Of a stretch of DNA of 64,000 nt, positions 1 to 64,000 are shown in pieces. Location of the stretch: contig JACPOP010000008.1 in NCBI GenBank assembly GCA_016191465.1, forward strand, positions 26,039 through 90,038. The letters run 5' to 3'. The notes below the pieces were generated by a model that saw only the letters and a program-made list of their open reading frames with translations, made no database searches and was not told where the DNA came from. The DNA comes from Chloroflexota bacterium (lineage in GTDB: Bacteria; Chloroflexota; UBA6077; CF-72). Made by a program: the position numbers and the translations under genes. How positions within the stretch are numbered: the first letter of the stretch is position 1; each line of letters opens with the position of its first letter.

Positions 1-131
1 ATCCGTCGTGCCGCGGCCTCAGGCTGTCAAGGGCAGCGGCCGTGCCCGGCCGCTCCGGCACCGCCCAGCCGACGGACTCGTCGTCATGCGCAAGGCCACG
101 GTGGGCGAAGAGTAGCCCGTTCGTCCGTCGG

Positions 132-854
132 CTAGGTTGCCTGGATCGCGATCGAGTTGATCGTGATCCTGGTGCGCGGGGTATTGGGCCCACCCTGGCC
201 TGGCCCGTTCGGTGCCCCGGCGATCTTGTCCAGCACGTCCAGCCCCTCGGTGACCTTGCCGAAGATGGTGTAGCTCGGCGGCAGCGCATAGTCCTGGTGA
301 ACGATGAAAAACTGGCTGCCGTTGGTGTTTGGGCCGGCGTTGGCCATCGCGAGGGTGCCACGGGTATAGGGACGCGTCACCTTCTCGTCCTCGAAGCGAT
401 AGCCCGGCCCTCCGGTGCCCGTTCCGGTCGGATCACCCGTCTGTGCCATGAAGTCCTTGATGACGCGGTGAAAAATCACGCCGTCATAAAAGCCCTGCTG
501 CGCCAGGAACACGAAATTGTTGACGGTCTTGGGGGCGTCTTTGGAATACAGCTCGGCTTTCATCGTGCCGAGGCTCGTCTCGATGGTAGCGGTGTAGGTT
601 TTGCTCTGGTCGATCTGCATCGCCGGGGGACTTGACCACTGTTTGCTCGCGTTTGAACTGGACACCGACGCTCCTTGACCAGCGAGGGGTGACGCCGCGG
701 GCTTTGCGGCGCTAGCAGCACCGCCGGTGCTGGCGTTTCCGGCGGGTGTAGGGGCGGCAGTCGGGGCACTCGCGGGCGCCTGGCAGCCGACCAGCAAGAT
801 CGAAAGGATGAGCACGACAGGTCCGGACCCAGACCTGAAAAATCTGTTCGACAT
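132..854 (-). CDS. Peptidyl-prolyl cis-trans isomerase, cyclophilin type, lipoprotein (signal peptide ending LVGC)
   Basis: Translation has cyclophilin motifs ([38 protein letters not shown]). ATG at 852-854 gives [25 protein letters not shown], a lipobox. The longer ORF to 1235 is Arg/Pro-rich read-through. Confidence 0.85.
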
Positions 855-1328
855 AACTCCAGAAGGCGCGGGGCGCGGGATGGAGGCCGCCCCTCCGCCC
901 AGAGTGGCAGGAGCGCCGGCGCAAGGGCACCCGAAGGTTCGTTGGTCCGGTGAGTGTACGCAAGGCACCCGCGCGAGCCGCCTAAACGGGCCCGGCGCTG
1001 GCGCCACATCCACCGGCGTCACCTTCGCGGCACCAGACCATCTGGTTGTGGCGCTTGCGGAGCAGGTCCATGGAGAGATCGAAGGATCGATGCTGCTCCA
1101 CCGCATGCACCAGCACGGCGAGAGACCCAACGGCGGCGGGAGCCGGGGCTCTTTGCAACCCGGTCGGAACCGCCTATGCTGCGCAGACCGGTGGCGCGGG
1201 GATTCCTCCGGAGGCGTGGAGATGCGTTGGTACACTCAGTGCACCTCCACCCCCAGAGCTACCGAAGTGGCGGAGCTGAACCGATCCACTGATCCCGAGG
1301 CACCCGTGACGCGGAGAGGAGACACCTG

Positions 1329-1625
1329 ATGGCACGCGCAGACCAAAGCCCCAATAGCGGAGGCCCTGCCGGTGTGCATCTGGGCCTCCCGCAGGGAACG
1401 GGATCCAACCTCAAGTCCTACTCGCCGTCTCAACTGTTCTTTCTGATGCGGCTCTCGTACCTGCAGCGGCAGCGGCGCGAGACACAGAACCTGCTGGATG
1501 GCGGCGATTGGCGTGTGCGCCTGCTCAATAAGGCGCTGTACTCCACGTTCCGCGATTGCGAAGAGCAGGGCGTCGGACAGGAAGCGAAGCTCCTGATGGC
1601 GCAGCAGGAGCCCGAGCGCTCCTAA
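1329..1625 (+). CDS. Hypothetical small protein (98 aa)
   Basis: ORF with mixed, non-GC-skewed composition (…SPSQLFFLMRLSYLQRQRRETQNLLDGGDWRVRLLNKALYSTFRDCEEQ…) in a lower-GC stretch upstream of the mscS-like gene. No family recognised. Confidence 0.4.
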   Translation: MARADQSPNSGGPAGVHLGLPQGTGSNLKSYSPSQLFFLMRLSYLQRQRRETQNLLDGGDWRVRLLNKALYSTFRDCEEQGVGQEAKLLMAQQEPERS

Positions 1626-1751
1626 CCTTCAGCACCGCGCCGGAGTGGCGCCTCGGCACGGTCGCTGTGCCGGGAATATCGCAAACGCCTTCCTGGCACC
1701 GGGCGGGGGCGCATTCTGAGAGCCGGCGCGTGATCCCTGGCTGAGGGCGGG

Positions 1752-2411
1752 GTGGCCGCCGCGGTTGCGAACGCGCCACACTGTCTCGGCAGGCTGCACA
1801 TGGAAACCTGGTTCGTCGGCTCCGGCCCTTCCCTTCTGGGCGCCATTGGCGTGCTCGCCACGACGTACCTGGGGATGGCCGCGGCGCGCGCCTGGATCAG
1901 CTCGGCCCTCAAACAGGCTCGGGTGGATCCCGCCACGCGGCTACTCGCGCAGCGGGTGATCACCGCTGGCATTGGTGTGTTCGGACTGTTGACGGCCTTC
2001 ACCGTGCTCGGGGTCTCCCCGGCCACAATCCTTGCGCTCCTGGGCGCCGTGGGCCTGGCGTTCAGCCTGGCCCTCCAGGACATTCTGAAGAACTTCTTCA
2101 GCGGCATGTACCTGCTGATCGAGCGGCCGTTTGGCCCCGGCGACGTCATTCGTGTGAAGGACTACCTGGGCGTGGTGGAGCATATTGGCGTGCGCACCAC
2201 CACGTTGCGCACCGCGGAGAACATCCAGGTGCTGGTGCCGAACGCTGTGGTTTTCGCGGAGGTGGTCAGTAACCACACCCTTCAGACGGGCGGGCCATCG
2301 CTGCCGGTCGCCGGGCCGCCGGCTGCCGACGCGGCCCAGACGCCCGCGCAGCCATCTGCCGTGAGCAGCTCCGCCGCGATTGTGAACGACCCGCCTGCAC
2401 CCGCCACGTGA
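1752..2411 (+). CDS. Mechanosensitive ion channel family protein (MscS-like)
   Basis: TM helices followed by the conserved MscS core (LALQDILKNFFSGMYLLIERPFGPGDVIRVKDYLGVVEHIGVRTTTLRT…NIQVLVPN). Stop overlaps the tsaE GTG start. Start may be M at 1797. Confidence 0.7.
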   Translation: MAAAVANAPHCLGRLHMETWFVGSGPSLLGAIGVLATTYLGMAAARAWISSALKQARVDPATRLLAQRVITAGIGVFGLLTAFTVLGVSPATILALLGAVGLAFSLALQDILKNFFSGMYLLIERPFGPGDVIRVKDYLGVVEHIGVRTTTLRTAENIQVLVPNAVVFAEVVSNHTLQTGGPSLPVAGPPAADAAQTPAQPSAVSSSAAIVNDPPAPAT

Positions 2412-2884
2412 TCCCTGACGCCTCGGTTCAGGTGGAGCTGGCGGATCATGCCGCTACGCGGGCGTTGGGCGAACGGGTTGCGAGAGCCGCCCTACCGGGC
2501 GACGTGTACCTGTTGACCGGGGACCTCGGAAGTGGCAAGACAACCCTTGTGCAGGGCATGGCGCGCGGGCTAGACGCCGTCGACGACGTGTCCAGTCCCA
2601 CCTTCGTCATCCAGAACCAGTACCGAACCGGGCGCTTACCCCTCTTTCACATAGACCTGTATCGACTCGAGCGGATCGAGGCGGCGTTTCTGGACGAGCT
2701 CGAGGAGGACCTCTTCGACGGGGGCGGCATGTCGGCGGTGGAGTGGCCAGAGCTCTTGCCCGAAGACCTCACGACGGGCGCGCATTGGATCGTGCTGCGG
2801 ACCTGCCCGGACGGCGGTCGGACCGCGGCTGTCCACTCGGCGGCGGTGCGCGTCCTGAATGCGGCACGCGCCACGCCGCCATGA
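2408..2884 (+). CDS. tsaE: tRNA threonylcarbamoyladenosine biosynthesis protein TsaE (P-loop ATPase)
   Basis: Walker A motif (LLTGDLGSGKTTLVQGMARGL) and YjeE-like length. GTG start overlaps the upstream stop (GTGA). Confidence 0.85.
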   Translation: MIPDASVQVELADHAATRALGERVARAALPGDVYLLTGDLGSGKTTLVQGMARGLDAVDDVSSPTFVIQNQYRTGRLPLFHIDLYRLERIEAAFLDELEEDLFDGGGMSAVEWPELLPEDLTTGAHWIVLRTCPDGGRTAAVHSAAVRVLNAARATPP

Positions 2885-3585
2885 CGCCGCCCGGGGCGGA
2901 CCGCGGCCTCATGCTGGCACTGGACACCGCGACGGCCCAGGCGAGCGTCGCCGTGCATGACGGTGGACACCTCCTGGCCGAGACCACCTGGATGGCAGGA
3001 CGCGAACACTCGGCCATGTTGATGGTGGAGGTGAGTCGCACGCTCGAACGAGCCGGCCAGAGCCGCGCGAACCTGACGGGATTGGCCGTGACGCGTGGGC
3101 CTGGCTCGTTCACGGGGGTGCGCGTCGCCCTCAGCGTCGCCAAAGGGCTGGCCGCGGGATTGGGCGTCCCGCTGTGGACGGCCACCACCCTGGAGGTCCT
3201 GGCCTATGCGGCCGGACCCGTTGACCTGCCGGTACGCGCCGCCGTGGATGCGGGAAGAGGACGAGTGGCAACAGCGCTGTTCGCGGGGGGCCACCAGGTG
3301 CAGCCCACGGTCGGCATGGCCATCGAAAACCTCGCCGCGCTGGACGTCGACGCGACGTTCCTGGTTGGGGACATCCCGCAGCGGCTGCGCGCGGTGCTGG
3401 CGGCCATGCCGCACCTTCATGTGCTGAGCGCGGCACTCTCAGCGCGCCGAGCGGGGTTGCTCGCGGAGCTTGCCTGGGCGGCGGCACGACGGGGCGAGCC
3501 GGGGGACCCGGCAACCGCGGACGCCGAGTACCTGGAGCGGCAGGGGCAGCCGGTCCAGCGGAGCGGATGGGGCCAGACGACGTAG
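2881..3585 (+). CDS. tsaB: tRNA threonylcarbamoyladenosine biosynthesis protein TsaB (YeaZ-like)
   Basis: N-terminus MLALDTATAQASVAVHDGGHLL…GPGSFTGVRVALSVAKGLA. ATG at 2881 overlaps the tsaE stop (ATGA). Confidence 0.85.
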   Translation: MTPPGADRGLMLALDTATAQASVAVHDGGHLLAETTWMAGREHSAMLMVEVSRTLERAGQSRANLTGLAVTRGPGSFTGVRVALSVAKGLAAGLGVPLWTATTLEVLAYAAGPVDLPVRAAVDAGRGRVATALFAGGHQVQPTVGMAIENLAALDVDATFLVGDIPQRLRAVLAAMPHLHVLSAALSARRAGLLAELAWAAARRGEPGDPATADAEYLERQGQPVQRSGWGQTT

Positions 3586-3595
3586 TATTCCCATC

Positions 3596-4297
3596 GTGAA
3601 GGTCGCGACTCGCGTCGTCGTGGAACCTATGCGGGTGGATCACATCCCCGCGGTCAGCGCGATCGAGCGTCTCTCGTTTCCTCAGGCGTGGCCGCAGAAC
3701 GCCTACCGTCGCGAAATCCTGGAGAATCCCACGGCGCATTACATCGTGGTCAAGGATCTCGCGCTCCAGTTCGAAGCTCGCACGGCCCTCCAACCGCTGG
3801 CTATCAGCTCGGACCATGACGGGCTGTTCGATCGTATCGCCCGTTTCCTTCGCCCGAATCAGCCGCCCCTACCCGTCGCCAGTGACACGGAGCTTCGGAG
3901 CATCGTCGGCTACGCCGGGTTGTGGCTGATGACGGACGAGGGTCACGTGACGACCATTGCCTCGCACCCCGAGCAGCGCGGCAAAGGCATTGGCGAGCTC
4001 CTCCTGCTGGGCTTGATCGATCGAGCGCTCGCGGTCGGCGCACGCTGGATGACCCTGGAAGTCCGCGTCTCGAACACGGTTGCGCGGAGGCTGTACGAGA
4101 AGTACACGTTCAGGGAGATGGGCGTCCGCCGCCGCTACTACAGCGATAACAACGAAGATGCGCTGGTGATGTGGACCGACGCGCTGGACTCGCCGTCCTT
4201 TCTCGCAGCCCTGGACCGCCACGAGCAACGGCTCGCCGAGCGGCTCGACGTGGAGATTCGCCTCGGCGACCGCGTGCGGAACCTCCGCAATGGCTGA
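3596..4297 (+). CDS. rimI: Ribosomal-protein-alanine N-acetyltransferase (GNAT)
   Basis: GNAT motifs (HVTTIASHPEQRGKGIGELLLLGLIDRA…LEVRVSNTVARRLYEKYTF). Sits in the tsaE-tsaB-rimI context. GTG at 3596 is the likely start, with an alternative ATG at 3629. Confidence 0.8.
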   Translation: MKVATRVVVEPMRVDHIPAVSAIERLSFPQAWPQNAYRREILENPTAHYIVVKDLALQFEARTALQPLAISSDHDGLFDRIARFLRPNQPPLPVASDTELRSIVGYAGLWLMTDEGHVTTIASHPEQRGKGIGELLLLGLIDRALAVGARWMTLEVRVSNTVARRLYEKYTFREMGVRRRYYSDNNEDALVMWTDALDSPSFLAALDRHEQRLAERLDVEIRLGDRVRNLRNG

Positions 4298-7121
4298 GGA
4301 AGCGCGCGAGCGCCTGCTCCTGATCGACGGCCACGCCCTCGTGTACAGGGCGTTCTTTGCCCTCCAGAACGAGCGCCCGCTGACCAACGCCCGGGGCGAG
4401 CTCACGACGGGCGTGTACGGCTTCACCAGCATGCTCCTCAAGGCACTCGCCGACCTGAAGCCGGCGTACGTGGTGGCGACCTTCGACATGAGTGCGCCGA
4501 CCTTCCGGCGCCAGCAGTTTGACGCCTACAAGGGCACCCGCAAGCCCACCCCGCCCGGCCTCTCGGCGCAGGTGAAGCTCGCCCGCAGGGTGCTAGAAGC
4601 CATGACGGTCCCCATCTACATGCTGGCGGGGTTCGAGGCCGACGACCTGATCGGCACCCTCGCCTGCCAGGCGGAACAGCAGAACCTCGAGACGATCATC
4701 CTCAGCGGCGACAACGACCTGCTCCAGTTGGTTGGACCGCACATCCGCGTGCTGACGTCACGGCGCGGGATCTCCGACACGATCCTGTACGACGAGGATC
4801 GCGTGCGGGAGCGCTACGGCGGGCTGGAGCCATACCAGGTGGTGGATTTCAAGGCCCTTCGCGGGGACGTGTCGGACAACATCCCCAGCGTCCCCGGTAT
4901 CGGCGACAGGTCCGCCGAGAAGCTGCTCCTGGAGCACAAGACGGTCGAGCTCCTCTACGAGCACCTGGACCAGGTTCCAGAAAAGCAGCGGCTGCTGCTC
5001 GAGCCGGCGCGCGAGCAGGTGAACATGGCGAAGCGCCTGGCAACCATCGAGTGCGCCGCGCCCATCGAGTTGAACGTGGAGCAGGCGCGCCTGGCGGACC
5101 TGCACCGGCCCGAGGTGCTCGCCGTGTTCCACGACTTGAGCTTTAAGACACTCATCGACCGCATTCCGAAGGGTACGCCGGCGAATCAGCCACCTGATGC
5201 AGGTGTCGATGGCGCTTCTCAGCTCGGCCTGTTTGGTGGTGAGGACGTCCCTCCGGCGGCAGCGCCGGCCCTGGCGTCCAGCACGCCGCTGCCGGCTCCC
5301 CGAGTCGTGGCGTCGCTGGACGAGGTGGACGACCTCGTGGCGCACCTCCGGAGCGCCACGAGCGTTGCCTTCAACGTCCAGGCGACGGGCACGCTCCCGA
5401 TGGCTGCGGAGATCGTCGGAATCGGGCTCGGCTCGTCGGAGGTGACGGCGTACATCCCGGTGGGCCATGCCGATGGCGCGCTCCCGCTCCCGGCCGTCCT
5501 GGAACGGCTCGGTCCACTCCTCGCCGACGCCTCCGTGCACAAGGTTGCGCACAACGCCAAGTTCCACATGGTCTTGCTCGGTCGGCACGGCGCTGACGTA
5601 GCAGGCCTGGCGTTCGACACCATGATCGCGGCGTACCTGCTGGAGAGCGGCCAGCGGGCGCTGGCGCTGCGCGACCTGGCGTGGGCGAAGCTGCAGGTGG
5701 AGCTGCCTTCGGTGGCATCCCTGATTGGTACCGGTAAGAAGGCCATTACGATGGCCGAGCTGCCGGCGGCGCAGTGCGGCGGCTATGCCTGCCAGGAGGC
5801 GGCGCTCGTATTACAGCTGGTGCCGCTGCTCGCGACGGAGCTGGGGGAGGCGGGACAGACCAGCCTCTTCCGTGACATCGAGCTGCCGCTGGTTCCTGTC
5901 CTGGCTCACATGGAGACCGCGGGCATCGGGGTTGACGTTCCCTACCTGCGCGATCTCGGCGCGGAGCTGGACGCGCGGCTGGGCGACCTGGCGGCGGAGA
6001 TTTTCCGGGCGGTGGGGCACGAGTTCAACATTGGGTCGACTCAGCAGCTCAGCACCGTGCTGTTTGAGGAGCTGCAGCTCCAGTCAAAGACGCGGCGGCA
6101 GAAGACCAAGAGCGGGCACATGTCCACCGGCATCGACGTGCTGGAAGAGCTCCGCGACGTTCACCCGGCCGTCAATCTCATCCTTGAGCACCGACAGCTT
6201 CAAAAGCTGAAGAGTACCTACGTGGACGCGCTGCTCACCCTGGTGGATCCCGCGACGAGCCGCGTCCACACCACCTTCAACCAGACCGTGGCCGCCACCG
6301 GGCGCCTGAGCAGCAGCGACCCCAACCTCCAGAACATCCCGATCCGCACGGACGTGGGCCGGCGGGTCCGCCGAGCATTCGTCGCCCGCGAGGGTGCGAG
6401 CCTGCTGTCCGCCGATTACAGCCAGATCGAGCTTCGTATCCTGGCCCACATGGCGGACGACCCCACGCTGCTCGAAGCGTTCGCGGAAGGGGAAGACCCC
6501 CACGCTGTCACCGCTGCCGAGGTGATGGGGGTGCCGCTGGAGAAGGTGACGGCGAACGACCGACGGGTTGCGAAGATGGTCAATTACGGGGTGCTGTACG
6601 GGATGAGCGAGTTTGGGCTCGCCGATCGGCTGGGGCTCCCGGGGAACGAAGCCGCGGCCTTCATCCAGCGCTATTTCGACCGCTTCGCCACGGTGAAGCG
6701 GTTCCAGGAGGACGTCATCCACGAGACGGAGGCGCGCGGGTACGCCAGCACCATGCTGGGCCGGCGTCGGTACTTCCCCGAAATCCGCAGCCCCATCCGC
6801 AATGTGCGCCAGGCGGCGATTCGGGCGGCGATCAACGCGCCGATCCAGGGCACCGCCAGCGACATCGTGAAGATCGCCATGATCGACGTGCAGCGCTACC
6901 TGGAGAAGGAGGCACCGTCAGTCCGGATGCTTCTCCAGGTCCACGACGAGCTTGTGCTGGAAGGACCGCGCACCGAGCTCGAGCGGGTCGCGCCGCGGGT
7001 GGTAGCGCTGATGGAAGGGGCATTGCAGCTTTCGGCAAAGCTGCACGTGGACCTGAAAATGGGCGACAACTGGGAGGACTTGCAGCCCGTCCATCTCACG
7101 CCACCGATAGCTGGTGCCTGA
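4290..7121 (+). CDS. polA: DNA polymerase I (5'-3' exo, 3'-5' exo-like and polymerase domains)
   Basis: 943 aa. N-terminal LLLIDGHALVYRAFFAL…, polymerase motifs (RRQAKMVNYGVLYGMS; QVHDELVLE). Start overlaps the rimI stop. Confidence 0.95.
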   Translation: MAEEARERLLLIDGHALVYRAFFALQNERPLTNARGELTTGVYGFTSMLLKALADLKPAYVVATFDMSAPTFRRQQFDAYKGTRKPTPPGLSAQVKLARRVLEAMTVPIYMLAGFEADDLIGTLACQAEQQNLETIILSGDNDLLQLVGPHIRVLTSRRGISDTILYDEDRVRERYGGLEPYQVVDFKALRGDVSDNIPSVPGIGDRSAEKLLLEHKTVELLYEHLDQVPEKQRLLLEPAREQVNMAKRLATIECAAPIELNVEQARLADLHRPEVLAVFHDLSFKTLIDRIPKGTPANQPPDAGVDGASQLGLFGGEDVPPAAAPALASSTPLPAPRVVASLDEVDDLVAHLRSATSVAFNVQATGTLPMAAEIVGIGLGSSEVTAYIPVGHADGALPLPAVLERLGPLLADASVHKVAHNAKFHMVLLGRHGADVAGLAFDTMIAAYLLESGQRALALRDLAWAKLQVELPSVASLIGTGKKAITMAELPAAQCGGYACQEAALVLQLVPLLATELGEAGQTSLFRDIELPLVPVLAHMETAGIGVDVPYLRDLGAELDARLGDLAAEIFRAVGHEFNIGSTQQLSTVLFEELQLQSKTRRQKTKSGHMSTGIDVLEELRDVHPAVNLILEHRQLQKLKSTYVDALLTLVDPATSRVHTTFNQTVAATGRLSSSDPNLQNIPIRTDVGRRVRRAFVAREGASLLSADYSQIELRILAHMADDPTLLEAFAEGEDPHAVTAAEVMGVPLEKVTANDRRVAKMVNYGVLYGMSEFGLADRLGLPGNEAAAFIQRYFDRFATVKRFQEDVIHETEARGYASTMLGRRRYFPEIRSPIRNVRQAAIRAAINAPIQGTASDIVKIAMIDVQRYLEKEAPSVRMLLQVHDELVLEGPRTELERVAPRVVALMEGALQLSAKLHVDLKMGDNWEDLQPVHLTPPIAGA

Positions 7122-8016
7122 GCTCCCCGAGGTCGAGTCGCTCCGTCGCGACCTTACTCCGACGATCGTTGGCCGGAGCATCCAGCGAGTGGACATTGGA
7201 CTGCCCAAACTCTTCCGCCCGGTGCCGGGACTCTCCGCCGCCGACCTGTGTGGGAGGGCTGTAGAGAGACTGCGGCGCCGCGCCAAGATCCTCATCCTGG
7301 ACCTCTCGGATGGCCTGGCACTGCTCATCCACCTCAAGCTCGCCGGACAGCTCGTCCACGTCTCGGCGGACGGCCAGGAGCTGGCACACGGAGGGCATCC
7401 CGTCCCGCGCTGGGGCTTTCCACTCCCCCACAAAGCCACCCACGTCATCTTCCGCTTCGACGACGGCTCGACGCTGTACCTGACCGACATCCGCCAGTTC
7501 TGCCGGCTGTGGTTGATGCACGCGGACGAGGTGGATGGCTTCCTGGAGGAGCAGGGTTTTGGCCCCGAACCGCTCACCGAAGACTTCAGCGTGCCTGGGT
7601 TCAGGGCCAGGCTCAGGCGGCGGAGCATTCCCATCAAGACCGCGCTCTTAGATCAGGGTGTCGTCGGAGGCATCGGGAACATCTATGCCGACGAATCCCT
7701 CTGGGAGGCACGCATCCATCCCCGGCGAACCGCCAACAGCCTCACGCTTCCGGAGATCAAACGCCTGCACGCGGCAGTCCGCAGCGTGCTGGCGTACGCG
7801 CTCCGCGAGGGCGTCGCCACGGTCCTCCAGGGGAAGGCGCTGCCGGAGCGGGATTTTCCCTACGCCCACGGCCGAGGCGGCGGACCCTGCTTCCGGGGTT
7901 GCGGCGCAACGATGGAGAAGGAATGGGTCGGCGGACGGGGCACGCATTGGTGCCCCCGTTGCCAGAAGCTGCCGCGCGCTCGGCCCGTGGCGGCGGGCAC
8001 GCCATCCAGCGGCTGA
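7114..8016 (+). CDS. mutM: Formamidopyrimidine-DNA glycosylase (Fpg/MutM), copy 1
   Basis: Canonical N-terminus (M)PELPEVE, K in RRRAKILIL, GIGNIYADESLWEARIHP, C-terminal zinc finger C…C…CPRCQ. GTG start overlaps the polA stop. Confidence 0.9.
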   Translation: MPELPEVESLRRDLTPTIVGRSIQRVDIGLPKLFRPVPGLSAADLCGRAVERLRRRAKILILDLSDGLALLIHLKLAGQLVHVSADGQELAHGGHPVPRWGFPLPHKATHVIFRFDDGSTLYLTDIRQFCRLWLMHADEVDGFLEEQGFGPEPLTEDFSVPGFRARLRRRSIPIKTALLDQGVVGGIGNIYADESLWEARIHPRRTANSLTLPEIKRLHAAVRSVLAYALREGVATVLQGKALPERDFPYAHGRGGGPCFRGCGATMEKEWVGGRGTHWCPRCQKLPRARPVAAGTPSSG

Positions 8017-8034
8017 GCGGGGCCACGAGACAGG

Positions 8035-8935
8035 CGTGCCCGAGCTTCCAGAGGTCGAGACCACGGCGCGCGGCTTGCGCGAGCGAGTGGTCGGCGCTCG
8101 AATCCGCCGTGTCTGGGGCCTGGACTGGCCTCGGATGGCGCCGAACGCAGACGGAGCGTTGCTGAGCCTCGCATTGGAAGGTCGCAGCATCGAGGCGGTC
8201 GAACGCCGCGGCAAGATTCTGCTCGTACGGGTAGAGGATGGCGCCACGCTCGGGCTGCACCGCAAGATGAGCGGGAACGTGCTGGTGCGAGCCTCCTCGG
8301 CAGAGATGGACCCCCACACCCACCTGGTGCTGGCGCTGGAGGACGGCCGAGATATTCGTTTCGTGGATGCCCGAAAGTTCGGGCGCATCTGGCTCTTCCC
8401 GACGCCGGCCAAAGCGGAGCAGTTCCTCGCCGAGCGACTGGGTCCAGAGCCGCTGGGAGAGATGACCGCGGATCGCCTGTGGACCATGCTGCACGGGCGG
8501 CGCGGCCGCATCAAGGCGTTACTCCTGGACCAGGCATTTCTCGCCGGGGTGGGGAACCTGTACGCCGACGAGGCGTTGTGGGAAGCGGGTATCCACCCGT
8601 TCACACCTGCGCATCGGCTGACGCGCGCCGACGTTGGACGTCTGGCGTCGGCGCTACGCGACGTGCTTGAGGCAGGCATTGCGCGCCGGGGGACGTCGTT
8701 TTCGACGTACCTGGATGCCGACGGCCTGGCCGGTGAGAATCAGGATTACCTGAGGGCGTACGGCCGGGGAGCCAGCAGGGGCCGGCCCGCGCGCCCGTGT
8801 GATCGCTGCGGAACAGCCTTCACGACCGTCCTGCTGGGCCAGCGGACGAGTCACTACTGTCCGACGTGCCAGCGGCCCCCGGAGGCCGGTCGTAAAGGGC
8901 GGGCGGCGGCGCAACCCACTGCACCGACGACGTAG
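8035..8935 (+). CDS. Fpg/Nei-family DNA glycosylase, copy 2 (tandem paralog)
   Basis: GTG-initiated (V)PELPEVETTARGL…, GVGNLYADEALWEAGIHP, zinc finger CDRCG…CPTCQ, plus a 22-aa Ala/Pro tail. Begins 18 nt after copy 1. Confidence 0.85.
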
Positions 8936-9485
8936 TGGTGCCTCGGCTTAGCAGGTCGTCCCGGAGCGCGCGCACGGTGACCCCCGTTGCCCGAAACGGG
9001 GACGCGGTGCCGCGTGAACCGTCCCCACGCACAGCAGGATCGTCAGCGGTGTGAAGGCCCGTCACCCTGAGGTCGGGTGCGATCTCGGCAAGCGGAACGA
9101 GGACGAACGCGCGCCGTGCCAGGAACGGGTGCGGGATGCGCAAGCGTGGGTGATCAAACACGGTGCCCGGCAGGACCAGCAGGTCAATATCGAGAGTCCG
9201 CGGTCCCCAACGACGGGAGGGCACGCGGCCGAGGCGCTGTTCGGCCCGCTGGGCCTGGTCCAGCAGGTCCAGGGGAGCCAGATCGGTATCCAGCGCGCAG
9301 CACAGGTTGAGGAACGGCGGCTGGTCCGTGTCGCCCCACGGCTCGGACTCGTAGACCGAGGAGCAGGCTCCAACGTGGCCGACCTCTGAGAGGGCGGCAA
9401 GCCCATCCAGGAGATTTCCGGCCCGGTCGCCGAGATTGGAGCCCAGGCCCAGGTAGACGCGCGGCACGGTCTCCGAGTATCCCAT
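8820..9485 (-). CDS. folK: 2-amino-4-hydroxy-6-hydroxymethyldihydropteridine pyrophosphokinase (HPPK)
   Basis: VYLGLGSNLGDRAGNL…FLNLCCALDTDLAP…WGPRTLDIDLLVL…IPHPFLARRAFVLVPLAEIAP. ATG at 9483-9485. The C-terminal 60 aa are low-complexity and overlap the 3' end of fpg copy 2, so the true stop is uncertain. Confidence 0.8.
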   Translation of the reverse strand: MGYSETVPRVYLGLGSNLGDRAGNLLDGLAALSEVGHVGACSSVYESEPWGDTDQPPFLNLCCALDTDLAPLDLLDQAQRAEQRLGRVPSRRWGPRTLDIDLLVLPGTVFDHPRLRIPHPFLARRAFVLVPLAEIAPDLRVTGLHTADDPAVRGDGSRGTASPFRATGVTVRALRDDLLSRGTTTSSVQWVAPPPALYDRPPGAAGTSDSSDSSAGPAGRS

Positions 9486-9489
9486 CCCC

Positions 9490-9867
9490 GTGAGCTGCCC
9501 ACGCCCGGAGGACGGGTGCCTGGAGATCCGGGGCCTCCGCTGCCAGAGCCGCATTGGTGCCTATGCAGGTGAGGCCGACGTCCCGCGCGTGCTCCTCGTG
9601 GACCTGCGGGCCTGGTTGAGCCTGGCCGCCGCGGCGGACACGGATGCACTCGTCGACAGCGTCGACTTTGCCGCGCTCTCGGCGCTCGTCCAGGCAGTGC
9701 TTGGCAGCGGCCGGCGCGCGCTGCTGGAGCGGGCGGCGAGCGATACCGCCAGGGCTCTGTTGGAGGCCTTCCCCGAGCTGCAGGCGGTGCGCGTGCGCGT
9801 GCGGAAGCCAAACCCCGACGGACTCGCCGCCGACGAGGAGTCCGTGGCGATGACGCTGGCCAGGTGA
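9490..9867 (+). CDS. folB: Dihydroneopterin aldolase
   Basis: LEIRGLRCQSRIGAYAGEADVPRVLLVDLRAWL…TDALVDSVDFAALSALV…VRVRVRKPNP matches the FolB fold. It is on the opposite strand to folK and folP. Start is GTG at 9490 or a nearby CTG. Confidence 0.75.
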   Translation: MSCPRPEDGCLEIRGLRCQSRIGAYAGEADVPRVLLVDLRAWLSLAAAADTDALVDSVDFAALSALVQAVLGSGRRALLERAASDTARALLEAFPELQAVRVRVRKPNPDGLAADEESVAMTLAR

Positions 9868-9939
9868 GCACAACGGGGGCATGTTTCTGTTGAGTTGAAT
9901 GGACGTGCCGAGCAGCTTTGCAGATGGACCACGAAGTGC

Positions 9940-10767
9940 TCAGGCCGGCTCGACGAGCGGAGCATCCCTGCCGAGCCCGATGGCGGATGCCATCTGTACA
10001 CCGCGGACCGACGCGCGCACGTCGTGGACCCGGACGATCTCAACGCCGGCGAGGGCCGCGGCCACGGCCGCGGCCAGCGAGCCTTCCAGGCGGTCCTCCA
10101 CGGGGAGTCCGAGCACCCGTCCCACGAAGGATTTGCGGGACGCGCCGACGAGCATCGCGTACGGAGCGGTTCGCGCGCGCAGCTCGCCAACCCGTCGCAG
10201 CAGCTCCAGGCTCTCGCGCGGGGCTTTGCCAAAGCCAAGCCCGGGGTCCACGATCACTCGCTCGGGCGAAACTCCGGCCGCCGTAGCCCGCGCGGCCATG
10301 GCCAGCAGCGCCTCGACGACTTCCTCCACAACGTCGCGCTCGCCGGACCGGGCGTAATAGCCGCCGAGCTGGTCATGCGAGGGCGGTGCGGTCCACCGGT
10401 TGTGCGTCACCACCAACCATGCATCGTGCAATGCCGCGACGCTGGCGAGATCCAGATCTTGCAGGCCAGAGACATCGTTGACGATGCGTGCACCCGCGCC
10501 CAGCGCCCTCGCTGCGACGGAGGCCTTGAGCGTGTCGATGGAGACGAGAGCGCCACATGAATCCACTAGCCGTTCGATCACGGGGAGGACGCGGCGGATC
10601 TCCTCCTCTGCCTTCACGGGCTCGGCGCCGGGACGTGTGGACTCGCCCCCGACATCGACGATCGCCGCTCCATCGGCCACAGCCGCGAGCCCCCGCCGTA
10701 CCGCCTCGTGCGCATCCAGGAGCCCGTCCCCCGAAAACGAGTCGGGGGTGGTGTTCACAATCGCCAT
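9940..10767 (-). CDS. folP: Dihydropteroate synthase
   Basis: MAIVNTTPDSFSGDG…DVGGESTRPGAEPV…VSIDTLKASVA…IVNDVSGL…VIVDPGLGFGKAPRESLELL…LVGASRKSF. ATG at 10767. The upstream part of the ORF to 10983 is non-coding read-through. Confidence 0.85.
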   Translation of the reverse strand: MAIVNTTPDSFSGDGLLDAHEAVRRGLAAVADGAAIVDVGGESTRPGAEPVKAEEEIRRVLPVIERLVDSCGALVSIDTLKASVAARALGAGARIVNDVSGLQDLDLASVAALHDAWLVVTHNRWTAPPSHDQLGGYYARSGERDVVEEVVEALLAMAARATAAGVSPERVIVDPGLGFGKAPRESLELLRRVGELRARTAPYAMLVGASRKSFVGRVLGLPVEDRLEGSLAAAVAAALAGVEIVRVHDVRASVRGVQMASAIGLGRDAPLVEPA

Positions 10768-10836
10768 CACTTCGGTCTGCTGACCCCGCCGCGGTCCGAC
10801 GGCAATTCCCCGCCTAGAATCCAGCACGACTCGATT

Positions 10837-12204
10837 ATGGCTGCGCCGATGCCTTTGCAAACCTTCCCCGAGGAGTTGGATGGCAAAGCTGCATGCGAGG
10901 CAGATGCGTTGGCGTGGCTGTACTCCTTCGCTGACCAGGAACGAGGGGTCGGCTGGAACCCGGAGGCCTCCGTTGAGGCCCAATGGAAGCTGGGCCGAAC
11001 TCGGCTGCTCCTGGACCTGCTTGGCTCGCCGGACCTCGGGATGCCGACCGTGCTGGTCGCGGGCACGAAGGGCAAGGGCTCGACCGCCGCGATGCTGGCG
11101 CGGCTGCTAGCAGCCGCCGGGCTTCGCCTGGGCCTTGCCACCAAGCCCCACCTACAGGTCTACCGAGAGCGCATACGGGTGGATGGGCAGATGCTCTCGC
11201 CGGCCGATTTCGCGCGAGGAGTCAGGCGGCTCAAGGCCGTAGTCGAGCGCCTGCGAGCGCGTCACCCGGAAGCTGGCGAGCCCACCACCTTCGAGCTGAC
11301 AACAGCCCTGGCACTCGCCGCCTTTCGCCGCGCCCGGTGCGCCGTCGCCGTCATCGAGGTAGGACTGGGCGGCCGGCTTGACGCAACGAATGCGATGGAT
11401 CCGGTCGTCAGCGTGATCACGACCATCAGCCACGACCACACCGCGATCCTGGGGCGGACGCTTCCGCTGATCGCTGCTGAGAAGGCCGGGATCTTTCGCC
11501 GCGGCCGTCCAGCCGTGATCGCGCCTCAGCGGCCGGCGGCTCGGACCGCGATCACGGCCAGCGCCCGCGCGCTGGCCACACCTTTGACCTGGGCACGCGC
11601 GGAGCCACACCTGTGCCCGCCCCTCCAGGGTGAGCACCAGCGTACGAACGCCGCCGTGGCCTGGAGCGCGGCGCTCGCGGTCATGAGGGTCCTTGGTAAG
11701 GATGCCACGAGCATCGACACCCCCGGACGGGCCACGGCCGTACTCGCCGACCTGCGCTGGCCCGGACGATTCGAGTGCGTCACCACCGGCGCGCAACGGA
11801 CGCTCATCCTCGATGGCGCCCACAACGATGGGTCGGCCGCCGCGCTGGCAGCCGCGCTGGGCGAGCACGGGCTGCGTGAGCTGTACCTGGTGATCGGCAT
11901 CAACCGCGACAAGGATGCCGCGGCGGTCCTGCGCCCGATCCTGCCGCTCACAGCCCGGGCATGGGCGACGCGAGCGGCCTCCAGCGCCCGAGCCCTGGCG
12001 CCTGAAGTGCTGGCCGCGCGGGTCCGCCGCCGCGGCACGCCGATATCCGTCGCGGAGAACGTGGCGGAGGCGCTGGACCAGGCGCTCACTCACCGACCGC
12101 CGCGTCCCGTGCTCGTCACCGGATCCCTGGCGCTGGTCGGTGAAGCACGAACGCTCCTGCGCCTGCCGCCGCCGGAGCCCCTGTGGGGTGCCGAGGGTGA
12201 ATGA
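10837..12204 (+). CDS. folC: Dihydrofolate synthase / folylpolyglutamate synthase (Mur ligase family)
   Basis: Mur-ligase P-loop (VLVAGTKGKGSTAAMLARLLAAAG) and FolC-like length. ATG at 10837 is divergent from folP by 70 bp. Confidence 0.85.
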   Translation: MAAPMPLQTFPEELDGKAACEADALAWLYSFADQERGVGWNPEASVEAQWKLGRTRLLLDLLGSPDLGMPTVLVAGTKGKGSTAAMLARLLAAAGLRLGLATKPHLQVYRERIRVDGQMLSPADFARGVRRLKAVVERLRARHPEAGEPTTFELTTALALAAFRRARCAVAVIEVGLGGRLDATNAMDPVVSVITTISHDHTAILGRTLPLIAAEKAGIFRRGRPAVIAPQRPAARTAITASARALATPLTWARAEPHLCPPLQGEHQRTNAAVAWSAALAVMRVLGKDATSIDTPGRATAVLADLRWPGRFECVTTGAQRTLILDGAHNDGSAAALAAALGEHGLRELYLVIGINRDKDAAAVLRPILPLTARAWATRAASSARALAPEVLAARVRRRGTPISVAENVAEALDQALTHRPPRPVLVTGSLALVGEARTLLRLPPPEPLWGAEGE

Positions 12205-12213
12205 TTCCGTCCT

Positions 12214-13482
12214 TCAGGCGGCCAGCAGCTTCGCGAAGCGAGTCTCGGAGCGGTACGGCCCGACCACCGCCAGGCGGAAGAGCTCTGGGCGCAGCAGGGT
12301 GATCGCGACCCGCTGAACCTCCTCCGCCGTCACCGAGTCGACGATGTTGAGCACGTCGTCCACCGTGAGGATCTCGTGGCGCAAAAGCTCCTGGGCACCC
12401 ATCCACGAGGCAACGGTACGGGTGTCCTCCATGCGGAGCTGCAGCCGGCCCTTGATGAATTCCTTGGCCTTGGATAGCTCGCGCTCCGGAACTGGCTCTC
12501 GCATCTTCGCCACCTCCTCGCGGAGGGCACGCACGGTCTCATCCACGTTCCTGGGGTCCACACCGGCGGCGATGACCACGGACCCCGAGTCCAGGTAGTG
12601 ATTGACGTACGAGCTGACGTCGTAGCACAGGCTGCGCTGCTCCCGAAGCTCCAGGAACAGGCGGCTGCTCATGCCTTCGCCGAGAACGGCGTTCAGCACG
12701 TCGAGCGGGTAGCGGTCCGGATGCGCCATCGAGAGTCCTGGCAACGCCAGGCACAGGTGTGTCTGCTCGGTCTTCTTGGCGCGGAGCCGGAGCCGTGGTG
12801 TCTCGCCGGGAATGTCCGCCGCGTACCAGGTGCCTACGGGGCTCGGCTCCCAGTCGGCGAGGTGCCGCGAGACCTCGGCCACGATTTCGTCGTGGCTGAC
12901 ATTTCCGGCCACCGCGACGACGGTATTCTGCGGTGCGTAGAGGTGCTCCATGTAGCGCACCACGTCCTCGCGCGTCACCCGCTTGACGCTGGCCGGCGTG
13001 CCGCCCACGTCACGCCCCAACGGCTGGTTCGGCCAGACGACCTCGTCTACCAGGAGGCTGACCATCTCGCCAGGGCTGTCCTCGGTCATCGCCAGCTCCT
13101 CCAGGATGACCCCGCGCTCCTTCTCGAGCTCGGCAGGATCCAGGAGGGAGTGGCGCAGGCTGTCCGCCAGGATGTCCAGCGTGGCCTTGAAACGGTGATC
13201 GCCGACCTTCGCCCAGTACACGGTCAGCTCCTTGTCCGTGCCGGCGTTCATGATGCCGCCGATGCCTTCGATCTCCTCGGAGATCTCCCGGGCGCTGGGG
13301 CGACGCTTCGTGCCCTTGAAGAGCATGTGCTCGAGGAAGTGGGAGACGCCGGCGATCTCGTCGGACTCGTACCGCGAGCCCGCTCCGACGAAGATACAGA
13401 TGCTGACGGACCGCGTGTGCGGCAGAGTGCTGGTAACGATTCGGAGGCCGTTTTCCAGGACGACCTTCTCAAAGCTGCTCAT
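12214..13482 (-). CDS. M16-family zinc peptidase (insulinase/pitrilysin-like)
   Basis: Inverted zinc motif HFLEHMLFKGT, E-rich second motif, two-domain length (~422 aa). ATG at 13480-13482 (MSSFEKVVLENGLRIV). The longer ORF to 14118 is read-through inside glpK. Confidence 0.85.
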   Translation of the reverse strand: MSSFEKVVLENGLRIVTSTLPHTRSVSICIFVGAGSRYESDEIAGVSHFLEHMLFKGTKRRPSAREISEEIEGIGGIMNAGTDKELTVYWAKVGDHRFKATLDILADSLRHSLLDPAELEKERGVILEELAMTEDSPGEMVSLLVDEVVWPNQPLGRDVGGTPASVKRVTREDVVRYMEHLYAPQNTVVAVAGNVSHDEIVAEVSRHLADWEPSPVGTWYAADIPGETPRLRLRAKKTEQTHLCLALPGLSMAHPDRYPLDVLNAVLGEGMSSRLFLELREQRSLCYDVSSYVNHYLDSGSVVIAAGVDPRNVDETVRALREEVAKMREPVPERELSKAKEFIKGRLQLRMEDTRTVASWMGAQELLRHEILTVDDVLNIVDSVTAEEVQRVAITLLRPELFRLAVVGPYRSETRFAKLLAA

Positions 13483-13562
13483 CTCGCGCGGGCCACGCCA
13501 GAGTGTACCGGCTACCCGAAATCGAAGCGGGGCCTCATCTGGGGCACCGGCAGGACGCGCGC

Positions 13563-15068
13563 TCAGGCGGTGGCCCAGCCCTTCGCCCGCTCCACCGCGC
13601 GAAGCCACGATTCGTGCAGCCTCTCCCGTTGTGACCGTGGCATTCGCGGCTCGAACAGGCGCGCCGTGCCACGCACCGAGCGGATCGCATCTCGGCTGGG
13701 CCACACGCCGAGACTCAGACCGGCCAGTGCGGCGGCGCCAAACGCGGTCGTCTCCTGGATGGCGGCGACGTCCACTGGCCGATCCAGCACGTCGGCCTGA
13801 AACTGCATCAGGAAGCTGTTGGCGGTGCCACCACCGTCCACCTTCAGCACCTCCACGTCCTGCCCCGCCTCCCGCATGGCGTGCGCAAGGTCCAGCGACT
13901 GGAATGCGATGCTCTCCAGCGTCGCCCGGGCCACGTGAGCACGGGTGGAGCCGCCCGTCAGCCCGACAATGGCGCCGCGCGCGTACATGTCCCAATGGGG
14001 GGCGCCGAGCCCCACGAAGGCGGGGACAAAGTAGACTCCGCCGTTGTCGGGGATGGACCGGGCAAGGTCCTCCGTCTCGGGTGCCTGGCGAATGATGCCC
14101 AGGCCGTCGCGCAGCCACTGAACCGCTGCGCCGGTCACAAAGGCGCTGCCTTCGAGCGCATACTCGATCCCCTGGCCCATGTCCCAGGCAATCGTGCTCA
14201 AGAGGCCGGCGTCAGACCGCTGGAGCCGAGGACCCGTATGGGTCAGCAGAAAACAGCCCGTGCCGTACGTGTTCTTGGCTTCGCCCGGTGCGAAACAGGC
14301 CTGGCCAAAGAGCGCCGCCTGCTGGTCGCCCGCCATGCCGGCCACCGCGATCGGGGCACCGAACGCCGCGGCGTCCGTCTCGGCGTAGATGCTGCTCGAT
14401 GGCACCACGGTGGGCAGCATGGCGCGCGGTATGTCGAGGATTGCCAGGAGCTCGTCATCCCACACGCCATGCCGAATGTCCAGGAGCATCGTGCGCGAAG
14501 CATTCGCCACGTCGGTGACGTGGACCCGGCCGCTGGTGAGGCGCCACAAAAGCCACGATTCGACAGTTCCGAACAACAGCTCGCCCCGCGTCGCCCGGGC
14601 TTGTGCCCCTTCCACGTTGTCCAGCAGCCAGCGGACTTTCGTGCCGGAGAAGTACGCGTCGATCAATAGCCCGGTCCGCTCTCGGACCAGCGGCTCCAGG
14701 CCATCCGCCTTCAGCCGTTCGCAGATGGGTGCTGAAGCGCGGCTCTGCCATACCACCGCGTTGGCGATGGGCCGCCCAGTAGCGCGCTCCCAGACGACGG
14801 CCGTCTCGCGCTGGTTGGTGATCCCGATGCCGGCGATGTCCGCCGCCGCAAGCCCGGCCCGTGCGAGCGCCTCGCGCCCCACCTCGACGGTGGTGCGGTA
14901 GATCTCTTCTGGGTCGTGCTCGACCCAGCCCGGCTGGGGGTACACCTGGCGGATCTCCCGATCGGCCTCGCCCAGTACCGACCCATCCTCGCCAAATACC
15001 AGCGCGGCTGACCCTGTCGTGCCCTGGTCGAGGGCAAGAATGGCATGCTGGCTCATGCCCCTACCCAC
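13563..15068 (-). CDS. glpK: Glycerol kinase
   Basis: FGGY-kinase N-terminus [24 protein letters not shown]…[17 protein letters not shown] and full-length homology (501 aa). Confidence 0.9.
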
Positions 15069-15159
15069 GGCCGGCCTTCTTTGTGGGTGCCCCGGCTGGA
15101 CCGATTCGGATCATGCCAGGGCAGTGAGATGGAGGCACGCGCCATCGCAGAGAGCGACG

Positions 15160-15198
15160 AGGGCGCGGAATCCCGGGCGTGGGCCCGGGATTCCGCGC
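15160..15198 (-). terminator. Perfect 16-bp stem hairpin (gcgcggaatcccgggc-gtg-gcccgggattccgcgc) between the ABC substrate-binding gene and glpK
   Basis: Inverted repeat seen directly. Lies just downstream of the substrate-binding-protein stop and upstream of glpK on the - strand. No U-tract, as expected in a high-GC genome. Could also act as an attenuator. Confidence 0.5.
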
Positions 15199-15213
15199 AT
15201 GCCATCGCGGCGG

Positions 15214-16584
15214 CTACTTTCCGGTGCTCTTGTTGTAGCCGTCGATTGCCTTTGTCAGCTCCTCCGCGGCCGAGCTAAGCGCCTTCGCGCTGTCCTCCTG
15301 TCCAAGCAGTGTCGACTCGATGGCCTTCTGCACGCGGGCCCGGGCCTGCGGGAAGACGCCGATCACGGCACCATTCGTCATGCGGTTCTGCGGTGCCTGT
15401 CGGATCTGATCGACCGCGGTCTTAAACTGCGGGTACTTGGCCACCCACTCCTTGGCAACCGGCTCGTTCTCGGCCGACTTGCGGATCGAGTAGTAGCCCG
15501 TGTCTACCTGCCACTGCGCCTGGACAGGCGCCGAGGCAACGTACTTGATGAATTCCCAGGCGGCTTCCTGCTCAGCCTGCGGGCGGCTCTTCAACATGTA
15601 CAGGCTGGCGCCGCCGATGATGTTGCCGCCATCAGCCGGAGCGTTGTTCGGCCGAGGATACAGACCGGTCCCTACTTCAAACTTCGCCGCGTTGATGTGG
15701 CCCCGCAGGCGGGCCGTGCTCTCCACGTACATGGCAGTCTTGCCGGCGTTGAAGGCGTTGGCCGCGCCGTCGTTGTCGATGCCAGGATTGAAGAAGTAGC
15801 CGCCGTCTACGCCCGCCTTCCAGAAGTCCAGGATGGCTTTGCCGCGCGCGTCGTCGAACACGACCTTGGTGGCGCGGGCATCTCGGCCATTCCCGTTGTC
15901 GGCGAACAGCCCGCCGGAGACGGCTATCCACTGCTCGAACAGCCAGCCGTAGATGGAAGGGCCGAAGCCGTACCGTTTGTCGTTGCCGGTGCCCTTGGTC
16001 AGCTTCTTGGCAGCATCCGTGACCTCGTCGAAGGTCTTCGGGGGCTTGTTCGGGTCGAGCCCAACTTCCTTGAAGGCGTCCTTGTTGTAGTACAGGATCG
16101 CCGAGGAGGCGTTGAAGGGCATCGAGTACAGCTTGTCCTGGACCTTGTAGTAGTTCAGGACTGCCGGCTCCAGGTCGGAGACGTCGTACTTGTCACGATC
16201 GATGTAATCCTGCACGGCAACGATCTCGCCCGAGTCGATCATGAACCGCTGGCCGATGTCGTAGACCTGCATGAGCGCGGGGGCTCCGCCCGAAGGGAGC
16301 GCGGTCTTCAACTTGGCCAGGGCGTCGTCATAGGTGCCCTGGAAGATCGGCTCGACCTGGATCTTGCTCTGGCTCTTGTTGAAGCCGTCCACCATCTTGT
16401 TGACGGCGTCGCCATTGACGCCCGACATCGCATGCCAGAACTGGATCTTGGCCGCCGGCTCGACCTTCGCCGGCACCTGGCCCGCTGGCTGCGCCGCGCT
16501 GCTGCCGCTATTCGAGGCGGATACACAGCCCGAAACGGCGAGCGCCGTCATAGCTATCAATGAAACCAATCGACGAATGCCCAT
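15214..16584 (-). CDS. ABC transporter substrate-binding lipoprotein, CUT1 family (sugar / glycerol-3-phosphate type)
   Basis: ATG at 16582-16584 preceded by GGGAGGGAGAA RBS. Lipobox LAVSGC. Family-1 solute-binding protein length (456 aa). Adjacent permeases and glpK. Confidence 0.85.
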   Translation of the reverse strand: MGIRRLVSLIAMTALAVSGCVSASNSGSSAAQPAGQVPAKVEPAAKIQFWHAMSGVNGDAVNKMVDGFNKSQSKIQVEPIFQGTYDDALAKLKTALPSGGAPALMQVYDIGQRFMIDSGEIVAVQDYIDRDKYDVSDLEPAVLNYYKVQDKLYSMPFNASSAILYYNKDAFKEVGLDPNKPPKTFDEVTDAAKKLTKGTGNDKRYGFGPSIYGWLFEQWIAVSGGLFADNGNGRDARATKVVFDDARGKAILDFWKAGVDGGYFFNPGIDNDGAANAFNAGKTAMYVESTARLRGHINAAKFEVGTGLYPRPNNAPADGGNIIGGASLYMLKSRPQAEQEAAWEFIKYVASAPVQAQWQVDTGYYSIRKSAENEPVAKEWVAKYPQFKTAVDQIRQAPQNRMTNGAVIGVFPQARARVQKAIESTLLGQEDSAKALSSAAEELTKAIDGYNKSTGK

Positions 16585-16709
16585 GAAGTTCTCCCTCCCC
16601 GGCCACCGGCCGGGTACGTTTATGTGTACGCCTCGGAGCTTCCCGAGGACGGGCAGCGGGTGGTCTTGCGCATCCGCTCCGTGGATGCGCCTCTCAGCTC
16701 GTCCGGCCA

Positions 16710-17606
16710 CTAGCCTTTGACCGCTCCCGCGGTGAGCCCGCGGACGAGCTGGAGCTGGCCAAGGACCAGCAACAGCAGTGTGGGCAGCACCACCATCGAA
16801 ACGCCTGCCATGAGGTTTCCCCAGCGCAGGGTTTCCTCGAAGCGGAGCTGGGCGATCCCCACCTGGGTGGTGCGCATCAGCGGTTGGTTCGTAATGAGCA
16901 ACGGCCAGAAGTACTGGTTCCACGTGGAAAGGAACGCGTACACCGCCAGCGTCGCCATCCCCGCCCGCGACAGCGGCACCACGATCCACCACAGGAAACG
17001 GAACTTGCTGGCGCCGTCCATTACGGCCGCGTCGAAGAGGTCTCTCGGCAACTGGAGGAAGCTCTGTCGGAGCAGGAACGTGCCGAATGCGCTGGCCATA
17101 AACGGCACCGAAAGGCCCTGGTAGCTATCCAGCCAGCCGAGCGTCCGAATCGTGAGGTAGTTGGGGATAATGGTGGCTTCCCACGGCACCATCATGGTGC
17201 TGATGAAGAGCAGGAAGATGAGCGGCTTTCCGCGGAAGTCGAGGAACGCAAAGGCGAAAGCAGCCAGCGTTGCCGTGAGAAGCTGGCCGATCACGACCAG
17301 ACTCGAGGCCAGGAAGCTGTTCAGGAGATAGCGGAAGATGGGAATGGACCCGATGACGCGGGCGTAATTGTCCAGCGTCGGCGCGGCGGGGAAGATGGGC
17401 GGCGGACTCGTGGCTATTTCCCGCTCTGTCATGAAGCTGTAGCTGAATGCCAGGAGAATCGGAAACGCCACCGCCAGCGAGACGATTGCCAGCAGCAGGT
17501 ACCTGCCCACCCTGGACCAGCGGATGGGCCGCCGCGCTTGGATGCGGGCCACCGTGCCAGAGCGCACGCCGGCGCGGGCTTCCGCGCCAACCGAGGCGGC
17601 GCTCAC
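16710..17606 (-). CDS. ABC transporter permease (UgpE/MalG-like)
   Basis: Six-TM permease with an EAA-like loop region. Contiguous with the second permease and the substrate-binding protein. Confidence 0.85.
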   Translation of the reverse strand: MSAASVGAEARAGVRSGTVARIQARRPIRWSRVGRYLLLAIVSLAVAFPILLAFSYSFMTEREIATSPPPIFPAAPTLDNYARVIGSIPIFRYLLNSFLASSLVVIGQLLTATLAAFAFAFLDFRGKPLIFLLFISTMMVPWEATIIPNYLTIRTLGWLDSYQGLSVPFMASAFGTFLLRQSFLQLPRDLFDAAVMDGASKFRFLWWIVVPLSRAGMATLAVYAFLSTWNQYFWPLLITNQPLMRTTQVGIAQLRFEETLRWGNLMAGVSMVVLPTLLLLVLGQLQLVRGLTAGAVKG

Positions 17607-18565
17607 TGGTAGTGCACCCGGCGCTCTACGAAGCGGAACTGGATGATCGTCAGCAGCAGGATGATGAAGAACAACACCATGGACTGCGCGCTGGCGTACC
17701 CGAACTGGAAGTTCACAAAGGCGTCCAGGTAGATGCTGTAGACGAGCACCCGGGTGGTATCAACCGGCCCGCCCTGTGTCAACAGCCGCACCTGCGTGAA
17801 CGCCTGGAACACCGTGATCGCATCGACCACGAGGAGGAAGAACAAGGAGGGCGAAAGCAGCGGTATCGTGATGTGGCGGAAGGTGTTGACTCCCATGGCG
17901 CCGTCGATCCGAGCGCTCTCGTACAGCTCCTCGGGAATACCCTGCAGCCCCGCCAGGAGCACGATGATATTGAACCCCAGCATCAACCAGATGGTGGTGA
18001 TCGAGAGCGACAGAATGGCCATGTTTGGATCGGTCAGCCAATTGGGGCCGGTGAGTCCAATGGAGCCGATCAGGTAGTTCAACAGCCCCAGGCTGGGGTT
18101 GAAGAGCAGCAGCCACATCAGTGCGCCAACGGATGCCGAGACGGCGATCGTGCTGGACATGAGGGTCCGAAAGAGGTTGATGCCACGCAGCCGCTGATTG
18201 CCGAGCACGGCAAGGACCAGGGCGATGGCGATGCCGAGCGGCACGCTGTACAGCACGAACAGGAACGTGGCCCGGAGCCCCGTCAGGAACTCGGGAGACG
18301 TGGCAAGGGCCACGTACTGTTCGACACCACCAAAGGTGGTCGGGTTGCCAATGGGGTTCGTGTAGAAGAAGCTGAGATACAGGGTGCGCGCCAGCGGCAC
18401 GAACACGAACGCCGAGAACAGGACGAGGGACGGCCCGAGGTACAGCAACGCTTCGCCCAGGGAGCGCAGGTCACGCCGAGTCCACGGCTGGCGCCCGGGA
18501 ATAACTGCCGACGCGGCAGCGGCTGATGCCGCGGAGAGGGTGGCGACGGGGGGTGCTGTCTGCAC
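17603..18565 (-). CDS. ABC transporter permease (UgpA/MalF-like)
   Basis: Polytopic permease. Stop overlaps the downstream permease start. Confidence 0.85.
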   Translation of the reverse strand: MQTAPPVATLSAASAAAASAVIPGRQPWTRRDLRSLGEALLYLGPSLVLFSAFVFVPLARTLYLSFFYTNPIGNPTTFGGVEQYVALATSPEFLTGLRATFLFVLYSVPLGIAIALVLAVLGNQRLRGINLFRTLMSSTIAVSASVGALMWLLLFNPSLGLLNYLIGSIGLTGPNWLTDPNMAILSLSITTIWLMLGFNIIVLLAGLQGIPEELYESARIDGAMGVNTFRHITIPLLSPSLFFLLVVDAITVFQAFTQVRLLTQGGPVDTTRVLVYSIYLDAFVNFQFGYASAQSMVLFFIILLLTIIQFRFVERRVHYQ

Positions 18566-18720
18566 GATTCAACTGACTCGGCGTGGGCCGTCGCGCCGGT
18601 CGTCCACGAGGGGACATACGCCACCTGCTGGTGACCCCCGACTTCCCCACGTGATGGGCCGCATTCCGCCAGTCGCCACGAGTCTACACCCCCGAAGTCA
18701 CCCCGGCAGGCGCGTCGCAC

Positions 18721-19125
18721 TCACCCGAGTCGGAAACTGTGGGGCAAAAGCTCGTGGACCGTGAAGCTGCCGTTGCCATCCAGGACGACGGGCGCCTCCG
18801 AGGCGAAATGCTCGACCATGACCTGGCGGCAGGCTCCACAGGGCGAGCAGCCGTCCGCGCCACCCGCCGGGGGAGCGTCGGGGCAAACAATGGCCATTGC
18901 CACGAAGGGCCGACGTGCGCCGACCGCGACCGCCGAAAAGATCGCGGTGCGCTCGGCGCAGTTGGTGAGTCCGTAGGAAGCGGACTCCACGTTGCAGCCC
19001 AGGTGCATCCCGCCGTCCGCGTCGAGCAGCGCCGCGCCGACGCGGAAATGTGAGTAGGGAGCGTACGCGCGGCCAGCGGCCGCCCGCGCCGCCGCCAGGA
19101 GGGCATCAACGCTCGGCAGCATGGG
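18721..19125 (-). CDS. cdd: Cytidine deaminase
   Basis: AYAPYSHFRVGAALL…CAERTAIF…PCGACRQV zinc-binding CDA motifs. Start chosen at MLPSVDALL…. The upstream M at 19155 would collide with the divergent neighbour. Confidence 0.8.
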   Translation of the reverse strand, partial: PMLPSVDALLAAARAAAGRAYAPYSHFRVGAALLDADGGMHLGCNVESASYGLTNCAERTAIFSAVAVGARRPFVAMAIVCPDAPPAGGADGCSPCGACRQVMVEHFASEAPVVLDGNGSFTVHELLPHSFRLG

Positions 19126-19150
19126 AAGGCGGCCAGTGTAGAGTGCCGGC

Positions 19151-19519
19151 ATGTCCACGAGCGCAAGCCCTGAGGAAGCCGCGCCGACCACGTTCCACCT
19201 CACCTCCGCATCCTGGTGGGAGGCCGCGGACCCGAGCCTCGACTACGTTCCGGAACCATTTGAGCGAGAAGGCTTCATCCACTGCACGGATGGCGAAGCG
19301 AACCTGGTTGCGACGGCAAACCGCTACTACCGCGAGGTCCGCGGGGCGTTTGTGGCGCTCGAGATCGACCGTGCGGTGGTCCGCGCGCCAATTCTGTACG
19401 AGGACGCCGCCCGTATCTATCCGCACGTGTACGGCTCCCTCAACCGCGACGCGGTACTTCGTGTCCGCGCGGTGCAGCGTGCCGCGGACGGCTCGTTCCT
19501 GGCGGTCAGCCGCGACTGA
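19151..19519 (+). CDS. DUF952-family protein
   Basis: Conserved DUF952 core (…EGFIHCTDGEANLVATANRYY…ILYEDAARIYPHVYGSLN…). Confidence 0.7.
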   Translation: MSTSASPEEAAPTTFHLTSASWWEAADPSLDYVPEPFEREGFIHCTDGEANLVATANRYYREVRGAFVALEIDRAVVRAPILYEDAARIYPHVYGSLNRDAVLRVRAVQRAADGSFLAVSRD

Positions 19520-19591
19520 CACCCGGTTTGCGAGCGCCCGCGGTACGCGGGTCGTGCACAGCGATCCATGCCATGCCATGCCACACGCACG

Positions 19592-19945
19592 CTATGGCAG
19601 CTCGGACTCCTCGCCGTCCAGCAGGTCCACGTCGGGCTCGTCGGAGTAGACCCCCCGCTCCTCGCCCTGGTAAACGGTTACCAGGAAATCTTCGCGCGGG
19701 CGATCGGCAGTTTGGACGAGGTCCCTGTCGATGCGGGCAATGATCCCCTGTAGCTCTTCCTCCAGGACTTCGCGCTCCAGCACAAGCAGCGCGTGAACGA
19801 CAGCGCTTCCATAGTGCAGGTCCACCCTTCCCACCGCGGTCTCCCCATCGCTGAGCAGGAACGCCTCTGAATGCGGGGTTCGCAAGAGACGGTCGAAGCG
19901 GAGGTTGGGCTGGTCGTTCTCGGTGTCATTGTCGACTGTGTGCAT
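19592..19945 (-). CDS. Hypothetical acidic protein (117 aa)
   Basis: ATG at 19943-19945 preceded by a GGGAG RBS at correct spacing. Non-skewed composition with an acidic C-terminus. No family recognised. Confidence 0.55.
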   Translation of the reverse strand: MHTVDNDTENDQPNLRFDRLLRTPHSEAFLLSDGETAVGRVDLHYGSAVVHALLVLEREVLEEELQGIIARIDRDLVQTADRPREDFLVTVYQGEERGVYSDEPDVDLLDGEESELP

Positions 19946-20156
19946 GGCACTCCCTGCTCACTGATCCATCTGTCACCACCCGCGGACCGTTGACGCCCGC
20001 AGCGGAGGCCGCGTTGCGTCCCGGCTGCCGCGGAGCCGGTGAATGGCTGGCTGGCGCGCGATGCTCCCCAGGACCAGTCCGTGCGCCGTACAGCATCGTA
20101 CGGGGAAGCTTCGTTGCCCGTAGCGACGGCCTGGTGCCACAATCCGCGTTCTACGT

Positions 20157-23100
20157 ATGGACGAGCAAGGCCCGCCCCCGGCGGCGCCGGCTGCCCGGCG
20201 CACACCGCGCGGGCTGCAAGGCTCGTGGGACCTCTTCCTTCTCATCGCCGTGCTCGCGGTCGCGGCTGCCCTGCGACTCAATGGCTTCGATTGGGATGCA
20301 GGCACCCACCAGCACCCGGATGAGCGGTTCCTCACTGACGTTGCGTCCAAGGTGCAGATTCCGGGCTCGTTCGGCGAGTATTTCAATACGCCCCGCTCGC
20401 CGCTGAACCCATACCAGCGCGGCTACCAGCAGTACGCCTACGGACAACTTCCGTTGACCCTGACCCGAGCCGTGGGCGAAGCGCTCGGGATGACCCGGTT
20501 CGACAACGTCTACCTTGTCGGCCGCGGCCTGTCAGCATTCGCCGACATCGGCACGGTTGTTTTCGCCTGGCTCATCGGGCGGCGTTTGTTCGATCGACGC
20601 GTGGGCTTGCTCGCCGCCGTCCTCCTGGCGGTTGCCGTACTGCCAATCCAGTTGGCGCACTTCTTCGCGGTCGACACGTTCGCGACCTTCTTCGCCGCTG
20701 GCTCGGTCTTTTTTGCCCAGCGCGCCATCGATCGCGACCGCCTGAGCGACGCGGCCGTTGCGGGTGTATTCGCCGGACTCGCGATGGGCTCCAAGGTGAG
20801 CGCCGCCGCATTGTTACCGGTGCTGCTCGTGGGATTCATGTGGCCGCGGTTGGCGGGCCGGCGTTGGACGGCGCGAACGCTCACCAATGCCGTGGTGGAC
20901 GGCGGGACACCCTGGGCGGTGGCCGTGCTCGCGGCGTTCGTCGCCTTTCGTCTCGCGGAGCCCTACGCGTTTGCGGGACCGAGCCTCTGGAGCCTTCGCC
21001 TTTCCTCGCAATGGATCACGGACAAGGCATTCTGGGCCAGTGTGTCAGCCGGCGGCGTGGACGTGCCGTACATGATCCAGTGGAATGGCACGCCACCACT
21101 GCTGTACGTCCTCGGGGGCATTGTCCAGTGGGGGCTCGGACCACTCCTGGGGCTGACGGCCCTGGCCGGGACGCTGATCGCCGCCGCGCGCCTGCCCTTC
21201 GGCGGACCCGCCGTCGCCCGAACGGCACTCCTTGCCACGTGGGTTGTGGCCAACCTGGTGTACTTCGGATTCCAGTTCGCCAAGTTCATGCGCTACCTGG
21301 AGCCAATCTACTTCGGCCTCGCCGTCTTTGCGGCCTGGCTCCTCGTCCGCCTGATCGATTACGCGCCGAGGCCCCGCCTTCGGCAGGTCGCCATGGGCTT
21401 CGCCAGCCTCGTCGTACTGTTTGCCGTGGGCTGGGCGATCGCGTTCCAGACGGTGTACCTGCAGCCGCACTCACGCATCCAGGCGTCTGACTGGATTTAC
21501 GCCAACATCCCTGCTGGAAAGACCCTCGCGACCGAGCATTGGGACGACCGCCTCCCACTCACGCTTCCGGGCGGACGGGACGGAAACCGGTATCGCTATA
21601 CCGAGCTCACGCTGTACGACGCCGAAGTTCCCGCGAAGCGCGAGAAGCTGTACCAGGTGCTCGACCAGTCCGATTACATCGTCCTGGCGAGTCGGAGGCT
21701 CGTCGATTCCATCCCTCGCCTTCCCCAGCGCTACCCGCTGGCGATCGCCTACTACCAGGCGCTGTTCGCGGGAGAGCTAGGGTACGAGCGCATCAACCTG
21801 ACCCGCGTCACGCCATCGCTCGGCCCGCTGCAGATCGACGATAGCCGCGCCCAGGAGGACTTCACGGTCTACGACCATCCCACCGTGGAAGTGTGGGCGA
21901 AGCGGGCCGATTACAACCCCGCCCAGGTTCGGGAGATCCTCGGAGCGGTGGCTCTTCCCAGCAACGTGGCGCCGCGGGCGGCTGAGACGCCGGGCGGGCA
22001 GAACGGCCTCCTGCTCACTTCCGAGCAGCGCGCCAGCGCGGAGCGCGCAGGAACCTGGAGCGACCTGTTCGATCGCGACGGGATCGTCAACCAGGCGCCA
22101 CTGCCCGTGTGGCTACTGGCGTGGGAGGCGCTCGCGCTCCTCTCGGTCCCGCTCCTCTGGCGCACGCTCCACGGGCTGCCCGACCGCGGCTATGGTGCCA
22201 GCAAGATCGTCGGCCTGGCCGTCGTGGCCTACGGCGTGTGGCTCCTTGCCAGCCTGCGGATTGCCCCGTTCGGGCAGCTTTCCATCCTGGCGGTGGCAGT
22301 CCTGCTCCTGGGCGCGCCCTCCGCGGTTGTCGTGGTGCGGCAGGGTGGGGCGTTTCGGGGCTGGCTCCGCCGCGAGTGGCGGTTGATCGCCACGGTGGAG
22401 ATGGTGTTTCTGGTCGGGTTCGCGCTCGCCACGGCCCTCCGCGCCGCCAATCCGGACCTCTGGCACCCGGCCTTCGGCGGTGAGAAGCCGATGAACTTCG
22501 CGTATCTCAATGCCATCGTTAAGAGCGACTACTTTCCCCCATACGACCCGTGGTTCGCCGGTGGTTACATCAATTACTACTACTTTGGTGGTGTGCTGGT
22601 GGGCACCATCGTGAAGTTGACCGGGATCGAGCCGCAGATCGCTTTCAACCTTGCTCAGCCGGGGGTGTACGGCGCCTTCGCCGCGGGCGTGTTTTCGCTG
22701 GGCTTTGCGCTACTGGCACCACTCCGCGGCGCTGTCGGGCGGTCCGGCGCGTACCTCGCCGGGGCGGCGAGTGTGACGCTGGTCGCGGTGCTCGGAAACC
22801 TGGACGGCGGCGTCCAGATCCTGGAGCAGCTTCAGAAGCTGGGCAGCCAGGCGAACCCTGCGAGCAGCCCGCTGGTGAAGGTCTGGTTGGGCCTGGTTGC
22901 GATAGCCAGCGGACAGGCTCGCTTACAGCCGCTCGACTTCTGGCGCAGTACGCGCTTTATCGGTCCCGAGGAGCCCGGGCCCATCCACGAGTTTCCCTAC
23001 TTCACGTTCTTGTATGGCGATATGCACGCGCACCAGGTGGCGCTGCCCCTCGCCGTGGCCGCCCTCCTGGTGGCATTTCACCTGGCGGGCGGGCGCGGGC

Positions 23101-24551
23101 GACACCGCGCGGGCGCACGGCTCGGCGCCAGTCCGTGGAGGTCCGCGCGCGGGTGGCTGCGCTGGCTGGACGTGCGGGCCCTGGGCCTCGCCGCATTGCT
23201 GATCGGCCTGCTGCGTGCCACGAACACCTGGGACTTCCCCACCTACGCCGCGGTGATCGTGGCGGCCATCGGTCTCGCCTGCCTCCGGGTGGCTGCGCGC
23301 TCGTGGTGGCGGGGCCTGCTGCGGTTCCTTGCGACGGCCGGTGGAACCCTGGCGCTCAGCCAGGTCCTCATCTGGCCCTACCTGCAGAACTACCAGCTCT
23401 TCTACAACGGCGTCGACCCATCGCCGGCGCGGACCGCTTTCAGCCAGTACCTCCAGATCTGGGGTCTGCCCGTGTTCCTGGTGGCCAGCCTGCTGGGCGT
23501 CATTGCCGCACGCCGACTACGGGGCTCGCGTCGAGCCGTACGGGAAGCTCCGCCCGCGCTGGTTGCCCAGCCGGGCTACTACGGGATCGTTCTCCCCGTG
23601 CCCATGGCGCTCCAGGAGCGACTCCGAACGCCAGCGGGAGCCCTGGGCGGACTCGGGATTCTCGTGGGGCTCGTCTGGCTCGCGCTGGGCTACCCGACGC
23701 GCGCCTTTGAGGCCGTCGGGATCGGGGCGGGCCTGGCGCTCATGGCGGCGCACTGGCGTCAGCCACGCACGGCGTTCCTGGGCGGCCTCATCGCGGCCTC
23801 GTTCGGGGTCATGCTCATCCCCGAGCTGGTTGCGCTCCAGGGCGATATCGGGCGCATGAACACGGTGTTCAAGTTTTACTACCAGGCCTGGCTGATGCTG
23901 GGTGTGGCCGCCGGTGCGGCGCTCGCCTGGCTGGTACGAGAGGGTGTGCGCGGCCGTGATCACCTGGTTCGGTCATGGCGTTGGGCATGGGCTGTCCCCC
24001 TGGTGCTCCTGGTAGCAGCCGCCGCCGCGTACCCGCTGTGGGCCACCGAGTCCAAGACCAGCCTCCGCTTTGCAGCCATAGGCCCGGGCCTTGACGGCAT
24101 GGCGTACATGGACCAGGCACGGTACTCGGACCGTGACCAGGACCTGAACCTGCCCGGGGATGCGCAGGCGATCCGCTGGTTACAGGACACGATCCAGGGA
24201 TCGCCCGTGCTGCTCGAAGGGCGCGCTGCCATCTACCGGTGGGGTGCGCGGGTGTCGATTTACACGGGGCTGCCGACCGTGCTTGGCTGGGACTGGCACC
24301 AGCAGCAGCAGCGGGTCGCCTACGCGGCCCAGATCCAGGAGCGCGCCAGCGACGTGCAGCGCGCCTACGATTCGCCCCAGCCGGCGGACCTGCTTTCGAC
24401 AATCAAGAAGTACAACGTCCGCTGGGTGTACGTCGGCGGGCTCGAGCGTGCGTATTACAGCCCCGCCGGGTTGGCCAAGCTGCAGCGCATGCCGGAGCTT
24501 CGACTCGCGTACGATGCCGCGGGCGTCCAGATCTACGAGGTGATGGCATAA
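20157..24551 (+). CDS. Giant polytopic membrane protein with two Chlor_Arch_YYY (TIGR03662/DUF2298-like) regions and a PMT-like N-terminus
   Basis: 1464 aa and extremely hydrophobic. N-terminal HQHPDERFL (DE dipeptide) resembles Dol-P-Man mannosyltransferase-like glycosyltransferase C N-termini. The YYY motif (GGYINYYYFGG) and a second repeat (VFKFYYQAWLMLG) match the double-copy class of the Chloroflexi/Archaea YYY family. Confidence 0.8.
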   Translation: MDEQGPPPAAPAARRTPRGLQGSWDLFLLIAVLAVAAALRLNGFDWDAGTHQHPDERFLTDVASKVQIPGSFGEYFNTPRSPLNPYQRGYQQYAYGQLPLTLTRAVGEALGMTRFDNVYLVGRGLSAFADIGTVVFAWLIGRRLFDRRVGLLAAVLLAVAVLPIQLAHFFAVDTFATFFAAGSVFFAQRAIDRDRLSDAAVAGVFAGLAMGSKVSAAALLPVLLVGFMWPRLAGRRWTARTLTNAVVDGGTPWAVAVLAAFVAFRLAEPYAFAGPSLWSLRLSSQWITDKAFWASVSAGGVDVPYMIQWNGTPPLLYVLGGIVQWGLGPLLGLTALAGTLIAAARLPFGGPAVARTALLATWVVANLVYFGFQFAKFMRYLEPIYFGLAVFAAWLLVRLIDYAPRPRLRQVAMGFASLVVLFAVGWAIAFQTVYLQPHSRIQASDWIYANIPAGKTLATEHWDDRLPLTLPGGRDGNRYRYTELTLYDAEVPAKREKLYQVLDQSDYIVLASRRLVDSIPRLPQRYPLAIAYYQALFAGELGYERINLTRVTPSLGPLQIDDSRAQEDFTVYDHPTVEVWAKRADYNPAQVREILGAVALPSNVAPRAAETPGGQNGLLLTSEQRASAERAGTWSDLFDRDGIVNQAPLPVWLLAWEALALLSVPLLWRTLHGLPDRGYGASKIVGLAVVAYGVWLLASLRIAPFGQLSILAVAVLLLGAPSAVVVVRQGGAFRGWLRREWRLIATVEMVFLVGFALATALRAANPDLWHPAFGGEKPMNFAYLNAIVKSDYFPPYDPWFAGGYINYYYFGGVLVGTIVKLTGIEPQIAFNLAQPGVYGAFAAGVFSLGFALLAPLRGAVGRSGAYLAGAASVTLVAVLGNLDGGVQILEQLQKLGSQANPASSPLVKVWLGLVAIASGQARLQPLDFWRSTRFIGPEEPGPIHEFPYFTFLYGDMHAHQVALPLAVAALLVAFHLAGGRGRHRAGARLGASPWRSARGWLRWLDVRALGLAALLIGLLRATNTWDFPTYAAVIVAAIGLACLRVAARSWWRGLLRFLATAGGTLALSQVLIWPYLQNYQLFYNGVDPSPARTAFSQYLQIWGLPVFLVASLLGVIAARRLRGSRRAVREAPPALVAQPGYYGIVLPVPMALQERLRTPAGALGGLGILVGLVWLALGYPTRAFEAVGIGAGLALMAAHWRQPRTAFLGGLIAASFGVMLIPELVALQGDIGRMNTVFKFYYQAWLMLGVAAGAALAWLVREGVRGRDHLVRSWRWAWAVPLVLLVAAAAAYPLWATESKTSLRFAAIGPGLDGMAYMDQARYSDRDQDLNLPGDAQAIRWLQDTIQGSPVLLEGRAAIYRWGARVSIYTGLPTVLGWDWHQQQQRVAYAAQIQERASDVQRAYDSPQPADLLSTIKKYNVRWVYVGGLERAYYSPAGLAKLQRMPELRLAYDAAGVQIYEVMA

Positions 24552-24616
24552 ACAGCGGAATTCGGCAGACAGCCCAGCTTGGTATAGGGCTGGGCGTCAG
24601 CGCGCTGGCGGTGTGG

Positions 24617-25600
24617 ATGCTGTTTCAGCTCGTGCCAGTGGCCGACCTCCTGCGAGTGCTCCAGCGCGCAACGCCCGGGCCGATGGTGCTGGTGCTGGGC
24701 GCTTCGCTCGCGGCCCTCTACACCCGCGCGCTGCGCTGGCAGGTGCTTTTCCAGCCCGAGCACCGGGTTGCCCTTGGTCCCGCCTTCGGCACGCTGGCGA
24801 TCAGCTACATGGCGAGCACGTTCCTGCCGTTCCGTGCCGGCGAGCTGGTACGAGCGGTCTTCCTCTCGCGGCGCGAGCAGATCCCGATCGCACGGGTGGT
24901 GGGCACCATCCTGATCGAAAAGCTCTTTGATTTCCTCGCCCTCGCCGTCCTGCTGGCCTGGCTGGTCGCCTCCACGCCGCTGCCTCGGGAAGCAGCCATC
25001 GCTGGAGCGTCAGTGGCGAGCGTGATCGTGCTGGGCTTCGGGTTCGTGGTGGCGCTGGCACTGTGGCGCGAGCCGACGCTGCGTATGGTGGGGCGGCTCG
25101 AAGGCTTCCTGCCGGCCGGGCTGCGACGGCGGGTCTCGCCGCGGCATGCGGTGGAGCAGTTCGCCGGTGGCACGGACTCATTGCGCGTCGGCCGCCTCTG
25201 GCTGCAGCTCCTCCTCTGGACCGTCGTGACGTGGGCCGCATCCATCGTGGGCATGATCGCCGGGCTCGAGGCAATCGATGCTCGTGCCAGTTTTGCCGCC
25301 GCCATCTTCACGATCGTCGCGACCAGCGTCAGTCAGGCCGTGCCGTCCAGCCCGGGGTACGTGGGCGTGTTCCACGCCGCGGCTGTCGCGGCGCTGACGT
25401 TCTTCGGAATTGACACGGCCACCGCGTTCGGGGCGGCGGTGCTGATCCACGCGCTGAACTACGGGTTCATGGTCGTCCTGGGACTCATCGCGCTCTGGGT
25501 GGGTGGATACGCGCTGGGCGACGTGATGGGCGCCCGCCGTGCCATGCAGCAACCGCCGGCGAATCCCCGCCCAGCGCCGGCCGAGACGTCGGTGCGGTGA
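24617..25600 (+). CDS. Flippase-like UPF0104 membrane protein (LPG_synthase_TM / TIGR00374-like), paralog 1
   Basis: Multi-TM protein with the family core (…FLPFRAGELVRAVFLSRREQIPIARVVGTILIEKLFDFLALAVLLAWL…). Start uncertain: ATG 24617, GTG 24611 or further upstream. Stop overlaps the next gene's GTG (GTGA). Confidence 0.75.
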   Translation: MLFQLVPVADLLRVLQRATPGPMVLVLGASLAALYTRALRWQVLFQPEHRVALGPAFGTLAISYMASTFLPFRAGELVRAVFLSRREQIPIARVVGTILIEKLFDFLALAVLLAWLVASTPLPREAAIAGASVASVIVLGFGFVVALALWREPTLRMVGRLEGFLPAGLRRRVSPRHAVEQFAGGTDSLRVGRLWLQLLLWTVVTWAASIVGMIAGLEAIDARASFAAAIFTIVATSVSQAVPSSPGYVGVFHAAAVAALTFFGIDTATAFGAAVLIHALNYGFMVVLGLIALWVGGYALGDVMGARRAMQQPPANPRPAPAETSVR

Positions 25601-27792
25601 TCGACGCCGTTGCCTGGTACGTGTGGCTTCAGGCGGCGTCGCTGGCCGCGTGGCCCCTTCTTGCGCGCGCGCTGAGCCCACTGGACGACCGCGGCTGGGC
25701 CCTCTCCAAGGTGGCAGGGCCGCTGCTGCTCGCCTGGATCGGATGGCTGCTCGGGATGGTCGGAGCGCTCCCGTACACCAGGCCGGTGCTGCTGCTCCTG
25801 TTGGCACTCATCGCAGCTACCGCCTGGTGGCTGCTACCCCGCCTGGCCGCGACGCGACCGGAGGTGTCGGAGCGAAGCTGGCTGCGCGAGCGGGCTCGCA
25901 CCGTGGCGGTGCTGGAGTTGCTGTTCGCCGCGGCCTTCATCCTGTTCGCGCTGCTGCGCGCGCGCGAGCCAGCCATCACGGGGACGGAGAAGCCGATGGA
26001 CATGGCATTCCTGGATGGCTTCATGGCCGCCGAGCGGTTGCCCACGCAGGACTCCTGGCTTGCTGGTTACGGCGTTCCCTATTACTACTTCGGATTTTTC
26101 GTGTTCGCTACCCTGGGAAAGCTGGCGGGGGTAGGCGCCGGCCCTGCCTACAACCTGGCCGCGGCCACCGTACCGGCACTGGGAACCGTTGCGCTTGCCT
26201 CCGTTGGCTGGTCCCTTGCCCGGGCATTCGAGTGCGGGAAGCGCGCGTCGCTCGTGGCGGGCGTGCTGGCCGCGCTCTTCGTGCAGTTCGCCGGAAACCT
26301 CTCGACAGCCTTCGAGCTGCTGGCCGCGGAAGCGGTCATTCCCCGCTCGTGGGGGCCGGTACTGGGGATCAAGGCGTTCGCCGAAGGGGTCCAGACCGGC
26401 GTCTGGCCGCCGGACGGCGCCTGGTGGTGGCGCGCATCACGGGTGATGCCGAACGGCCGACCGGACGGTATCAACGAGTTCCCATTCTTCAGTGCCTACC
26501 TGGCGGACCTGCACCCGCACTTCATGGCCGTGCCGTTCGAGGTGCTTGTGCTGGCGCTTGCTGCCACGCATCTGCTCGCGAGCGGGCGCACGTTGCGCTC
26601 ACCCTGGACCCAGGGCGGGGCGGCCCTCGCACTAGGCGGGCTCCTGGTGTTGAACACCTGGGACATTGCGCCATTCTGGCTGCTGTACCTGGGCTTCGCC
26701 TGGATCAGTGGCCGGGGACGGAGGTGGCGTGAGCGGGTGCTGCTGACGCTCGCCGCGCCGGTGCTGGGGATCGCCCTGTTCGCTCCGTACTTCGTCGGCT
26801 ACAGCGGACCACCGCTGGGCATCGGTCTTGTGGACGACCAGACGCCATTGCCTACGCTACTGGTCCTGTTCGGCCCCCAGATCGCGGTGCTCGCGGCTTA
26901 CGGCCTCTGGACCCGGCGCCGGTTTGGCAACCGAACCGACTGGCTGGTCAGCGGGGTTGGCGGCTTGCTGTCGCTCCTATGGCTGGGGCTGGGATTCTCG
27001 GGCGTTGCACTCCTGTTGCTCCTGGCCGCCCTCCTGGCGCCCACCCCAGGCCTTCTCGCTCGCCAGAGCCCGGCTGCGCAGCTCGTCCAGGTCCTGGCCT
27101 TCTTCGCCGCGTGCATCCTGCTCGGTGTCGAGCTCATTTACCTGCGCGATTCGTTCGGCACCCGCATGAACACCGTGTTCAAGTTCCACTACAACGCGTG
27201 GCTCCTGGCCGGCGTCGCCGCGGCACTGGTCGTCGCGCGGCTCGTGCGAGAGGCGCGCGGCTGGCGGATCGCGAGCGTGGTCCTCGCCAGCGTCTTTCTG
27301 GCCGGGGGGCTGGTGTATCCGCTCACCGCAACCTGGCAGCGGCTGCGCGCTGATCCACCGGGCGGAGCAACGCTCGACGGCCTCCAGTTTCTGGCCGCGG
27401 ACGAGCGCGCCGCCGTCTCCTGGCTGCGTACGCAGGCCGCCGCCCAGCCAGGCGGTCGGGTGGTGATCGTGGAGGCTGTGAGCGGCTCCTACACCCAGGG
27501 TGCGCGCATGGCCACGTACTCGGGCAATGCCACCGTGCTTGGCTGGCCGGGCCACGAGCTGCAGTGGCGCGGTCCGATCCCCGAGCTGGGACGGCGGGAG
27601 GGTGACATGGCCGGGCTGTACCGAGACGCCGATCCTGCCCAGGCAAGCGCCATCGCCGGCCGGTACGGGGCGCGGTACGTGGTCGTCGGCGGCTTGGAGC
27701 GCCAGAAGTATGGCGAGCAGGTGGCCACCCGGTTCGACGGCATTCTCCCCGTCGCCTATCGCACCGGCGGGGTCACGATTTATCGCGTCTGA
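25597..27792 (+). CDS. Chlor_Arch_YYY (TIGR03662/DUF2298-like) polytopic membrane protein, single-copy class
   Basis: 731 aa. YYY motif (GYGVPYYYFGFFVF) and VFKFHYNAWLLAG. GTG start overlaps the upstream stop. Confidence 0.85.
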   Translation: MIDAVAWYVWLQAASLAAWPLLARALSPLDDRGWALSKVAGPLLLAWIGWLLGMVGALPYTRPVLLLLLALIAATAWWLLPRLAATRPEVSERSWLRERARTVAVLELLFAAAFILFALLRAREPAITGTEKPMDMAFLDGFMAAERLPTQDSWLAGYGVPYYYFGFFVFATLGKLAGVGAGPAYNLAAATVPALGTVALASVGWSLARAFECGKRASLVAGVLAALFVQFAGNLSTAFELLAAEAVIPRSWGPVLGIKAFAEGVQTGVWPPDGAWWWRASRVMPNGRPDGINEFPFFSAYLADLHPHFMAVPFEVLVLALAATHLLASGRTLRSPWTQGGAALALGGLLVLNTWDIAPFWLLYLGFAWISGRGRRWRERVLLTLAAPVLGIALFAPYFVGYSGPPLGIGLVDDQTPLPTLLVLFGPQIAVLAAYGLWTRRRFGNRTDWLVSGVGGLLSLLWLGLGFSGVALLLLLAALLAPTPGLLARQSPAAQLVQVLAFFAACILLGVELIYLRDSFGTRMNTVFKFHYNAWLLAGVAAALVVARLVREARGWRIASVVLASVFLAGGLVYPLTATWQRLRADPPGGATLDGLQFLAADERAAVSWLRTQAAAQPGGRVVIVEAVSGSYTQGARMATYSGNATVLGWPGHELQWRGPIPELGRREGDMAGLYRDADPAQASAIAGRYGARYVVVGGLERQKYGEQVATRFDGILPVAYRTGGVTIYRV

Positions 27793-27890
27793 GGCCGGCG
27801 CCTGGAGTTTTTGAGCCGCTGCGCATGGGTTCGTCGCGGCTTTGCCCCAACGTCGTGCGGATATGTGATTGAGTCAGCACGTTTCGCGAA

Positions 27891-30800
27891 ATGCATCGGT
27901 ATCCTCGCCTATACTGGGCGCAAGTTCTCGGGGACCGCCCACCGCCCCGCACAGCGGCGGCGGAATCGCGGTCGGAGGTCCGACTTTTGAGTTCTGTGCA
28001 GGTGGGGCGCCGCGCTCCGACCGCCACACCCACACCCACCTCACCGCAGCTCGCGGACGACGCCGAACGTCGCCCGAGTGTCGAGACGCCCGGCGCGGCG
28101 CGACGGCGCTACGCCTTCGAGCTGCCGTTCGAGCCGGACCTCCTCCCGATCTTCGGGCTGGTGCTGGTCGCGCTGGCGCTGCGCCTGTGGGACCTGGGCG
28201 CGAAGGCGCTGCACCACGACGAGAGCTTGCACGCCGTGTACTCATGGTACCTGTACGTGGGCCGCGGGTACGTGCACGACCCGATGATGCATGGGCCGTT
28301 CCTGTTCATCACCAATGCCCTGACGTACTTCGTGGTCGGCGTCAACGACTTCACGGCGCGGCTCATGCCGGCGCTCTTCGGCACCGTGCTGGTCGGCCTG
28401 CCGTGGCTGCTTCGAAACGAGATCGGCCGCGGCGGCGCGGTGGCGGCGGCGGCGATGCTCGCCATCTCACCATCGTTCCTGTATTACTCGCGTTTCCTCC
28501 GCCAGGACATCTACGTGGACGTGTTCACCTTGCTGATGGTGATTGGCGTCTTCCGGTACCTGGCCACCGGCCTGCACCGCTGGTTTTACACCGCGGTTGT
28601 CGCGACCGCGCTGCTCTTCGCCACCAAGGAAGACGTCTTCATCAGTGGGTTCATCGCGTTCACCTTCCTGGCCGGCGCCTGGTTCCTGCTTCCCCGAGAG
28701 CCGCGGGCCCACTTCCGCGCTCGTGTACGGGCCCTGGGCTGGAGCCGCTGGCTGTGGGGCGCCGCGGTGTTCCTGGCGATCAACCTGGTGCTGTACACCA
28801 CGTTCTTCACCAACCTTCGGGGCATCTGCACGGCCCTGGTCACGCTCCCCCTGGAAGGCTGCAGCGGCGCGAAGGGCGCGTTGAACTACTGGCTGGACCA
28901 GCAGGACTTCCGGCGCGGTGGGCAGCCGTGGTTCTACTACGTCATGCTCATGCCGCTGTACGAGCTCCCACCGCTCGTCTTCGGAGCCCTGGCACTGTTC
29001 CGGGCCCGCGGCAAGAACTTCTTCTTCTGGTTTTCCGCGTACTGGTTCGCGGCGGCACTGCTCATCTACTCGTGGGCAGGCGAAAAGATGCCCTGGATGC
29101 TGCCGCAGATCGCGCTGCCGTTGATCCTGATGGCTGGGCGGCTCCTGGGCGAGTGGGCAGAGGCCGGCTGGGGTCGTCGAGCGCTCAGCGGCAGGGGGTT
29201 GGCCATCGGCGGACTGCTGCTGTTCGGCGTGCTGTGCTTGCTGGCGTGGGTCAACCTGGGCGCTGCGCAGGGCGCGGTTCCCCTGGACGCCCAATCAGCA
29301 ACGCTGCAACGGATCGCACTGAGCGTGGTGGTCGCCGCGATCGCGGGTGGAACCGTCTGGCTTGCCACGCGCTGGGGGTCGCGGATCTGGAAGCCGGGAC
29401 TCGCCCTGGGTGTGCTGGCGATCCTTGGCGCCGGCTGGCTACGCGTGTCCCTCGGCGTCAATTATGACCGGCCGGACACGCCGACCGAGCCGCTCGTGTA
29501 CGTGCAGTCCTCGCCCGATGTGGTCTTCGTGGCGAAGGAGATCGAGCGGATTGCCGCCCAGACCGGCCAGGGGAAGGACCTGCGCATCCTGATGGACAAC
29601 GGCTGGGGCGACGGCGTCCACGAATCGGTGGCCTGGCCGTTCGAGTGGTATCTGCGCGATTACAAGAACCGCACCTACTTCACCAAGACCATCGACCCGC
29701 GGTTGAACCTGGCGGACTACCCGGTGCTGCTGGTCATGGCGCCCAACATCGAGCCAATCCAGGCGCAGCTCGCGCAGTTCAACGGTACGAAGTACCGCCT
29801 GAACTGGTGGTTCCCCGAAGACTACAAGGGCTTCGACGCCGAAGGGCCCGGGGTGACGATTGCTGGCAGGAAGATCGCCCTACCGTGGCTGAACTTTGGC
29901 CTTATCAAGGACACCCTCAGCGTCCCTCAGAACCAGCTCAGCCTGTTGAAGTTTCTGATCTATCGCCAGGCGCCTAATGAGCTTGCTGGGCGCGAGTTTT
30001 ATGCGTACATCAACAAGAACGTGCCGCAGATCGGGTTTGGCGGCCCCGCATCTCCCGCGGCGGCACCCTCGACCGCGAGCCAGCCGTTGGCGGTCCCCAG
30101 TGGGCCTCGAACGGCCGTACAGCAGCAGGGTCCGGACGGGTCCATCATCTTTGGGCGCTCGGCGGAGGGCGCCTCCGTTCTGACAGACCCGAAGAACGTC
30201 GCGGTCGCACCGGACGGGCGCATCTATGTTGCCGAAGGCCGCGCCGGGCGCATCACGGCTTTCAACCCGGACGGGACGATCGCCAGCTCGTGGGGCTCAT
30301 TCGGGGCTGGAGACGGTCAGTTGCAGGAGCCCTGGGGCGTCGCGGTGGCTCCCAACGGCGACGTGTACGTGGCAGACACCTGGAACCATCGCGTCCAGCG
30401 CTTCGACGCCTCCGGCAAGCCGCTTGCGAAGTGGGGCTCGCTGGACGACGCGAAGGGTCTTGCCGATGGAAGTAAGCCGTCGGCATTCTGGGGACCTCGC
30501 TCCATCGCCATCAGTCCCAGCGGCGAGGTGTACGTCAGCGATACGGGCAACAAGCGGATCCAGGTGTTCGATGCGTCCGGGCGCTACCTGCGGATGTTTG
30601 GCGGTGAAGGTACGGGCCCCGGCCAGCTTCGGGAGCCCGTCGGGCTGGCCTTCGACAGCCAGGGCACGCTCTGGGTTGCCGACGCCTGGAACCGCCGCAT
30701 TCAGCGATTCAGCCCGACCGGGCAGCCGCTGGCCGAGTTTGCGGTCCCCGCCGAGTGGCAGGGCACGGCGGTGACGAACAAGCCGTACATTGCCGCGAGC

Positions 30801-30992
30801 GAAGACGGACGGATTGCTGCAAGCTTCCCCGACTCGGGGCGCGTGCTGGTGTTCGACACGGATGGACGCCAGGTGGCGCAGTTCCAGCTTCCACAGAACG
30901 GCTACCCGGTGGGCGTGAGCCTGGCGCAGCCCGGCAGACTCCTGGTCGCGGACTCTCGCAACGGGCTCGTCATCTCATACCCGCTCCCCTGA
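27891..30992 (+). CDS. TIGR03663-like membrane protein (PMT-like N-terminus with DE and HGP motifs) fused to a C-terminal NHL-repeat beta-propeller
   Basis: N-terminal HHDESLHAVYSWYLY…HDPMMHGPFLF gives the family-invariant DE and HGP. The C-terminus has at least five NHL-type blades (RIYVAEGRAGRITAFNPDGT; GDVYVADTWNHRVQRFDASGK; GEVYVSDTGNKRIQVFDASGR; GTLWVADAWNRRIQRFSPTGQ; …). Start uncertain: a GGAGG lies 7 nt before a TTG at ~27988. Confidence 0.8.
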   Translation: MHRYPRLYWAQVLGDRPPPRTAAAESRSEVRLLSSVQVGRRAPTATPTPTSPQLADDAERRPSVETPGAARRRYAFELPFEPDLLPIFGLVLVALALRLWDLGAKALHHDESLHAVYSWYLYVGRGYVHDPMMHGPFLFITNALTYFVVGVNDFTARLMPALFGTVLVGLPWLLRNEIGRGGAVAAAAMLAISPSFLYYSRFLRQDIYVDVFTLLMVIGVFRYLATGLHRWFYTAVVATALLFATKEDVFISGFIAFTFLAGAWFLLPREPRAHFRARVRALGWSRWLWGAAVFLAINLVLYTTFFTNLRGICTALVTLPLEGCSGAKGALNYWLDQQDFRRGGQPWFYYVMLMPLYELPPLVFGALALFRARGKNFFFWFSAYWFAAALLIYSWAGEKMPWMLPQIALPLILMAGRLLGEWAEAGWGRRALSGRGLAIGGLLLFGVLCLLAWVNLGAAQGAVPLDAQSATLQRIALSVVVAAIAGGTVWLATRWGSRIWKPGLALGVLAILGAGWLRVSLGVNYDRPDTPTEPLVYVQSSPDVVFVAKEIERIAAQTGQGKDLRILMDNGWGDGVHESVAWPFEWYLRDYKNRTYFTKTIDPRLNLADYPVLLVMAPNIEPIQAQLAQFNGTKYRLNWWFPEDYKGFDAEGPGVTIAGRKIALPWLNFGLIKDTLSVPQNQLSLLKFLIYRQAPNELAGREFYAYINKNVPQIGFGGPASPAAAPSTASQPLAVPSGPRTAVQQQGPDGSIIFGRSAEGASVLTDPKNVAVAPDGRIYVAEGRAGRITAFNPDGTIASSWGSFGAGDGQLQEPWGVAVAPNGDVYVADTWNHRVQRFDASGKPLAKWGSLDDAKGLADGSKPSAFWGPRSIAISPSGEVYVSDTGNKRIQVFDASGRYLRMFGGEGTGPGQLREPVGLAFDSQGTLWVADAWNRRIQRFSPTGQPLAEFAVPAEWQGTAVTNKPYIAASEDGRIAASFPDSGRVLVFDTDGRQVAQFQLPQNGYPVGVSLAQPGRLLVADSRNGLVISYPLP

Positions 30993-31119
30993 GCACGCGC
31001 TGGCTCGCTTGCGTCCAGCGGTTGCTCGATGCCCCCACTGCTGCGCACCTCCCCTTTTGCATCACCGTCGGCAGCGCCGCCTGCCTTTCACGCTCACCAC
31101 GCCCACCGGAGGACATCTC

Positions 31120-32148
31120 TTGGCACTGAAAGGCCGGGTACTCGGCCTCGCACTCACCGTGCTCTTCCTGTGGCTCGCGGTGCAGCAGGTTGACCCGAGC
31201 AAGCTGGGCTCCGAGCTGGCTCGGGTCAACTACCTGTGGCTCGTGCCGTCCGGGTTGAGCACGCTGGTGGGCTACGGGCTGCGAACCGCGCGCTGGCGAG
31301 CCATTTTGAGCGGCGAGGCCCGGGCCGGCATGCGCACGCTCTTTCCTATCCTGATCATGGGATTTGCCACGAACAACCTGCTCCCGGGCCGACTGGGCGA
31401 ATTCTGGCGTGCCTACTTGCTGGGCCGGAAGCGGAACGTGCGCAAGAGCGCGGCGCTCGCATCCGTCGTCGTGGAGCGGCTGTTCGACGGGATCGTGCTC
31501 ATCCTCATTCTGTCCATCGTGGCACGAGTGGTCCCGCTCCCAGCGCTCGGCCAGCAGGTACAGGTGCTTGCCACTGCAATCTTTCTCGTTGCCACGCTGG
31601 GGATGGCGCTGATCCTGTGGAAGCCAGTCCTGGTGCAGGTGCTTCTGCGGATGGCCCTGCGCCCGGCTCCCGAGCGCATTCGGCAGTGGGTCGAGAGCGT
31701 CTCTGCCGCGTTCCTCGACGGATTAGCGCCCTTGCGCTCGCCGAGCGTGCTCCTCGTGGCCGCCGTATTCTCGGCGGGCGTGTGGCTGTTCGAGGGCGCC
31801 TCGTATTACCTGCTCAGTCGTGGAACAAACCTCGGCCTGGAGGCCGCGATGGAGCTTCCGGCGATGGGTCTGACGCTGGTCATGATCAATCTGGGCATCA
31901 TGGTCCCGGCGGCTCCCGGGTACGTTGGTACGCAGGAGTTTTTCGGCAAGCAGGCTCTCGGCGTCTTCGGGGTTGACCCGGAGTCGGCGCTGGCGCTCGT
32001 GCTGGTCTCCCACGCAGTGCAGTACGCGCTGGTGACCGGGCTTGGGCTGGCGTTCTTCGCGCGCGAGCACCTTTGGCCTTCCAGCCTTGCGCGAGTCACC
32101 GCGGCCGTCGCGGCCCGTGGCGCGCCAGACCCGAAGCCACTCTCCTGA
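31120..32148 (+). CDS. Flippase-like UPF0104 membrane protein, paralog 2
   Basis: Family core LPGRLGEFWRAYLLGRKRNVRKSAALASVVVERLFDGIVLIL… Probable TTG start ~31120. The ORF upstream to 31009 looks non-coding. Confidence 0.7.
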   Translation: MALKGRVLGLALTVLFLWLAVQQVDPSKLGSELARVNYLWLVPSGLSTLVGYGLRTARWRAILSGEARAGMRTLFPILIMGFATNNLLPGRLGEFWRAYLLGRKRNVRKSAALASVVVERLFDGIVLILILSIVARVVPLPALGQQVQVLATAIFLVATLGMALILWKPVLVQVLLRMALRPAPERIRQWVESVSAAFLDGLAPLRSPSVLLVAAVFSAGVWLFEGASYYLLSRGTNLGLEAAMELPAMGLTLVMINLGIMVPAAPGYVGTQEFFGKQALGVFGVDPESALALVLVSHAVQYALVTGLGLAFFAREHLWPSSLARVTAAVAARGAPDPKPLS

Positions 32149-32167
32149 CGGCGTCCGCACGACAGCC

Positions 32168-33181
32168 ATGACCCGCGGGAACACCGCCAGGATCAGCGTC
32201 GGCGTCGCGGTCAGCGCGGTGCTCCTGGCGCTGTTGCTGAAGGCGGTCGATCCAGCGCAATTGGTCGACGACATCCGCCAGTCGGATTGGCGGCTGCTCT
32301 TGCCGGCGACGGCGCTCTACTTCGTTGGGGTATGGGTGCGCAGCATCCGCTGGTCCCTCCTGCTGCCGCGCGAGACGCGGAACCAGGCGAACATCTTTCG
32401 CGCGCTCATCGTCGGCTTCACGGTCAACAACGTCGTTCCCATCCGACTGGGAGAGATCGGGCGGGCGTACCTGCTGGCGCGGTGGGACGGCGTTCCCTAC
32501 GGCTCCACGATCGCCTCGATCGTGGTGGAGCGGATCCTGGACGGACTGACGCTGTCGGCGCTCCTGGTCCTGGGAATGCTGTTCGTCTCACCGCCGGCGT
32601 ATCTGGTCGGCCTCGCCGCGGCTCTGGCTGCGGTGTTCGTGGGCGGGGCGATCGGCGTCGCGATCGCGGCCTGGCGCACCTCGGCCCTGGTGGCCGTCGC
32701 GGCATGGGTGGCCCGGTGGCTCCCGGCGCGCCTGGGGCTGCTGCTGGTGCGCCTCGCAGAGGGCTTCGCGGGATCGCTGGGCGTTATCCGCGGGGTGCCA
32801 CTGCTGCTGACGCTCGCCGGCCTTTCCCTGGTTGCCTGGATGATCGAGCTGAGTGTCTTCTGGCTGCTGATGCTGGCCTTTCCGATCCAGCCGTCGTTTG
32901 CAGACGCGGCGATTGTGGGCACGCTCGCCAACTTCGCCACGGCGATCCCCTCATCGCCCGGCTACGTGGGGACGTTCGACGGCGCCATCGTCCGGGTCCT
33001 GGGAGACCTGCAACCGGCGGTCTCAACGGGAGTCGCCGCCGCGTATGCCCTTGTTCTGCACGCCGTGCTGTTCATTCCGGTGACGCTGGTGGGTATCGCA
33101 ATCCTGTGGCGCGCCAACCTGTCGCTGGGCGAGCTGACGCGCGGCTCGAGGGCCAGCCTCGCCCCCAGCGCGGCCGAGTAG
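32168..33181 (+). CDS. Flippase-like UPF0104 membrane protein, paralog 3
   Basis: ATG at 32168 (MTRGNTARISVGVAVSAVLLALLL…). Core PIRLGEIGRAYLLARWDGVPYGSTIASIVVERILDGLTL closely paralogous to 31120..32148. Confidence 0.8.
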   Translation: MTRGNTARISVGVAVSAVLLALLLKAVDPAQLVDDIRQSDWRLLLPATALYFVGVWVRSIRWSLLLPRETRNQANIFRALIVGFTVNNVVPIRLGEIGRAYLLARWDGVPYGSTIASIVVERILDGLTLSALLVLGMLFVSPPAYLVGLAAALAAVFVGGAIGVAIAAWRTSALVAVAAWVARWLPARLGLLLVRLAEGFAGSLGVIRGVPLLLTLAGLSLVAWMIELSVFWLLMLAFPIQPSFADAAIVGTLANFATAIPSSPGYVGTFDGAIVRVLGDLQPAVSTGVAAAYALVLHAVLFIPVTLVGIAILWRANLSLGELTRGSRASLAPSAAE

Positions 33182-33222
33182 TGCCTCGCGGGACTCCCCC
33201 GGGAGCGCAACCGCTTCCCGGC

Positions 33223-35892
33223 ATGGAAGACAGCGGCCTGTCACCGATCCGCCGGCAGTACCTGGACCTGAAGCGACGCCACCCGGACGCCATCCTGTTC
33301 TTCCGCCTCGGCGACTTCTACGAGACGTTCGAGAGCGATGCGGAGATCGCGGCTCGGGTTCTGGACCTGGCCCTGACCTCGCGAGAGATGGGCCGCGGGG
33401 AACGGTTGCCGATGGCGGGGCTGCCTGCCCACGCCGCGGAGGGCTACCTGGCGCGCCTGATCGCCGAGGGGTACCACGTCGCGTTAGCCGAGCAGGTGGG
33501 CGACGTGGTGAAAGGCGGCCTGGTGCGGCGCGAGGTAGTCCGCGTGCTCACCCCGGGCACCGTCATCGAGGACAGCTTGCTGGCGGCGGACCGCAACAAC
33601 TTCCTGGCGGCGCTGGCACTGCCAGAAGGCGGCGAACAACCAGGACGCTGCGCCGGGCTTGCCTACCTTGACGTAAGTACTGGCGACTTCTGGGCTGGAG
33701 AGCTTCCGTACACGCGTGACACGCTGGCCGCCGAGCTGACGCGGATCGGCCCCGCGGAGTGCCTGGTGCCGGAGGGCCGTCGGGCCTTCGCCGTTTCCGT
33801 GCTGCCCGACGGAGCCCACGTCACGGAGCGCGGTGCCGACCGCTTCGCGCCCAGCACGGCGAGCCGCGCGCTGGCGCGGCACTTCGGCGGCGGCGCCGAG
33901 GGCAGCGGTCTTCACGAAGCGCCGCTAGCGCTGGCCGCCGCCGGCAGCCTGGTTGCCTACGTGGCCGAGACGCGCGAAAGCGCGGTTCGCACGCTGTCGC
34001 CGCCCCGACTCTACTCCACGGCCGGCACGATGCTGCTCGATCGCGCGACACGGCGGAACCTCGACCTGTTGGACGGCGGGGGCACGGGCCTGTCGCTGGT
34101 TCGCGTGCTTGACAGAACGCGGACCTCCATGGGCGCTCGGCTGCTGCGGGCGTGGCTCGGGCAGCCGCTGCTTGACCCGGACTCGATCAATCGCCGCCTG
34201 GACGCGGTCGAGACGCTGGCGCGCCACGCCAGCGCCCGCGGACGAGTGATCGTCGCGCTCAAGGGGCTTGCCGACCTGGAGCGGCTCGGCGCTCGCGCCG
34301 GCCAGGAGGCGCTGGCGCCCCGCGAATGCCTGGCGCTGGCAGGCGCACTTGCCCGCGTGCCAGCTATCGACACCGCGCTACGCGACCTCCCGCTCGCGGC
34401 GGCGCTCGCGGATGCGCGGGCGGCTCTCGATCCCGTGGACGAAGCCACGGGCGACGTGCGCGCCCACGTTCGAGAGGGCGCGACGATTTTCGGCGAGGGC
34501 GTGGTCTTGCCGGGCGTCTCAGCCGAGCTTGACGAGCTGCGGTCGCTGGCTGGTGATGGGCGCCAGTGGATCGCGGGCCTCGAGCAGCGCGAGCGTGAGC
34601 GGTCCGGCGTTCGCGGCCTGAAGGTGGGCTTCAACAAGGTCTTTGGCTATTACCTGGAAGTCTCAGCGGCCCAGTGCGCGCAGCCAACCGATTACTACCA
34701 GCGCCAGGTGACGGGCGCGGACGCGGTGCTGCCTCACCTCGAGAAGTTGGGGTGGACCCGCAAGCAGACCGTTGCCAACGCGGAGCGCTTCGTCACGCCC
34801 GAGCTGAAGGAGATGGAGGGTCGAGTTAATCGAGCCGCCGACGAAGCGCTGCGCCTGGAGAGAACGCTGTACAACGGGCTGCTGGCGCGCCTGGCGACGC
34901 TGGCGCCGCGTATCAGCGCTACGGCGCGGGCAATTGCCAGGATCGACGTTGTAGCGAGCCTCGCCGAAGTGGCCGAGGCGAACCGTTACGTCCGTCCCGT
35001 CGTGGATGGATCCACGCGGCTGGAGATCGCGGGCGGGCGACACCCGGTGGTTGAGCAGGCGCTGCCGCCCGGCGCATTCGTGCCGAACGACACTCGCATG
35101 AACGGGGAAACGCGTACGGCACTCCTCACGGGCCCCAATATGGCCGGCAAGAGCACCTATTTGCGCCAGGTCGCGCTGATCGTGGCCATGGCGCAGTCCG
35201 GCAGCTTCGTACCCGCGGTATCGGCGGCGGTCGGCGTGGTGGACCGGATCTTCACCCGCATCGGCGCCCAGGACGATCTCGCGGCGGGTCGTAGCACGTT
35301 CATGGTGGAGATGTCTGAGGCCGCGGCCATTCTGCGGTCCGCCACCGGTCGCAGCCTGGTGATCCTGGACGAAGTGGGCCGCGGAACCAGCACGCACGAC
35401 GGGCTGTCGCTGGCTCGCGCCATCCTCGAGGATCTGCACGGCCTGGAACGGCCCGGAGGATCGCCCAAGACGCTTTTCGCCACCCACTACCACGAGCTCA
35501 CGAGCCTCGCCGAACACCTGCCGGGGGTGGAGAACTATCGCCTTGAAGTGCTGGAGCAGGGAGACGACGTGGTGTTCCTGCACAGCGTCGTGCCAGGTGG
35601 CGCGGATCGCTCGTATGGGGTCCACGTGGCGAAGCTGGCGGGAGTACCGGAACGGGTGGTCGCGCGCGCGGCCTCACTTCTGCGCGAGCTTGAAGCGACG
35701 CCGCCGGTCGCTCGCCGGGAGCAGCCTCCGCGGGCCGTGATGACTGCACCGTGTTCCGTGTGCGATGAGCTGGCGGCGCTGGAGGTGCTACAGCTCAGTC
35801 CGCTACAGGCCCAGGCTGAGCTTCACCGGTTGTGGGAGCAGGCGCGGCGCACCCTGCGCGACTTGACAGAACGTGCGTCCCGCGGTGGCTGA
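33223..35892 (+). CDS. mutS: DNA mismatch repair protein MutS
   Basis: MEDSGLSPIRRQYLDLKRRHPDAILFFRLGDFYETF… mismatch-binding N-terminus and Walker A GPNMAGKSTYLRQ. 889 aa from ATG 33223. The ORF upstream to 32287 is read-through. Confidence 0.95.
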   Translation: MEDSGLSPIRRQYLDLKRRHPDAILFFRLGDFYETFESDAEIAARVLDLALTSREMGRGERLPMAGLPAHAAEGYLARLIAEGYHVALAEQVGDVVKGGLVRREVVRVLTPGTVIEDSLLAADRNNFLAALALPEGGEQPGRCAGLAYLDVSTGDFWAGELPYTRDTLAAELTRIGPAECLVPEGRRAFAVSVLPDGAHVTERGADRFAPSTASRALARHFGGGAEGSGLHEAPLALAAAGSLVAYVAETRESAVRTLSPPRLYSTAGTMLLDRATRRNLDLLDGGGTGLSLVRVLDRTRTSMGARLLRAWLGQPLLDPDSINRRLDAVETLARHASARGRVIVALKGLADLERLGARAGQEALAPRECLALAGALARVPAIDTALRDLPLAAALADARAALDPVDEATGDVRAHVREGATIFGEGVVLPGVSAELDELRSLAGDGRQWIAGLEQRERERSGVRGLKVGFNKVFGYYLEVSAAQCAQPTDYYQRQVTGADAVLPHLEKLGWTRKQTVANAERFVTPELKEMEGRVNRAADEALRLERTLYNGLLARLATLAPRISATARAIARIDVVASLAEVAEANRYVRPVVDGSTRLEIAGGRHPVVEQALPPGAFVPNDTRMNGETRTALLTGPNMAGKSTYLRQVALIVAMAQSGSFVPAVSAAVGVVDRIFTRIGAQDDLAAGRSTFMVEMSEAAAILRSATGRSLVILDEVGRGTSTHDGLSLARAILEDLHGLERPGGSPKTLFATHYHELTSLAEHLPGVENYRLEVLEQGDDVVFLHSVVPGGADRSYGVHVAKLAGVPERVVARAASLLRELEATPPVARREQPPRAVMTAPCSVCDELAALEVLQLSPLQAQAELHRLWEQARRTLRDLTERASRGG

Positions 35893-35908
35893 CCAGCGCA
35901 TCCAGGTG

Positions 35909-37627
35909 ATGGATCCCCACCTGGCGGCAAAGATCGCCGCCGGGGAGGTGATCGAGCGTCCGGCTTCGGTGGTGAAGGAGCTTGTGGAGAACGCCCTGGA
36001 CGCGGGCGCAACCTGGGTTCGGGTGGAAGTGGAAAATGGCGGCGCCGAGCGGATTGTGGTGGCGGACGACGGCTCGGGGATTCAAGCGGAGGAGGTGGAG
36101 CTGGCGTTCCGCCGCCATGCCACGAGCAAGCTGAAGCGCGAGGCCGACCTGGACCGCCTGGTGACGCTGGGGTTCCGAGGCGAGGCGCTGCCAAGCATCG
36201 CCGCCATTGCCGACGTGGTGTGCACCACCCGCGCGAACGACGAAGCCGCAGGGACGGAGGTGCGGATTGACTCGGGCGCGTTCGAGCGACGTGCCGTGGC
36301 GCGTCAGCCAGGCACTACGTTGGAGGTGCTGGGCCTATTCTCGCGCTTCCCGGCTCGACGTAAGTTCCTGCGAACCCGATCGACGGAGGCCGCGGCCTGT
36401 CTCCAGGTGGTGGTACCGCTGGCGCTCTCGTTCGCCGAAGTACGCTTCGAGGTGCGCATCGACGGCCGCGAGGTGCTGCGGACACCGGGCCGCGGGACTC
36501 TGCGTGAAGCGGCTGCCGCCGTGCTCGGCAGCGACGCCGACGCGCACCTGCTGGAGATGAACGACGAGCTGGTGGACGACGAGGGCCGAGTGCTAGTGCG
36601 TATCCGGGGACTGTGCGGCACGGGTTCGTACCACCGCGCATCCCGTTCGGGCCAGTTCCTGCTGCTCAACCGGCGCCCCATCCAGAACCGCACCCTGGGT
36701 TTTGCCGTCCACGAGGCGTATGGCTCGCTGGTTCCCGTCGGCCGCCACCCAGTGGCGGTGGTCCAGGTGGACGTCCCACCAGACGAAGTGGACTTCAACG
36801 TCCATCCCAGCAAGCTGGAAGTGAAGCTGCTCCGGGAACGGGCTGTCTTCGGCGCGGTTCAGCGGGCGATTCGCACCACCCTGGGCAGCCAGGGTTGGAC
36901 GATTCCCACCTGGGATGCGGTGGCACCCGTGCCCGGTGCTGGCCTTGGCTGGCCGGCCGCGGGTTCGACCCTCGGGAGCGAGACCGCTGGCGAGCATAGT
37001 GGCCCTGCCGCGGGCGGCCTGCTGGTGGGCGGTGAGCAGTTGCAAGCATTGCGCGTGGTGGGCCAGGTGGGCAGCACCTACGTGGTGGCCGAAGGCGACG
37101 CGGGGGTGTACCTGGTGGACCAGCACGCCGCGCACGAACGGGTGCAACTGGAGGCGCTCCGGGCCAGCCTCGCGGGAACCGATGCGGAGCGTCAGTTGCT
37201 CCTCGAGCCGCTCGTCGTCGCCGCGCCCGCAGAGGCGGTGCTGGAGGTGGAGCGCGGGCGGCTGGAGCTGCTTCGACTTGGCTTTGATGTGCAAGCGTTC
37301 GGCGCCGACGCGCTGCTTGTGCGGGCCGTGCCGGCGCTCCTCGCGCAGCGCAACCCGGAGCGCCTCTTGGGCGAAGCCGTCACCGCGCTCGTCCGCCAGA
37401 CCCACGGGCTGGTAGCAGATCCCCAGGCAACATGGGTCGAGCGGTTGGCGCTGGTCCTGGCCTGCAAGAGCGCCGTTCGGGCCGGCGACAGCCTGGGTCG
37501 AGCAGAGATGGAAGCGCTGCTCCGCCAACTGGGCGAGACGGCCCTGTGCCGAACCTGCGCCCACGGCCGACCCACCGCGGTGCTCATGCCGTTCGCTCAA
37601 CTGGAGCGAGAGTTCGGGCGGCGGTAG
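35909..37627 (+). CDS. mutL: DNA mismatch repair protein MutL (with C-terminal endonuclease motif DQHAAHERV)
   Basis: GHKL ATPase N-terminus AAKIAAGEVIERPASVVKELVENALDAGA. The C-terminus carries DQHA(X)2E, typical of MutH-independent MutL. ATG 35909, with an alternative at 35873 overlapping mutS. Confidence 0.9.
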   Translation: MDPHLAAKIAAGEVIERPASVVKELVENALDAGATWVRVEVENGGAERIVVADDGSGIQAEEVELAFRRHATSKLKREADLDRLVTLGFRGEALPSIAAIADVVCTTRANDEAAGTEVRIDSGAFERRAVARQPGTTLEVLGLFSRFPARRKFLRTRSTEAAACLQVVVPLALSFAEVRFEVRIDGREVLRTPGRGTLREAAAAVLGSDADAHLLEMNDELVDDEGRVLVRIRGLCGTGSYHRASRSGQFLLLNRRPIQNRTLGFAVHEAYGSLVPVGRHPVAVVQVDVPPDEVDFNVHPSKLEVKLLRERAVFGAVQRAIRTTLGSQGWTIPTWDAVAPVPGAGLGWPAAGSTLGSETAGEHSGPAAGGLLVGGEQLQALRVVGQVGSTYVVAEGDAGVYLVDQHAAHERVQLEALRASLAGTDAERQLLLEPLVVAAPAEAVLEVERGRLELLRLGFDVQAFGADALLVRAVPALLAQRNPERLLGEAVTALVRQTHGLVADPQATWVERLALVLACKSAVRAGDSLGRAEMEALLRQLGETALCRTCAHGRPTAVLMPFAQLEREFGRR

Positions 37628-37775
37628 GCGCGCTGACGCTCCCGCAATCTGCAGTGCTTTCGCATTGATCGCGCTCCTCGCTTGAGGATGAGGTGCTGTG
37701 GCTTTGGGCTTCCGAGCGCCGCCAATGCGAAATGCGGAGAGTCGCGCAGGCACTCAGGTGGCGAGGCTCTCGGAT

Positions 37776-37787
37776 GGTGGAGGTGGA
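37776..37787. repeat. Direct repeat tggtggaggtgg, identical to the 3'-terminal 12 nt of the tmRNA gene at 38361-38372
   Basis: Exact 12-mer seen at both positions. The two copies bracket the HNH endonuclease gene. Confidence 0.5.
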
Positions 37788-37816
37788 GACGACCCTGACC
37801 ATGGTAGTGTCGTCTT

Positions 37817-38335
37817 GTGCGAATTTGCTCCACATGCTGCCAAGCCTTCGAGCCGTCGAGCCGACACCGTGCCTGCCCCGCGTGCCGGGCGCGCGCGGCG
37901 AAGCGTGCCTGCCCGAAGTGCGGCGCCCTTATCCAGGCGAAGTCCCGGACATGCGCTGGCTGCGTTGTCGCGCGCGATTTCAGCGGCTCGCGGAACCCAA
38001 ACTGGAAGGGTGAAGCGGCACGCCACAAGAGCTACCACGGGTATGTTTACGTGCGCCGACCAGACCACCCACGGGGCGTGAAGAACGGCGGGTATGTCTT
38101 TGAACACATCATCGTCATGGAGTCATTGCTGGGTCGCCGGTTACTGCCCAGTGAGAACGTCCACCACAAGAGTGGAGTAAAGACCGATAATCGTGCTGAG
38201 AACCTCGAGTTGTGGGTGCGTGGGCAACCAGGCGGGCAGCGGGTTGACGACGCGGTGGCTTGGGCCCTCGCCATCCTTAACCACTACGCACCGGAGCGAC
38301 TCGCTCTCAGCGCTCGATCTCAGACTTCCAAATGA
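37817..38335 (+). CDS. HNH homing-type endonuclease with N-terminal Cys-rich zinc ribbon
   Basis: HNH signature …NGGYVFEHIIVMESLLGRRLLPSENVHHKSGVKTDNRAENLELW…, typical of phage or mobile HNH nucleases. Confidence 0.8.
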   Translation: MRICSTCCQAFEPSSRHRACPACRARAAKRACPKCGALIQAKSRTCAGCVVARDFSGSRNPNWKGEAARHKSYHGYVYVRRPDHPRGVKNGGYVFEHIIVMESLLGRRLLPSENVHHKSGVKTDNRAENLELWVRGQPGGQRVDDAVAWALAILNHYAPERLALSARSQTSK

Positions 38336-38375
38336 ACGAGGCCCTGCCAATTGGCAGGGCCTCGTTCATTTGGTG
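38330..38375. terminator. 46-bp perfect palindrome (21-bp stem, AATT loop) acting as a bidirectional terminator for HNH (+) and tmRNA (-)
   Basis: ccaaatgaacgaggccctgcc-aatt-ggcagggcctcgttcatttgg read directly. Overlaps the HNH stop codon and abuts the tmRNA 3' CCA. Confidence 0.55.
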
Positions 38376-38725
38376 GAGGTGGGGGGTAATTGAAACCCCC
38401 GTCCAGGGCAGGTTGACTGGAGATGTACTACAGGCTTGTTCGGTGATTTAGCTCTTATGCCTCAGGCTCTCGCCGACAGGATCTCGAGGCACCAGCCGAG
38501 TAGTCTTTTGTGCGCCTTACCCGGCGTTCCAGCGCACAGCAACCTAACTAAGTGGCTTCAGATTCCGGCCCATCAGGTGGAGGCCGGAGTGAAGTACGCG
38601 GGGTTTAGGCCGCGTAAGCGAGTTCGCGATTGCCAGTTAATGGCGTGGTAGCGGATTTTCGAGGGAGCCACCATCCTCGGCCTGCAATCTACAGATCTTC
38701 CCCTCTGTCGAAACCTGACACCCCC
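38361..38725 (-). ncRNA. ssrA: tmRNA (transfer-messenger RNA)
   Basis: On the - strand the 5' end reads GGGGGUGUCAGGUUUCGACAGAGGGG… (the canonical tmRNA 5' tRNA-like half). The 3' end reads GGACGGGGGUUUCAAUUACCCCCCACCUCCACCA (T-arm plus acceptor plus CCA). An internal tag ORF ends …N-R-E-L-A-Y-A-A-UAA. Sits immediately downstream of smpB. Confidence 0.85.
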
Positions 38726-38836
38726 GTGCAGTGCACGCGGTGTGGGAGGGGCGTATGCCTTTTTCCAGGTGCGTTCACAGGATAGAACACTGTGCGGTCA
38801 GCGCGCATTCCTTATCTCGGGGCCGGGTCGTGAAGC

Positions 38837-39364
38837 TCAGCGCAGGCCCGATTCCTTGAGAGCCCGGTCGATCTCGCGCTTGGACTCGCGCTCACTGATG
38901 GCCTGGCGCTTGTCGTACTGCTTCTTACCTCTGGCAAGCCCGAGCTCCACCTTGATCCGGCCGCGCCGGTCGTATACGCGCAACGGCACGAGGGTGTTGC
39001 CAGACTCACCGGCCCGAGCTGCCAGCCGGCCGATCTCGCGCGTGTGGAGCAGAAGCTTGCGGGCCCGGCGCGGTTCGTGGTTCCAGATGCTGCCCTGCTC
39101 CCACGGGTAGATGTGCGCGTTCCAGAGCCAGATCTCGCCGTTCTGGGCTCGGGCGTAGGCGTCGCGGAGGTCCACGTTTCCGGCGCGAACCGATTTCACC
39201 TCGGTGCCCTGCAAGGCCAGCCCCGCCTCGATGCGTTCCAGGATGGCGTATTCGTGGAGGGCGCGCTTGTTCGAGGCGTAGGTCCGCTCGGGACGCTTCT
39301 CGGGCGCGGCAGCGGCTGAGCCACTGCCGGCCGGCTGGGTGAGAACGGTCTTACCGCGGGCCAT
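38837..39364 (-). CDS. smpB: SsrA-binding protein
   Basis: Full-length SmpB homology (…LHEYAILERIEAGLALQGTEVKSVR…IWLWNAHIYPWEQG…KLLLHTREI…). Confidence 0.9.
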   Translation of the reverse strand: MARGKTVLTQPAGSGSAAAAPEKRPERTYASNKRALHEYAILERIEAGLALQGTEVKSVRAGNVDLRDAYARAQNGEIWLWNAHIYPWEQGSIWNHEPRRARKLLLHTREIGRLAARAGESGNTLVPLRVYDRRGRIKVELGLARGKKQYDKRQAISERESKREIDRALKESGLR

Positions 39365-39520
39365 GGTCCATCCGCCGGGTGCTAGGTGCGGGCATCTGTG
39401 CTCTTACCCGCGACTCTACGCGATAGGGAGGACCGCGGAGCCCGAGAAACCGCACCCTCCTCTCGAGTGCGCGTGTGTGATGGCGCCTGGGGACGCCGGA
39501 GCCCAGGAGTGCAGTGGGAA

Positions 39521-39763
39521 TCAGCAGACCTTCGAGCTCAGGCCGGCATCCTCGCCCAGCTCGCCGGGCGTGCCGACCGGGACATCCCCCTTGCGCTCGG
39601 CCGAGGTGAGCGGATGCCTCTCCGCGCCTACCGAGCCGATGGAGCTGTGCCGAGCATGCTCGGCGTCATGAACGACGTACACGTCTTCCGTGGTGGACGC
39701 CTGCCCCGGCGCCGCGCCCGCGTCGTGCGGCTCGTGCCGGTGGGCGGACGATGAATCTGCCAT
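39521..39763 (-). CDS. Hypothetical small acidic His/Asp/Ser-rich protein (80 aa)
   Basis: ATG at 39761-39763 preceded by CAGGAGGAC (a strong RBS) at 7 nt. Composition is not the GC-driven Arg/Pro type. Lies between the integrase and smpB. No family recognised. Confidence 0.35.
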   Translation of the reverse strand: MADSSSAHRHEPHDAGAAPGQASTTEDVYVVHDAEHARHSSIGSVGAERHPLTSAERKGDVPVGTPGELGEDAGLSSKVC

Positions 39764-39810
39764 GCGGTCCTCCTGCACGCTCCGGCCGTGCAGCCGTCGT
39801 GCCATGCACG

Positions 39811-40863
39811 TCAGCCCAGATCGTGGGACGCCGCCACGCGGTGCTGGGGCAGCTCGGCCACGAGCTCTTCGGCGGTGGCACTGTAGCGGTCGAAGGCGTC
39901 GCGCAGGTGCTGCACCTGGTAGTGGGCGTAGATGCGCTTGGTGGTCTCCGGCGACGAGTGGCCGAGGATGTCCTGGACCTCAGAGAGGCTGGCCCCGCGG
40001 TTGAGCAGGACGCTGGCCTTGGCATGGCGGAAGTGGTGGGTGCTGGCCGGAACGCCAGCCGCCTTGGCGTACTGGCGCACGATGTACCAGATCGATTGTG
40101 GCGAGAGCCGCCACCGCTCGCCGCCGGGGCCGGCCGCTCGGCCACGGCGATTGTCGTGACGAAGGAAGAGCGGCTGCAGCAGGTCGTCACGGGCATTGAC
40201 ATAAGCTCGGATGGCCTCGAGCGTGGCGGCATCGAAGAACACCACCCGCTCCTTGTCGCCTTTGCCAGTGATCAACGCACGGTCGGCCCAGCCGTCGTCC
40301 AGGTCGTGGCGATCGAGCCGCGCCACCTCCTCGCGGCGCATGCCGGTGGTAAACAGGGTGAGGATGAGCGCCTTGTCCCGCAGCACTTCAAGGCGGCTGG
40401 CACCCTTCCGCAGTTGCGGATCGGGCACCGGCAGGCCCGTGACTCCCGTCACGATCAAGGGGATGCGGCGGTTGATCCGCGGCGTCTTATAGCCGCCGCG
40501 GCCCATCGCCTCACGCAGGATGGACTGCATCTGCTCGTAGCTGACACTCGGCGCCAGCAAGGCTCGCCGGGCGAGGAACCGCACGAACGCTCGTGCCGCC
40601 GAGAGGTAGGTGACCACCGTCGCACGATGGCTCCGACCGTGCGCTTTGACCAACCAGGCGTAGAACTCCTCGAGGGAGGTACCGGTGAGCTGCTCGGGGC
40701 GCCAGGTTTCCAGCGGCCCGTGGCGCGCCGTCAGGAAAGCGTTGAACCGGTTGAGACCGGTCGCATAGGTGGCCGTGGTCTTCGGGGACTTCCCCGCCAG
40801 CGAGGTGGCGAACTCCCGTTGCAGGGCGAACAACAGCAGGCTCTCGCGCTCCTCGGCAGGCAC
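39811..40863 (-). CDS. Tyrosine site-specific recombinase / integrase (XerC/XerD-phage integrase family)
   Basis: SAM-like core-binding domain (ESLLLFALQREFATSLAGKSPKTTATYATGLNRF) and catalytic domain with R…HxxR…Y (GMRREEVARL; THHFRHAKAS; RIYAHY). Start uncertain: GTG ~40863 suggested, and the track ORF extends to 41136. Confidence 0.85.
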   Translation of the reverse strand: MPAEERESLLLFALQREFATSLAGKSPKTTATYATGLNRFNAFLTARHGPLETWRPEQLTGTSLEEFYAWLVKAHGRSHRATVVTYLSAARAFVRFLARRALLAPSVSYEQMQSILREAMGRGGYKTPRINRRIPLIVTGVTGLPVPDPQLRKGASRLEVLRDKALILTLFTTGMRREEVARLDRHDLDDGWADRALITGKGDKERVVFFDAATLEAIRAYVNARDDLLQPLFLRHDNRRGRAAGPGGERWRLSPQSIWYIVRQYAKAAGVPASTHHFRHAKASVLLNRGASLSEVQDILGHSSPETTKRIYAHYQVQHLRDAFDRYSATAEELVAELPQHRVAASHDLG

Positions 40864-41020
40864 ATCTCCGATGCTAGGGCGGGTTCTCGCCGAGAGGGGC
40901 AATCCCGAGTTGCGTTTGGAGCACGGTCCGGACCTGTCCGTACACGCTGCGACACCTGGAGTTGGCGAGCAGGTACTCGGCGCCGTGCCATGGCTCGCGC
41001 GATGCCCGCGCAGATTCGGA

Positions 41021-41407
41021 TCAGGCGAGCGGGATGTCCGTCTTCGGGAAGTCATCGCCTTTTGCGAGGAGTGGTTCGCGGGCGATGCGAGCTGCGGCGT
41101 AGGCGAGGCAGTCCCCGAAGTTGAGGCCGGCGGCATGGCGCCCCTCGCCGAAGCGCCACCATGCCGACACAGCCTCCTGCCAGTGCTGAGGCCCGAACTC
41201 GATCACGACGGCGTCCATCGTGGCGACGAGGTGAGCGAGCAGGGCCGACGCATCCAGGCCCATGCGCGACGAGAGCACGAGCCCTGCTTCCACCAGGGTC
41301 GGCGCACCCACCGCAACGGTGTGCGCGGTGCTGATCCGGGCGATGAAGGTATCCCGCTCGGGTTCATCCAGCATGATCGCCACGAGCACGGACGTATCCA
41401 GGATCAC
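41021..41407 (-). CDS. vapC: PIN-domain ribonuclease toxin VapC (copy 1)
   Basis: PIN acidic residues (VILDTSVLVA…; …NFGDCLAYAAA…). GTG start overlaps the vapB stop by 4 nt (GTGA). Confidence 0.8.
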   Translation of the reverse strand: MILDTSVLVAIMLDEPERDTFIARISTAHTVAVGAPTLVEAGLVLSSRMGLDASALLAHLVATMDAVVIEFGPQHWQEAVSAWWRFGEGRHAAGLNFGDCLAYAAARIAREPLLAKGDDFPKTDIPLA

Positions 41408-41676
41408 ACGCCCTCCGGACCGTAGCCGAGTATCTCCTCCACCTGTTCCTTCGTGGTCGTGCCACCACGGCATCCCACGGGGAGGCGTGGCCAGACGTCC
41501 CTCTCGAGGAATTGGATGAGCCGAGCGCCTCGGTCGCGCTCGCCGTTCCGGAGGAGCAGCCGCTGCTTGCGCTCGTGAAGCGCCCGCCGGATTGCACCAG
41601 TCTTCGATTCGCCCGTGAGGGCCGCAACCTCCCTGGCGAGCCGCTCAGTCTCGGGATCCTTGATATTCAGCGCCAT
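41404..41676 (-). CDS. vapB: Antitoxin VapB (Rv0623/PSK-like), copy 1
   Basis: MALNIKDPETERLAREVAALTGESKTGAIRRALHERKQRLLL… 90 aa from ATG 41674-41676, immediately upstream of the PIN gene. Confidence 0.75.
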   Translation of the reverse strand: MALNIKDPETERLAREVAALTGESKTGAIRRALHERKQRLLLRNGERDRGARLIQFLERDVWPRLPVGCRGGTTTKEQVEEILGYGPEGV

Positions 41677-42095
41677 GGTGTAATCATAGCTAGATGGTGT
41701 ATGGGGCGGTATCCGACCGAACGCCAGGCGCTCTGGCGCGACCTGTTCTGGCGAGAACACCCGTCGCGGCACGCTGGCATGGCCAGAGCGCGACCTGGGG
41801 CAACCCGCACCAGGCGCGGCTCTCGGCGCGCATTGGCGCGGCCCGCACCGCGTGTGCCGAGGAGGAGGCGCCTGCAACTCCGGAGCTACCGCCACACCGA
41901 TTTTATGCGACCTAATGCACGTTAGTTCTTATAAACTGACTTCGGTGGAAGTTCCTTCCACCGGTACTGACCATCGGCACCTTGGCTCAAGGCGATGGGA
42001 GCGTCTCCGGACGCTCGCGCGATGCGAGCTGCTGTCGCCGGTGCCACCGCTGGGCTCTTCAACTTCAGCCCTTGAGCTACAGCCGGCTTCAGCTG

Positions 42096-42161
42096 CACCG
42101 AGCAAGCGAAGAGCCCCGATTCAGAAGTCACTCTGAATCGGGGCTCTTCGCTTGCTCGGTG
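42096..42161. terminator. 66-bp perfect hairpin (30-bp stem, 6-nt loop) downstream of gdh
   Basis: caccgagcaagcgaagagccccgattcaga-agtcac-tctgaatcggggctcttcgcttgctcggtg read directly. Lies ~45 nt after the gdh stop. A second 9-bp-stem hairpin lies at 41943-41963. Confidence 0.5.
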
Positions 42162-42203
42162 AGAACGTGGCGCGTCCGCGTGGAGCGCCTCTGCGCTAGG
42201 CGG

Positions 42204-43568
42204 TCAGGGATAGATACCGCGCGTGAGCGTTGCTTCGGCGACCCGCTGGACGGCCAGCATGTACGCCGCCAGGCGTAGATCGACCGTGTGCTCGGCGCCC
42301 ATCCGTTGGACTTCGTCAAAGGCGCGCAGCAGGGCCCGGCGCAGACGGGCATTGATCTCTTCGATGGTCCAGAAGAACTCCTCGCGGTCCTGGACCCATT
42401 CGAAGTAGCTCACGGTCACACCGCCGGCGTTTGCCAGGATGTCCGGGATCACCAGGGTGCCATTGGCGCGGAGGATGTCGTCGGCCTCGGGCGTGGTTGG
42501 CCCATTGGCTCCTTCGGCCACGATCCGTGCCCTGATTTGGGGCGCGTTCTCCGCCGTGATCATGCCTTCAAGCGCCGCTGGAACCAGGATGTCGCAGTCG
42601 AGCTCCAGGAGATCCGCGTTCGAGATTGTCTGGGTGCGGGGCGCGCCCACGACCGAGCCGGTCTCCTGCTTATGTCGAGTCAGGGTCGCGAGGTCCAGCC
42701 CGTCCCCGTTGAACACGCCGCCCCGCGAATCGGAGACGGCGACGACCCGCGCACCGACCTCGTGCAAGAACCGGGCGCTGCTGGCGCCGACGTTACCGAA
42801 GCCCTGAATCGCTGCCCGCGCGTCATCAAGATCCAGGTCCAGCATCTTGGCGGCCTCCTGGATCAGGTACACCACGCCCCGGCCGGTGGCGTCTGCCCGC
42901 CCCTCGCTGCCGCCAATACTCAGCGGCTTGCCGGTCACGACTCCGGGCACCGAGTGGCCGCGATGCATCGAGTACGTATCCATCACCCAGGCCATCACCT
43001 GTGGGTTCGTGTTGACGTCGGGGGCGGGAATATCTGAGTCGGGTCCCAGCATGTCCGCGATGTCGGTCACGTAGCGGCGGGTCATGCGCTCCAGCTCGCG
43101 GGGGGACATCGCCGCGGGGTCGCACGTCACGCCGCCCTTGGCGCCGCCGAATGGGATCTTCACAGCTGCGCACTTCCACGTCATCCACATGGCGAGGGCG
43201 CGCACGTCGTCCAGGTTCAGGCTGGGGTGGTAGCGCAGCCCGCCCTTGGCGGGGCCCCGGACCACGTTGTGCCACACGCGGTACCCGTGGAACACGCGCG
43301 TCTCGCCGTTGTCCATCTGCACCGGGAAATGCACCGTCACTTCGCGCTTGGCGTGGCGAAGTACTTCCCGAACGCCCGGCGACAGATTCAGCTTGTCCGC
43401 GGCTCTGTCGTACTGGCGCTGGGCAACGTCCCACGCGGAGACTGACGGGGGAGTGGACGGCTGGGCGGAGCTCGGGACGTCGGGTGCGGAACGGGTGGGC
43501 GCCATAAGAGGAACGTACTTCCTTCGTTCGTCGTTCGTTCGCGCCGCGCGCGAGCTCCTGGAAATCAC
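42204..43568 (-). CDS. gdhA: NAD(P)-specific glutamate dehydrogenase
   Basis: Glu/Leu/Phe/Val dehydrogenase signature …KCAAVKIPFGGAKGGV… and Rossmann domain. Start possibly the downstream ATG at 43505. Confidence 0.9.
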   Translation of the reverse strand: MISRSSRAARTNDERRKYVPLMAPTRSAPDVPSSAQPSTPPSVSAWDVAQRQYDRAADKLNLSPGVREVLRHAKREVTVHFPVQMDNGETRVFHGYRVWHNVVRGPAKGGLRYHPSLNLDDVRALAMWMTWKCAAVKIPFGGAKGGVTCDPAAMSPRELERMTRRYVTDIADMLGPDSDIPAPDVNTNPQVMAWVMDTYSMHRGHSVPGVVTGKPLSIGGSEGRADATGRGVVYLIQEAAKMLDLDLDDARAAIQGFGNVGASSARFLHEVGARVVAVSDSRGGVFNGDGLDLATLTRHKQETGSVVGAPRTQTISNADLLELDCDILVPAALEGMITAENAPQIRARIVAEGANGPTTPEADDILRANGTLVIPDILANAGGVTVSYFEWVQDREEFFWTIEEINARLRRALLRAFDEVQRMGAEHTVDLRLAAYMLAVQRVAEATLTRGIYP

Positions 43569-43764
43569 TCCGCCGGCCGGTCTGGTGATCGAAGGGCGGG
43601 ATAAAATCGTGGTCGGTTCGGGCCGTCAGACCCCCACGGGGTAGGCGCCCGCCGGATTCTAGACCCGTGTGTTCCCCAAGCCGCAACTACGGCCCATGCA
43701 CAAAGCGAGATCGACGCCTCGCCGTGCCCGAGCCGCGCATTCACGGCAGTCACCGCGGCGGGGG

Positions 43765-45057
43765 CTAGCGGAACGCGAACGTCTTGAACCGGGGCGCGAT
43801 ACGCGCCGGCAGCGTGCCACGGATCACGGTGCCGTGCTCCGTGTGGCGCTCACTGTGCACCGTGCCGCGCCGGTGGAAAAGGTCCACCAACTGGGTCTCC
43901 GTGTACGGAATGCGCACCCGCACCTCCTCAAACTCGCGCTGCAACATCACCTCGACGCGTTCCGCAAGCTCGTCCAGGTTCCAATCCCTGGCTGCCGAGA
44001 CCACCACCGAGTCCGCCGCGCGGGCATCCGTCAGCGTTGCTTCCAGCTCCTCTCGTGAAGCGGCGAGCAGGTCTGCTTTGTTCAAAACGTTCAGCACCGG
44101 GGTCTCGCCAACGCCCAGCTCGCCGAGCACCTCCCGCACGATGCTCGCCCGCTCCTCCGCACGCCGCGAGGTTATGTCGACCACGTGCAGCAAGAGATTG
44201 GCTTCCTCAAGCTCCTCAAGCGTGGCACGGAACGCCGCTACGAGCCCCGTCGGCAGCTTGGCAATGAAGCCGACAGTGTCGGAGAGCAACACTTCCATCC
44301 CACCCGGCAGGCTCACGCGGCGCGTGAGCGGGTCCAGCGTGGCGAACAACTTGTCCTCCGCCACCGCTTCGGCTCGGCTGAGCGCGTTGAACAGAGTACT
44401 CTTGCCGGCGTTGGTGTAGCCCACCAGCGCCACGACCGGCATTCCGACTCTGCGGCGTGCGGAGCGCTGGGCCGATCGATGCTTGCGAATCCCTTCGATC
44501 TCCTCGCGCAGCGCCGAAATACGGGCGCGGATCAGGCGACGGTCAATTTCGATCTGGGTCTCGCCAGGGCCCCCGCGGAGGCCGATACCGCCACCCTGGC
44601 GCTCCAGGTGGGACCAGGCACGGGTGAGGCGGGGTAGCACGTATTCGAGCCGCGCCAGGTCCACCTGGACCCGGCCCTCGCGCGTCCGGGCGCGCTGGGC
44701 GAAGATGTCCAGGATGAGCAATGTCCGGTCGACCACACGCGTGCCGAGCGCCTCCTCGATCACCTTGCCGGCGCTCGGGGGGAGCTCGTCGTCCACGATG
44801 ACGACGTCCGCGTCCGCCGCCTTCAGCTCCTGGGCGGCCTCTTCCAGCTTGCCCTTGCCGAAGTAGCTCCGCGGATCGGGCTTCTCCAGCCGCTGCGACA
44901 TTCGGCCTACCACCGTTGCCCCGGCCGTCCGGGTGAGCTCTTCGAGCTCGTCGAGCGATTCGCCGACCGTCCAGGCCGTGCCCCTGGTTTCCACGGCAAG
45001 CAGGTACGCCCGCTCGGGCTGCTGGACGCGGTCGTTTGAGGTGGAGCTAGTGCGCAC
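43765..45057 (-). CDS. hflX: GTPase HflX
   Basis: HflX N-domain (RTLLILDIFAQRARTREGRVQVDLARLEY…RQGGGIGLRGGPGETQIEIDRR) and G-domain (GYTNAGKSTLFN; DTVGFI; NKADL). GTG start near 45057 is inferred. The upstream ORF extension is Arg/Gly-rich. Confidence 0.85.
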   Translation of the reverse strand: MRTSSTSNDRVQQPERAYLLAVETRGTAWTVGESLDELEELTRTAGATVVGRMSQRLEKPDPRSYFGKGKLEEAAQELKAADADVVIVDDELPPSAGKVIEEALGTRVVDRTLLILDIFAQRARTREGRVQVDLARLEYVLPRLTRAWSHLERQGGGIGLRGGPGETQIEIDRRLIRARISALREEIEGIRKHRSAQRSARRRVGMPVVALVGYTNAGKSTLFNALSRAEAVAEDKLFATLDPLTRRVSLPGGMEVLLSDTVGFIAKLPTGLVAAFRATLEELEEANLLLHVVDITSRRAEERASIVREVLGELGVGETPVLNVLNKADLLAASREELEATLTDARAADSVVVSAARDWNLDELAERVEVMLQREFEEVRVRIPYTETQLVDLFHRRGTVHSERHTEHGTVIRGTLPARIAPRFKTFAFR

Positions 45058-45137
45058 GGCTGCTCGTGGGACGCTCGATGGGGAAATGATAGGCACTGCC
45101 CGTGCCGCGGCCCGTCCATTGTGGCGCCCGCCCCGGG

Positions 45138-46292
45138 CTATTGGCTGGAATGAAGCGCCTCGTTCAGCACAACCCGATTCTTCTTCGCCAGCACCTCGAC
45201 GGCCCCGGTCTGGCTGTTGCGTCGAAAGAGGAGGCCCGGCTGGCCGCTCAACTCGGCCGCCTTGACCACCCGTCCATCCGGCAGGGCCACCCGTGTGCCG
45301 GCGGTGACATACAGGCCCGCTTCCACGGTGCAATCGTCTGCCAACGAGATGCCGATCCCGGCGTTCGCGCCAATGAGGCACCGCTCCCCAACTCGGATGA
45401 CTTCCTTTCCGCCACCCGAGAGGGTGCCCATGATGGATGCGCCGCCGCCAACGTCAGTGCCGTTCCCAACCACCACTCCTGCCGAGATGCGGCCCTCGAC
45501 CATGGAGGTGCCGAGGGTACCGGCGTTGTAGTTGACGAACCCCTCGTGCATCACCGTTGTGCCTTCCGCGAGGTGCGCGCCGAGGCGCACGCGATCGGCG
45601 TCGGCGATGCGCACGCCGGTCGGCACCACGTAGTCCGTCATGCGCGGGAACCTGTCGATGCTGTGAACGCGCACCTCGTGGCCGGCGGCGCGCAGGTCGG
45701 CTCGCTGAAACTCAAAGTCCTCCGGCTCGAACGGGCCGAGATTGGTCCAGACCACGTTGCTCAACAGCCCGAAAGCGCCCGCGAGGTTTAGCCCATGCGG
45801 CCGGACCTTGCGGTGCGAGAGCAAGTGCAGGCGAAGATACATGTCGTGGGCATCGACGGCCTTCTCGGCGAGATCGGCAATGAACGTGACCACCGCTGCC
45901 GTGGCACGTCCGTCCGTGGGCTGTGCCTGCTGGAGGACGCCCCGCCCGGCCTTGAGCGCGCGAATGTTCGGGTGGGGACCGGGAGCCGCCTGGGGCACAG
46001 GCTCAAAGGTGCTGAGCAGCTCCTCGATCTGCGGAAGGTCCAGCGGATAGGTTGCCGAGCCCGACCGGTGGCCGACAGCTTCAGCCAGGAGTGCCGCGGC
46101 GCGGAGACCCTCCGCGAGATTCGGCGCCGGGTAATAAGCGTCCAGCACCCTGCGGGCGCCACCTTCTGCCTCGGCCCTCGCTGTGCCGTAGGTTGCGATG
46201 CCGACCGCGAACGCCGCCGGCGGCTGGTAGTCGGCGCGCGCCTCCGCGCGCGCAACTCGGGTCAGGAACGCTTCCATCGTGCGGTTCGCCAT
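45138..46292 (-). CDS. dapD: 2,3,4,5-tetrahydropyridine-2,6-dicarboxylate N-succinyltransferase (actinobacterial-type DapD with left-handed beta-helix)
   Basis: Hexapeptide-repeat region …GVRIADADRVRLGAHLAEGTTVMHEGFVNYNAGTLGTSMVEGRISAGVVVGNGTDVGGGASIMGTLSGGGKEVI… characteristic of this DapD class. ATG at 46290-46292. Confidence 0.85.
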   Translation of the reverse strand: MANRTMEAFLTRVARAEARADYQPPAAFAVGIATYGTARAEAEGGARRVLDAYYPAPNLAEGLRAAALLAEAVGHRSGSATYPLDLPQIEELLSTFEPVPQAAPGPHPNIRALKAGRGVLQQAQPTDGRATAAVVTFIADLAEKAVDAHDMYLRLHLLSHRKVRPHGLNLAGAFGLLSNVVWTNLGPFEPEDFEFQRADLRAAGHEVRVHSIDRFPRMTDYVVPTGVRIADADRVRLGAHLAEGTTVMHEGFVNYNAGTLGTSMVEGRISAGVVVGNGTDVGGGASIMGTLSGGGKEVIRVGERCLIGANAGIGISLADDCTVEAGLYVTAGTRVALPDGRVVKAAELSGQPGLLFRRNSQTGAVEVLAKKNRVVLNEALHSSQ

Positions 46293-46318
46293 GCTCGTGC
46301 CGTGTTCCTCTCCGTGCG

Positions 46319-47473
46319 TCAGAACGAGAACTCGATCGCGTCCCAGACGGAAAGCGCCCGGTCGATGCTGGTCATCGTCGGGACCAGCGCCACCCGGAAG
46401 TAGCCTTCGCCGCCCGGGCCGAAGGACTCGCCAGGACTGACGACGATGCCGTGTTCCAGTAGCCGTCGGAAGAATGACTGGGGATCCCGAGACGGCACGC
46501 GCACCCACAGGTAGATCGCCCCCTCGCTACCCGACATCTCATAGCCCTTGCTCCGAAGGAACTGCGCCATGCGGTCGCGTTTGGCGCGGAACAGCGCCCG
46601 ACGTTCGGCCACGTGGGCGTCGTCGCGCCAGGCCGCGGCGGCGGCCGCCTGCACGAAGTTTGGTGAGCCAACCCCCATGTTGGGCCGGGTGCGCTTGAGC
46701 GCCGCGATCGCCGTTGGATCGCCGGCGATGTAGCCGCTGCGGTAGCCGGTCATCCCCGAGCGCTTTGAGAGCGATCCAAACGCCAGGACCCCCTGCCGCG
46801 CGACCTGGAGCACGCTCGGCGGCGGGCTGCTCTCGTCGAAATACAGGTCCAAGTAACACTCGTCCGCGCACACCAGGATGTCGTGCGTGCGCGCTATCTC
46901 GATCTGCTCGCGCAGGTACGTCTTGTCCACGCTCGCGCCGGTGGGGTTGTGTGGATAGTTCAACCACACAATCCGCGCCTGGGCAAGCACCTCGTCTGGC
47001 AAGCTGCCCAGGTCCAACCGATACCCGTTGGCTTCTCTCAGCGCCACCGGGTATTCGACGCCCTGCGCGTAGCGGGTTCCGGAGTCATAGACAGGGTAGC
47101 TGGGCGTTGGGTAGACCACCATGCGCCGGGCATCGGTGGGCCGCAGAAGCGCCAGGGGGAGATGAAAGATTGCCTCCTTCGACCCGTTGGCGGGGATCAC
47201 TTCGGTGGCGGGGTCGAGGCTTACTCCCAGGCGGCGCTTTGCCCAGCCGGCGACGGCCTCGCGGAGCAGCGGCTGACCGACCACGGTGGGGTACCGCGAC
47301 ACCGGATCGAGCGCCTGGATCAGCGCCTGGCGGATGAACTCCGGCGTCGGCTCGATCGGATCGCCAACACCGAAGTCGAAGACTTCCTGGCCGCGCTCTG
47401 TCAGACGTTGCTTGGCTTCGTCCAGAACGGTGGTGAAGTAGGCGCCACTCGACGGTGCCGCGGGCGTGGACAT
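46319..47473 (-). CDS. Class I PLP-dependent aminotransferase, probably N-succinyldiaminopimelate aminotransferase (DapC-like) by context
   Basis: PLP-lysine region …AFGSLSKRSGMTGYRSGYIAG… and aminotransferase I/II fold. Flanked by dapD and dapF. Confidence 0.8.
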   Translation of the reverse strand: MSTPAAPSSGAYFTTVLDEAKQRLTERGQEVFDFGVGDPIEPTPEFIRQALIQALDPVSRYPTVVGQPLLREAVAGWAKRRLGVSLDPATEVIPANGSKEAIFHLPLALLRPTDARRMVVYPTPSYPVYDSGTRYAQGVEYPVALREANGYRLDLGSLPDEVLAQARIVWLNYPHNPTGASVDKTYLREQIEIARTHDILVCADECYLDLYFDESSPPPSVLQVARQGVLAFGSLSKRSGMTGYRSGYIAGDPTAIAALKRTRPNMGVGSPNFVQAAAAAAWRDDAHVAERRALFRAKRDRMAQFLRSKGYEMSGSEGAIYLWVRVPSRDPQSFFRRLLEHGIVVSPGESFGPGGEGYFRVALVPTMTSIDRALSVWDAIEFSF

Positions 47474-47487
47474 ACGTGCGACTGATC

Positions 47488-48324
47488 CTACACAGGCCCC
47501 AGCCGGCGAAGGAGATCGCCCTCGACTGCCGCCGTATAGACCGCCTCGGCCGGGCCGCGCATCCACACGTGCCCGTCTTCGGCAAGCCGAATAGCCAGGT
47601 CCCCCCCGGGCATACGGATCTGCACGGTCCTGCCCGTCAGTCCCAGGTGATGGCAGGCCACCGCCACCGCGCACGCCGACGAGCCAGAAGCCATCGTTTC
47701 ACCCGCGCCACGTTCCCAGATCAATGCCTCCACCGTGTTGTGTGAAGTCGGACACACGAGCTGCACGTTGGTTCGATTCGGAAATGAGGCGTGTGTCTCG
47801 ATCGCCGGCCCCAGGCGTCGAAGATCTTCCGGGTCCAGGCGCTGGCGCGGCACCACGCAGTGCGGGTTTCCGATGGAGAGCGCCACTACATCCAGCCGCT
47901 CGCCGAGCACATCGATCCGCGTGAGGTCGCTGCGTACTGTCGCGAGGCCCATGTCCACTGTCACCGCGGCCGGCGCGTCTCGAGGCCGCTCGATCTCGAT
48001 GCCCACGACGCCCCCGCGTGTCCAGACCCGGAACGATCCCGCAGCGATTCGGGCGGTGTCTACAAGCCAGGCCGCGAAGATGCGGAGCCCATTGCCGCTC
48101 TTCTCCGCCTCGGATCCATCCGGGTTCAGGATGCGAAGTCCCACGTCGGCGCCATCCGCGCCCGGGCACAGTAGCAGCACGCCATCGGCGCCGAGCCCCA
48201 GGTTGCGGTGGCACAGCAGCCGCACCCGCTCCGGCGTCAGCTCGAACGGGATCTCGTCGGGGTCGCAGACCAGGTAGTCATTGCCGAGCCCGTGGTATTT
48301 CGCCAGTCGGGCAGAGCCGGTCAC
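47488..48324 (-). CDS. dapF: Diaminopimelate epimerase
   Basis: AKYHGLGNDYLV…SGNGLRIFAAWL… and second catalytic Cys region. GTG start overlaps the upstream ADH stop (GTGA). Confidence 0.85.
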   Translation of the reverse strand: MTGSARLAKYHGLGNDYLVCDPDEIPFELTPERVRLLCHRNLGLGADGVLLLCPGADGADVGLRILNPDGSEAEKSGNGLRIFAAWLVDTARIAAGSFRVWTRGGVVGIEIERPRDAPAAVTVDMGLATVRSDLTRIDVLGERLDVVALSIGNPHCVVPRQRLDPEDLRRLGPAIETHASFPNRTNVQLVCPTSHNTVEALIWERGAGETMASGSSACAVAVACHHLGLTGRTVQIRMPGGDLAIRLAEDGHVWMRGPAEAVYTAAVEGDLLRRLGPV

Positions 48325-49337
48325 GGGACCAGGATGACTTTGCCGAACTGCTCGCCGGCCTCCAGACGCTCGAAGGCCGACGGAGCCTGTTCGAGGGAGA
48401 CGACGCTGTCCACTGGCGGCACCAGCGCGTACGCCTGCACGTCGTGGAGCATGGCGCCAAACTCCGAGCGGTTGCCCATCGTGGAGGTTACCAGCGATTG
48501 GTGCTTGAACCACAGTCGGGCGAGGTTCAGCTCCACCTTCGGGCCGGCGGTGGCGCCCATGGTGAGCAGCACGCCTTCGCGGGCAAGGGACCTGAACGAT
48601 TCGTCGATGGTGGCGGGGCCCACCGAGTCCACCACCGCGGTCGCGCCCCGCCCGTCGGTGGCTTGCCGCACCTGGCCCGAAAACCCGTCGCTGGGGAAGG
48701 CCGCCTCCGCACCCAGATCCAGAGCGCGCTGCCGCTTCGCCGCCTCGCGCGAGGTGGCGAACACGCGCAGGCCATGGGCCCTCGCCAGCAGCAGGCAGGC
48801 CGTTGCCACGCCGCCCCCAATGCCAACCAGCACCAGGCTATCGCCAGCCTTGAGGCCGCCGCGGGTGAACAGCAGGCGCCAGGCGGTGAGCCAGGCCAGC
48901 GGCAGCGCCGCGGCCTGCTCCGAGGTGAGATGGACCGGCTTGTCGAAGAGAGACGTGGACGGGACGACAACCGCTTCTTGAAGCGTTCCATCTACCTGCT
49001 CGCCGAGAATGGCCATCTTCGGGCAGTGGACCTCCTGACCGGCCTGGCAGGCGGGGCACACCCCGCAGGTGCGCATCGGGTACAGAACGACCTCACGCCC
49101 GATGTTCGACTCGTCTACGTCCGCGCCGACCGCCTCAACCGTGCCCGCACCGTCCGCCCCAGGAACACCCGGCAGCGCTCGCTTTGGCAGTCCTCTGGAG
49201 ACGAATACGTCCAGGTGGTTCAGCGCGCTGGCCTTCAGCCGTACGCGCACCTCACCCGCGCCCGGCTCCGGGAGCGGCCGGTCCACCACCTGGAGCGAAG
49301 CCGGTCCGTTGAAACCTTGCAGCTCAAGTGCACGCAC
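48321..49337 (-). CDS. Zinc-binding alcohol dehydrogenase / quinone oxidoreductase family protein
   Basis: MDR family: GxGxxG-like nucleotide fold (LVGIGGGVATACLLLARAHG), catalytic Zn ligands (CGVCPACQAGQEVHC), ~338 aa. Confidence 0.85.
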   Translation of the reverse strand: MRALELQGFNGPASLQVVDRPLPEPGAGEVRVRLKASALNHLDVFVSRGLPKRALPGVPGADGAGTVEAVGADVDESNIGREVVLYPMRTCGVCPACQAGQEVHCPKMAILGEQVDGTLQEAVVVPSTSLFDKPVHLTSEQAAALPLAWLTAWRLLFTRGGLKAGDSLVLVGIGGGVATACLLLARAHGLRVFATSREAAKRQRALDLGAEAAFPSDGFSGQVRQATDGRGATAVVDSVGPATIDESFRSLAREGVLLTMGATAGPKVELNLARLWFKHQSLVTSTMGNRSEFGAMLHDVQAYALVPPVDSVVSLEQAPSAFERLEAGEQFGKVILVP

Positions 49338-49399
49338 GGGTGAATGCTATCCGCATCGGACTGCCGCGGGTCGGGACGCATCGGGGATACTCGCCATCC

Positions 49400-50446
49400 G
49401 TGCCCGCAGACGGTTCCTCACTCGACACGCGCCTCATCGAGCTGGGCTCCGAGGTTGACAGTTGGACGCGCTTGCTGCTCGAAGCGGAGATCAGCCACGA
49501 CGCGGAGCGCTTCGGCGGCATGCTCGCGTACCACCTCGGATGGCGCGATGAGGCGTTGGCGCGGCTGGAGCGACCGGGCGGGACGGGCAAGAAGCTGCGT
49601 TGCGGCATCGCACTCCTCACCTGTGAAGCGCTGACAGGCCTGATCGCCCCAGCCGGCGGCGCCGCCGTGGCGCTGGAGCTCGTGCACAACTTCTCGCTCG
49701 TCCACGATGACATCCAGGATGAGAGCGACATCCGCCGCCATCGCCCCACTGTCTGGAAGCTGTGGGGGGTGGCGCAGGGCATCAACGTGGGCGATGCCCT
49801 CTTTGCGCTGGCCCAGGTGGCGTTGGTTCGCCTGTCGGCGGAGGACGTCGCGGCTCGCCTGCTGCTCGAGCTGAACCGGACCTGCGTTCGGCTTGTGGAG
49901 GGCCAGTACCTGGACCTGGCGATGCAGCACGAGGCGCGCGTTCCCTCGCTGGCCGAGTACGAGGGTATGATCGCCCGCAAGACCGCCGCACTGTTCGCGT
50001 GTGCCGCCCGGCTCGGCGCGATTGCCGGTGGCGCGACGCTGGAACAGGAGGAAGCGCTTGCCGAGTTCGGGTACCAGCTCGGATTGGGTTTCCAGGAGCA
50101 GGACGACGTGCTGGGCGTCTGGGCCACCGAGGCCGAGACTGGCAAGCCCGTTGCCGCCGACGTGGGTGCGCGCAAGAAGGGGCTACCCGCCGTCCTGGCG
50201 CTACACGGTAGCGCCGCCCCCGAATGGCTCCGCACGCTGTACCTGGGCCCGGCGGCACTCGCGCCAGCCGACGTTCCGCGCATCGTGAACGCCTTCGAGC
50301 AGGCAGGCGTACAGGCTGAGGCCGAGCGGCGCGTCGAAGCGCACTTTGCCCTCGCGCGCGAGGCACTGAGCCGCGTTGGCCTCCGCGGTCCTTCGGCCGA
50401 GCTGCTGCAAATGCTTACGCGCGGGCTGACTGGGCGCAAAGCCTGA
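49400..50446 (+). CDS. Polyprenyl diphosphate synthase (trans-isoprenyl diphosphate synthase family)
   Basis: Two Asp-rich motifs (LVHDDIQDESD; FQEQDDVLG). Start uncertain: GTG ~49400, and the ORF opens at 49328. Confidence 0.8.
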   Translation: MPADGSSLDTRLIELGSEVDSWTRLLLEAEISHDAERFGGMLAYHLGWRDEALARLERPGGTGKKLRCGIALLTCEALTGLIAPAGGAAVALELVHNFSLVHDDIQDESDIRRHRPTVWKLWGVAQGINVGDALFALAQVALVRLSAEDVAARLLLELNRTCVRLVEGQYLDLAMQHEARVPSLAEYEGMIARKTAALFACAARLGAIAGGATLEQEEALAEFGYQLGLGFQEQDDVLGVWATEAETGKPVAADVGARKKGLPAVLALHGSAAPEWLRTLYLGPAALAPADVPRIVNAFEQAGVQAEAERRVEAHFALAREALSRVGLRGPSAELLQMLTRGLTGRKA

Positions 50447-50449
50447 TTC

Positions 50450-51091
50450 ATGTTTCGCCCCTCCTACCACCCCCGGCTCGAATTGATCGTCGGTCCCATG
50501 TTCAGTGGCAAGAGCGCCGAGCTCGTACGGCGCGCACGTTTGGCCGAAATAGCCCACCAGCGGGTGCAGGTCTTTCGCCCTCTGACGGATACCCGGACTC
50601 CAGAGCAGGCGGTGTTCTCACGCAACGGCACCCAGGTGGCCGCGCGGACGGTCGTCGGTGTGCGTGAGTTGATCCAATCGCTCGCCGACGATGTCGAAGT
50701 GGTCGGCTTCGATGAGGCGCAGTTCTTCGAGGCTGATCTCGCCGACGCGGTGCAGTACCTCCTGGTGCACGGCAAGCGCATCATCGTGGCCGCGCTGGAC
50801 CTCGACTTCGCGAGCCGCCCCTTCGGCGCGATCCCATCGCTGCTGGCCCTCGCCGACACGGTGGACAAGCTGACGGCCGTATGCCAGCGCTGCCACTCTC
50901 TCTTCGCCACCCGAACGCAGCGCCTCGTGGATGGCGCGCCGGCAACGGTGGACAGCCCGGTCGTGCTGGTGGACGATGCGCCCACGGAACAGGCGCACGT
51001 GGCCTACGAGGCTCGGTGTATCGATTGCTACCAGCCGCCTACCAGCGGGCCCTGGTTTCAGCCCTCCTACTGGGAGGTGACCGGTACCTGA
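50450..51091 (+). CDS. tdk: Thymidine kinase
   Basis: P-loop VGPMFSGKSAEL, VVGFDEAQFF, C-terminal zinc ribbon CQRC…CIDC. Confidence 0.9.
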   Translation: MFRPSYHPRLELIVGPMFSGKSAELVRRARLAEIAHQRVQVFRPLTDTRTPEQAVFSRNGTQVAARTVVGVRELIQSLADDVEVVGFDEAQFFEADLADAVQYLLVHGKRIIVAALDLDFASRPFGAIPSLLALADTVDKLTAVCQRCHSLFATRTQRLVDGAPATVDSPVVLVDDAPTEQAHVAYEARCIDCYQPPTSGPWFQPSYWEVTGT

Positions 51092-52266
51092 ACCGGCTTT
51101 GACAGCGCTCGTTCCGAGGCCCAGGCCGCGACCTGCGGCGCGAGCCGGGCAAGCACTTCATTCGTCACCAGTTGCCGCTCGGAGGCGATTCGCACCCCGC
51201 GCGCGGTCCGTTCCAGGACCCCTCCGTCAAGGAGAACCTGCCCCTCCTCGCCCAGCACCTCGCCAAGTTCGGCCTGAAACCGATGCCGCAGAACCGCGGC
51301 CGAAACCCCCTCGCGCAGCCGGAGTCCCAGGGTCAGGAAGTCCAGCATCGCGTCAGCCAGCCCAAATGGCTCGTCCTCCACGCGTGCCGCGGCTCCGCCA
51401 GTGGCAATCGAGCCGATGTATCGTTCCAGGGCCGGGGTGTTCTTCCACCTGCGGCCCTCGAACGACGACGCTGCTCCCGCCCCGAGGCCAATCCACTGCC
51501 CGTCGCGCCAGTACGTGAGGTTATGTCGACTTGCCTCGCCCGGCCGCGCCCAGTTGGAGATCTCGTACTGCTCGTAATCAGCGGTTGCGAGCACCGCACG
51601 CGCCAGGTCGTACTGGGCCGCCAGCGCATCGTCGTCCGGCAGACGCAGCCTGCCACGGGCCACGTCGCGCCCCATCGGCACCTTCTCGTCCACCGTCAGC
51701 AGGTAACACGACAGGTGGTCCGGGCTCAGCGCCAGCATCGCTTCGAGGGTGCTTCGCCAGTGTTCCAGGCTTTGGCTGGGCAGACCGTAGATTAGGTCCA
51801 GGTTGAGCCGCAGGTCCGCATCCTTCGCCCAACGGGCCGCCCGCCGCACGTCCTCGACTGAATGGCGCCGGCCGAGGAGCTGAAGATACGCGGGGTCGAG
51901 GCTCTGGACGCCCATGCTCACGCGGTTGACCCCGGCAGCGCGAAAGCCGCGCATCTTCGCCGCGTCCGCGTCGCCGGGGTTCGCCTCCAGGGTCACTTCG
52001 GCGCCGTCATCCAGCAGGACCATGCGCCGCACCGCCTTCAGCAGAGCGCTCACCTGGTCTGGACGCATCAGCGAGGGCGTGCCCCCGCCGAAGAACACAC
52101 TGTGCGCATGCAATCCGAGGCCCTCGTAGCGGCGCGCTTCGGCGCGAACGGCGTCGAGGTAGGCGTCGATGCGGTCAAACCCGGTCGCCTGACGGTCGAA
52201 GTCGCAGTACGGACAGATGGACAGGCAGAACGGGAAGTGAACGTAGACGGCGATGGACTCAGACAC
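51067..52266 (-). CDS. hemW: Radical SAM haem chaperone HemW (HemN-like, oxygen-independent coproporphyrinogen oxidase family)
   Basis: VYVHFPFCLSICPYCDF radical-SAM CxxxCxxC at the N-terminus. 399 aa. GTG start at 52264-52266. Confidence 0.9.
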   Translation of the reverse strand: MSESIAVYVHFPFCLSICPYCDFDRQATGFDRIDAYLDAVRAEARRYEGLGLHAHSVFFGGGTPSLMRPDQVSALLKAVRRMVLLDDGAEVTLEANPGDADAAKMRGFRAAGVNRVSMGVQSLDPAYLQLLGRRHSVEDVRRAARWAKDADLRLNLDLIYGLPSQSLEHWRSTLEAMLALSPDHLSCYLLTVDEKVPMGRDVARGRLRLPDDDALAAQYDLARAVLATADYEQYEISNWARPGEASRHNLTYWRDGQWIGLGAGAASSFEGRRWKNTPALERYIGSIATGGAAARVEDEPFGLADAMLDFLTLGLRLREGVSAAVLRHRFQAELGEVLGEEGQVLLDGGVLERTARGVRIASERQLVTNEVLARLAPQVAAWASERALSKPVQVPVTSQ

Positions 52267-52427
52267 CGACCCAGGGCCTTTTCACCAGTTCCGGCCTTCA
52301 GATGAGATGGGCCTGGCGCCGGGAAGGCGACGCTTGGTCCTCCTACCGTTGTCGCAGCAGACTTCGTCGCTACCCAGGTCAGGCGCAGCCAATCTCGTCA
52401 CCTGGTGAAAAGGCCCTGACACCGACC
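52263..52427. mobile_element. MITE-like element: 17-bp perfect terminal inverted repeats (cagggccttttcaccag / ctggtgaaaaggccctg) flanked by 9-bp direct repeats (acaccgacc)
   Basis: Left direct repeat at 52263-52271. Left inverted repeat at 52272-52288. Internal ~113 nt. Right inverted repeat at 52402-52418. Right direct repeat at 52419-52427. All read directly. No ORF inside. Lies in the hemW/methyltransferase divergent region. Confidence 0.4.
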
Positions 52428-52435
52428 GGCTTCCT

Positions 52436-52469
52436 ATTGCACTGAGACGTCTGGACGTCTATCATAGAG
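52436..52469 (+). promoter_or_regulatory. Sigma-70-like promoter TTGCAC-17-TATCAT placed for a leaderless methyltransferase mRNA, with a palindromic operator (agacgtc-tgg-gacgtct) in the spacer
   Basis: Hexamers and the 17-nt spacer read directly. Only 7 nt separate the -10 from the ATG at 52470, leaving no room for an RBS. Confidence 0.4.
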
Positions 52470-53630
52470 TTGATGGTTCGCCGCAGACCCGGGGAAATCC
52501 GAGACGCTATTCGCGACTATCTCGAGGGGCAACGCGCAGATGCGAGTGTATCCGACATTCGGTTGTCGGTTGCTGCGCGGCTTGGGGACGTGGCCGCATC
52601 ATCTGTCCGGTCATACCTTCGACTGAACGCGGGGGATGCGTTTGTTCGAACGAGCTACGGCAGGTACGGCCTACGGTCCGGCGTGAGTAGGCGTGAGGTG
52701 GGAGAAGCGCTCGGGGTCTACAGCGCTTCCGTCGTGCGTCAGGGAAGAGCCGAGCTCTGGGAGGGAGACTGCCTCGCATGGCTGGAAAACAGACCTGAGC
52801 GCTCAGTCCATGCCGTGGTTACCGACCCACCGTACGGTCTTCTCGAATATACGCCCGAGCAGCAGGCCAAGCTCCGCGACCGGAGTGGCGGCGTGTGGCG
52901 TATCCCGCCATCCTTTGACGGCCACGAGCGCTCGCCAGTTCCGAGGTTCACAGTTCTCAAGGGAAAGGATCTCGCGGAATTGGAACGATTCTTTCACGTG
53001 TGGGCACTTCGTCTGTACCCAGTCCTTGTACCCGGGGCCAACGTGCTTATCGCATCGAATCCGCTTCTTTCGTGCCTGGTTTCAGGGGCGGTGGCTCGGG
53101 CGGGGTTTGAACGGCGGGGTGAGATCGTTCGGCTCGTCATGACTATGCGAGGTGGGGACCGCCCGAAGAATGCCCATGAGGAGTTCCCCGATGTCAGCGT
53201 CATGCCGCGATCCATGTGGGAACCATGGTTGCTGTTCCGCAAACCCCTCGAAGGGCGCGTCCAGGACAATCTTCGCACATGGGGAACTGGGGGACTCAGG
53301 CGGATTTCTCCTGAACAGCCGTTTGGCGACGTAATTCAATCAAGACCGACATCCCCACGCGAACGGCGTCTGGCGCCGCACCCAAGCCTCAAGCCGCAGG
53401 CGTTCCTGAGGCAGATCGTGAGAGCCGCCCTCCCCCAAGGCAATGGAATAGTGCTCGATCCGTTTGCAGGCTCGGGATCGACTCTAGCCGCGGCGGAAGC
53501 AATCGGCTACCAGTCGATTGGCGTGGAACAGGACCCACACTACTTCCGGATGGCTGGAGCAGCGATTCCGCAACTCGCCTCCTTCCAGATCGAACGGTCG
53601 AACCAGTTGAGCCTTCGTTACTCTCGATAG
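52470..53630 (+). CDS. Site-specific DNA methyltransferase (N4-cytosine/N6-adenine, beta-class, PF01555-like) with a putative N-terminal winged-helix domain
   Basis: Motif IV DPPY (AVVTDPPYGLLEY) precedes motif I (LDPFAGSGSTLAAAEAIG). A ~100-aa N-terminal extension is present. Local GC is well below the genome average. Confidence 0.85.
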   Translation: MMVRRRPGEIRDAIRDYLEGQRADASVSDIRLSVAARLGDVAASSVRSYLRLNAGDAFVRTSYGRYGLRSGVSRREVGEALGVYSASVVRQGRAELWEGDCLAWLENRPERSVHAVVTDPPYGLLEYTPEQQAKLRDRSGGVWRIPPSFDGHERSPVPRFTVLKGKDLAELERFFHVWALRLYPVLVPGANVLIASNPLLSCLVSGAVARAGFERRGEIVRLVMTMRGGDRPKNAHEEFPDVSVMPRSMWEPWLLFRKPLEGRVQDNLRTWGTGGLRRISPEQPFGDVIQSRPTSPRERRLAPHPSLKPQAFLRQIVRAALPQGNGIVLDPFAGSGSTLAAAEAIGYQSIGVEQDPHYFRMAGAAIPQLASFQIERSNQLSLRYSR

Positions 53631-54229
53631 ATCCAATTGGATCTGAGCTTCGCGAGACCGGCCTTATTCGGGCTCGCGGTCCGGGTGCCGAGCTGCCCTC
53701 TGTCGTTCCTGCGGAAATCGGCTGTATCAAGCTGCGCCAGCAGAACCTCAGTAATGCGTGTCGGCGCACGGTTGACCACGGGTTCCGCGAGGTGGTCAAC
53801 CGAGTATCGGAATACGCACAGCCAAGCCGAACGAGCACCATGGGCATCAACCCCCCCGGACCCTTTGGTTGCCTTGATTTCCACGCCATCCGCCCCAGCG
53901 TGGACAGCGTTATTGGCGTAGCGACCGCTCGGGATTAAGTCTGGGTGTCCGTTATGAAAGCGATTCACGGTCAGCACTCGCGAGTGGCTAGCCAATGACG
54001 CCGAAGCGGCATCACTCATGATCCCGCTAAAGATCGCCGGCCTCACTGTCTCCTCTAGGCGAAGCAGCCCCCGCGCGAGCAACGCCGTGTTGATGTCGAA
54101 CAACAAGTCATACACGTCCTGCATCGCCATTTGGAAATCTGCAAGCCTCAATTGGTAAGGAAGGACCGCCGCCTGATTAAGGCTTGCTTGGTCCGGCTGG
54201 GCCCGCTGCACGAGTGTGACTGCCATTGC
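53618..54229 (-). CDS. Putative type II restriction endonuclease (PD-(D/E)xK)
   Basis: Convergent with and 3'-overlapping the methyltransferase. Carries a candidate PD…ExK motif (GHPDLIP…GADGVEIKATKG). Same low-GC island. Start ambiguous (ATG 54229, downstream ATGs, or GTG 54358). No family identified. Confidence 0.5.
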   Translation of the reverse strand, partial: AMAVTLVQRAQPDQASLNQAAVLPYQLRLADFQMAMQDVYDLLFDINTALLARGLLRLEETVRPAIFSGIMSDAASASLASHSRVLTVNRFHNGHPDLIPSGRYANNAVHAGADGVEIKATKGSGGVDAHGARSAWLCVFRYSVDHLAEPVVNRAPTRITEVLLAQLDTADFRRNDRGQLGTRTASPNKAGLAKLRSNWIYRE

Positions 54230-54409
54230 GTGGGGATGATATGCCCCACGTGTCCGTACGATGAACGCGCTTGCGAGCCAAGCGAGACCGGGATTTCGCG
54301 GCTGGCCCGTGGCCGTTCGACCCGAGCGCACCCCCGGCCAGCAGATGCGACGTTGCACTTACACTCAAGCCGTCTGGCTAATTGAGCGGCGAAGGACTGT
54401 CACTCTCGG

Positions 54410-56200
54410 ATGAAGCGCAGCATGATGTGCGGCGAAGTCCGCGCACTTCACATCGGCACCAGCATCACCCTCCAGGGGTGGGTGCACACCGTCCGCGACC
54501 ACGGCGGATTGATTTTTGTGGACCTGCGCGACAGAAGCGGTCTGGCCCAGGTGGCGGTGAATCCCACCGACGCACCGGCCGTGCACGCGGTGGCGGCGAC
54601 GCTGCGCGACGAGTTCGTGCTAGAGGTTGAGGGCGTCGTCACGCGGCGTCCGGAGGGCAGCGAGAACCCCCGCATCGGCACCGGGGAGGTGGAAATTCGC
54701 GCTACGCGCATGGACGTGCTGAACCCCAGCCTGCCGTTGCCGTTCCCGGTGGCCGAAGAGACGCAGGTGGACGAGCGTCTTCGCATGCAGTACCGCTACG
54801 TGGACCTGCGCCGGCCGCGGATGGCGCGCAACCTCCAGCTTCGTCACCGCACGATCAAGTACATCCGCGACTACATGGACAGCCAGGGCTTCTGGGAGAT
54901 CGACACGCCCATCATGGCCAACCCCACGCCTGAAGGGGCGCGGGATTACCTGGTGCCCAGCCGGCTGCACCCGGGCATGTTCTACGCCCTGCCCCAGAGT
55001 CCCCAGCAGTTCAAGCAACTGTGCATGGTGGCCGGCGTGGATCGGTACTTTCAGATTGCACGCTGCTTCCGCGACGAGGACCTGCGCGCCGACCGCCAGC
55101 CCGAGTTCACCCAGTTGGACCTGGAGATGTCGTTCGTCAGCGATCCCGAGGACGTGCTGGCGCTGTGCGAGGAGCTGTTCACGGGCCTGACGCAAACGCT
55201 CAGCACGAAGCAGGTGAAGTTCAATCCCTGGCCGCGCATCCGCTGGCAGGATGCCATGGACCGGTTCGGGTCGGATAAGCCCGATCTGCGGTATGACCTG
55301 GAGATCGTGGACGTCTCGGCTGCGGCCGGCGCTACGGGGTTCCAGGTGTTCAAGGGCGCGGTCGAGGCCGGCGGCGTGGTACGCGGCATCCGCGTTCCGG
55401 GTGCGGCCGATCGATTCACCCGCAAGGGCATCGACGAGCTGACGGAGCTCGTTCGCAACTCCGGCGCGAAGGGGCTGGCATGGGCTGCACTCGGCACCGA
55501 GACGCGCTCGTCGTTCGTGAAGTTCCTGGCGGAGGGCGAGCAAGCCGCCCTCTGGGCCGCGCTCGGCGCCGGACCAGGAGACCTGGTGCTGCTGGTGGCA
55601 GACTCACTCGACGTTGCGCGGACCAGCCTTGGACGACTACGCCAGGACCTCGCACGGCGGCTGGACCTCGCTTCGAGCGAAATCATGGCCTGGGCCTTTG
55701 TGGTTGAGTTCCCCTGGTTCGAGAAGGACGAGGAGACTGGCCGGCTGACGTTCATGCACCACCCGTTCACCATGCCCTACGACGATGACCTGGCGCTGCT
55801 CGACACGGACCCCCTGCAGGTGCGAGCGAAGGCATACGACATCGTCTGCAACGGCAAAGAGATCGCCAGTGGCAGCATCCGCATCCATCGCGCGGACATC
55901 CAGGAGAAGCTGTTCAGGCTCCTGGGCTACTCGCCCGAGCGGATTCAGACCAACTTCGGCCACATCCTCAGAGCGTTTCAGTACGGCGCTCCGCCGCATG
56001 GTGGGATCGCCCCCGGGATCGACCGCATCGTCAGCCTGCTCGCCGATGAGGAGAACATCCGCGAGGTCATCCCGTTCCCCAAGAACCAGAGCGCCCAGGA
56101 CCTGATGATGGGCGCCCCAACACCCGTCGCCCCCGAGCAGCTCAAGGAGCTGCACATCAGCGCCGTTCAACCACCCGCCACCGCGAGCACCCCGGGGTAG
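54410..56200 (+). CDS. aspS: Aspartyl-tRNA synthetase
   Basis: Class II aaRS motifs (FWEIDTPIM; …QLDLEMSF…; GGIAPGIDRIV) and an N-terminal OB anticodon-binding domain. Confidence 0.95.
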   Translation: MKRSMMCGEVRALHIGTSITLQGWVHTVRDHGGLIFVDLRDRSGLAQVAVNPTDAPAVHAVAATLRDEFVLEVEGVVTRRPEGSENPRIGTGEVEIRATRMDVLNPSLPLPFPVAEETQVDERLRMQYRYVDLRRPRMARNLQLRHRTIKYIRDYMDSQGFWEIDTPIMANPTPEGARDYLVPSRLHPGMFYALPQSPQQFKQLCMVAGVDRYFQIARCFRDEDLRADRQPEFTQLDLEMSFVSDPEDVLALCEELFTGLTQTLSTKQVKFNPWPRIRWQDAMDRFGSDKPDLRYDLEIVDVSAAAGATGFQVFKGAVEAGGVVRGIRVPGAADRFTRKGIDELTELVRNSGAKGLAWAALGTETRSSFVKFLAEGEQAALWAALGAGPGDLVLLVADSLDVARTSLGRLRQDLARRLDLASSEIMAWAFVVEFPWFEKDEETGRLTFMHHPFTMPYDDDLALLDTDPLQVRAKAYDIVCNGKEIASGSIRIHRADIQEKLFRLLGYSPERIQTNFGHILRAFQYGAPPHGGIAPGIDRIVSLLADEENIREVIPFPKNQSAQDLMMGAPTPVAPEQLKELHISAVQPPATASTPG

Positions 56201-56236
56201 CTCGGGTCGCCCGAGCCAGGGCCGAAGGCGGTGCGC

Positions 56237-56629
56237 TCAGAAGGTCTCGACCACCGCCGAATGGCCCGGGGCCAGCCCGAGCCGCCGATCGAGTGTCAGG
56301 AGTGGGGCCTCCATTCCCTCAGCGAGAGCCACGTAGGCTGCGTCGAAGGCTGTCAGATTTCCACGCAACGCCCAGACCCGCGCCAGGAACGGGAGGTGCG
56401 GGTGCCGGGTGAGCGGCACTGCCTGCCAGTTGCGCACGCAGGCCGTGGCACGCTGCAGGTCAAGGAACCCGCGGAGGAGGAGATTGCAAATCGCCTGCGT
56501 CACCTCAAGGTCCAGCAGATACGGCGCATGGACCGACTCGCCCCGCAGTCGAGCCCGAAGTGCGTCGACGCGTTCCTTGGGAGCATTGATGAGCAGCGCC
56601 ACGGCGGCCGAGGCGTCGAGGAGGAGCAT
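56237..56629 (-). CDS. vapC: PIN-domain ribonuclease toxin VapC (copy 2)
   Basis: MLLLDASAAVALL… first PIN Asp, later …TAFDAAYVALAEG… 130 aa. Confidence 0.85.
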   Translation of the reverse strand: MLLLDASAAVALLINAPKERVDALRARLRGESVHAPYLLDLEVTQAICNLLLRGFLDLQRATACVRNWQAVPLTRHPHLPFLARVWALRGNLTAFDAAYVALAEGMEAPLLTLDRRLGLAPGHSAVVETF

Positions 56630-56655
56630 GGACGGGCCCCTGTGTCTCCGGCGGA

Positions 56656-56886
56656 CTAATGCGCCTCGCGCTCGGCTCGCACAAGGTCTTCGATGGGGAA
56701 GGGCAGATCGACGGGCGGCAGGCGTGCCAGCCGGTCGAGCATCTCGTCCTGCATAGGCGTTTCCACCAGTCGGAGCAACTCTCGATTGAGGTACTCAGAC
56801 AGCGACAGACCCTCGACGGCTGCCCGGACTTTGAGGGAGCGATGCACCGCATCCGGGACGTTGCGGACTTGAATCATCAAAGGCAT
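56656..56886 (-). CDS. vapB: Ribbon-helix-helix antitoxin VapB (CopG/Arc-like), copy 2
   Basis: MPLMIQVRNVPDAVHRSLKVRAAVEGLSLSEYLNRELL… (beta-strand plus two helices). ATG 56884-56886 preceded by GGAGGAC. The ORF's upstream ATGs lie inside the palindrome. Confidence 0.7.
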   Translation of the reverse strand: MPLMIQVRNVPDAVHRSLKVRAAVEGLSLSEYLNRELLRLVETPMQDEMLDRLARLPPVDLPFPIEDLVRAEREAH

Positions 56887-56925
56887 GTCCTCCACATGTT
56901 GACATGTGGAGGACATGTGCACCAG
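56887..56925. promoter_or_regulatory. Perfect palindrome catgtcctccacatg-ttgac-catgtggaggacatg spanning the vapB-2 RBS (operator or RBS-sequestering hairpin)
   Basis: Read directly. The GGAGG RBS of vapB-2 is one arm of the palindrome. This is the typical position for an autoregulatory antitoxin operator. Confidence 0.45.
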
Positions 56926-56970
56926 GCGCTGAGCACGAACGGCTAGAGTTGTGGGGCGTCAAGCAGCCCC

Positions 56971-59900
56971 ATGTACCAACCCGTACCCCGCGACCTTGAT
57001 TTCCCGGCTCTCGAGCAGCGCATCCTCCGCTTCTGGGACGAAACCCGCGCGTTCGACGTGCTGCGTGACCAGCTCGCTGGCAGCGAGAAGCGCTTTTCGT
57101 TCATTGACGGGCCGATCACGGCGAACAACCGAATGGGCGTCCACCACGCCTGGGGTCGCACCTACAAGGACGTCTTTCAGCGCTACAAGGCGATGACCGG
57201 CCACAACCAGCGCTGGCAGAACGGTTTTGATTGCCAGGGTCTGTGGGTCGAGGTAGGGGTCGAAAAGGAGCTTGGCTTCGGCTCGAAGCGGGACATCGAG
57301 GCGTACGGGATCGGCGAGTTCGTGCAGCGCTGCAAGGAGCGGGTGCTGAAGTTTGCGCGGGTCCAGACGGAGCAGAGCATCCGCATGGGCTACTGGATGG
57401 ATTGGTCGAGCTCGTACTACACGATGTCCGACGAGAACAACTTCACCATCTGGCGCATGCTCAAGATGTGTCACGAGCGCGGCTGGCTGTACCGCGGGCA
57501 CGACGTGATGCCCTGGTGCCCGCGCTGTGGCACCGGCATCAGCCAGCACGAGATCGACACCGAGGGCTACAAGGAAGTCACCCACACCAGCCTGTACGTA
57601 CGGCTCCCGCTGCTGGACCGTCCTAACGAGAGTCTGCTGGTCTGGACGACCACCCCCTGGACGCTCAGCGCGAACGTTGCGGCGGCCGTGCATCCCGACC
57701 TCTCATACGTGCGCGCCCAGAAGGACGGCCAGGCGGTCATCCTGGTGGAGCCGATGGCCGCGAAGCTACTCGGACCCGGATGGGAGGTCGTGCAGCGGTT
57801 CCGAGGCGCGGAGCTGGTGGGCCTCCGCTACCGCGGGCCGTACGACGAGATCGAGGCCCAGGCGGACGCGCGCAACCTGCACCGGGTGATCCCGTGGACG
57901 GACGTGAGCCAGGAAGACGGTACCGGCATCGTCCACATTGCGCCGGGCTGTGGTGAAGAGGACTACGGCCTTGGCAAGGAGTTTGAGCTGCCCGCGATTG
58001 CGCCGCTGGACGAGCTTGGCGTGTATGGCCCTGGGTTCGGCTTTCTGTCTGGCCAGTTCGTCGGCGACGTCGCACAGCAGGTGACGGAGGACCTTCGCGC
58101 AAAGGGGCTGCTGTTCCGCGCTGCCCTGTTTACCCACCGCTATCCGCATTGCTGGCGCTGTGACACCGAGCTGGTGTTCCGCCTGGTGGACGAGTGGTAC
58201 GTCGGCATGGACGAGCTGCGCCACCTCATGATGGAGGTGACGAAGCAGATCCGCTGGATTCCCGAGTTTGGCATGGACCGCGAGCTGGATTGGCTGCGGA
58301 ATATGCACGACTGGATGATCTCCAAGAAGCGGTACTGGGGTCTGGCGCTGCCCATCTGGCGCTGCGACGCCTGCAACACGTTCGACGTGATCGGCAGCCG
58401 CGAGGAGCTCCGCGCTCGGGCCGTGGACGGCTGGCAGAAATTCGAGGGCCATTCTCCGCACCGTCCCTGGGTGGACCAGGTGAAGATTGCCTGCGGCACC
58501 TGCGGCGGCACGATCGACCGGATCCCCGATGTCGGTAACCCGTGGCTCGATGCTGGAATCGTGGCCTATTCCACGCTGGATTACGTGCACAACCGCGAGC
58601 ACTGGGAGAAGTGGTTCCCGGCTGACTTCATCACCGAGAGCTTCCCGGGCCAGTACCGCAACTGGTTCTACGCCATGCTGGTGATGAGCACCGTTCTGGA
58701 AAACCGGCCACCGATGAAGACGGTACTGGGATTCGCAACGCTGCGTGGCGAGGATGGCCGCCCGATGCACAAGTCGTGGGGCAACGACATCGAGTTCAAC
58801 GAGGCCGCCGGCACTGTCGGCGCCGACATTCTGCGCTGGGTGTTCAGCCTCCAGAATCCGTCGGCGAACCTGAACTTTGGCTGGAACGTGGCCCACGAGA
58901 CCAAGAAGCGCCTGCTCACGCTGTGGAACAGCTACAGCTTCTTCGTGCAGTACGCCCGACTTGAAGGCTGGCGCACCGGCCCGGCCGATCCTCCGGTGGC
59001 GGATCGGCCGGAGGTCGACCGCTGGCTGCTGGCCGAGCTGCAACGGTTGATTCGTCAGGTCACCATTTCACTCGAAAGCTTCGACACGATGAACGCCTCG
59101 CGGGCTATCGAGTCGTTCGTCGAGGATCTCAGCAACTGGTACATCCGCCGCAGCCGCGCCCGCTTTTGGGCCCCCGGCGGCAGGGCCGATCCAGCCGCGC
59201 TCGCCACTCTGCACGAGGCGCTCAGCACCGTCGCTCGGCTCCTGGCGCCGTTCATGCCGTTCCTGGCCGAGGAGCTGTACCAGAACCTCGTGCGCAGCAT
59301 CGATCCGTCCGCCCCGGTGAGTGTCCACCACTGCGAGTTCCCGAGTCCGCGCCCGGAGCTCGATGCGGAAGCGCTGGCCGAGCAGGTGGCGTGGGTCCGC
59401 CAGGTTGCCAGCCTGGGTCACGCGGCGCGGAAGCAGGCTGGCATCCCCGTTCGGCGGCCGCTTGCCGCGGTGCGCGTCTCCAGCCCGGGCTCCTCGGTGT
59501 CCGCAACGCTGTTGGCGGAGCTTGCCGACGAGCTGAACGTGAAGGCTGTCGAGAGCGCCGCCGACCTGCGCGAGGCCGTGCGTCAGAAGGTGGAGCCCAA
59601 CCCGAAGCTGCTCGGGCCGAAGTACGGCGCCGAGTACCCGTCGATCCGCCGTCTGCTCCAGGCCGGCGAGTTCAAGGTCGGAGACGACGGCCGCGTCCAG
59701 GTCGGCTCGTGGCTCCTCGAGCCAGACGAGGCCGCCGTGACACTCGAGCCAGCGCCGGGGTTTGCGGCGGCCGTTGACCACGGGGTGCTCGTGGTTCTGG
59801 ACACCCGATCCACGCCCGAGCTTGTGACTGAAGGCCGAGCCCGCGAGCTGGTGCGGGTAATCCAGGATGCCCGGAAGGCAGCCGGTTTCGACGTGGCGGA

Positions 59901-60093
59901 TCGGATCGTGGTGCGCTACGAGGCACCCGACGAGCTCGGGCGCGCCTTCCAGGATCTCTCCGAGTACGTGGCGCGCGAGACTCTGGCCGTCGATTTCGCC
60001 CGCGGTTCACTGGAGGATGCCGAGGGCCGCGACACGAAGGACGTGGATGGCATGCCCGTGACGGTGGCCATTCGGCGGACGGTAGCGCGATGA
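56971..60093 (+). CDS. ileS: Isoleucyl-tRNA synthetase
   Basis: HIGH-region (PITANNRMGVHHAWG), KMSKS (KSWGN / …MHKSWGND…), editing domain, C-terminal zinc-binding region. 1040 aa. Confidence 0.95.
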   Translation: MYQPVPRDLDFPALEQRILRFWDETRAFDVLRDQLAGSEKRFSFIDGPITANNRMGVHHAWGRTYKDVFQRYKAMTGHNQRWQNGFDCQGLWVEVGVEKELGFGSKRDIEAYGIGEFVQRCKERVLKFARVQTEQSIRMGYWMDWSSSYYTMSDENNFTIWRMLKMCHERGWLYRGHDVMPWCPRCGTGISQHEIDTEGYKEVTHTSLYVRLPLLDRPNESLLVWTTTPWTLSANVAAAVHPDLSYVRAQKDGQAVILVEPMAAKLLGPGWEVVQRFRGAELVGLRYRGPYDEIEAQADARNLHRVIPWTDVSQEDGTGIVHIAPGCGEEDYGLGKEFELPAIAPLDELGVYGPGFGFLSGQFVGDVAQQVTEDLRAKGLLFRAALFTHRYPHCWRCDTELVFRLVDEWYVGMDELRHLMMEVTKQIRWIPEFGMDRELDWLRNMHDWMISKKRYWGLALPIWRCDACNTFDVIGSREELRARAVDGWQKFEGHSPHRPWVDQVKIACGTCGGTIDRIPDVGNPWLDAGIVAYSTLDYVHNREHWEKWFPADFITESFPGQYRNWFYAMLVMSTVLENRPPMKTVLGFATLRGEDGRPMHKSWGNDIEFNEAAGTVGADILRWVFSLQNPSANLNFGWNVAHETKKRLLTLWNSYSFFVQYARLEGWRTGPADPPVADRPEVDRWLLAELQRLIRQVTISLESFDTMNASRAIESFVEDLSNWYIRRSRARFWAPGGRADPAALATLHEALSTVARLLAPFMPFLAEELYQNLVRSIDPSAPVSVHHCEFPSPRPELDAEALAEQVAWVRQVASLGHAARKQAGIPVRRPLAAVRVSSPGSSVSATLLAELADELNVKAVESAADLREAVRQKVEPNPKLLGPKYGAEYPSIRRLLQAGEFKVGDDGRVQVGSWLLEPDEAAVTLEPAPGFAAAVDHGVLVVLDTRSTPELVTEGRARELVRVIQDARKAAGFDVADRIVVRYEAPDELGRAFQDLSEYVARETLAVDFARGSLEDAEGRDTKDVDGMPVTVAIRRTVAR

Positions 60094-60659
60094 ATGATCG
60101 AGCCACTACGGACCATGTCGCCGGGCGGGCTACGCCGCTCCGCGGGCTGCTTTTCCTGGGCCTGGCGATTGGCGTGGTGGCGTTTGACCAGTGGGCGAAG
60201 CAGGTGGCGGACGCGACGCTGCTGCAGAGTGGCATCCGTTCGGTGCCAATCCCGTACACGGGTGGGTTATTGCGGTTCACGTACGTGGAGAACCGCGGCG
60301 CGGCGTTCGGACTGTTCCAGGACCAAACGGTCTTCTTCGTCGTGGTTGGTCTGGTTGTCGTTGGAGTCATTGCCGCGTCGTACCGCTACCTGCCGCGCTC
60401 AGGCTTCCTGGTGCACCTGGCACTCGGGCTGCAGCTTGGCGGCGCGGTGGGAAACCTGGTGGACCGGGTGCGGCAGGGCTATGTGATCGACTACGTGGAC
60501 TTCGGATACCAGCAGAACTGGTTTCCCGTGTTCAACGTCGCCGACTCCGCCATCACCGTTGGCGTCGTGCTCCTGGCTCTGCACTACCTTCGCAGCGAGT
60601 CCGCACGAACGGACGGAGCGAACGGCTCAGCCTCGGTCCGCGCTCGCGATGCCGCCTGA
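60090..60659 (+). CDS. lspA: Lipoprotein signal peptidase (signal peptidase II)
   Basis: Conserved LspA blocks (…VENRGAAFGLF…; FNVADSAITVGVVLL). Start overlaps the ileS stop. Confidence 0.9.
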   Translation: MNDRATTDHVAGRATPLRGLLFLGLAIGVVAFDQWAKQVADATLLQSGIRSVPIPYTGGLLRFTYVENRGAAFGLFQDQTVFFVVVGLVVVGVIAASYRYLPRSGFLVHLALGLQLGGAVGNLVDRVRQGYVIDYVDFGYQQNWFPVFNVADSAITVGVVLLALHYLRSESARTDGANGSASVRARDAA

Positions 60660-61638
60660 GCGGGGCCCCACCGTTCGAGCGCCGCTGCACGCGCCACTGG
60701 TGCCCACGCCGGATGGCTGGCTGATCCTACGAGTGCCGGTCTTCGCGGCTGGCGACCGGCTGGATGCCTTCCTCTCGCGCAACGGCGGCGCGGAAGGCCG
60801 CACCCGCTCAGAGTGGCAGCGCATCATCGGGTCGGGCTCCGTCCTGGTGGACGGTGCTGTGGGAAAATCGGGCCAGCGGCTGCAGCCTGGCCAAGAGGTG
60901 CGGGTGGCACCGCCGCCATCACACCTGGATCTCCCGGCCGAGGAGGACGTGCCGTTCGAGGTGCTGTTCCAGGACGAGGCGATGATTGTCCTCGAAAAGC
61001 CCGCCGGCGTCGTCGTCCACCCGGCGCCCGGCAATGCGACGGGCACGCTGGTGAACGGACTCCTCGCGCGCTTCCCGGAGCTCCGCGACGCCGCCGGCGA
61101 GCTGCGCCCGGGCATCGTCCACCGCCTGGACAAGGATACGTCTGGGTTGATGGTGGTCGGTCGCACGGCGGCGGCCACCGCCCACCTGCAGAAGCAGATG
61201 CAGAGCCGCGGCACCGAGAAGCGCTACCTGGCGCTCGTGCGGGGCGATATCGACGAGAACGAAGGCCTCATCGATCGGCCGATTGCGCGCGATCCGCGGC
61301 AGCGGCAGAGGATGGCCATTCGCGTCGACGGACGCGCGTCGCGGACGCGCTTCTTCGTGCTGGAGCGCTTCGGCGACTACACCTTCGTCGAAGCACTGCT
61401 GCTCACCGGCCGCACCCACCAGATCCGCGTCCACTTCGCCTCCATCGGTCGGCCCGTGGTGGCCGACGAGACGTACGGCCAGCCCGGCGGGCCTGGAGGA
61501 CTGAGCCGCCAGTTTCTGCACGCCTCCTTCCTGCGCGTCAGCTCTCCCTCGGACGGCATGGAGCACGTGTTCGAATCTGACCTCCCGCCTGACCTGCAGA
61601 CGGCGCTCGACACCCTGCGCCGCCGCGGCCCGCGATAA
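60649..61638 (+). CDS. rluD: 23S rRNA pseudouridine synthase, RluA/RluD family
   Basis: S4 domain followed by the catalytic HRLDKDTSGLMVV motif. ATG 60649 overlaps the lspA stop. Confidence 0.9.
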   Translation: MPPERGPTVRAPLHAPLVPTPDGWLILRVPVFAAGDRLDAFLSRNGGAEGRTRSEWQRIIGSGSVLVDGAVGKSGQRLQPGQEVRVAPPPSHLDLPAEEDVPFEVLFQDEAMIVLEKPAGVVVHPAPGNATGTLVNGLLARFPELRDAAGELRPGIVHRLDKDTSGLMVVGRTAAATAHLQKQMQSRGTEKRYLALVRGDIDENEGLIDRPIARDPRQRQRMAIRVDGRASRTRFFVLERFGDYTFVEALLLTGRTHQIRVHFASIGRPVVADETYGQPGGPGGLSRQFLHASFLRVSSPSDGMEHVFESDLPPDLQTALDTLRRRGPR

Positions 61639-61644
61639 CGACGA

Positions 61645-63117
61645 TTGCCATCGCCTACGATTGACGGCGCAATGTCGAGTGTTCGTGTCCGCGTTGCGCC
61701 TTCGCCCACGGGCGATCCCCACGTGGGGACCGCCTACATGTCCCTGTTCTGCCTGGCGTTCGCGCGCCAGCAGGGCGGCCAGTTCATCCTGCGTATCGAA
61801 GACACCGACCAGGCGCGGTACGTGGAGAACAGCGAGCAGCAGATCTTCGACCTGCTGCACTGGCTGAGCCTGGACTGGGATGAGGGCCCGGACCGGGGTG
61901 GCCCGGTCGGCCCATACCGCCAGTCCGAGCGATTGCCGCTCTACCAGGCGGCGGCCCACGAGCTGATCCAGGCGGGTCATGCTTACGAGTGCTGGTGTAC
62001 GCCGGAGCGTCTGACCGCCATGCGCGCCGAGCAGCAGAAGGCCAAAATGCCCACGGGCTACGATCGACTGTGCCTGGGCAAAACCCGCGAGCAGCGCGCC
62101 GCCGAGCCAGGGTCGAGCGACCGAGCGGTTGTGCGGATGCTGGTGCCGGAGAGCCCGCCCTTGACGTTTACCGACCTCATTCGCGGCGACACGAACGCGC
62201 CCGTTCCGGATGACCAGGTGATCCTCAAGGCCGACGGCTTTCCCACGTACCACCTGGGCGTGGTGGTGGACGACCACCACATGGGCATCACCCACGTTAC
62301 GCGCGGCGAGGAGTGGATCTCGTCCACGCCGAAGCACCTGCTGCTGTACGACTGGCTGGGGTGGGATCCGCCCCGGTTCGCCCACTTCCCCCTGTTGCGC
62401 AACACGGACCGGTCCAAGATCAGCAAGCGGAAGAACCCAGCGGCCAGGCTGGTGTGGTTCAAAGAGCAGGGCTACTTGCCCGAGGCGCTGCTGAACTTCC
62501 TTGCCCTCATGGGCTGGAGCATGCCCGATGGGCGCGAGATCTTCACCTTCCAAGACGTGGTCGAGAACTTTGCCTGGGAGCGCTTCAGCCCCGTTGGACC
62601 CATCTTCGACGTGGACAAGCTGGACTGGCTGAACGGGCAATACATCCAGCGCCTGACGGACGATGAGTTCCTGCGGCGTGCCCGTCCGTTCCTGCCTGGT
62701 GAGGGCCAGGATGCCGCCCTGCGGCGTTTAACGCTGCCGCTGAAGGAGCGCACGAAGCGACTGGCCGAGCTAGGCGAGCAGGTGGATTTCCTGTTCGTCG
62801 GCAACCTCGACGTACCCGCTGACCAGCTCGTGAAGCAAGGGCTGGATGCACCCGCGGCGATCGCCGCCCTGGAGGCTGCCGAGTCTGCCCTGGAGCGGCT
62901 TGCTGGATTCGAGCCGGCGCCGATTGAGCAGGCGCTCAGCGACGTGTGCGCCGAGCGGTCGATGAACCGTCGCAAGTTCTTCATGACGGTCCGCGTGGCG
63001 GTCACTGGCAAGACCGCGACGCCCCCGCTGCACGACACCATCGCCGCCATTGGACGCGAACGCTCCGTTGCGCGCCTGCGAGATGCGCAGTCGACGCTGG
63101 CACAAAGCTCGCACTAG
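61645..63117 (+). CDS. gltX: Glutamyl-tRNA synthetase
   Basis: Class I HIGH region (PSPTGDPHVGTAYMSLF), KMSKS (KISKRKN), full-length 490 aa. Confidence 0.9.
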   Translation: MPSPTIDGAMSSVRVRVAPSPTGDPHVGTAYMSLFCLAFARQQGGQFILRIEDTDQARYVENSEQQIFDLLHWLSLDWDEGPDRGGPVGPYRQSERLPLYQAAAHELIQAGHAYECWCTPERLTAMRAEQQKAKMPTGYDRLCLGKTREQRAAEPGSSDRAVVRMLVPESPPLTFTDLIRGDTNAPVPDDQVILKADGFPTYHLGVVVDDHHMGITHVTRGEEWISSTPKHLLLYDWLGWDPPRFAHFPLLRNTDRSKISKRKNPAARLVWFKEQGYLPEALLNFLALMGWSMPDGREIFTFQDVVENFAWERFSPVGPIFDVDKLDWLNGQYIQRLTDDEFLRRARPFLPGEGQDAALRRLTLPLKERTKRLAELGEQVDFLFVGNLDVPADQLVKQGLDAPAAIAALEAAESALERLAGFEPAPIEQALSDVCAERSMNRRKFFMTVRVAVTGKTATPPLHDTIAAIGRERSVARLRDAQSTLAQSSH

Positions 63118-63125
63118 GCCTGGCC

Positions 63126-63659
63126 ATGTGGATGGTGCTGGCGGTTCTCCTGGTGGCGCTCGGCGGAGGCGCCTACTTCTACTCCCAGACGGCACCTCAG
63201 AGTGCCCAACCAGCCCCCATTGTCGCTACCGCGGCGCCCGTTTCCACGGCGCGGCCGGGCGAGGTGTCTGTGCGGGTGACGGAGGCGGAGCTGACCGAGC
63301 AGCTCAACACCCAGGTGGGGGGCAAGCCTCTGGGCGACACCCCACTGGGCCCGGCGACCGCCCGGGATTTTTCTGTCAAGCTGCAAAACGGCCAGGTGCG
63401 GACCACCGGCACGGCCCAGATCTCGGGTGCGAGCGCACCCATCGAGATCGCGGGCACCGTCCAGGCCGCTGGCGGTCGGCCGGTGGTCAGCGTCTCCGAT
63501 GCGAAGGTGAGTGGCGTGTCTCTGCCCTCGGCGACACGCCAGCAGATTGAACGGGCCATGCAGGAGCGCGTGGATGCCACCGTTAAACAGCGCGGTATCA
63601 CGGTCACCAGCGTTACCGTGGCCAATGGCGAGATGACGCTCACGGGGTCGCCCAGCTAA
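63126..63659 (+). CDS. Hypothetical membrane-anchored/secreted protein
   Basis: ATG at 63126 giving N-terminal TM/signal anchor MWMVLAVLLVALGGGAYFY, then an Ala/Thr/Val-rich soluble domain. No family recognised. Confidence 0.6.
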   Translation: MWMVLAVLLVALGGGAYFYSQTAPQSAQPAPIVATAAPVSTARPGEVSVRVTEAELTEQLNTQVGGKPLGDTPLGPATARDFSVKLQNGQVRTTGTAQISGASAPIEIAGTVQAAGGRPVVSVSDAKVSGVSLPSATRQQIERAMQERVDATVKQRGITVTSVTVANGEMTLTGSPS

Positions 63660-63863
63660 CGCTTCAGCGCAGGCGCCGCGCTGCAACGCGGAGCGGTCCG
63701 AAGGTTCCAAGCCGTGGCAAAGCCAGTGGTCGGCCACGTGGACGATTGGCGTGCCGCGGACAACCCCGTGGACGCGTGCGCGTTGCCTTTGGAGCCGGAA
63801 TGCGCCGAGCAAAGGGTTGGGCTCGGCGATGCGCCAGCGGGTAGAATGCCCCCGTCCATTCAC

Positions 63864-63934
63864 TGCCGAATGGGGTAACGGTAGCCCGCCTGTCTCTGAA
63901 ACAGGTAGTCATGGTTCAAATCCATGTTCGGCAG
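63864..63934 (+). tRNA. tRNA-Gln (anticodon CUG)
   Basis: Manual fold: acceptor TGCCGAA/TTCGGCA (U1:A72, G73 as in tRNA-Gln), D-arm GGGT…GCCC, anticodon stem CCTGT/ACAGG with loop CT-CTG-AA, T-arm CATGG-TTCAAAT-CCATG. CCA not encoded. Followed by a small hairpin cccagc-agc-gctggg. Confidence 0.75.
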
Positions 63935-64000
63935 CCCAGCAGCGCTGGGTATACTCGCTGTCGTCCGCGCCCGTGCGCGGGCGCTTCTGGCCCGTTCGTC

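What the first reader, a model, noticed from the sequence alone, without database searches (positions are those of the whole stretch)
37776..38372. HNH endonuclease cassette bracketed by 12-bp direct repeats of the tmRNA 3' terminus (mini-island at ssrA)
The sequence tggtggaggtgg, the reverse complement of the tmRNA 3' end CCACCUCCACCA, occurs twice. One copy sits at the tmRNA 3' end (38361-38372). The other is 573 bp away at 37776-37787. The only gene between them is a stand-alone HNH homing-type endonuclease, which ends in a 46-bp perfect palindrome. tmRNA 3' ends are classic attB sites, and integration regenerates the terminal nucleotides as a direct repeat. This therefore looks like a tiny integrated or remnant element made only of an HNH nuclease. 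Alternatively it is an HNH homing element that targets the tmRNA gene end.
Basis: partly seen in the sequence, partly recalled or inferred. Interest (0 to 1): 0.6.

Follow-up and report, generated by a model that had tools for sequence, protein, structure and literature searches.

The report
HNH nuclease cassette at tmRNA gene end
A 0.6-kb one-gene DNA cassette encoding an HNH nuclease sits exactly at the 3' end of the tmRNA gene, and the same cassette recurs at that spot in hundreds of bacterial species, so it is most likely a small mobile 'homing' element that targets this conserved gene end.

Summary
TGGTGGAGGTGG occurs exactly twice in the window. One copy is the tmRNA 3' end including CCA (38371-38382). 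The other lies 596 bp away (37775-37786), 30 nt upstream of an intact zinc-ribbon/HNH_3 gene (37817-38335). A 46-bp perfect palindrome (38328-38373) joins the HNH stop codon to the tmRNA CCA.

The cassette is not peculiar to this genome. Among the 80 best genomic homologues, 60 are convergent with a tmRNA gene and end 13-160 bp (370 bp in one locus, L089) from its 3' end. Four lie in tandem just after a tmRNA gene, and at least 7 are followed by a partial tmRNA 3' fragment. The phyla include Actinomycetota, Chloroflexota, Dormibacterota and candidate-phyla-radiation (CPR) lineages, plus one phage-borne tmRNA.

Two near-identical actinobacterial contigs differ by a ~593-bp HNH cassette indel that starts directly after the tmRNA discriminator base. 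Far-side copies of the tmRNA terminus recur in 5 of 68 loci (expected 0.5, P about 1.5e-4).

The best explanation is a free-standing HNH homing cassette that targets the ssrA terminus and supplies a replacement 3' end. No integrase is involved. The nuclease activity and its target are inferred, not shown. I found no published description of such a cassette.

The parts
37775..37786 (+). Distal 12-nt copy of the tmRNA 3' terminus (antisense of CCACCUCCACCA). It marks the far boundary of the cassette and is interpreted as the displaced original terminus, or junction scar.
   Evidence: Exact match. It lies 30 nt upstream of the HNH start. Equivalent far-side copies occur in L018, L051, L063 and L092.
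37787..37816 (+). 30-nt leader between the distal repeat and the HNH start codon. It has an in-frame stop at 37805-37807. No sigma-70-like promoter, SOS box or CGCGTGACG repeats were found.
37817..38335 (+). Intact 172-aa gene with a GTG start. It has an N-terminal double zinc ribbon (8 Cys), an HNH_3 nuclease domain and a C-terminal helical tail.
   Evidence: Pfam HNH_3 at 9e-7 (28.8 bits; cut-off 24.8) and DZR at 8.5e-4. phrog_20891 at 4e-40. All residues invariant in the family are present. AF2 model pLDDT 88.6. GC3 is 0.71 against 0.81-0.85 in neighbouring genes.
38328..38373 (.). 46-bp perfect palindrome (21-bp stem, AAUU loop). It overlaps the HNH stop codon and the tmRNA CCA. It is probably a bidirectional terminator-like hairpin for the two convergent genes.
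   Evidence: I1. Folds (-44 and -46 kcal/mol, z = -10 and -8). Not flagged by the strict T-run terminator scan.
38371..38725 (-). tmRNA gene (ssrA), tag GNRELAYAA, with CCA encoded. Its last 12 nt (38371-38382 on the + strand) are the proximal copy of the repeat.
   Evidence: ARAGORN. Rfam RF00023 at 152.4 bits, model positions 1-374.
38837..39364 (-). smpB, the partner gene of tmRNA, upstream of ssrA. Context only, not part of the cassette.
   Evidence: Pfam SmpB at 2.8e-57
35873..37627 (+). mutL, the core gene that forms the far flank of the cassette. Context only.
   Evidence: Pfam MutL_C, DNA_mis_repair and HATPase_c_3. The mutL-ssrA neighbourhood is shared with L178 and the P0119 contig, but the intervening content differs.

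Best explanation
The segment 37775-38370 is a single-gene mobile cassette. It is a free-standing HNH (zinc-ribbon + HNH_3) homing-type endonuclease gene whose home is the 3' end of the tmRNA gene.

Proposed mechanism:
1. The nuclease recognises and cuts or nicks tmRNA gene ends that lack the cassette, near the T-stem/acceptor-stem boundary.
2. The break is repaired from a cassette-bearing copy, which copies the cassette in.
3. The cassette brings its own replacement for the last ~11 nt of the tmRNA gene plus a terminator hairpin, so ssrA stays functional.
4. The original terminal nucleotides (acceptor 3' strand + A + CCA) are left as a short direct repeat at the far side.

Shown here:
- The cassette's anatomy.
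- Its near-invariant position at ssrA 3' ends across phyla, in both orientations.
- A clean presence/absence polymorphism at that exact position.
- Recurrence of far-side terminal copies.
- Purifying selection on the gene.

Inferred:
- That the HNH protein itself makes the targeting cut.
- Where the cut falls.
- That repair-mediated copying, rather than a recombinase acting in trans, moves the cassette.
For: 1. Position.
- Of the 80 best genomic homologues, 60 are convergent with a full tmRNA gene and end 13-160 bp (370 bp in L089) from its 3' end.
- Four (CPR-like) start 43-50 bp after a tmRNA 3' end on the same strand.
- Six are followed by trailer plus a 22-27-nt tmRNA 3' fragment. L046 has a degenerate fragment, and the L086 contig ends inside the tmRNA end.
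- The distal flanks differ between loci: mutL here, DUF3817 and an oxidoreductase elsewhere.
- One viral contig (L092) has the HNH beside a phage-borne tmRNA.

2. Indel.
- L182 and L183/L184 encode the same SmpB protein and are 96% identical in DNA.
- They differ by a ~593-bp HNH cassette that begins directly after the tmRNA discriminator base.

3. Far-side copies.
- The idealised 11-mer (acceptor 3' strand + A + CCA) occurs at 1 mismatch or fewer within 400 nt of the far end in 5 of 68 loci.
- These are WIN, L018, L051 and L063 (exact) and L092 (1 mismatch).
- The control gave 8 hits in 436 kb, so 0.49 were expected and P = 1.5e-4.
- Each copy matches its own lineage's acceptor sequence and starts at or near the T-stem/acceptor boundary.

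4. The proximal boundary belongs to the cassette.
- HNH-linked actinobacterial tmRNA genes share the trailer ..CCTCCA|AGAGTGCTCA...
- HNH-less alleles have other trailers.

5. The protein is an HNH nuclease and is kept functional.
- Pfam and PHROG hits and conserved catalytic residues.
- The ORF is intact in 62 of 63 loci.
- dN/dS is 0.07-0.22 in 11 close pairs.
- Decay and loss also occur, as expected of homing elements: a frameshift in L182, a premature stop in L067, and a deletion in L178 that leaves 12 C-terminal codons.

6. The window copy looks like a separate or recent arrival.
- GC3 is 0.71 against 0.81-0.85 in neighbours.
- It lacks the small ORF and the CGCGTGACG repeats seen in clade relatives.
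- Its protein is no closer to clade relatives (50-60%) than to actinobacterial copies (60%).
- Both its palindrome and its 12/12 repeat are perfect.
Against: - No cleavage activity or target has been shown.
- Most loci (63 of 68) have no recognisable far-side copy. The L182/L183 indel shows no clear repeat at its far junction.
- The cassette is clade-wide in the window's relatives. HNH identity tracks tmRNA identity (rho = 0.43). This fits long vertical residence as well as it fits homing.
- Strong purifying selection over dS of 0.5-1 is unusual for a purely selfish homing gene and may mean a host-level function.
- In L018, L051 and L063 the far-side copy has CCA although the functional gene there does not encode it. 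This needs an extra assumption.
- Structure search gave only a non-significant resemblance to I-HmuI (probability 0.75, E = 1).
Confidence: 0.55

Rival explanations
1. Domesticated or host-beneficial nuclease tied to the ssrA locus. The HNH gene would be a long-term resident that is kept by selection. One possible role is a DNA-damage-induced nuclease that attacks phages or islands using the ssrA 3' end as their attachment site, or that competes with them for the site. In that case its position reflects an ancient insertion, not ongoing mobility.
For: - dN/dS is 0.07-0.22 and the ORF is intact in 62 of 63 loci.
- The gene is clade-wide in the window's relatives.
- HNH and tmRNA divergence are correlated.
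- An SOS-box-like TCGAAC-N4-GTTCGA sits at a fixed -29..-36 in 15 of 63 loci, against 23 of 2145 control windows at 10/12 and none at 11 or more.
- Other DNA has repeatedly inserted at the same tmRNA end.
Against: - A host function gives no reason for the gene to sit at the ssrA 3' end in both orientations, in four phyla and in a phage.
- A presence/absence polymorphism exists between 96%-identical genomes.
- Frameshifted or deleted copies exist.
- PADLOC gives only marginal ZorE-type HNH motif hits (E about 1e-3, 18 residues).
- Insertions still occur at HNH-bearing loci.
- The window copy has no SOS box.
Confidence: 0.2
2. Integrase-made mini-island, or remnant of one. A tyrosine integrase acting in trans, or since lost, recombined at the last ~11-12 nt of ssrA. 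That would regenerate the gene end and leave the displaced terminus as attR, with the HNH gene as the only surviving cargo.
For: - The geometry is exactly that of tmRNA-gene islands: a restored gene plus a displaced 3' fragment in direct orientation downstream (principle as stated in PMC4383910).
- The ssrA end is clearly a recombination hot spot in these lineages.
Against: - There is no integrase in the 596 bp.
- The nearby tyrosine recombinase is on the 5' side of smpB-ssrA. It is syntenic with smpB in relatives irrespective of the ssrA context.
- More than 60 independent loci have the same ~0.6-kb single-gene unit, which decay of larger islands would not produce.
- The identity block is only 8-12 nt.
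Confidence: 0.1
3. The 12-nt repeat in the window is a chance match. The HNH cassette would still be real, but nothing would mark its insertion here.
For: - The word is G-rich and of a type that is enriched in this genome. One-mismatch copies occur at 3023 and, inside mutL, at 37239.
- An unanchored search of tmRNA against the window gives E = 1.1 for a 12-mer.
- The clade relatives lack such a repeat.
Against: - Only 0.01 exact copies are expected per window.
- The match is anchored at the terminus, in direct orientation, and 30 nt outside the HNH start.
- No anchored run of 10 nt or more occurs in 815 kb of control sequence.
- The same kind of copy appears at the far boundary in four other loci (P = 1.5e-4).
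Confidence: 0.1

Closest known systems
Free-standing homing endonuclease genes of T4-like phages: SegB (GIY-YIG, in the tRNA gene cluster) and MobE (HNH)
   Same: - A stand-alone endonuclease gene lying between conserved genes, not inside an intron or intein.
- SegB sits among tRNA genes and drives preferential inheritance of that region (PMC2330249). MobE is an HNH-family example (PMC2790892).
- The cassette here likewise abuts a tRNA-like gene end and shows presence/absence polymorphism.
   Different: - Those are phage genes that act in mixed infections. This cassette is chromosomal in bacteria of several phyla.
- It targets the tmRNA gene terminus specifically.
- It appears to carry a replacement gene end and sometimes leaves an 11-15-nt terminal duplicate.
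- No activity has been shown.
Integrase-borne genomic islands and prophages in tmRNA genes (Islander-type)
   Same: - Same target gene and same end.
- The gene is regenerated and the displaced 3' fragment lies as a direct repeat at the far boundary (PMC4383910).
   Different: - No integrase.
- 0.6 kb with one gene.
- Identity block of only 8-12 nt at the extreme terminus.
[quoted passage not shown]
   Same: A homing-type mobile element that exploits the conserved tRNA-like 3' domain of ssrA (PMC11915505).
   Different: - Those interrupt the T-loop and are spliced out. Here the tmRNA gene is contiguous (Rfam positions 1-374).
- The nuclease here is HNH, not LAGLIDADG, and lies outside the gene.
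HNH endonuclease genes inside large tRNA gene arrays of mycobacteria and phages
   Same: - An HNH gene embedded among tRNA-type genes and regarded as a marker of horizontal transfer (PMC6582537, PMC9569102).
- A 60%-identical homologue (P0003, L002) sits in a 26-tRNA array.
   Different: Those papers do not describe linkage to the tmRNA gene end, a defined insertion point or terminal duplicates.
I-HmuI (HNH nicking homing endonuclease of phage SPO1; PDB 1u3e)
   Same: Best meaningful structural neighbour of the model's HNH core (72 columns, rmsd 3.6 A, probability 0.75).
   Different: - The match is not significant (E = 1).
- I-HmuI is intron-encoded and lacks the N-terminal double zinc ribbon.

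Membership tests
HNH_3 / beta-beta-alpha-metal nucleases | Sequence match to the family model above the curated threshold | tested here: met
   Pfam PF13392 at 28.8 bits against a cut-off of 24.8. phrog_20891 'HNH endonuclease' at 4e-40.
HNH_3 / beta-beta-alpha-metal nucleases | Conserved catalytic His/Asn motif | tested here: met
   H116-H117, N119, D124-N125 and N129 are invariant or nearly invariant in the 24-sequence alignment and are present in the window protein.
HNH_3 / beta-beta-alpha-metal nucleases | beta-beta-alpha fold similar to solved HNH nucleases | tested here: inconclusive
HNH_3 / beta-beta-alpha-metal nucleases | Metal-dependent DNA cleavage | not testable with these tools
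   Needs biochemistry.
Free-standing homing endonuclease gene | Same insertion position next to a conserved target in unrelated genomic backgrounds | tested here: met
   At least 71 of 80 loci are linked to a tmRNA 3' end, with differing distal flanks and both orientations.
Free-standing homing endonuclease gene | Presence/absence polymorphism at that site between close relatives | tested here: met
   L182 (filled) against L183/L184 (empty): 96% identical, ~593-bp indel. Not found for the window's own species. Its clade relatives are filled, or deleted as in L178.
Free-standing homing endonuclease gene | The endonuclease cleaves the allele that lacks it and spares its own | not testable with these tools
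   No biochemical or genetic data.
Free-standing homing endonuclease gene | Co-conversion of flanking sequence | tested here: inconclusive
   HNH-linked actinobacterial tmRNA genes share a CCA-less end and the trailer AGAGTGCTCA. That could be co-conversion or common descent.
Integrase-type genomic island in a tmRNA gene | Integrase gene inside the element | tested here: not met
   The only credible ORF between the repeats is the HNH gene. The tyrosine recombinase at 39811-41136 is outside the element, on the 5' side, and syntenic in relatives.
Integrase-type genomic island in a tmRNA gene | Regenerated gene plus displaced 3' fragment as a direct repeat at the far end | tested here: met
   12-nt copies at 38371-38382 and 37775-37786 in direct orientation.
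Group I intron in the tmRNA T-loop | Intervening sequence inside the T-psi-C loop | tested here: not met
   The tmRNA aligns end to end with RF00023 (positions 1-374) without an insertion of that kind. No intron family matched in 36500-40000.
Transposon / insertion sequence with target-site duplication | Transposase and terminal inverted repeats | tested here: not met
   No transposase. The only strong inverted repeat is the internal 46-bp palindrome, not the element ends. In most loci the proximal copy lacks the CCA that the distal copy has, so this is not a simple duplication.

The most novel reading that the evidence does not exclude
The cassette is more than a selfish homing gene. It would be a nuclease that polices the ssrA attachment site, kept by selection and, in many Actinomycetota, controlled by LexA. 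Any DNA that carries a tmRNA 3' end without the cassette's own trailer resembles its target. That includes phage or island attP sites and freshly formed att junctions. The nuclease would therefore cut elements that integrate at ssrA, for example when the SOS response induces them. This would be a defence or competition system defined by a genomic position rather than by an operon.
Probability: 0.1. Interest if true: 0.8.

Novelty: new variant of a known kind. Interest (0 to 1): 0.6.

Why it matters
The tmRNA gene is known as a landing site for integrase-borne islands and for group I introns. A protein-only, one-gene HNH cassette that occupies the very end of ssrA in hundreds of species would be a third kind of mobile element at this gene. 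At least 513 homologous loci were found in the GTDB species set, and about 90% of the 80 examined were tmRNA-linked.

If the nuclease really recognises the conserved tRNA-like terminus, three things follow:
- It offers natural endonucleases with a target present in nearly all bacteria.
- It explains a recurrent 'hypothetical protein' next to ssrA.
- It gives a tractable case of how a homing gene can sit inside an essential RNA gene's end by carrying a surrogate end.

The SOS-box association and the strong purifying selection also raise a testable question. Is such a cassette purely selfish, or does it take part in the traffic at the ssrA attachment site?

Tried and rejected
- **SmpB-based search for empty sites near the window's own species.** The closest relatives with DNA (L171-L175) do not have ssrA next to smpB. 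The one syntenic contig (P0119: smpB, gap, 3 genes, mutL, mutS) had no DNA available.
- **Metagenome scan with a clade-specific tmRNA pattern.** It gave only 6 loci. All were filled, deleted (L178) or cut at the tmRNA end (L177), so there is no pristine empty site for the window's clade.
- **Terminator and promoter consensus scan.** It flags neither the palindrome nor a promoter for the HNH gene.
- **NCBIfam.** No family.
- **PADLOC.** Only 18-residue HNH-motif hits to ZorE, not evidence of a defence system.
- **The idea that the 'tmRNA fragment after HNH' loci were split by integrase islands.** I could not find an integrase within the 4 kb available; only SDR and GGDEF-type genes appeared. 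I therefore claim only that other DNA has inserted there.
- **The alternative ORF across the distal repeat (37693-38013, 'MVEVETT...').** It has no family match and overlaps the HNH gene in another frame. Rejected as a gene.
- **A 35-kb island ending at the 11-nt anchored copy at 3023-3033.** Rejected because the interval contains mutS and mutL, and 11-mers occur at the chance rate.

Full report
**1. What is in the window**

ARAGORN and Rfam agree on a full-length tmRNA gene on the minus strand at 38371-38725. Its tag is GNRELAYAA and it scores 152 bits over model positions 1-374. Upstream of it lies smpB (38837-39364). Beyond smpB lies a tyrosine recombinase (39811-41136).

Downstream of the tmRNA 3' end, on the opposite strand, lies a 172-aa ORF (37817-38335, GTG start). 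It has:
- an N-terminal double zinc ribbon with eight Cys;
- an HNH_3 domain (Pfam 28.8 bits against a cut-off of 24.8);
- a strong match to a phage HNH family (phrog_20891, 4e-40).

Then comes mutL (35873-37627).

The 12-mer TGGTGGAGGTGG occurs exactly twice in the window:
- at 38371-38382, as the antisense of the tmRNA end CCACCUCCACCA with CCA encoded;
- at 37775-37786, 30 nt upstream of the HNH start.

The spacing is 596 bp, not 573.

A 46-bp perfect palindrome (38328-38373) overlaps the HNH stop codon and the tmRNA CCA. It folds into a 21-bp hairpin of -44 kcal/mol with z = -10. The strict consensus scan did not call it a terminator.

**2. Is the repeat more than chance?**

Shuffles give 0.01 exact copies per window. 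There are two caveats:
- The word is G-rich and resembles coding sequence. Two further 1-mismatch copies exist against 0.39 expected.
- Comparing the whole tmRNA with the whole window makes one 12-nt match unsurprising (E = 1.1).

The improbable part is the combination of three features. The match is anchored at the very terminus, in direct orientation, and just outside the HNH gene. In 815 kb of control sequence from related loci, no terminus-anchored run reached 10 nt.

**3. The cassette is a family-wide feature of ssrA ends**

The HNH protein has many homologues. Two of them, on long contigs (L009, L010), turned out to lie convergent with a tmRNA gene next to smpB, with unrelated distal flanks.

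A scan of one genome per GTDB species found at least 513 homologous loci. Of the best 80:
- 60 have the gene convergent with a full tmRNA gene, ending 13-160 bp (370 bp in one locus, L089) from its 3' end.
- 4 CPR-like loci have it in tandem, 43-50 bp after a tmRNA 3' end.
- 6 have the gene followed by the usual trailer and a 22-27-nt tmRNA 3' fragment, with other DNA inserted beyond it.
- L046 has a degenerate fragment, with the real tmRNA 0.6 kb further on.
- The L086 contig ends inside the tmRNA end.
- 6 abut a tRNA-His gene.
- 2 show no tmRNA fragment: L071 keeps only the usual trailer after the HNH gene, and L080 has no tRNA-type neighbour at all.

The hosts are mostly Actinomycetota. They also include Chloroflexota (L011), Dormibacterota (L059), a Burkholderiales-labelled MAG (L013) and CPR lineages. 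One viral contig (L092) has the gene beside a phage-borne tmRNA within a tRNA cluster. A 60%-identical homologue sits in a 26-tRNA array.

**4. It behaves as a discrete indel**

L182 and L183/L184 encode the identical SmpB protein and are 96% identical in DNA. L182 carries a ~593-bp HNH cassette that starts directly after the tmRNA discriminator base (..CCGCCACCTCCA|AGAGGGCTCA..). L183 and L184 continue there with ..CCTCCA|CGACTCGCCTTACAG.. and rejoin the L182 sequence at TACAG.

The L182 copy carries a frameshift. Other signs of decay are a premature stop in L067 and L178. In L178, only about 12 C-terminal codons (AREILVRYEN) survive between a small ORF and the tmRNA terminator.

The proximal boundary belongs to the cassette. 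HNH-linked actinobacterial tmRNA genes lack an encoded CCA and share the trailer AGAGTGCTCA plus a hairpin. HNH-less alleles have other trailers, and either lack CCA (L183, L186, L046) or encode it (L187/L188).

Between related loci, homology typically begins 30-40 bp upstream of the HNH start codon. That is exactly where the window's distal 12-mer lies.

**5. Far-side copies recur**

I ran a uniform test on 68 loci. The query was each locus's own acceptor 3' strand + A + CCA, with at most 1 mismatch, searched within 400 nt of the cassette's far end.

This gave 5 hits: WIN, L018, L051 and L063 (exact) and L092 (1 mismatch). The control gave 8 hits in 436 kb, so 0.49 were expected (P = 1.5e-4).

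The copies are 11, 11, 12 and 15 nt long. Each matches its own lineage's acceptor sequence (CACCUCC, CAGCUCC, CAUCUCC). Each begins at or just inside the T-stem/acceptor boundary. In L063 the cassette is in the tandem orientation, and the copy lies after the HNH stop, again on the far side.

These copies look like junction scars of an insertion about 11 nt from the mature 3' end, with the cassette supplying a replacement end. Most loci have lost the scar.

**6. Selection and history**

- The ORF is intact in 62 of 63 loci.
- dN/dS is 0.07-0.22 in 11 close pairs.
- HNH identity correlates with tmRNA identity (rho = 0.43).

The window's Chloroflexota relatives (L011, L176, L179-L181) all carry the gene at this site. 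They have three CGCGTGACG repeats upstream, and in some a small ORF as well. The window lacks both.

The window copy also differs in other ways:
- Its GC3 is 0.71 against 0.81-0.85 in neighbouring genes.
- Its protein is no closer to its clade's copies (50-60%) than to actinobacterial ones (60%).
- Its palindrome and its 12/12 repeat are both perfect.

I read this as a more recent arrival or replacement in a lineage where the site has long been occupied. That is an inference.

**7. Mechanism**

The most economical reading is a free-standing HNH homing cassette specific for the ssrA terminus:
1. The nuclease cuts cassette-free ends.
2. Repair copies the cassette in.
3. The cassette's own acceptor strand and hairpin keep the tmRNA functional.
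4. The old terminus remains as a short repeat.

Position, the indel, the scars and the decay cycle are shown. The cut and the copying are inferred (confidence 0.55).

Rivals:
- **A domesticated, possibly SOS-controlled nuclease (0.2).** This is favoured by the purifying selection and by an SOS-box-like TCGAAC-N4-GTTCGA at -29..-36 in 15 of 63 loci. The window copy has no such box.
- **An integrase-made mini-island (0.1).** The geometry fits. However, there is no integrase, and more than 60 independent loci share the single-gene unit.
- **Chance for the window's repeat (0.1).**

**8. Relation to what is known**

The literature I could search describes the following:
- tmRNA genes as sites for integrase islands (PMC4383910);
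- group I introns in the tmRNA T-loop, a few with LAGLIDADG genes (PMC11915505);
- HNH genes within tRNA arrays (PMC6582537, PMC9569102);
- free-standing homing genes such as SegB in the T4 tRNA cluster and MobE (PMC2330249, PMC2790892).

I found no description of a free-standing HNH cassette at the ssrA 3' end. The library is incomplete, so this is absence of evidence only.

I class the cassette as a new variant of a known kind, namely a free-standing homing endonuclease gene. Its new features are a new target, an apparent surrogate gene end and occasional terminal duplicates.

**9. Verdict**

The integrase/attB reading fails its defining test. The wider pattern is more interesting than the single instance. 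Interest 0.6.

Noticed in passing
L025, L051, L012, L014, L029, L034, L040, L042, L060 and others, -29..-36 from the HNH start: An SOS-box-like palindrome TCGAAC-N4-GTTCGA sits at a fixed position upstream of the HNH gene in 15 of 63 loci at 10/12 or better (2 perfect). Control windows gave 23 of 2145 at 10/12 and none at 11 or more. It matches actinobacterial LexA boxes listed in PMC9380542. The window copy has none.
   Followed up: partly
L011 270-320; L179 50-115; L180 (minus strand) 965-915; L181 (minus strand) 960-915: The window's Chloroflexota relatives have three direct repeats of CGCGTGACG immediately upstream of the HNH start. This is an operator-like array absent from the window copy.
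   Followed up: no
L035 4380-4520 and 7400-7540; L041, L066, L070, L076, L081 just after the HNH gene: The HNH gene plus trailer is followed by only the last 22-27 nt of a tmRNA (T-loop to end). After that comes a conserved sequence (..TGACCGG.AATTCGGTGTCTTTTCTG..) and unrelated genes. In L035 the real tmRNA lies 3 kb on and is preceded by a ~120-bp duplicate of the HNH C-terminus. Other DNA has inserted into the tmRNA end after the HNH cassette. No integrase was seen in the 4 kb available.
   Followed up: partly
L021 vs L060, about 2000-3100 of the extracted regions: The ~1.1-kb block [HNH + tmRNA + ~85 nt upstream of tmRNA] is inverted relative to both flanks between two related actinobacterial genomes.
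   Followed up: partly
L056, L068, L078, L084, L085, L087: In six loci (Levybacteria and MAGs labelled Gammaproteobacteria) the HNH gene's 3' end abuts or overlaps the 5' end of a tRNA-His gene on the same strand, instead of a tmRNA.
   Followed up: no
L018 3916-3926; L051 3764-3778; L063 4503-4513: The far-side copies of the tmRNA terminus include CCA, although the functional tmRNA gene in those loci does not encode CCA. Either the pre-insertion gene encoded CCA, or the copy comes from a CCA-bearing source (a donor allele or mature RNA).
   Followed up: partly
L181 (minus strand) about 415-375: TGGTGGAGGC occurs twice 25 nt apart: once at the tmRNA end and once in the trailer between the HNH stop and the tmRNA. 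This is another short duplicate of the terminus.
   Followed up: no
window 39811-41136 (-): A 441-aa tyrosine recombinase (Phage_integrase + SAM-like domains) lies just upstream of smpB. The same gene-smpB pairing is seen in L001, L172/L173 and the P0119 contig. It therefore looks like a conserved Xer-like neighbour, not an island integrase.
   Followed up: partly
window 38383-38405 (tmRNA T-arm): The tmRNA T-loop is 9 nt (GGGGG-UUUCAAUUA-CCCCC), with two insertions relative to the Rfam consensus.
   Followed up: no
window 37658-37732: An imperfect 19-nt inverted repeat (84% complementary, 37-nt spacer) lies in the mutL-HNH spacer, between the mutL stop and the distal 12-mer. It may be the mutL terminator or the old ssrA-side terminator.
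   Followed up: no
L001 792-1447 (same genome as the window, Logan contig SRR12113392_107061): A PSK_trans_fac/PIN toxin-antitoxin-like pair lies upstream of the recombinase-smpB block. That contig ends 27 nt beyond the tmRNA 3' end, and contig L177 likewise begins about 10 nt before a tmRNA 3' end.
   Followed up: no

Follow-up and report, generated by a model that had tools for sequence, protein, structure and literature searches.

Bacterial MITEs include the Correia/NEMIS elements of Neisseria, and transposition in the ISAs1 family of insertion sequences has, to our knowledge, been little studied. In this ISfinder family, target duplications span 8–10 bp. ISAs1 has been described with terminal repeats of 14–22 bp that start CAGGG and with a 10-bp direct repeat (PMC11946415). 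MITEPye1 of Paracoccus yeei is a MITE related to IS1182, recognized as such by its small size, terminal inverted repeats of an IS family, direct repeats, lack of a transposase and a long stem-loop when co-transcribed (PMC11578231). In the literature searched, we found no description of MITE derivatives of ISAs1. The element analysed here resembles MITEPye1 in being small and devoid of a transposase, in its IS-matching inverted repeats and flanking direct repeats, and in the long stem-loop predicted for it on co-transcription with neighbouring genes (PMC11578231). It differs from MITEPye1 and from Correia/NEMIS elements in parent family (here ISAs1), in repeat sequence and in duplication length. 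Whereas those elements are described as present in multiple copies per genome and as mostly intergenic, here a single copy is visible, and it lies in a translation-initiation region.

The window, that is, the whole 64-kb stretch of DNA under analysis, contains a transposase-less element of 147 bp in which 113 nt (52289-52401, without transposase coding capacity) are enclosed by a 17-nt inverted repeat with 100% complementary arms. The arm proximal to hemW reads CAGGGCCTTTTCACCAG (52272-52288) and the distal arm CTGGTGAAAAGGCCCTG (52402-52418). Each arm abuts one copy of a target-site duplication, ACACCGACC, the two copies being identical at 9/9 positions; the hemW-proximal copy (52263-52271) contains the GTG start codon of hemW, and the distal copy (52419-52427) contains a second GTG on the minus strand (52422-52420). 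The 17-bp terminal repeats and 9-bp duplication that the earlier note had read from the sequence are thus both exact. A repeat finder returned a direct repeat of 10 nt, GACACCGACC (52262-52271 and 52418-52427), the right copy of which takes in the final G of the inverted repeat; the strict flank-versus-flank duplication is 9 nt. This is the single long-spacer repeat pair of its kind in the window, and no second copy of the 17-mer occurs elsewhere in the 64 kb with up to three mismatches allowed. We calculate that 64 kb should contain ~0.002 perfect 17-nt inverted repeats lying within 400 nt, and that requiring a 9/9 direct repeat against both arms multiplies this by a further ~4e-6; a chance origin of the structure is not credible. 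With terminal inverted repeats, a directly flanking target-site duplication, no capacity to encode a transposase and a length well under ~600 bp, the element has the make-up of a MITE. The junction between hemW and the element was matched exactly, to 99 nt into the element, in an independent Logan assembly of SRR12113392; the Logan contig ends mid-element.

Judged by sequence identity, the ends of the element come from the ISAs1 family. Insertion sequences of ~1.4 kb in MAGs of Chloroflexota, Dehalococcoidia and Acidobacteriota have exactly this 17-mer as their terminal repeat. A 1370-bp element (L039) carries it at both ends, and a 1425-bp element (L046) carries it exactly at one end and with 1 mismatch at the other; the hemW-proximal arm is identical to these element ends. 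The ORFs of both elements contain PF13808 and PF01609, and those of L039 score 126 and 88.7 bits against the NCBIfam model NF033564, ‘ISAs1 family transposase’ (cut-off 70 bits). At two other loci (L052 and L030), ISAs1 transposase genes adjoin the 17-mer, with the left end beside the transposase N-terminus. In a groundwater Chloroflexi MAG of 68% GC (L037), the left end of an ISAs1 element matches the distal arm at 19/19 nt, the 17-mer plus two further bases, and is followed by a transposase N-terminus, MMRKPLPHAPPALPGSL, that resembles the one in L039. The 17-mer is therefore shared at 17/17 positions with the ends of transposase-encoding elements at L039, L046, L052, L030 and L037, all of them in other genomes. 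A scan of 185,579 species genomes, a collection to which the source MAG does not belong, returned 73 matches to the 17-mer versus ~69 estimated by chance; most are coincidences in coding sequence, and only ~10, those at insertion-sequence ends, are meaningful.

Compared with ISAs1 of Aeromonas salmonicida and Francci3_2330/2941 of Frankia, the repeat CAGGGCCTTTTCACCAG likewise begins CAGGG and, at 17 bp, falls within the 14–22-bp range, and the 9-bp duplication at hemW is near the described 10 bp (PMC11946415). By contrast, the element measures 147 bp rather than ~1.4 kb and has no transposase gene; a tblastn search with ISAs1 transposases found none in the element or in the 64-kb window, bearing out what had been claimed for the window from its letters. 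Because it lacks a transposase, the element is a non-autonomous derivative and not itself an ISAs1 insertion sequence. Its interior, moreover, is not recognizably related to the full-length elements retrieved: in comparisons with the 5′ and 3′ regions of those at L039, L046, L025, L052, L032, L037, L012 and L030, none scored convincingly above shuffles, and for this reason left and right ends are not assigned and no parent element is named. No target duplications are seen in the retrieved full-length elements, L046 lacking one and L039 being truncated by its contig end. The L039 transposase ORF (...GRVW*) stops within the repeat, at a TGA corresponding to the TGA of the hemW element, and the L046 transposase ORF (...GRL*) also stops within the repeat, at an in-frame TGA one codon earlier. 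The residues ..GRNW* read from the hemW element resemble the ..GRVW* of L039, which is a hint only, as the resemblance is not significant at the DNA level.

These data are best explained, with high confidence, by insertion of an ISAs1-family MITE in the start region of hemW with a 9-bp target duplication. The proposal of a non-autonomous transposon with terminal repeats and a target duplication is supported, the 17-mer now being recognized as the end of elements that encode ISAs1 transposases. By analogy with the family, the element would keep only two 17-bp repeats recognized by an ISAs1-type DDE transposase, along with 113 nt of non-coding filler, and would have been mobilized in trans by the transposase of a full-length relative. 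The target would have been cut in staggered fashion, 9 bp apart, and its repair would have duplicated ACACCGACC. In hemW orientation, the sequence hit would have read GGTCG-GTG-T, that is, the last 5 nt of the spacer between ribosome-binding site (RBS) and start, the GTG and one further base; the empty site under the MITE explanation would be AGGAAGCCGGTCGGTGTCTGAGTCC, joined directly. Removing the element and one repeat in silico indeed restores AGGAAG-ccggtcg-GTG on the hemW strand, with the 7-nt spacer claimed previously. The insertion does lie at the hemW start, but its placement between RBS and start codon has to be refined, since the 9-bp target included the GTG itself. Perfect repeats together with a perfect duplication suggest that the event was recent. 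The hemW element offers a clean, datable case of a transposon being active in an uncultured lineage of groundwater Chloroflexi.

The affected gene, hemW (51067-52266, minus strand), encodes a radical-SAM haem chaperone with Radical_SAM and HemN_C domains in an intact ORF of 399 aa. Its GTG (52266-52264, minus strand) falls within the left direct repeat, as had been noticed from the sequence. This start is confirmed by homologues that begin 2–6 residues before the conserved [AI][LV]YVHFPFC motif, the NCBI gene call (P0001, 399 aa) uses the same one, and all conserved residues of the N-terminus are present. With the start codon inside the 9-bp target, the GTG was duplicated, and it is the upstream copy that keeps the RBS. 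The presumed original RBS, an AGGAAG read from the sequence (52430-52435, minus strand), precedes the distal GTG by 7 nt, and its distance from the hemW GTG, which itself follows the 17-bp stem, has grown by 156 nt. The insertion has thereby made an upstream ORF (52282-52422, minus strand) that starts at the distal GTG, runs for 46 codons and ends at a TGA in the inverted repeat, 15 nt before the hemW GTG. It is in frame with that GTG because element plus duplication amount to 156 nt, or 52 codons. On the minus strand, the hemW-proximal arm reads CTGG-TGA-AAAGG-CCCTG, in which the TGA occupies 52284-52282 and is followed by an AAAGG stretch (52281-52277), 10 nt ahead of the hemW GTG. The exact sequences of the element-encoded peptides are not on record in protein collections, and the 45-aa peptide, used as a query, has no words in common with anything in them; the absence of homologues in these collections identifies the upstream ORF as incidental to the insertion rather than a true gene.

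A bacterial ribosome can terminate and reinitiate over a distance such as the 15 nt found here between stop and start. In the mechanism that we propose, the original AGGAAG and the distal GTG would now start translation of the 46-codon ORF through the element; ribosomes translating this ORF would melt the 17-bp hairpin, terminate at the TGA and restart at the hemW GTG, and the AAAGG stretch may help them to do so. Going by this geometry, translation of HemW probably relies on reinitiation beyond the upstream stop. For annotation, the insertion explains an otherwise puzzling hemW leader and carries a warning of possibly altered hemW expression. The stop-restart geometry, with its in-frame upstream ORF, also offers a small, testable case of how a gene can survive an insertion at its start codon.

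Silencing of hemW is a possible but less likely alternative to restart: the insertion would have left no functional reinitiation, and the locus would be recently disabled and not yet decayed. This view bears on what the insertion did to hemW and leaves the identity of the element untouched. It is favoured by the displaced RBS, 156 nt further upstream with the element in between, and by the position of the GTG behind a 17-bp stem, and the repeats, being perfect, imply that the time elapsed was too short for decay. A sigma-70 promoter scan around the element found no site, including none for hemW, and the native hemW promoter region appears to have been displaced already by a ~2-kb cassette; for both these reasons hemW could be poorly expressed. 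Against silencing, however, the upstream ORF stops only 15 nt from the GTG, the AAAGG stretch is positioned 10 nt upstream of it, and the hemW ORF is fully intact with every conserved N-terminal residue. One may also ask whether ends of this ISAs1 lineage constitute a portable ‘stop-and-restart’ module, an idea that we regard as speculative and rather improbable. Because the two repeats are identical, each tip reads outward TGA-AAAGG-CCCTG. An in-frame insertion in a translation-initiation region would end the intruding frame via the TGA of the tip, and the tip would also offer a Shine-Dalgarno-like AAGG a few nucleotides ahead of the target duplication; hemW would stay translated by coupling to the 46-codon upstream ORF, whose translation melts the hairpin. 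If this were true, such elements could enter start codons without killing the gene, and could turn a simple leader into one that is gated by a hairpin and depends on an upstream ORF. Otherwise, the hemW element is a mobile element of an ordinary kind that has inserted at a somewhat unusual position.

Short elements with similar tips occur elsewhere. The pattern CAGGGCCTTTTC-N108-138-GAAAAGGCCCTG, for which <1 match is estimated by chance, was found at 12 metagenome loci, 10 of them distinct (JGI/ENA, L075-L086). These elements are 134–158 nt long and have the same 12–13-nt tips, and several are flanked by duplications of 9–10 bp: exact ones of 10, 10 and 9 bp at L078, L079 and L080/L082, respectively, and one of 9/10 at L081. 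They occupy other genomic sites, and apart from one element they have only the 12–13-nt tips in common with the hemW element; their interiors otherwise do not align (column identity averages 54%, a figure owed to the tips). The exception, present at L076 and L085, is 146 nt long and adjoins an unrelated ATPase-like ORF; it shares with the hemW element the subterminal motifs ACGAGATTGG and CCGGCC at equal offsets, and its interior similarity reaches z = 3.3. Through these comparisons, unannotated hairpin elements of ~150 nt in soil and groundwater metagenomes are tied to the ISAs1 family.

The metagenome elements also bear on a different history for the hemW site, in which a full-length ISAs1 inserted at the hemW start with a 9-bp duplication and was then reduced in situ by an internal deletion, never having moved as a MITE. 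The presence of only one copy in the 64-kb window is in keeping with such a course, as is the hemW-proximal end, which keeps the frame and last residues (..GRNW*) in a manner like the ..GRVW* of L039 and the ..GRL* of L046 and would fit a remnant of the coding end; yet this C-terminal resemblance lacks statistical significance at the DNA level. By contrast, another organism carries the 146-nt element of L076/L085 at an unrelated site, with the subterminal motifs at equal offsets and an interior similarity of z = 3.3, which suggests that the short form was already in existence and mobile in its own right. That the family forms mobile miniatures is shown by the ten distinct elements of 134–158 nt, several of them with duplications. 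We consequently regard deletion in place as unlikely, and insertion of a ready-made MITE remains our preferred account.

Folding of the element was compared with that of shuffled sequences. The whole element gave z-scores of −4.5 and −3.7, a better fold than that of the shuffles, whereas the 113-nt interior alone did not fold significantly better than they did (z = −1.5); the fold signal of the whole element comes from the terminal repeats only, and the assertion that the internal region is itself structured does not hold. An Rfam search of the element at E <= 10 gave one chance-level snoRNA match (E = 8.7; 14.5 bits versus a gathering score of 45), and at gathering thresholds the whole window yielded one tmRNA and one tRNA only, with nothing at the element. 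No terminator-like sites were found in 52100-52800, and there is no U-run after the stem on either strand. As for the site itself, the relatives L087, L088 and L090 have an aspS-hemW spacing of 103–178 nt, and the terminal-repeat sequence is absent from L087-L095; the nearest available relatives at the locus are distant (HemW 65–66% identical), the best HemW match overall being 69% identical. A host cis-regulatory RNA or operator serving hemW or the divergent methyltransferase gene, with the direct repeat incidental, would suit the z-scores of the whole segment and its location in a 5′ leader between divergent genes, but this reading is largely refuted, and we consider it extremely improbable, given an interior that is not significantly structured, no Rfam match beyond that chance-level one, a stem identical to the ends of transposons encoding ISAs1 transposases, the absence of the element from relatives’ hemW leaders and from homologous methyltransferase cassettes, and an abutting 9/9 direct repeat that transposition predicts and a hairpin does not need. 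The preference expressed in the earlier note for a mobile element over a regulatory RNA is upheld by the Rfam and interior-folding results.

The divergent methyltransferase gene belongs to a restriction-modification-like cassette of lower GC (~0.60 versus ~0.68 in the flanks) that lies between hemW and aspS at approximately 52440-54400 and is not part of the element. The element was considered as a component of this cassette and rejected as such: the cassettes at L092 and L095 lack the terminal sequence, and the far border of the cassette next to hemW carries no further copy of the repeat. The cassette was inserted earlier than, or separately from, the element. It comprises an N4/N6 methyltransferase identified by Pfam (52473-53630, plus strand) and a conserved partner of ~200 aa (53618-54226, minus strand), and the same convergent methyltransferase/partner gene pair is also found at the unrelated sites L092 and L095.

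A repeat finder and direct reading of 51900-52800 delimit the element (52272-52418, 147 bp) by a 17-nt inverted repeat, CAGGGCCTTTTCACCAG at 52272-52288 and CTGGTGAAAAGGCCCTG at 52402-52418, whose arms are 100% complementary and separated by 113 nt. Both arms are abutted by a direct repeat, ACACCGACC (52263-52271 and 52419-52427), that measures exactly 9 nt when flank is compared with flank; the repeat finder gives it as 10 nt, GACACCGACC, since the right copy then includes the inverted repeat's final G. Both sets of repeats in the earlier note are thereby confirmed. Among the 13 perfect inverted repeats in the window, the element is the sole pair with a long spacer; no second match to the 17-mer occurs in the window with up to three mismatches allowed, and the element carries no transposase.

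Scanning the exact 17-mer against one genome per species returned 73 matches, compared with ~69 estimated by chance. Most are coincidences inside genes, and a subset sits at the ends of insertion sequences. An Acidobacteriota MAG (L039) holds a 1370-bp element with the 17-mer at both ends, and a Chloroflexota MAG (L046) a 1425-bp element with the 17-mer exact at one end and one mismatch at the other; in two Dehalococcoidia MAGs (L052 and L030), homologous transposase genes adjoin the 17-mer. In a 68%-GC groundwater Chloroflexi MAG (L037), 19 of 19 nt match, and the transposase N-terminus that comes next resembles the one in L039. This last ISAs1 transposase (L037:1-207, minus strand) breaks off after about 26 codons and gives way to a different ORF, starting MSTRKPYPSDV, which resembles an IS5-like transposase N-terminus; the locus looks like nested insertion sequences. 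Proteins encoded by the 17-mer-bounded elements contain PF13808 and PF01609 and match NCBIfam NF033564, 'ISAs1 family transposase' (126 and 88.7 bits for two L039 fragments; cut-off 70). ISAs1 elements are described with terminal repeats of 14-22 bp that start CAGGG and, where they have inserted, a direct repeat of 10 bp (PMC11946415). The window element likewise starts CAGGG, with a repeat of 17 bp and a duplication of 9 bp, and it has no transposase. Because of this lack, it is not itself an ISAs1 insertion sequence but a derivative of the family, that is, a non-autonomous ISAs1-type element. The non-autonomous transposon proposed in the earlier note is thus real and correctly interpreted: copies of the repeat occur in other genomes, at the ends of ISAs1-family elements, and short relatives with duplications exist. 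By analogy with the family, a trans-acting ISAs1 DDE transposase would bind both 17-bp repeats and cut with a 9-bp stagger, and repair would duplicate the target.

The insertion site coincides with the start of hemW (51067-52266, minus strand; Radical_SAM and HemN_C), whose GTG (52266-52264) does lie within the left direct repeat, as the earlier note had it. Homologues support this start, beginning 2-6 residues ahead of a conserved [AI][LV]YVHFPFC motif (compare MPDSIALYVHFPFC in the relative L090 with MSESIAVYVHFPFC in the window), and the NCBI gene call (P0001) gives an identical 399 aa. In an independent Logan assembly of run SRR12113392, hemW and the adjoining 99 nt of the element are identical, which rules out a MAG-assembly artefact at the junction. 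On the hemW strand the target reads GGTCG-GTG-T, and hence the start codon itself was duplicated. As read from the sequence, the distal GTG (52422-52420, minus strand), with AGGAAG (52435-52430) 7 nt upstream, begins an ORF of 46 codons that crosses the element and ends at a TGA (52284-52282) within the proximal repeat; the hemW GTG follows 15 nt later, with AAAGG (52281-52277) 10 nt upstream. Both GTGs share one frame because 147 + 9 = 156 nt, or 52 codons. The L039 transposase stops at the corresponding TGA in its repeat (..GRVW*) and that of L046 at an in-frame TGA one codon earlier (..GRL*); thus, the TGA is an inherited feature of the element end. HemW synthesis probably now relies on ribosomes that read the upstream ORF, melt the 17-bp stem, terminate and then reinitiate at hemW. 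Alternatively, the insertion may effectively have silenced hemW, as a scan around the element found no promoter-like site and the native promoter region is displaced by the neighbouring methyltransferase cassette.

A metagenome scan with the pattern CAGGGCCTTTTC-N108-138-GAAAAGGCCCTG recovered 12 loci, 10 of them distinct (L080/L082 are one site in two samples, as are L076/L085), with fewer than one estimated by chance. These elements of 134-158 nt share 12-13-nt tips and are otherwise diverse inside. Flanking duplications are exact in L078 (10 bp), L079 (10 bp) and L080 (9 bp), and match at 9 of 10 positions in L081. The 146-nt L076/L085 element, beside an unrelated ATPase-like ORF, has ACGAGATTGG and CCGGCC in common with the window element, at matching subterminal positions, and alone has notable interior similarity to it (z = 3.3). 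Such relatives at other sites argue that the element was already short when it transposed, and against shortening by deletion in place. Separately, L075:95-432 contains at least three ISAs1-type miniatures (~152 nt each) head to tail with spacers of exactly 9 nt, the target-duplication length, which suggests repeated insertion beside an existing end.

In its size, repeats, duplication, lack of a transposase and ends common to an autonomous insertion-sequence family, the element fits a MITE. A literature search of limited scope found no description of ISAs1-derived MITEs, which does not by itself prove novelty; the less ordinary aspect is insertion at a start codon with an in-frame stop-restart geometry. 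Searches for Rfam-type RNA families across 51500-53200 (E <= 10) returned only one chance-level snoRNA match, and at gathering thresholds the whole window yielded only tmRNA and tRNA-Gln. The whole element folds better than background (z = -4.5 and -3.7), whereas the 113-nt interior alone does not stand out (z = -1.5); the fold signal therefore stems from the terminal repeat, and the earlier description of the interior as itself structured is not supported.

The closest HemW match shares no more than 69% identity with that of the window. In three relatives at 65-66% identity (L087, L088 and L090), aspS and hemW are divergent neighbours 178 or 103 nt apart, compared with 2143 nt in the window. 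The extra DNA comprises the element and a lower-GC cassette (52440-54400; GC ~0.60 versus ~0.68) of two convergent genes: an N4/N6 DNA methyltransferase (52473-53630, plus strand) and a conserved ~200-aa partner (53618-54226, minus strand; NCBI 'hypothetical protein HYX52_02310') that matches nothing in Pfam, NCBIfam or the PDB. Unrelated sites in several phyla (Chloroflexi, Actinomycetota, Longimicrobiales and Betaproteobacteria) also carry the pair, at 57-77% identity; among them are L095 and L092, the latter a defence island in the MAG that also contains L087. The two genes probably make up a mobile module of restriction-modification type that includes an uncharacterised nuclease. Cassette homology stops at about 52440-52445 and the element's terminal sequence is absent from all of L087-L095; element and cassette are therefore independent of each other, and the hemW 5' region has been hit twice.

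The cassette methyltransferase has a ~110-aa N-terminal extension before its catalytic domain. Two GACGTC palindromes, AGACGTCTGGACGTC (52445-52459), lie 13 nt upstream of its ATG; in the 77%-related L092 cassette the motif is kept as AGACGTCTAGACGTC, directly abutting the ATG, and is possibly an operator or recognition site of the system. Within the aspS-hemW spacer of L087 (4836-4996) lies an inverted repeat of ~17 nt, TTCAGCAATCAGCCGTC ... GACGGCTGATTGCTGAA. A portion of its motif, CAATCAGCC, recurs beside aspS in L090, with a similar CAATTAGCC beside aspS in the window (~54372-54380); it is possibly a regulatory site conserved from the ancestral intergenic region.

Other palindromes occur in the window. 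A perfect 23+23-nt palindrome, CCAAATGAACGAGGCCCTGCCAA/TTGGCAGGGCCTCGTTCATTTGG (38328-38373), overlaps the tmRNA gene (tag GNRELAYAA; 38371-38725, minus strand) by the final 3 nt of its 3' end, and the rest lies downstream; no T-run follows it, and it could be a terminator or processing hairpin. At 42096-42161, a perfect hairpin of 30+30 nt closes on a 6-nt loop; it has the 10-mer CCGAGCAAGC in common with an imperfect 37-nt palindrome (31172-31247). This 10-mer occurs three times against 0.4 expected by chance, which may point to a small family of palindromic repeats.
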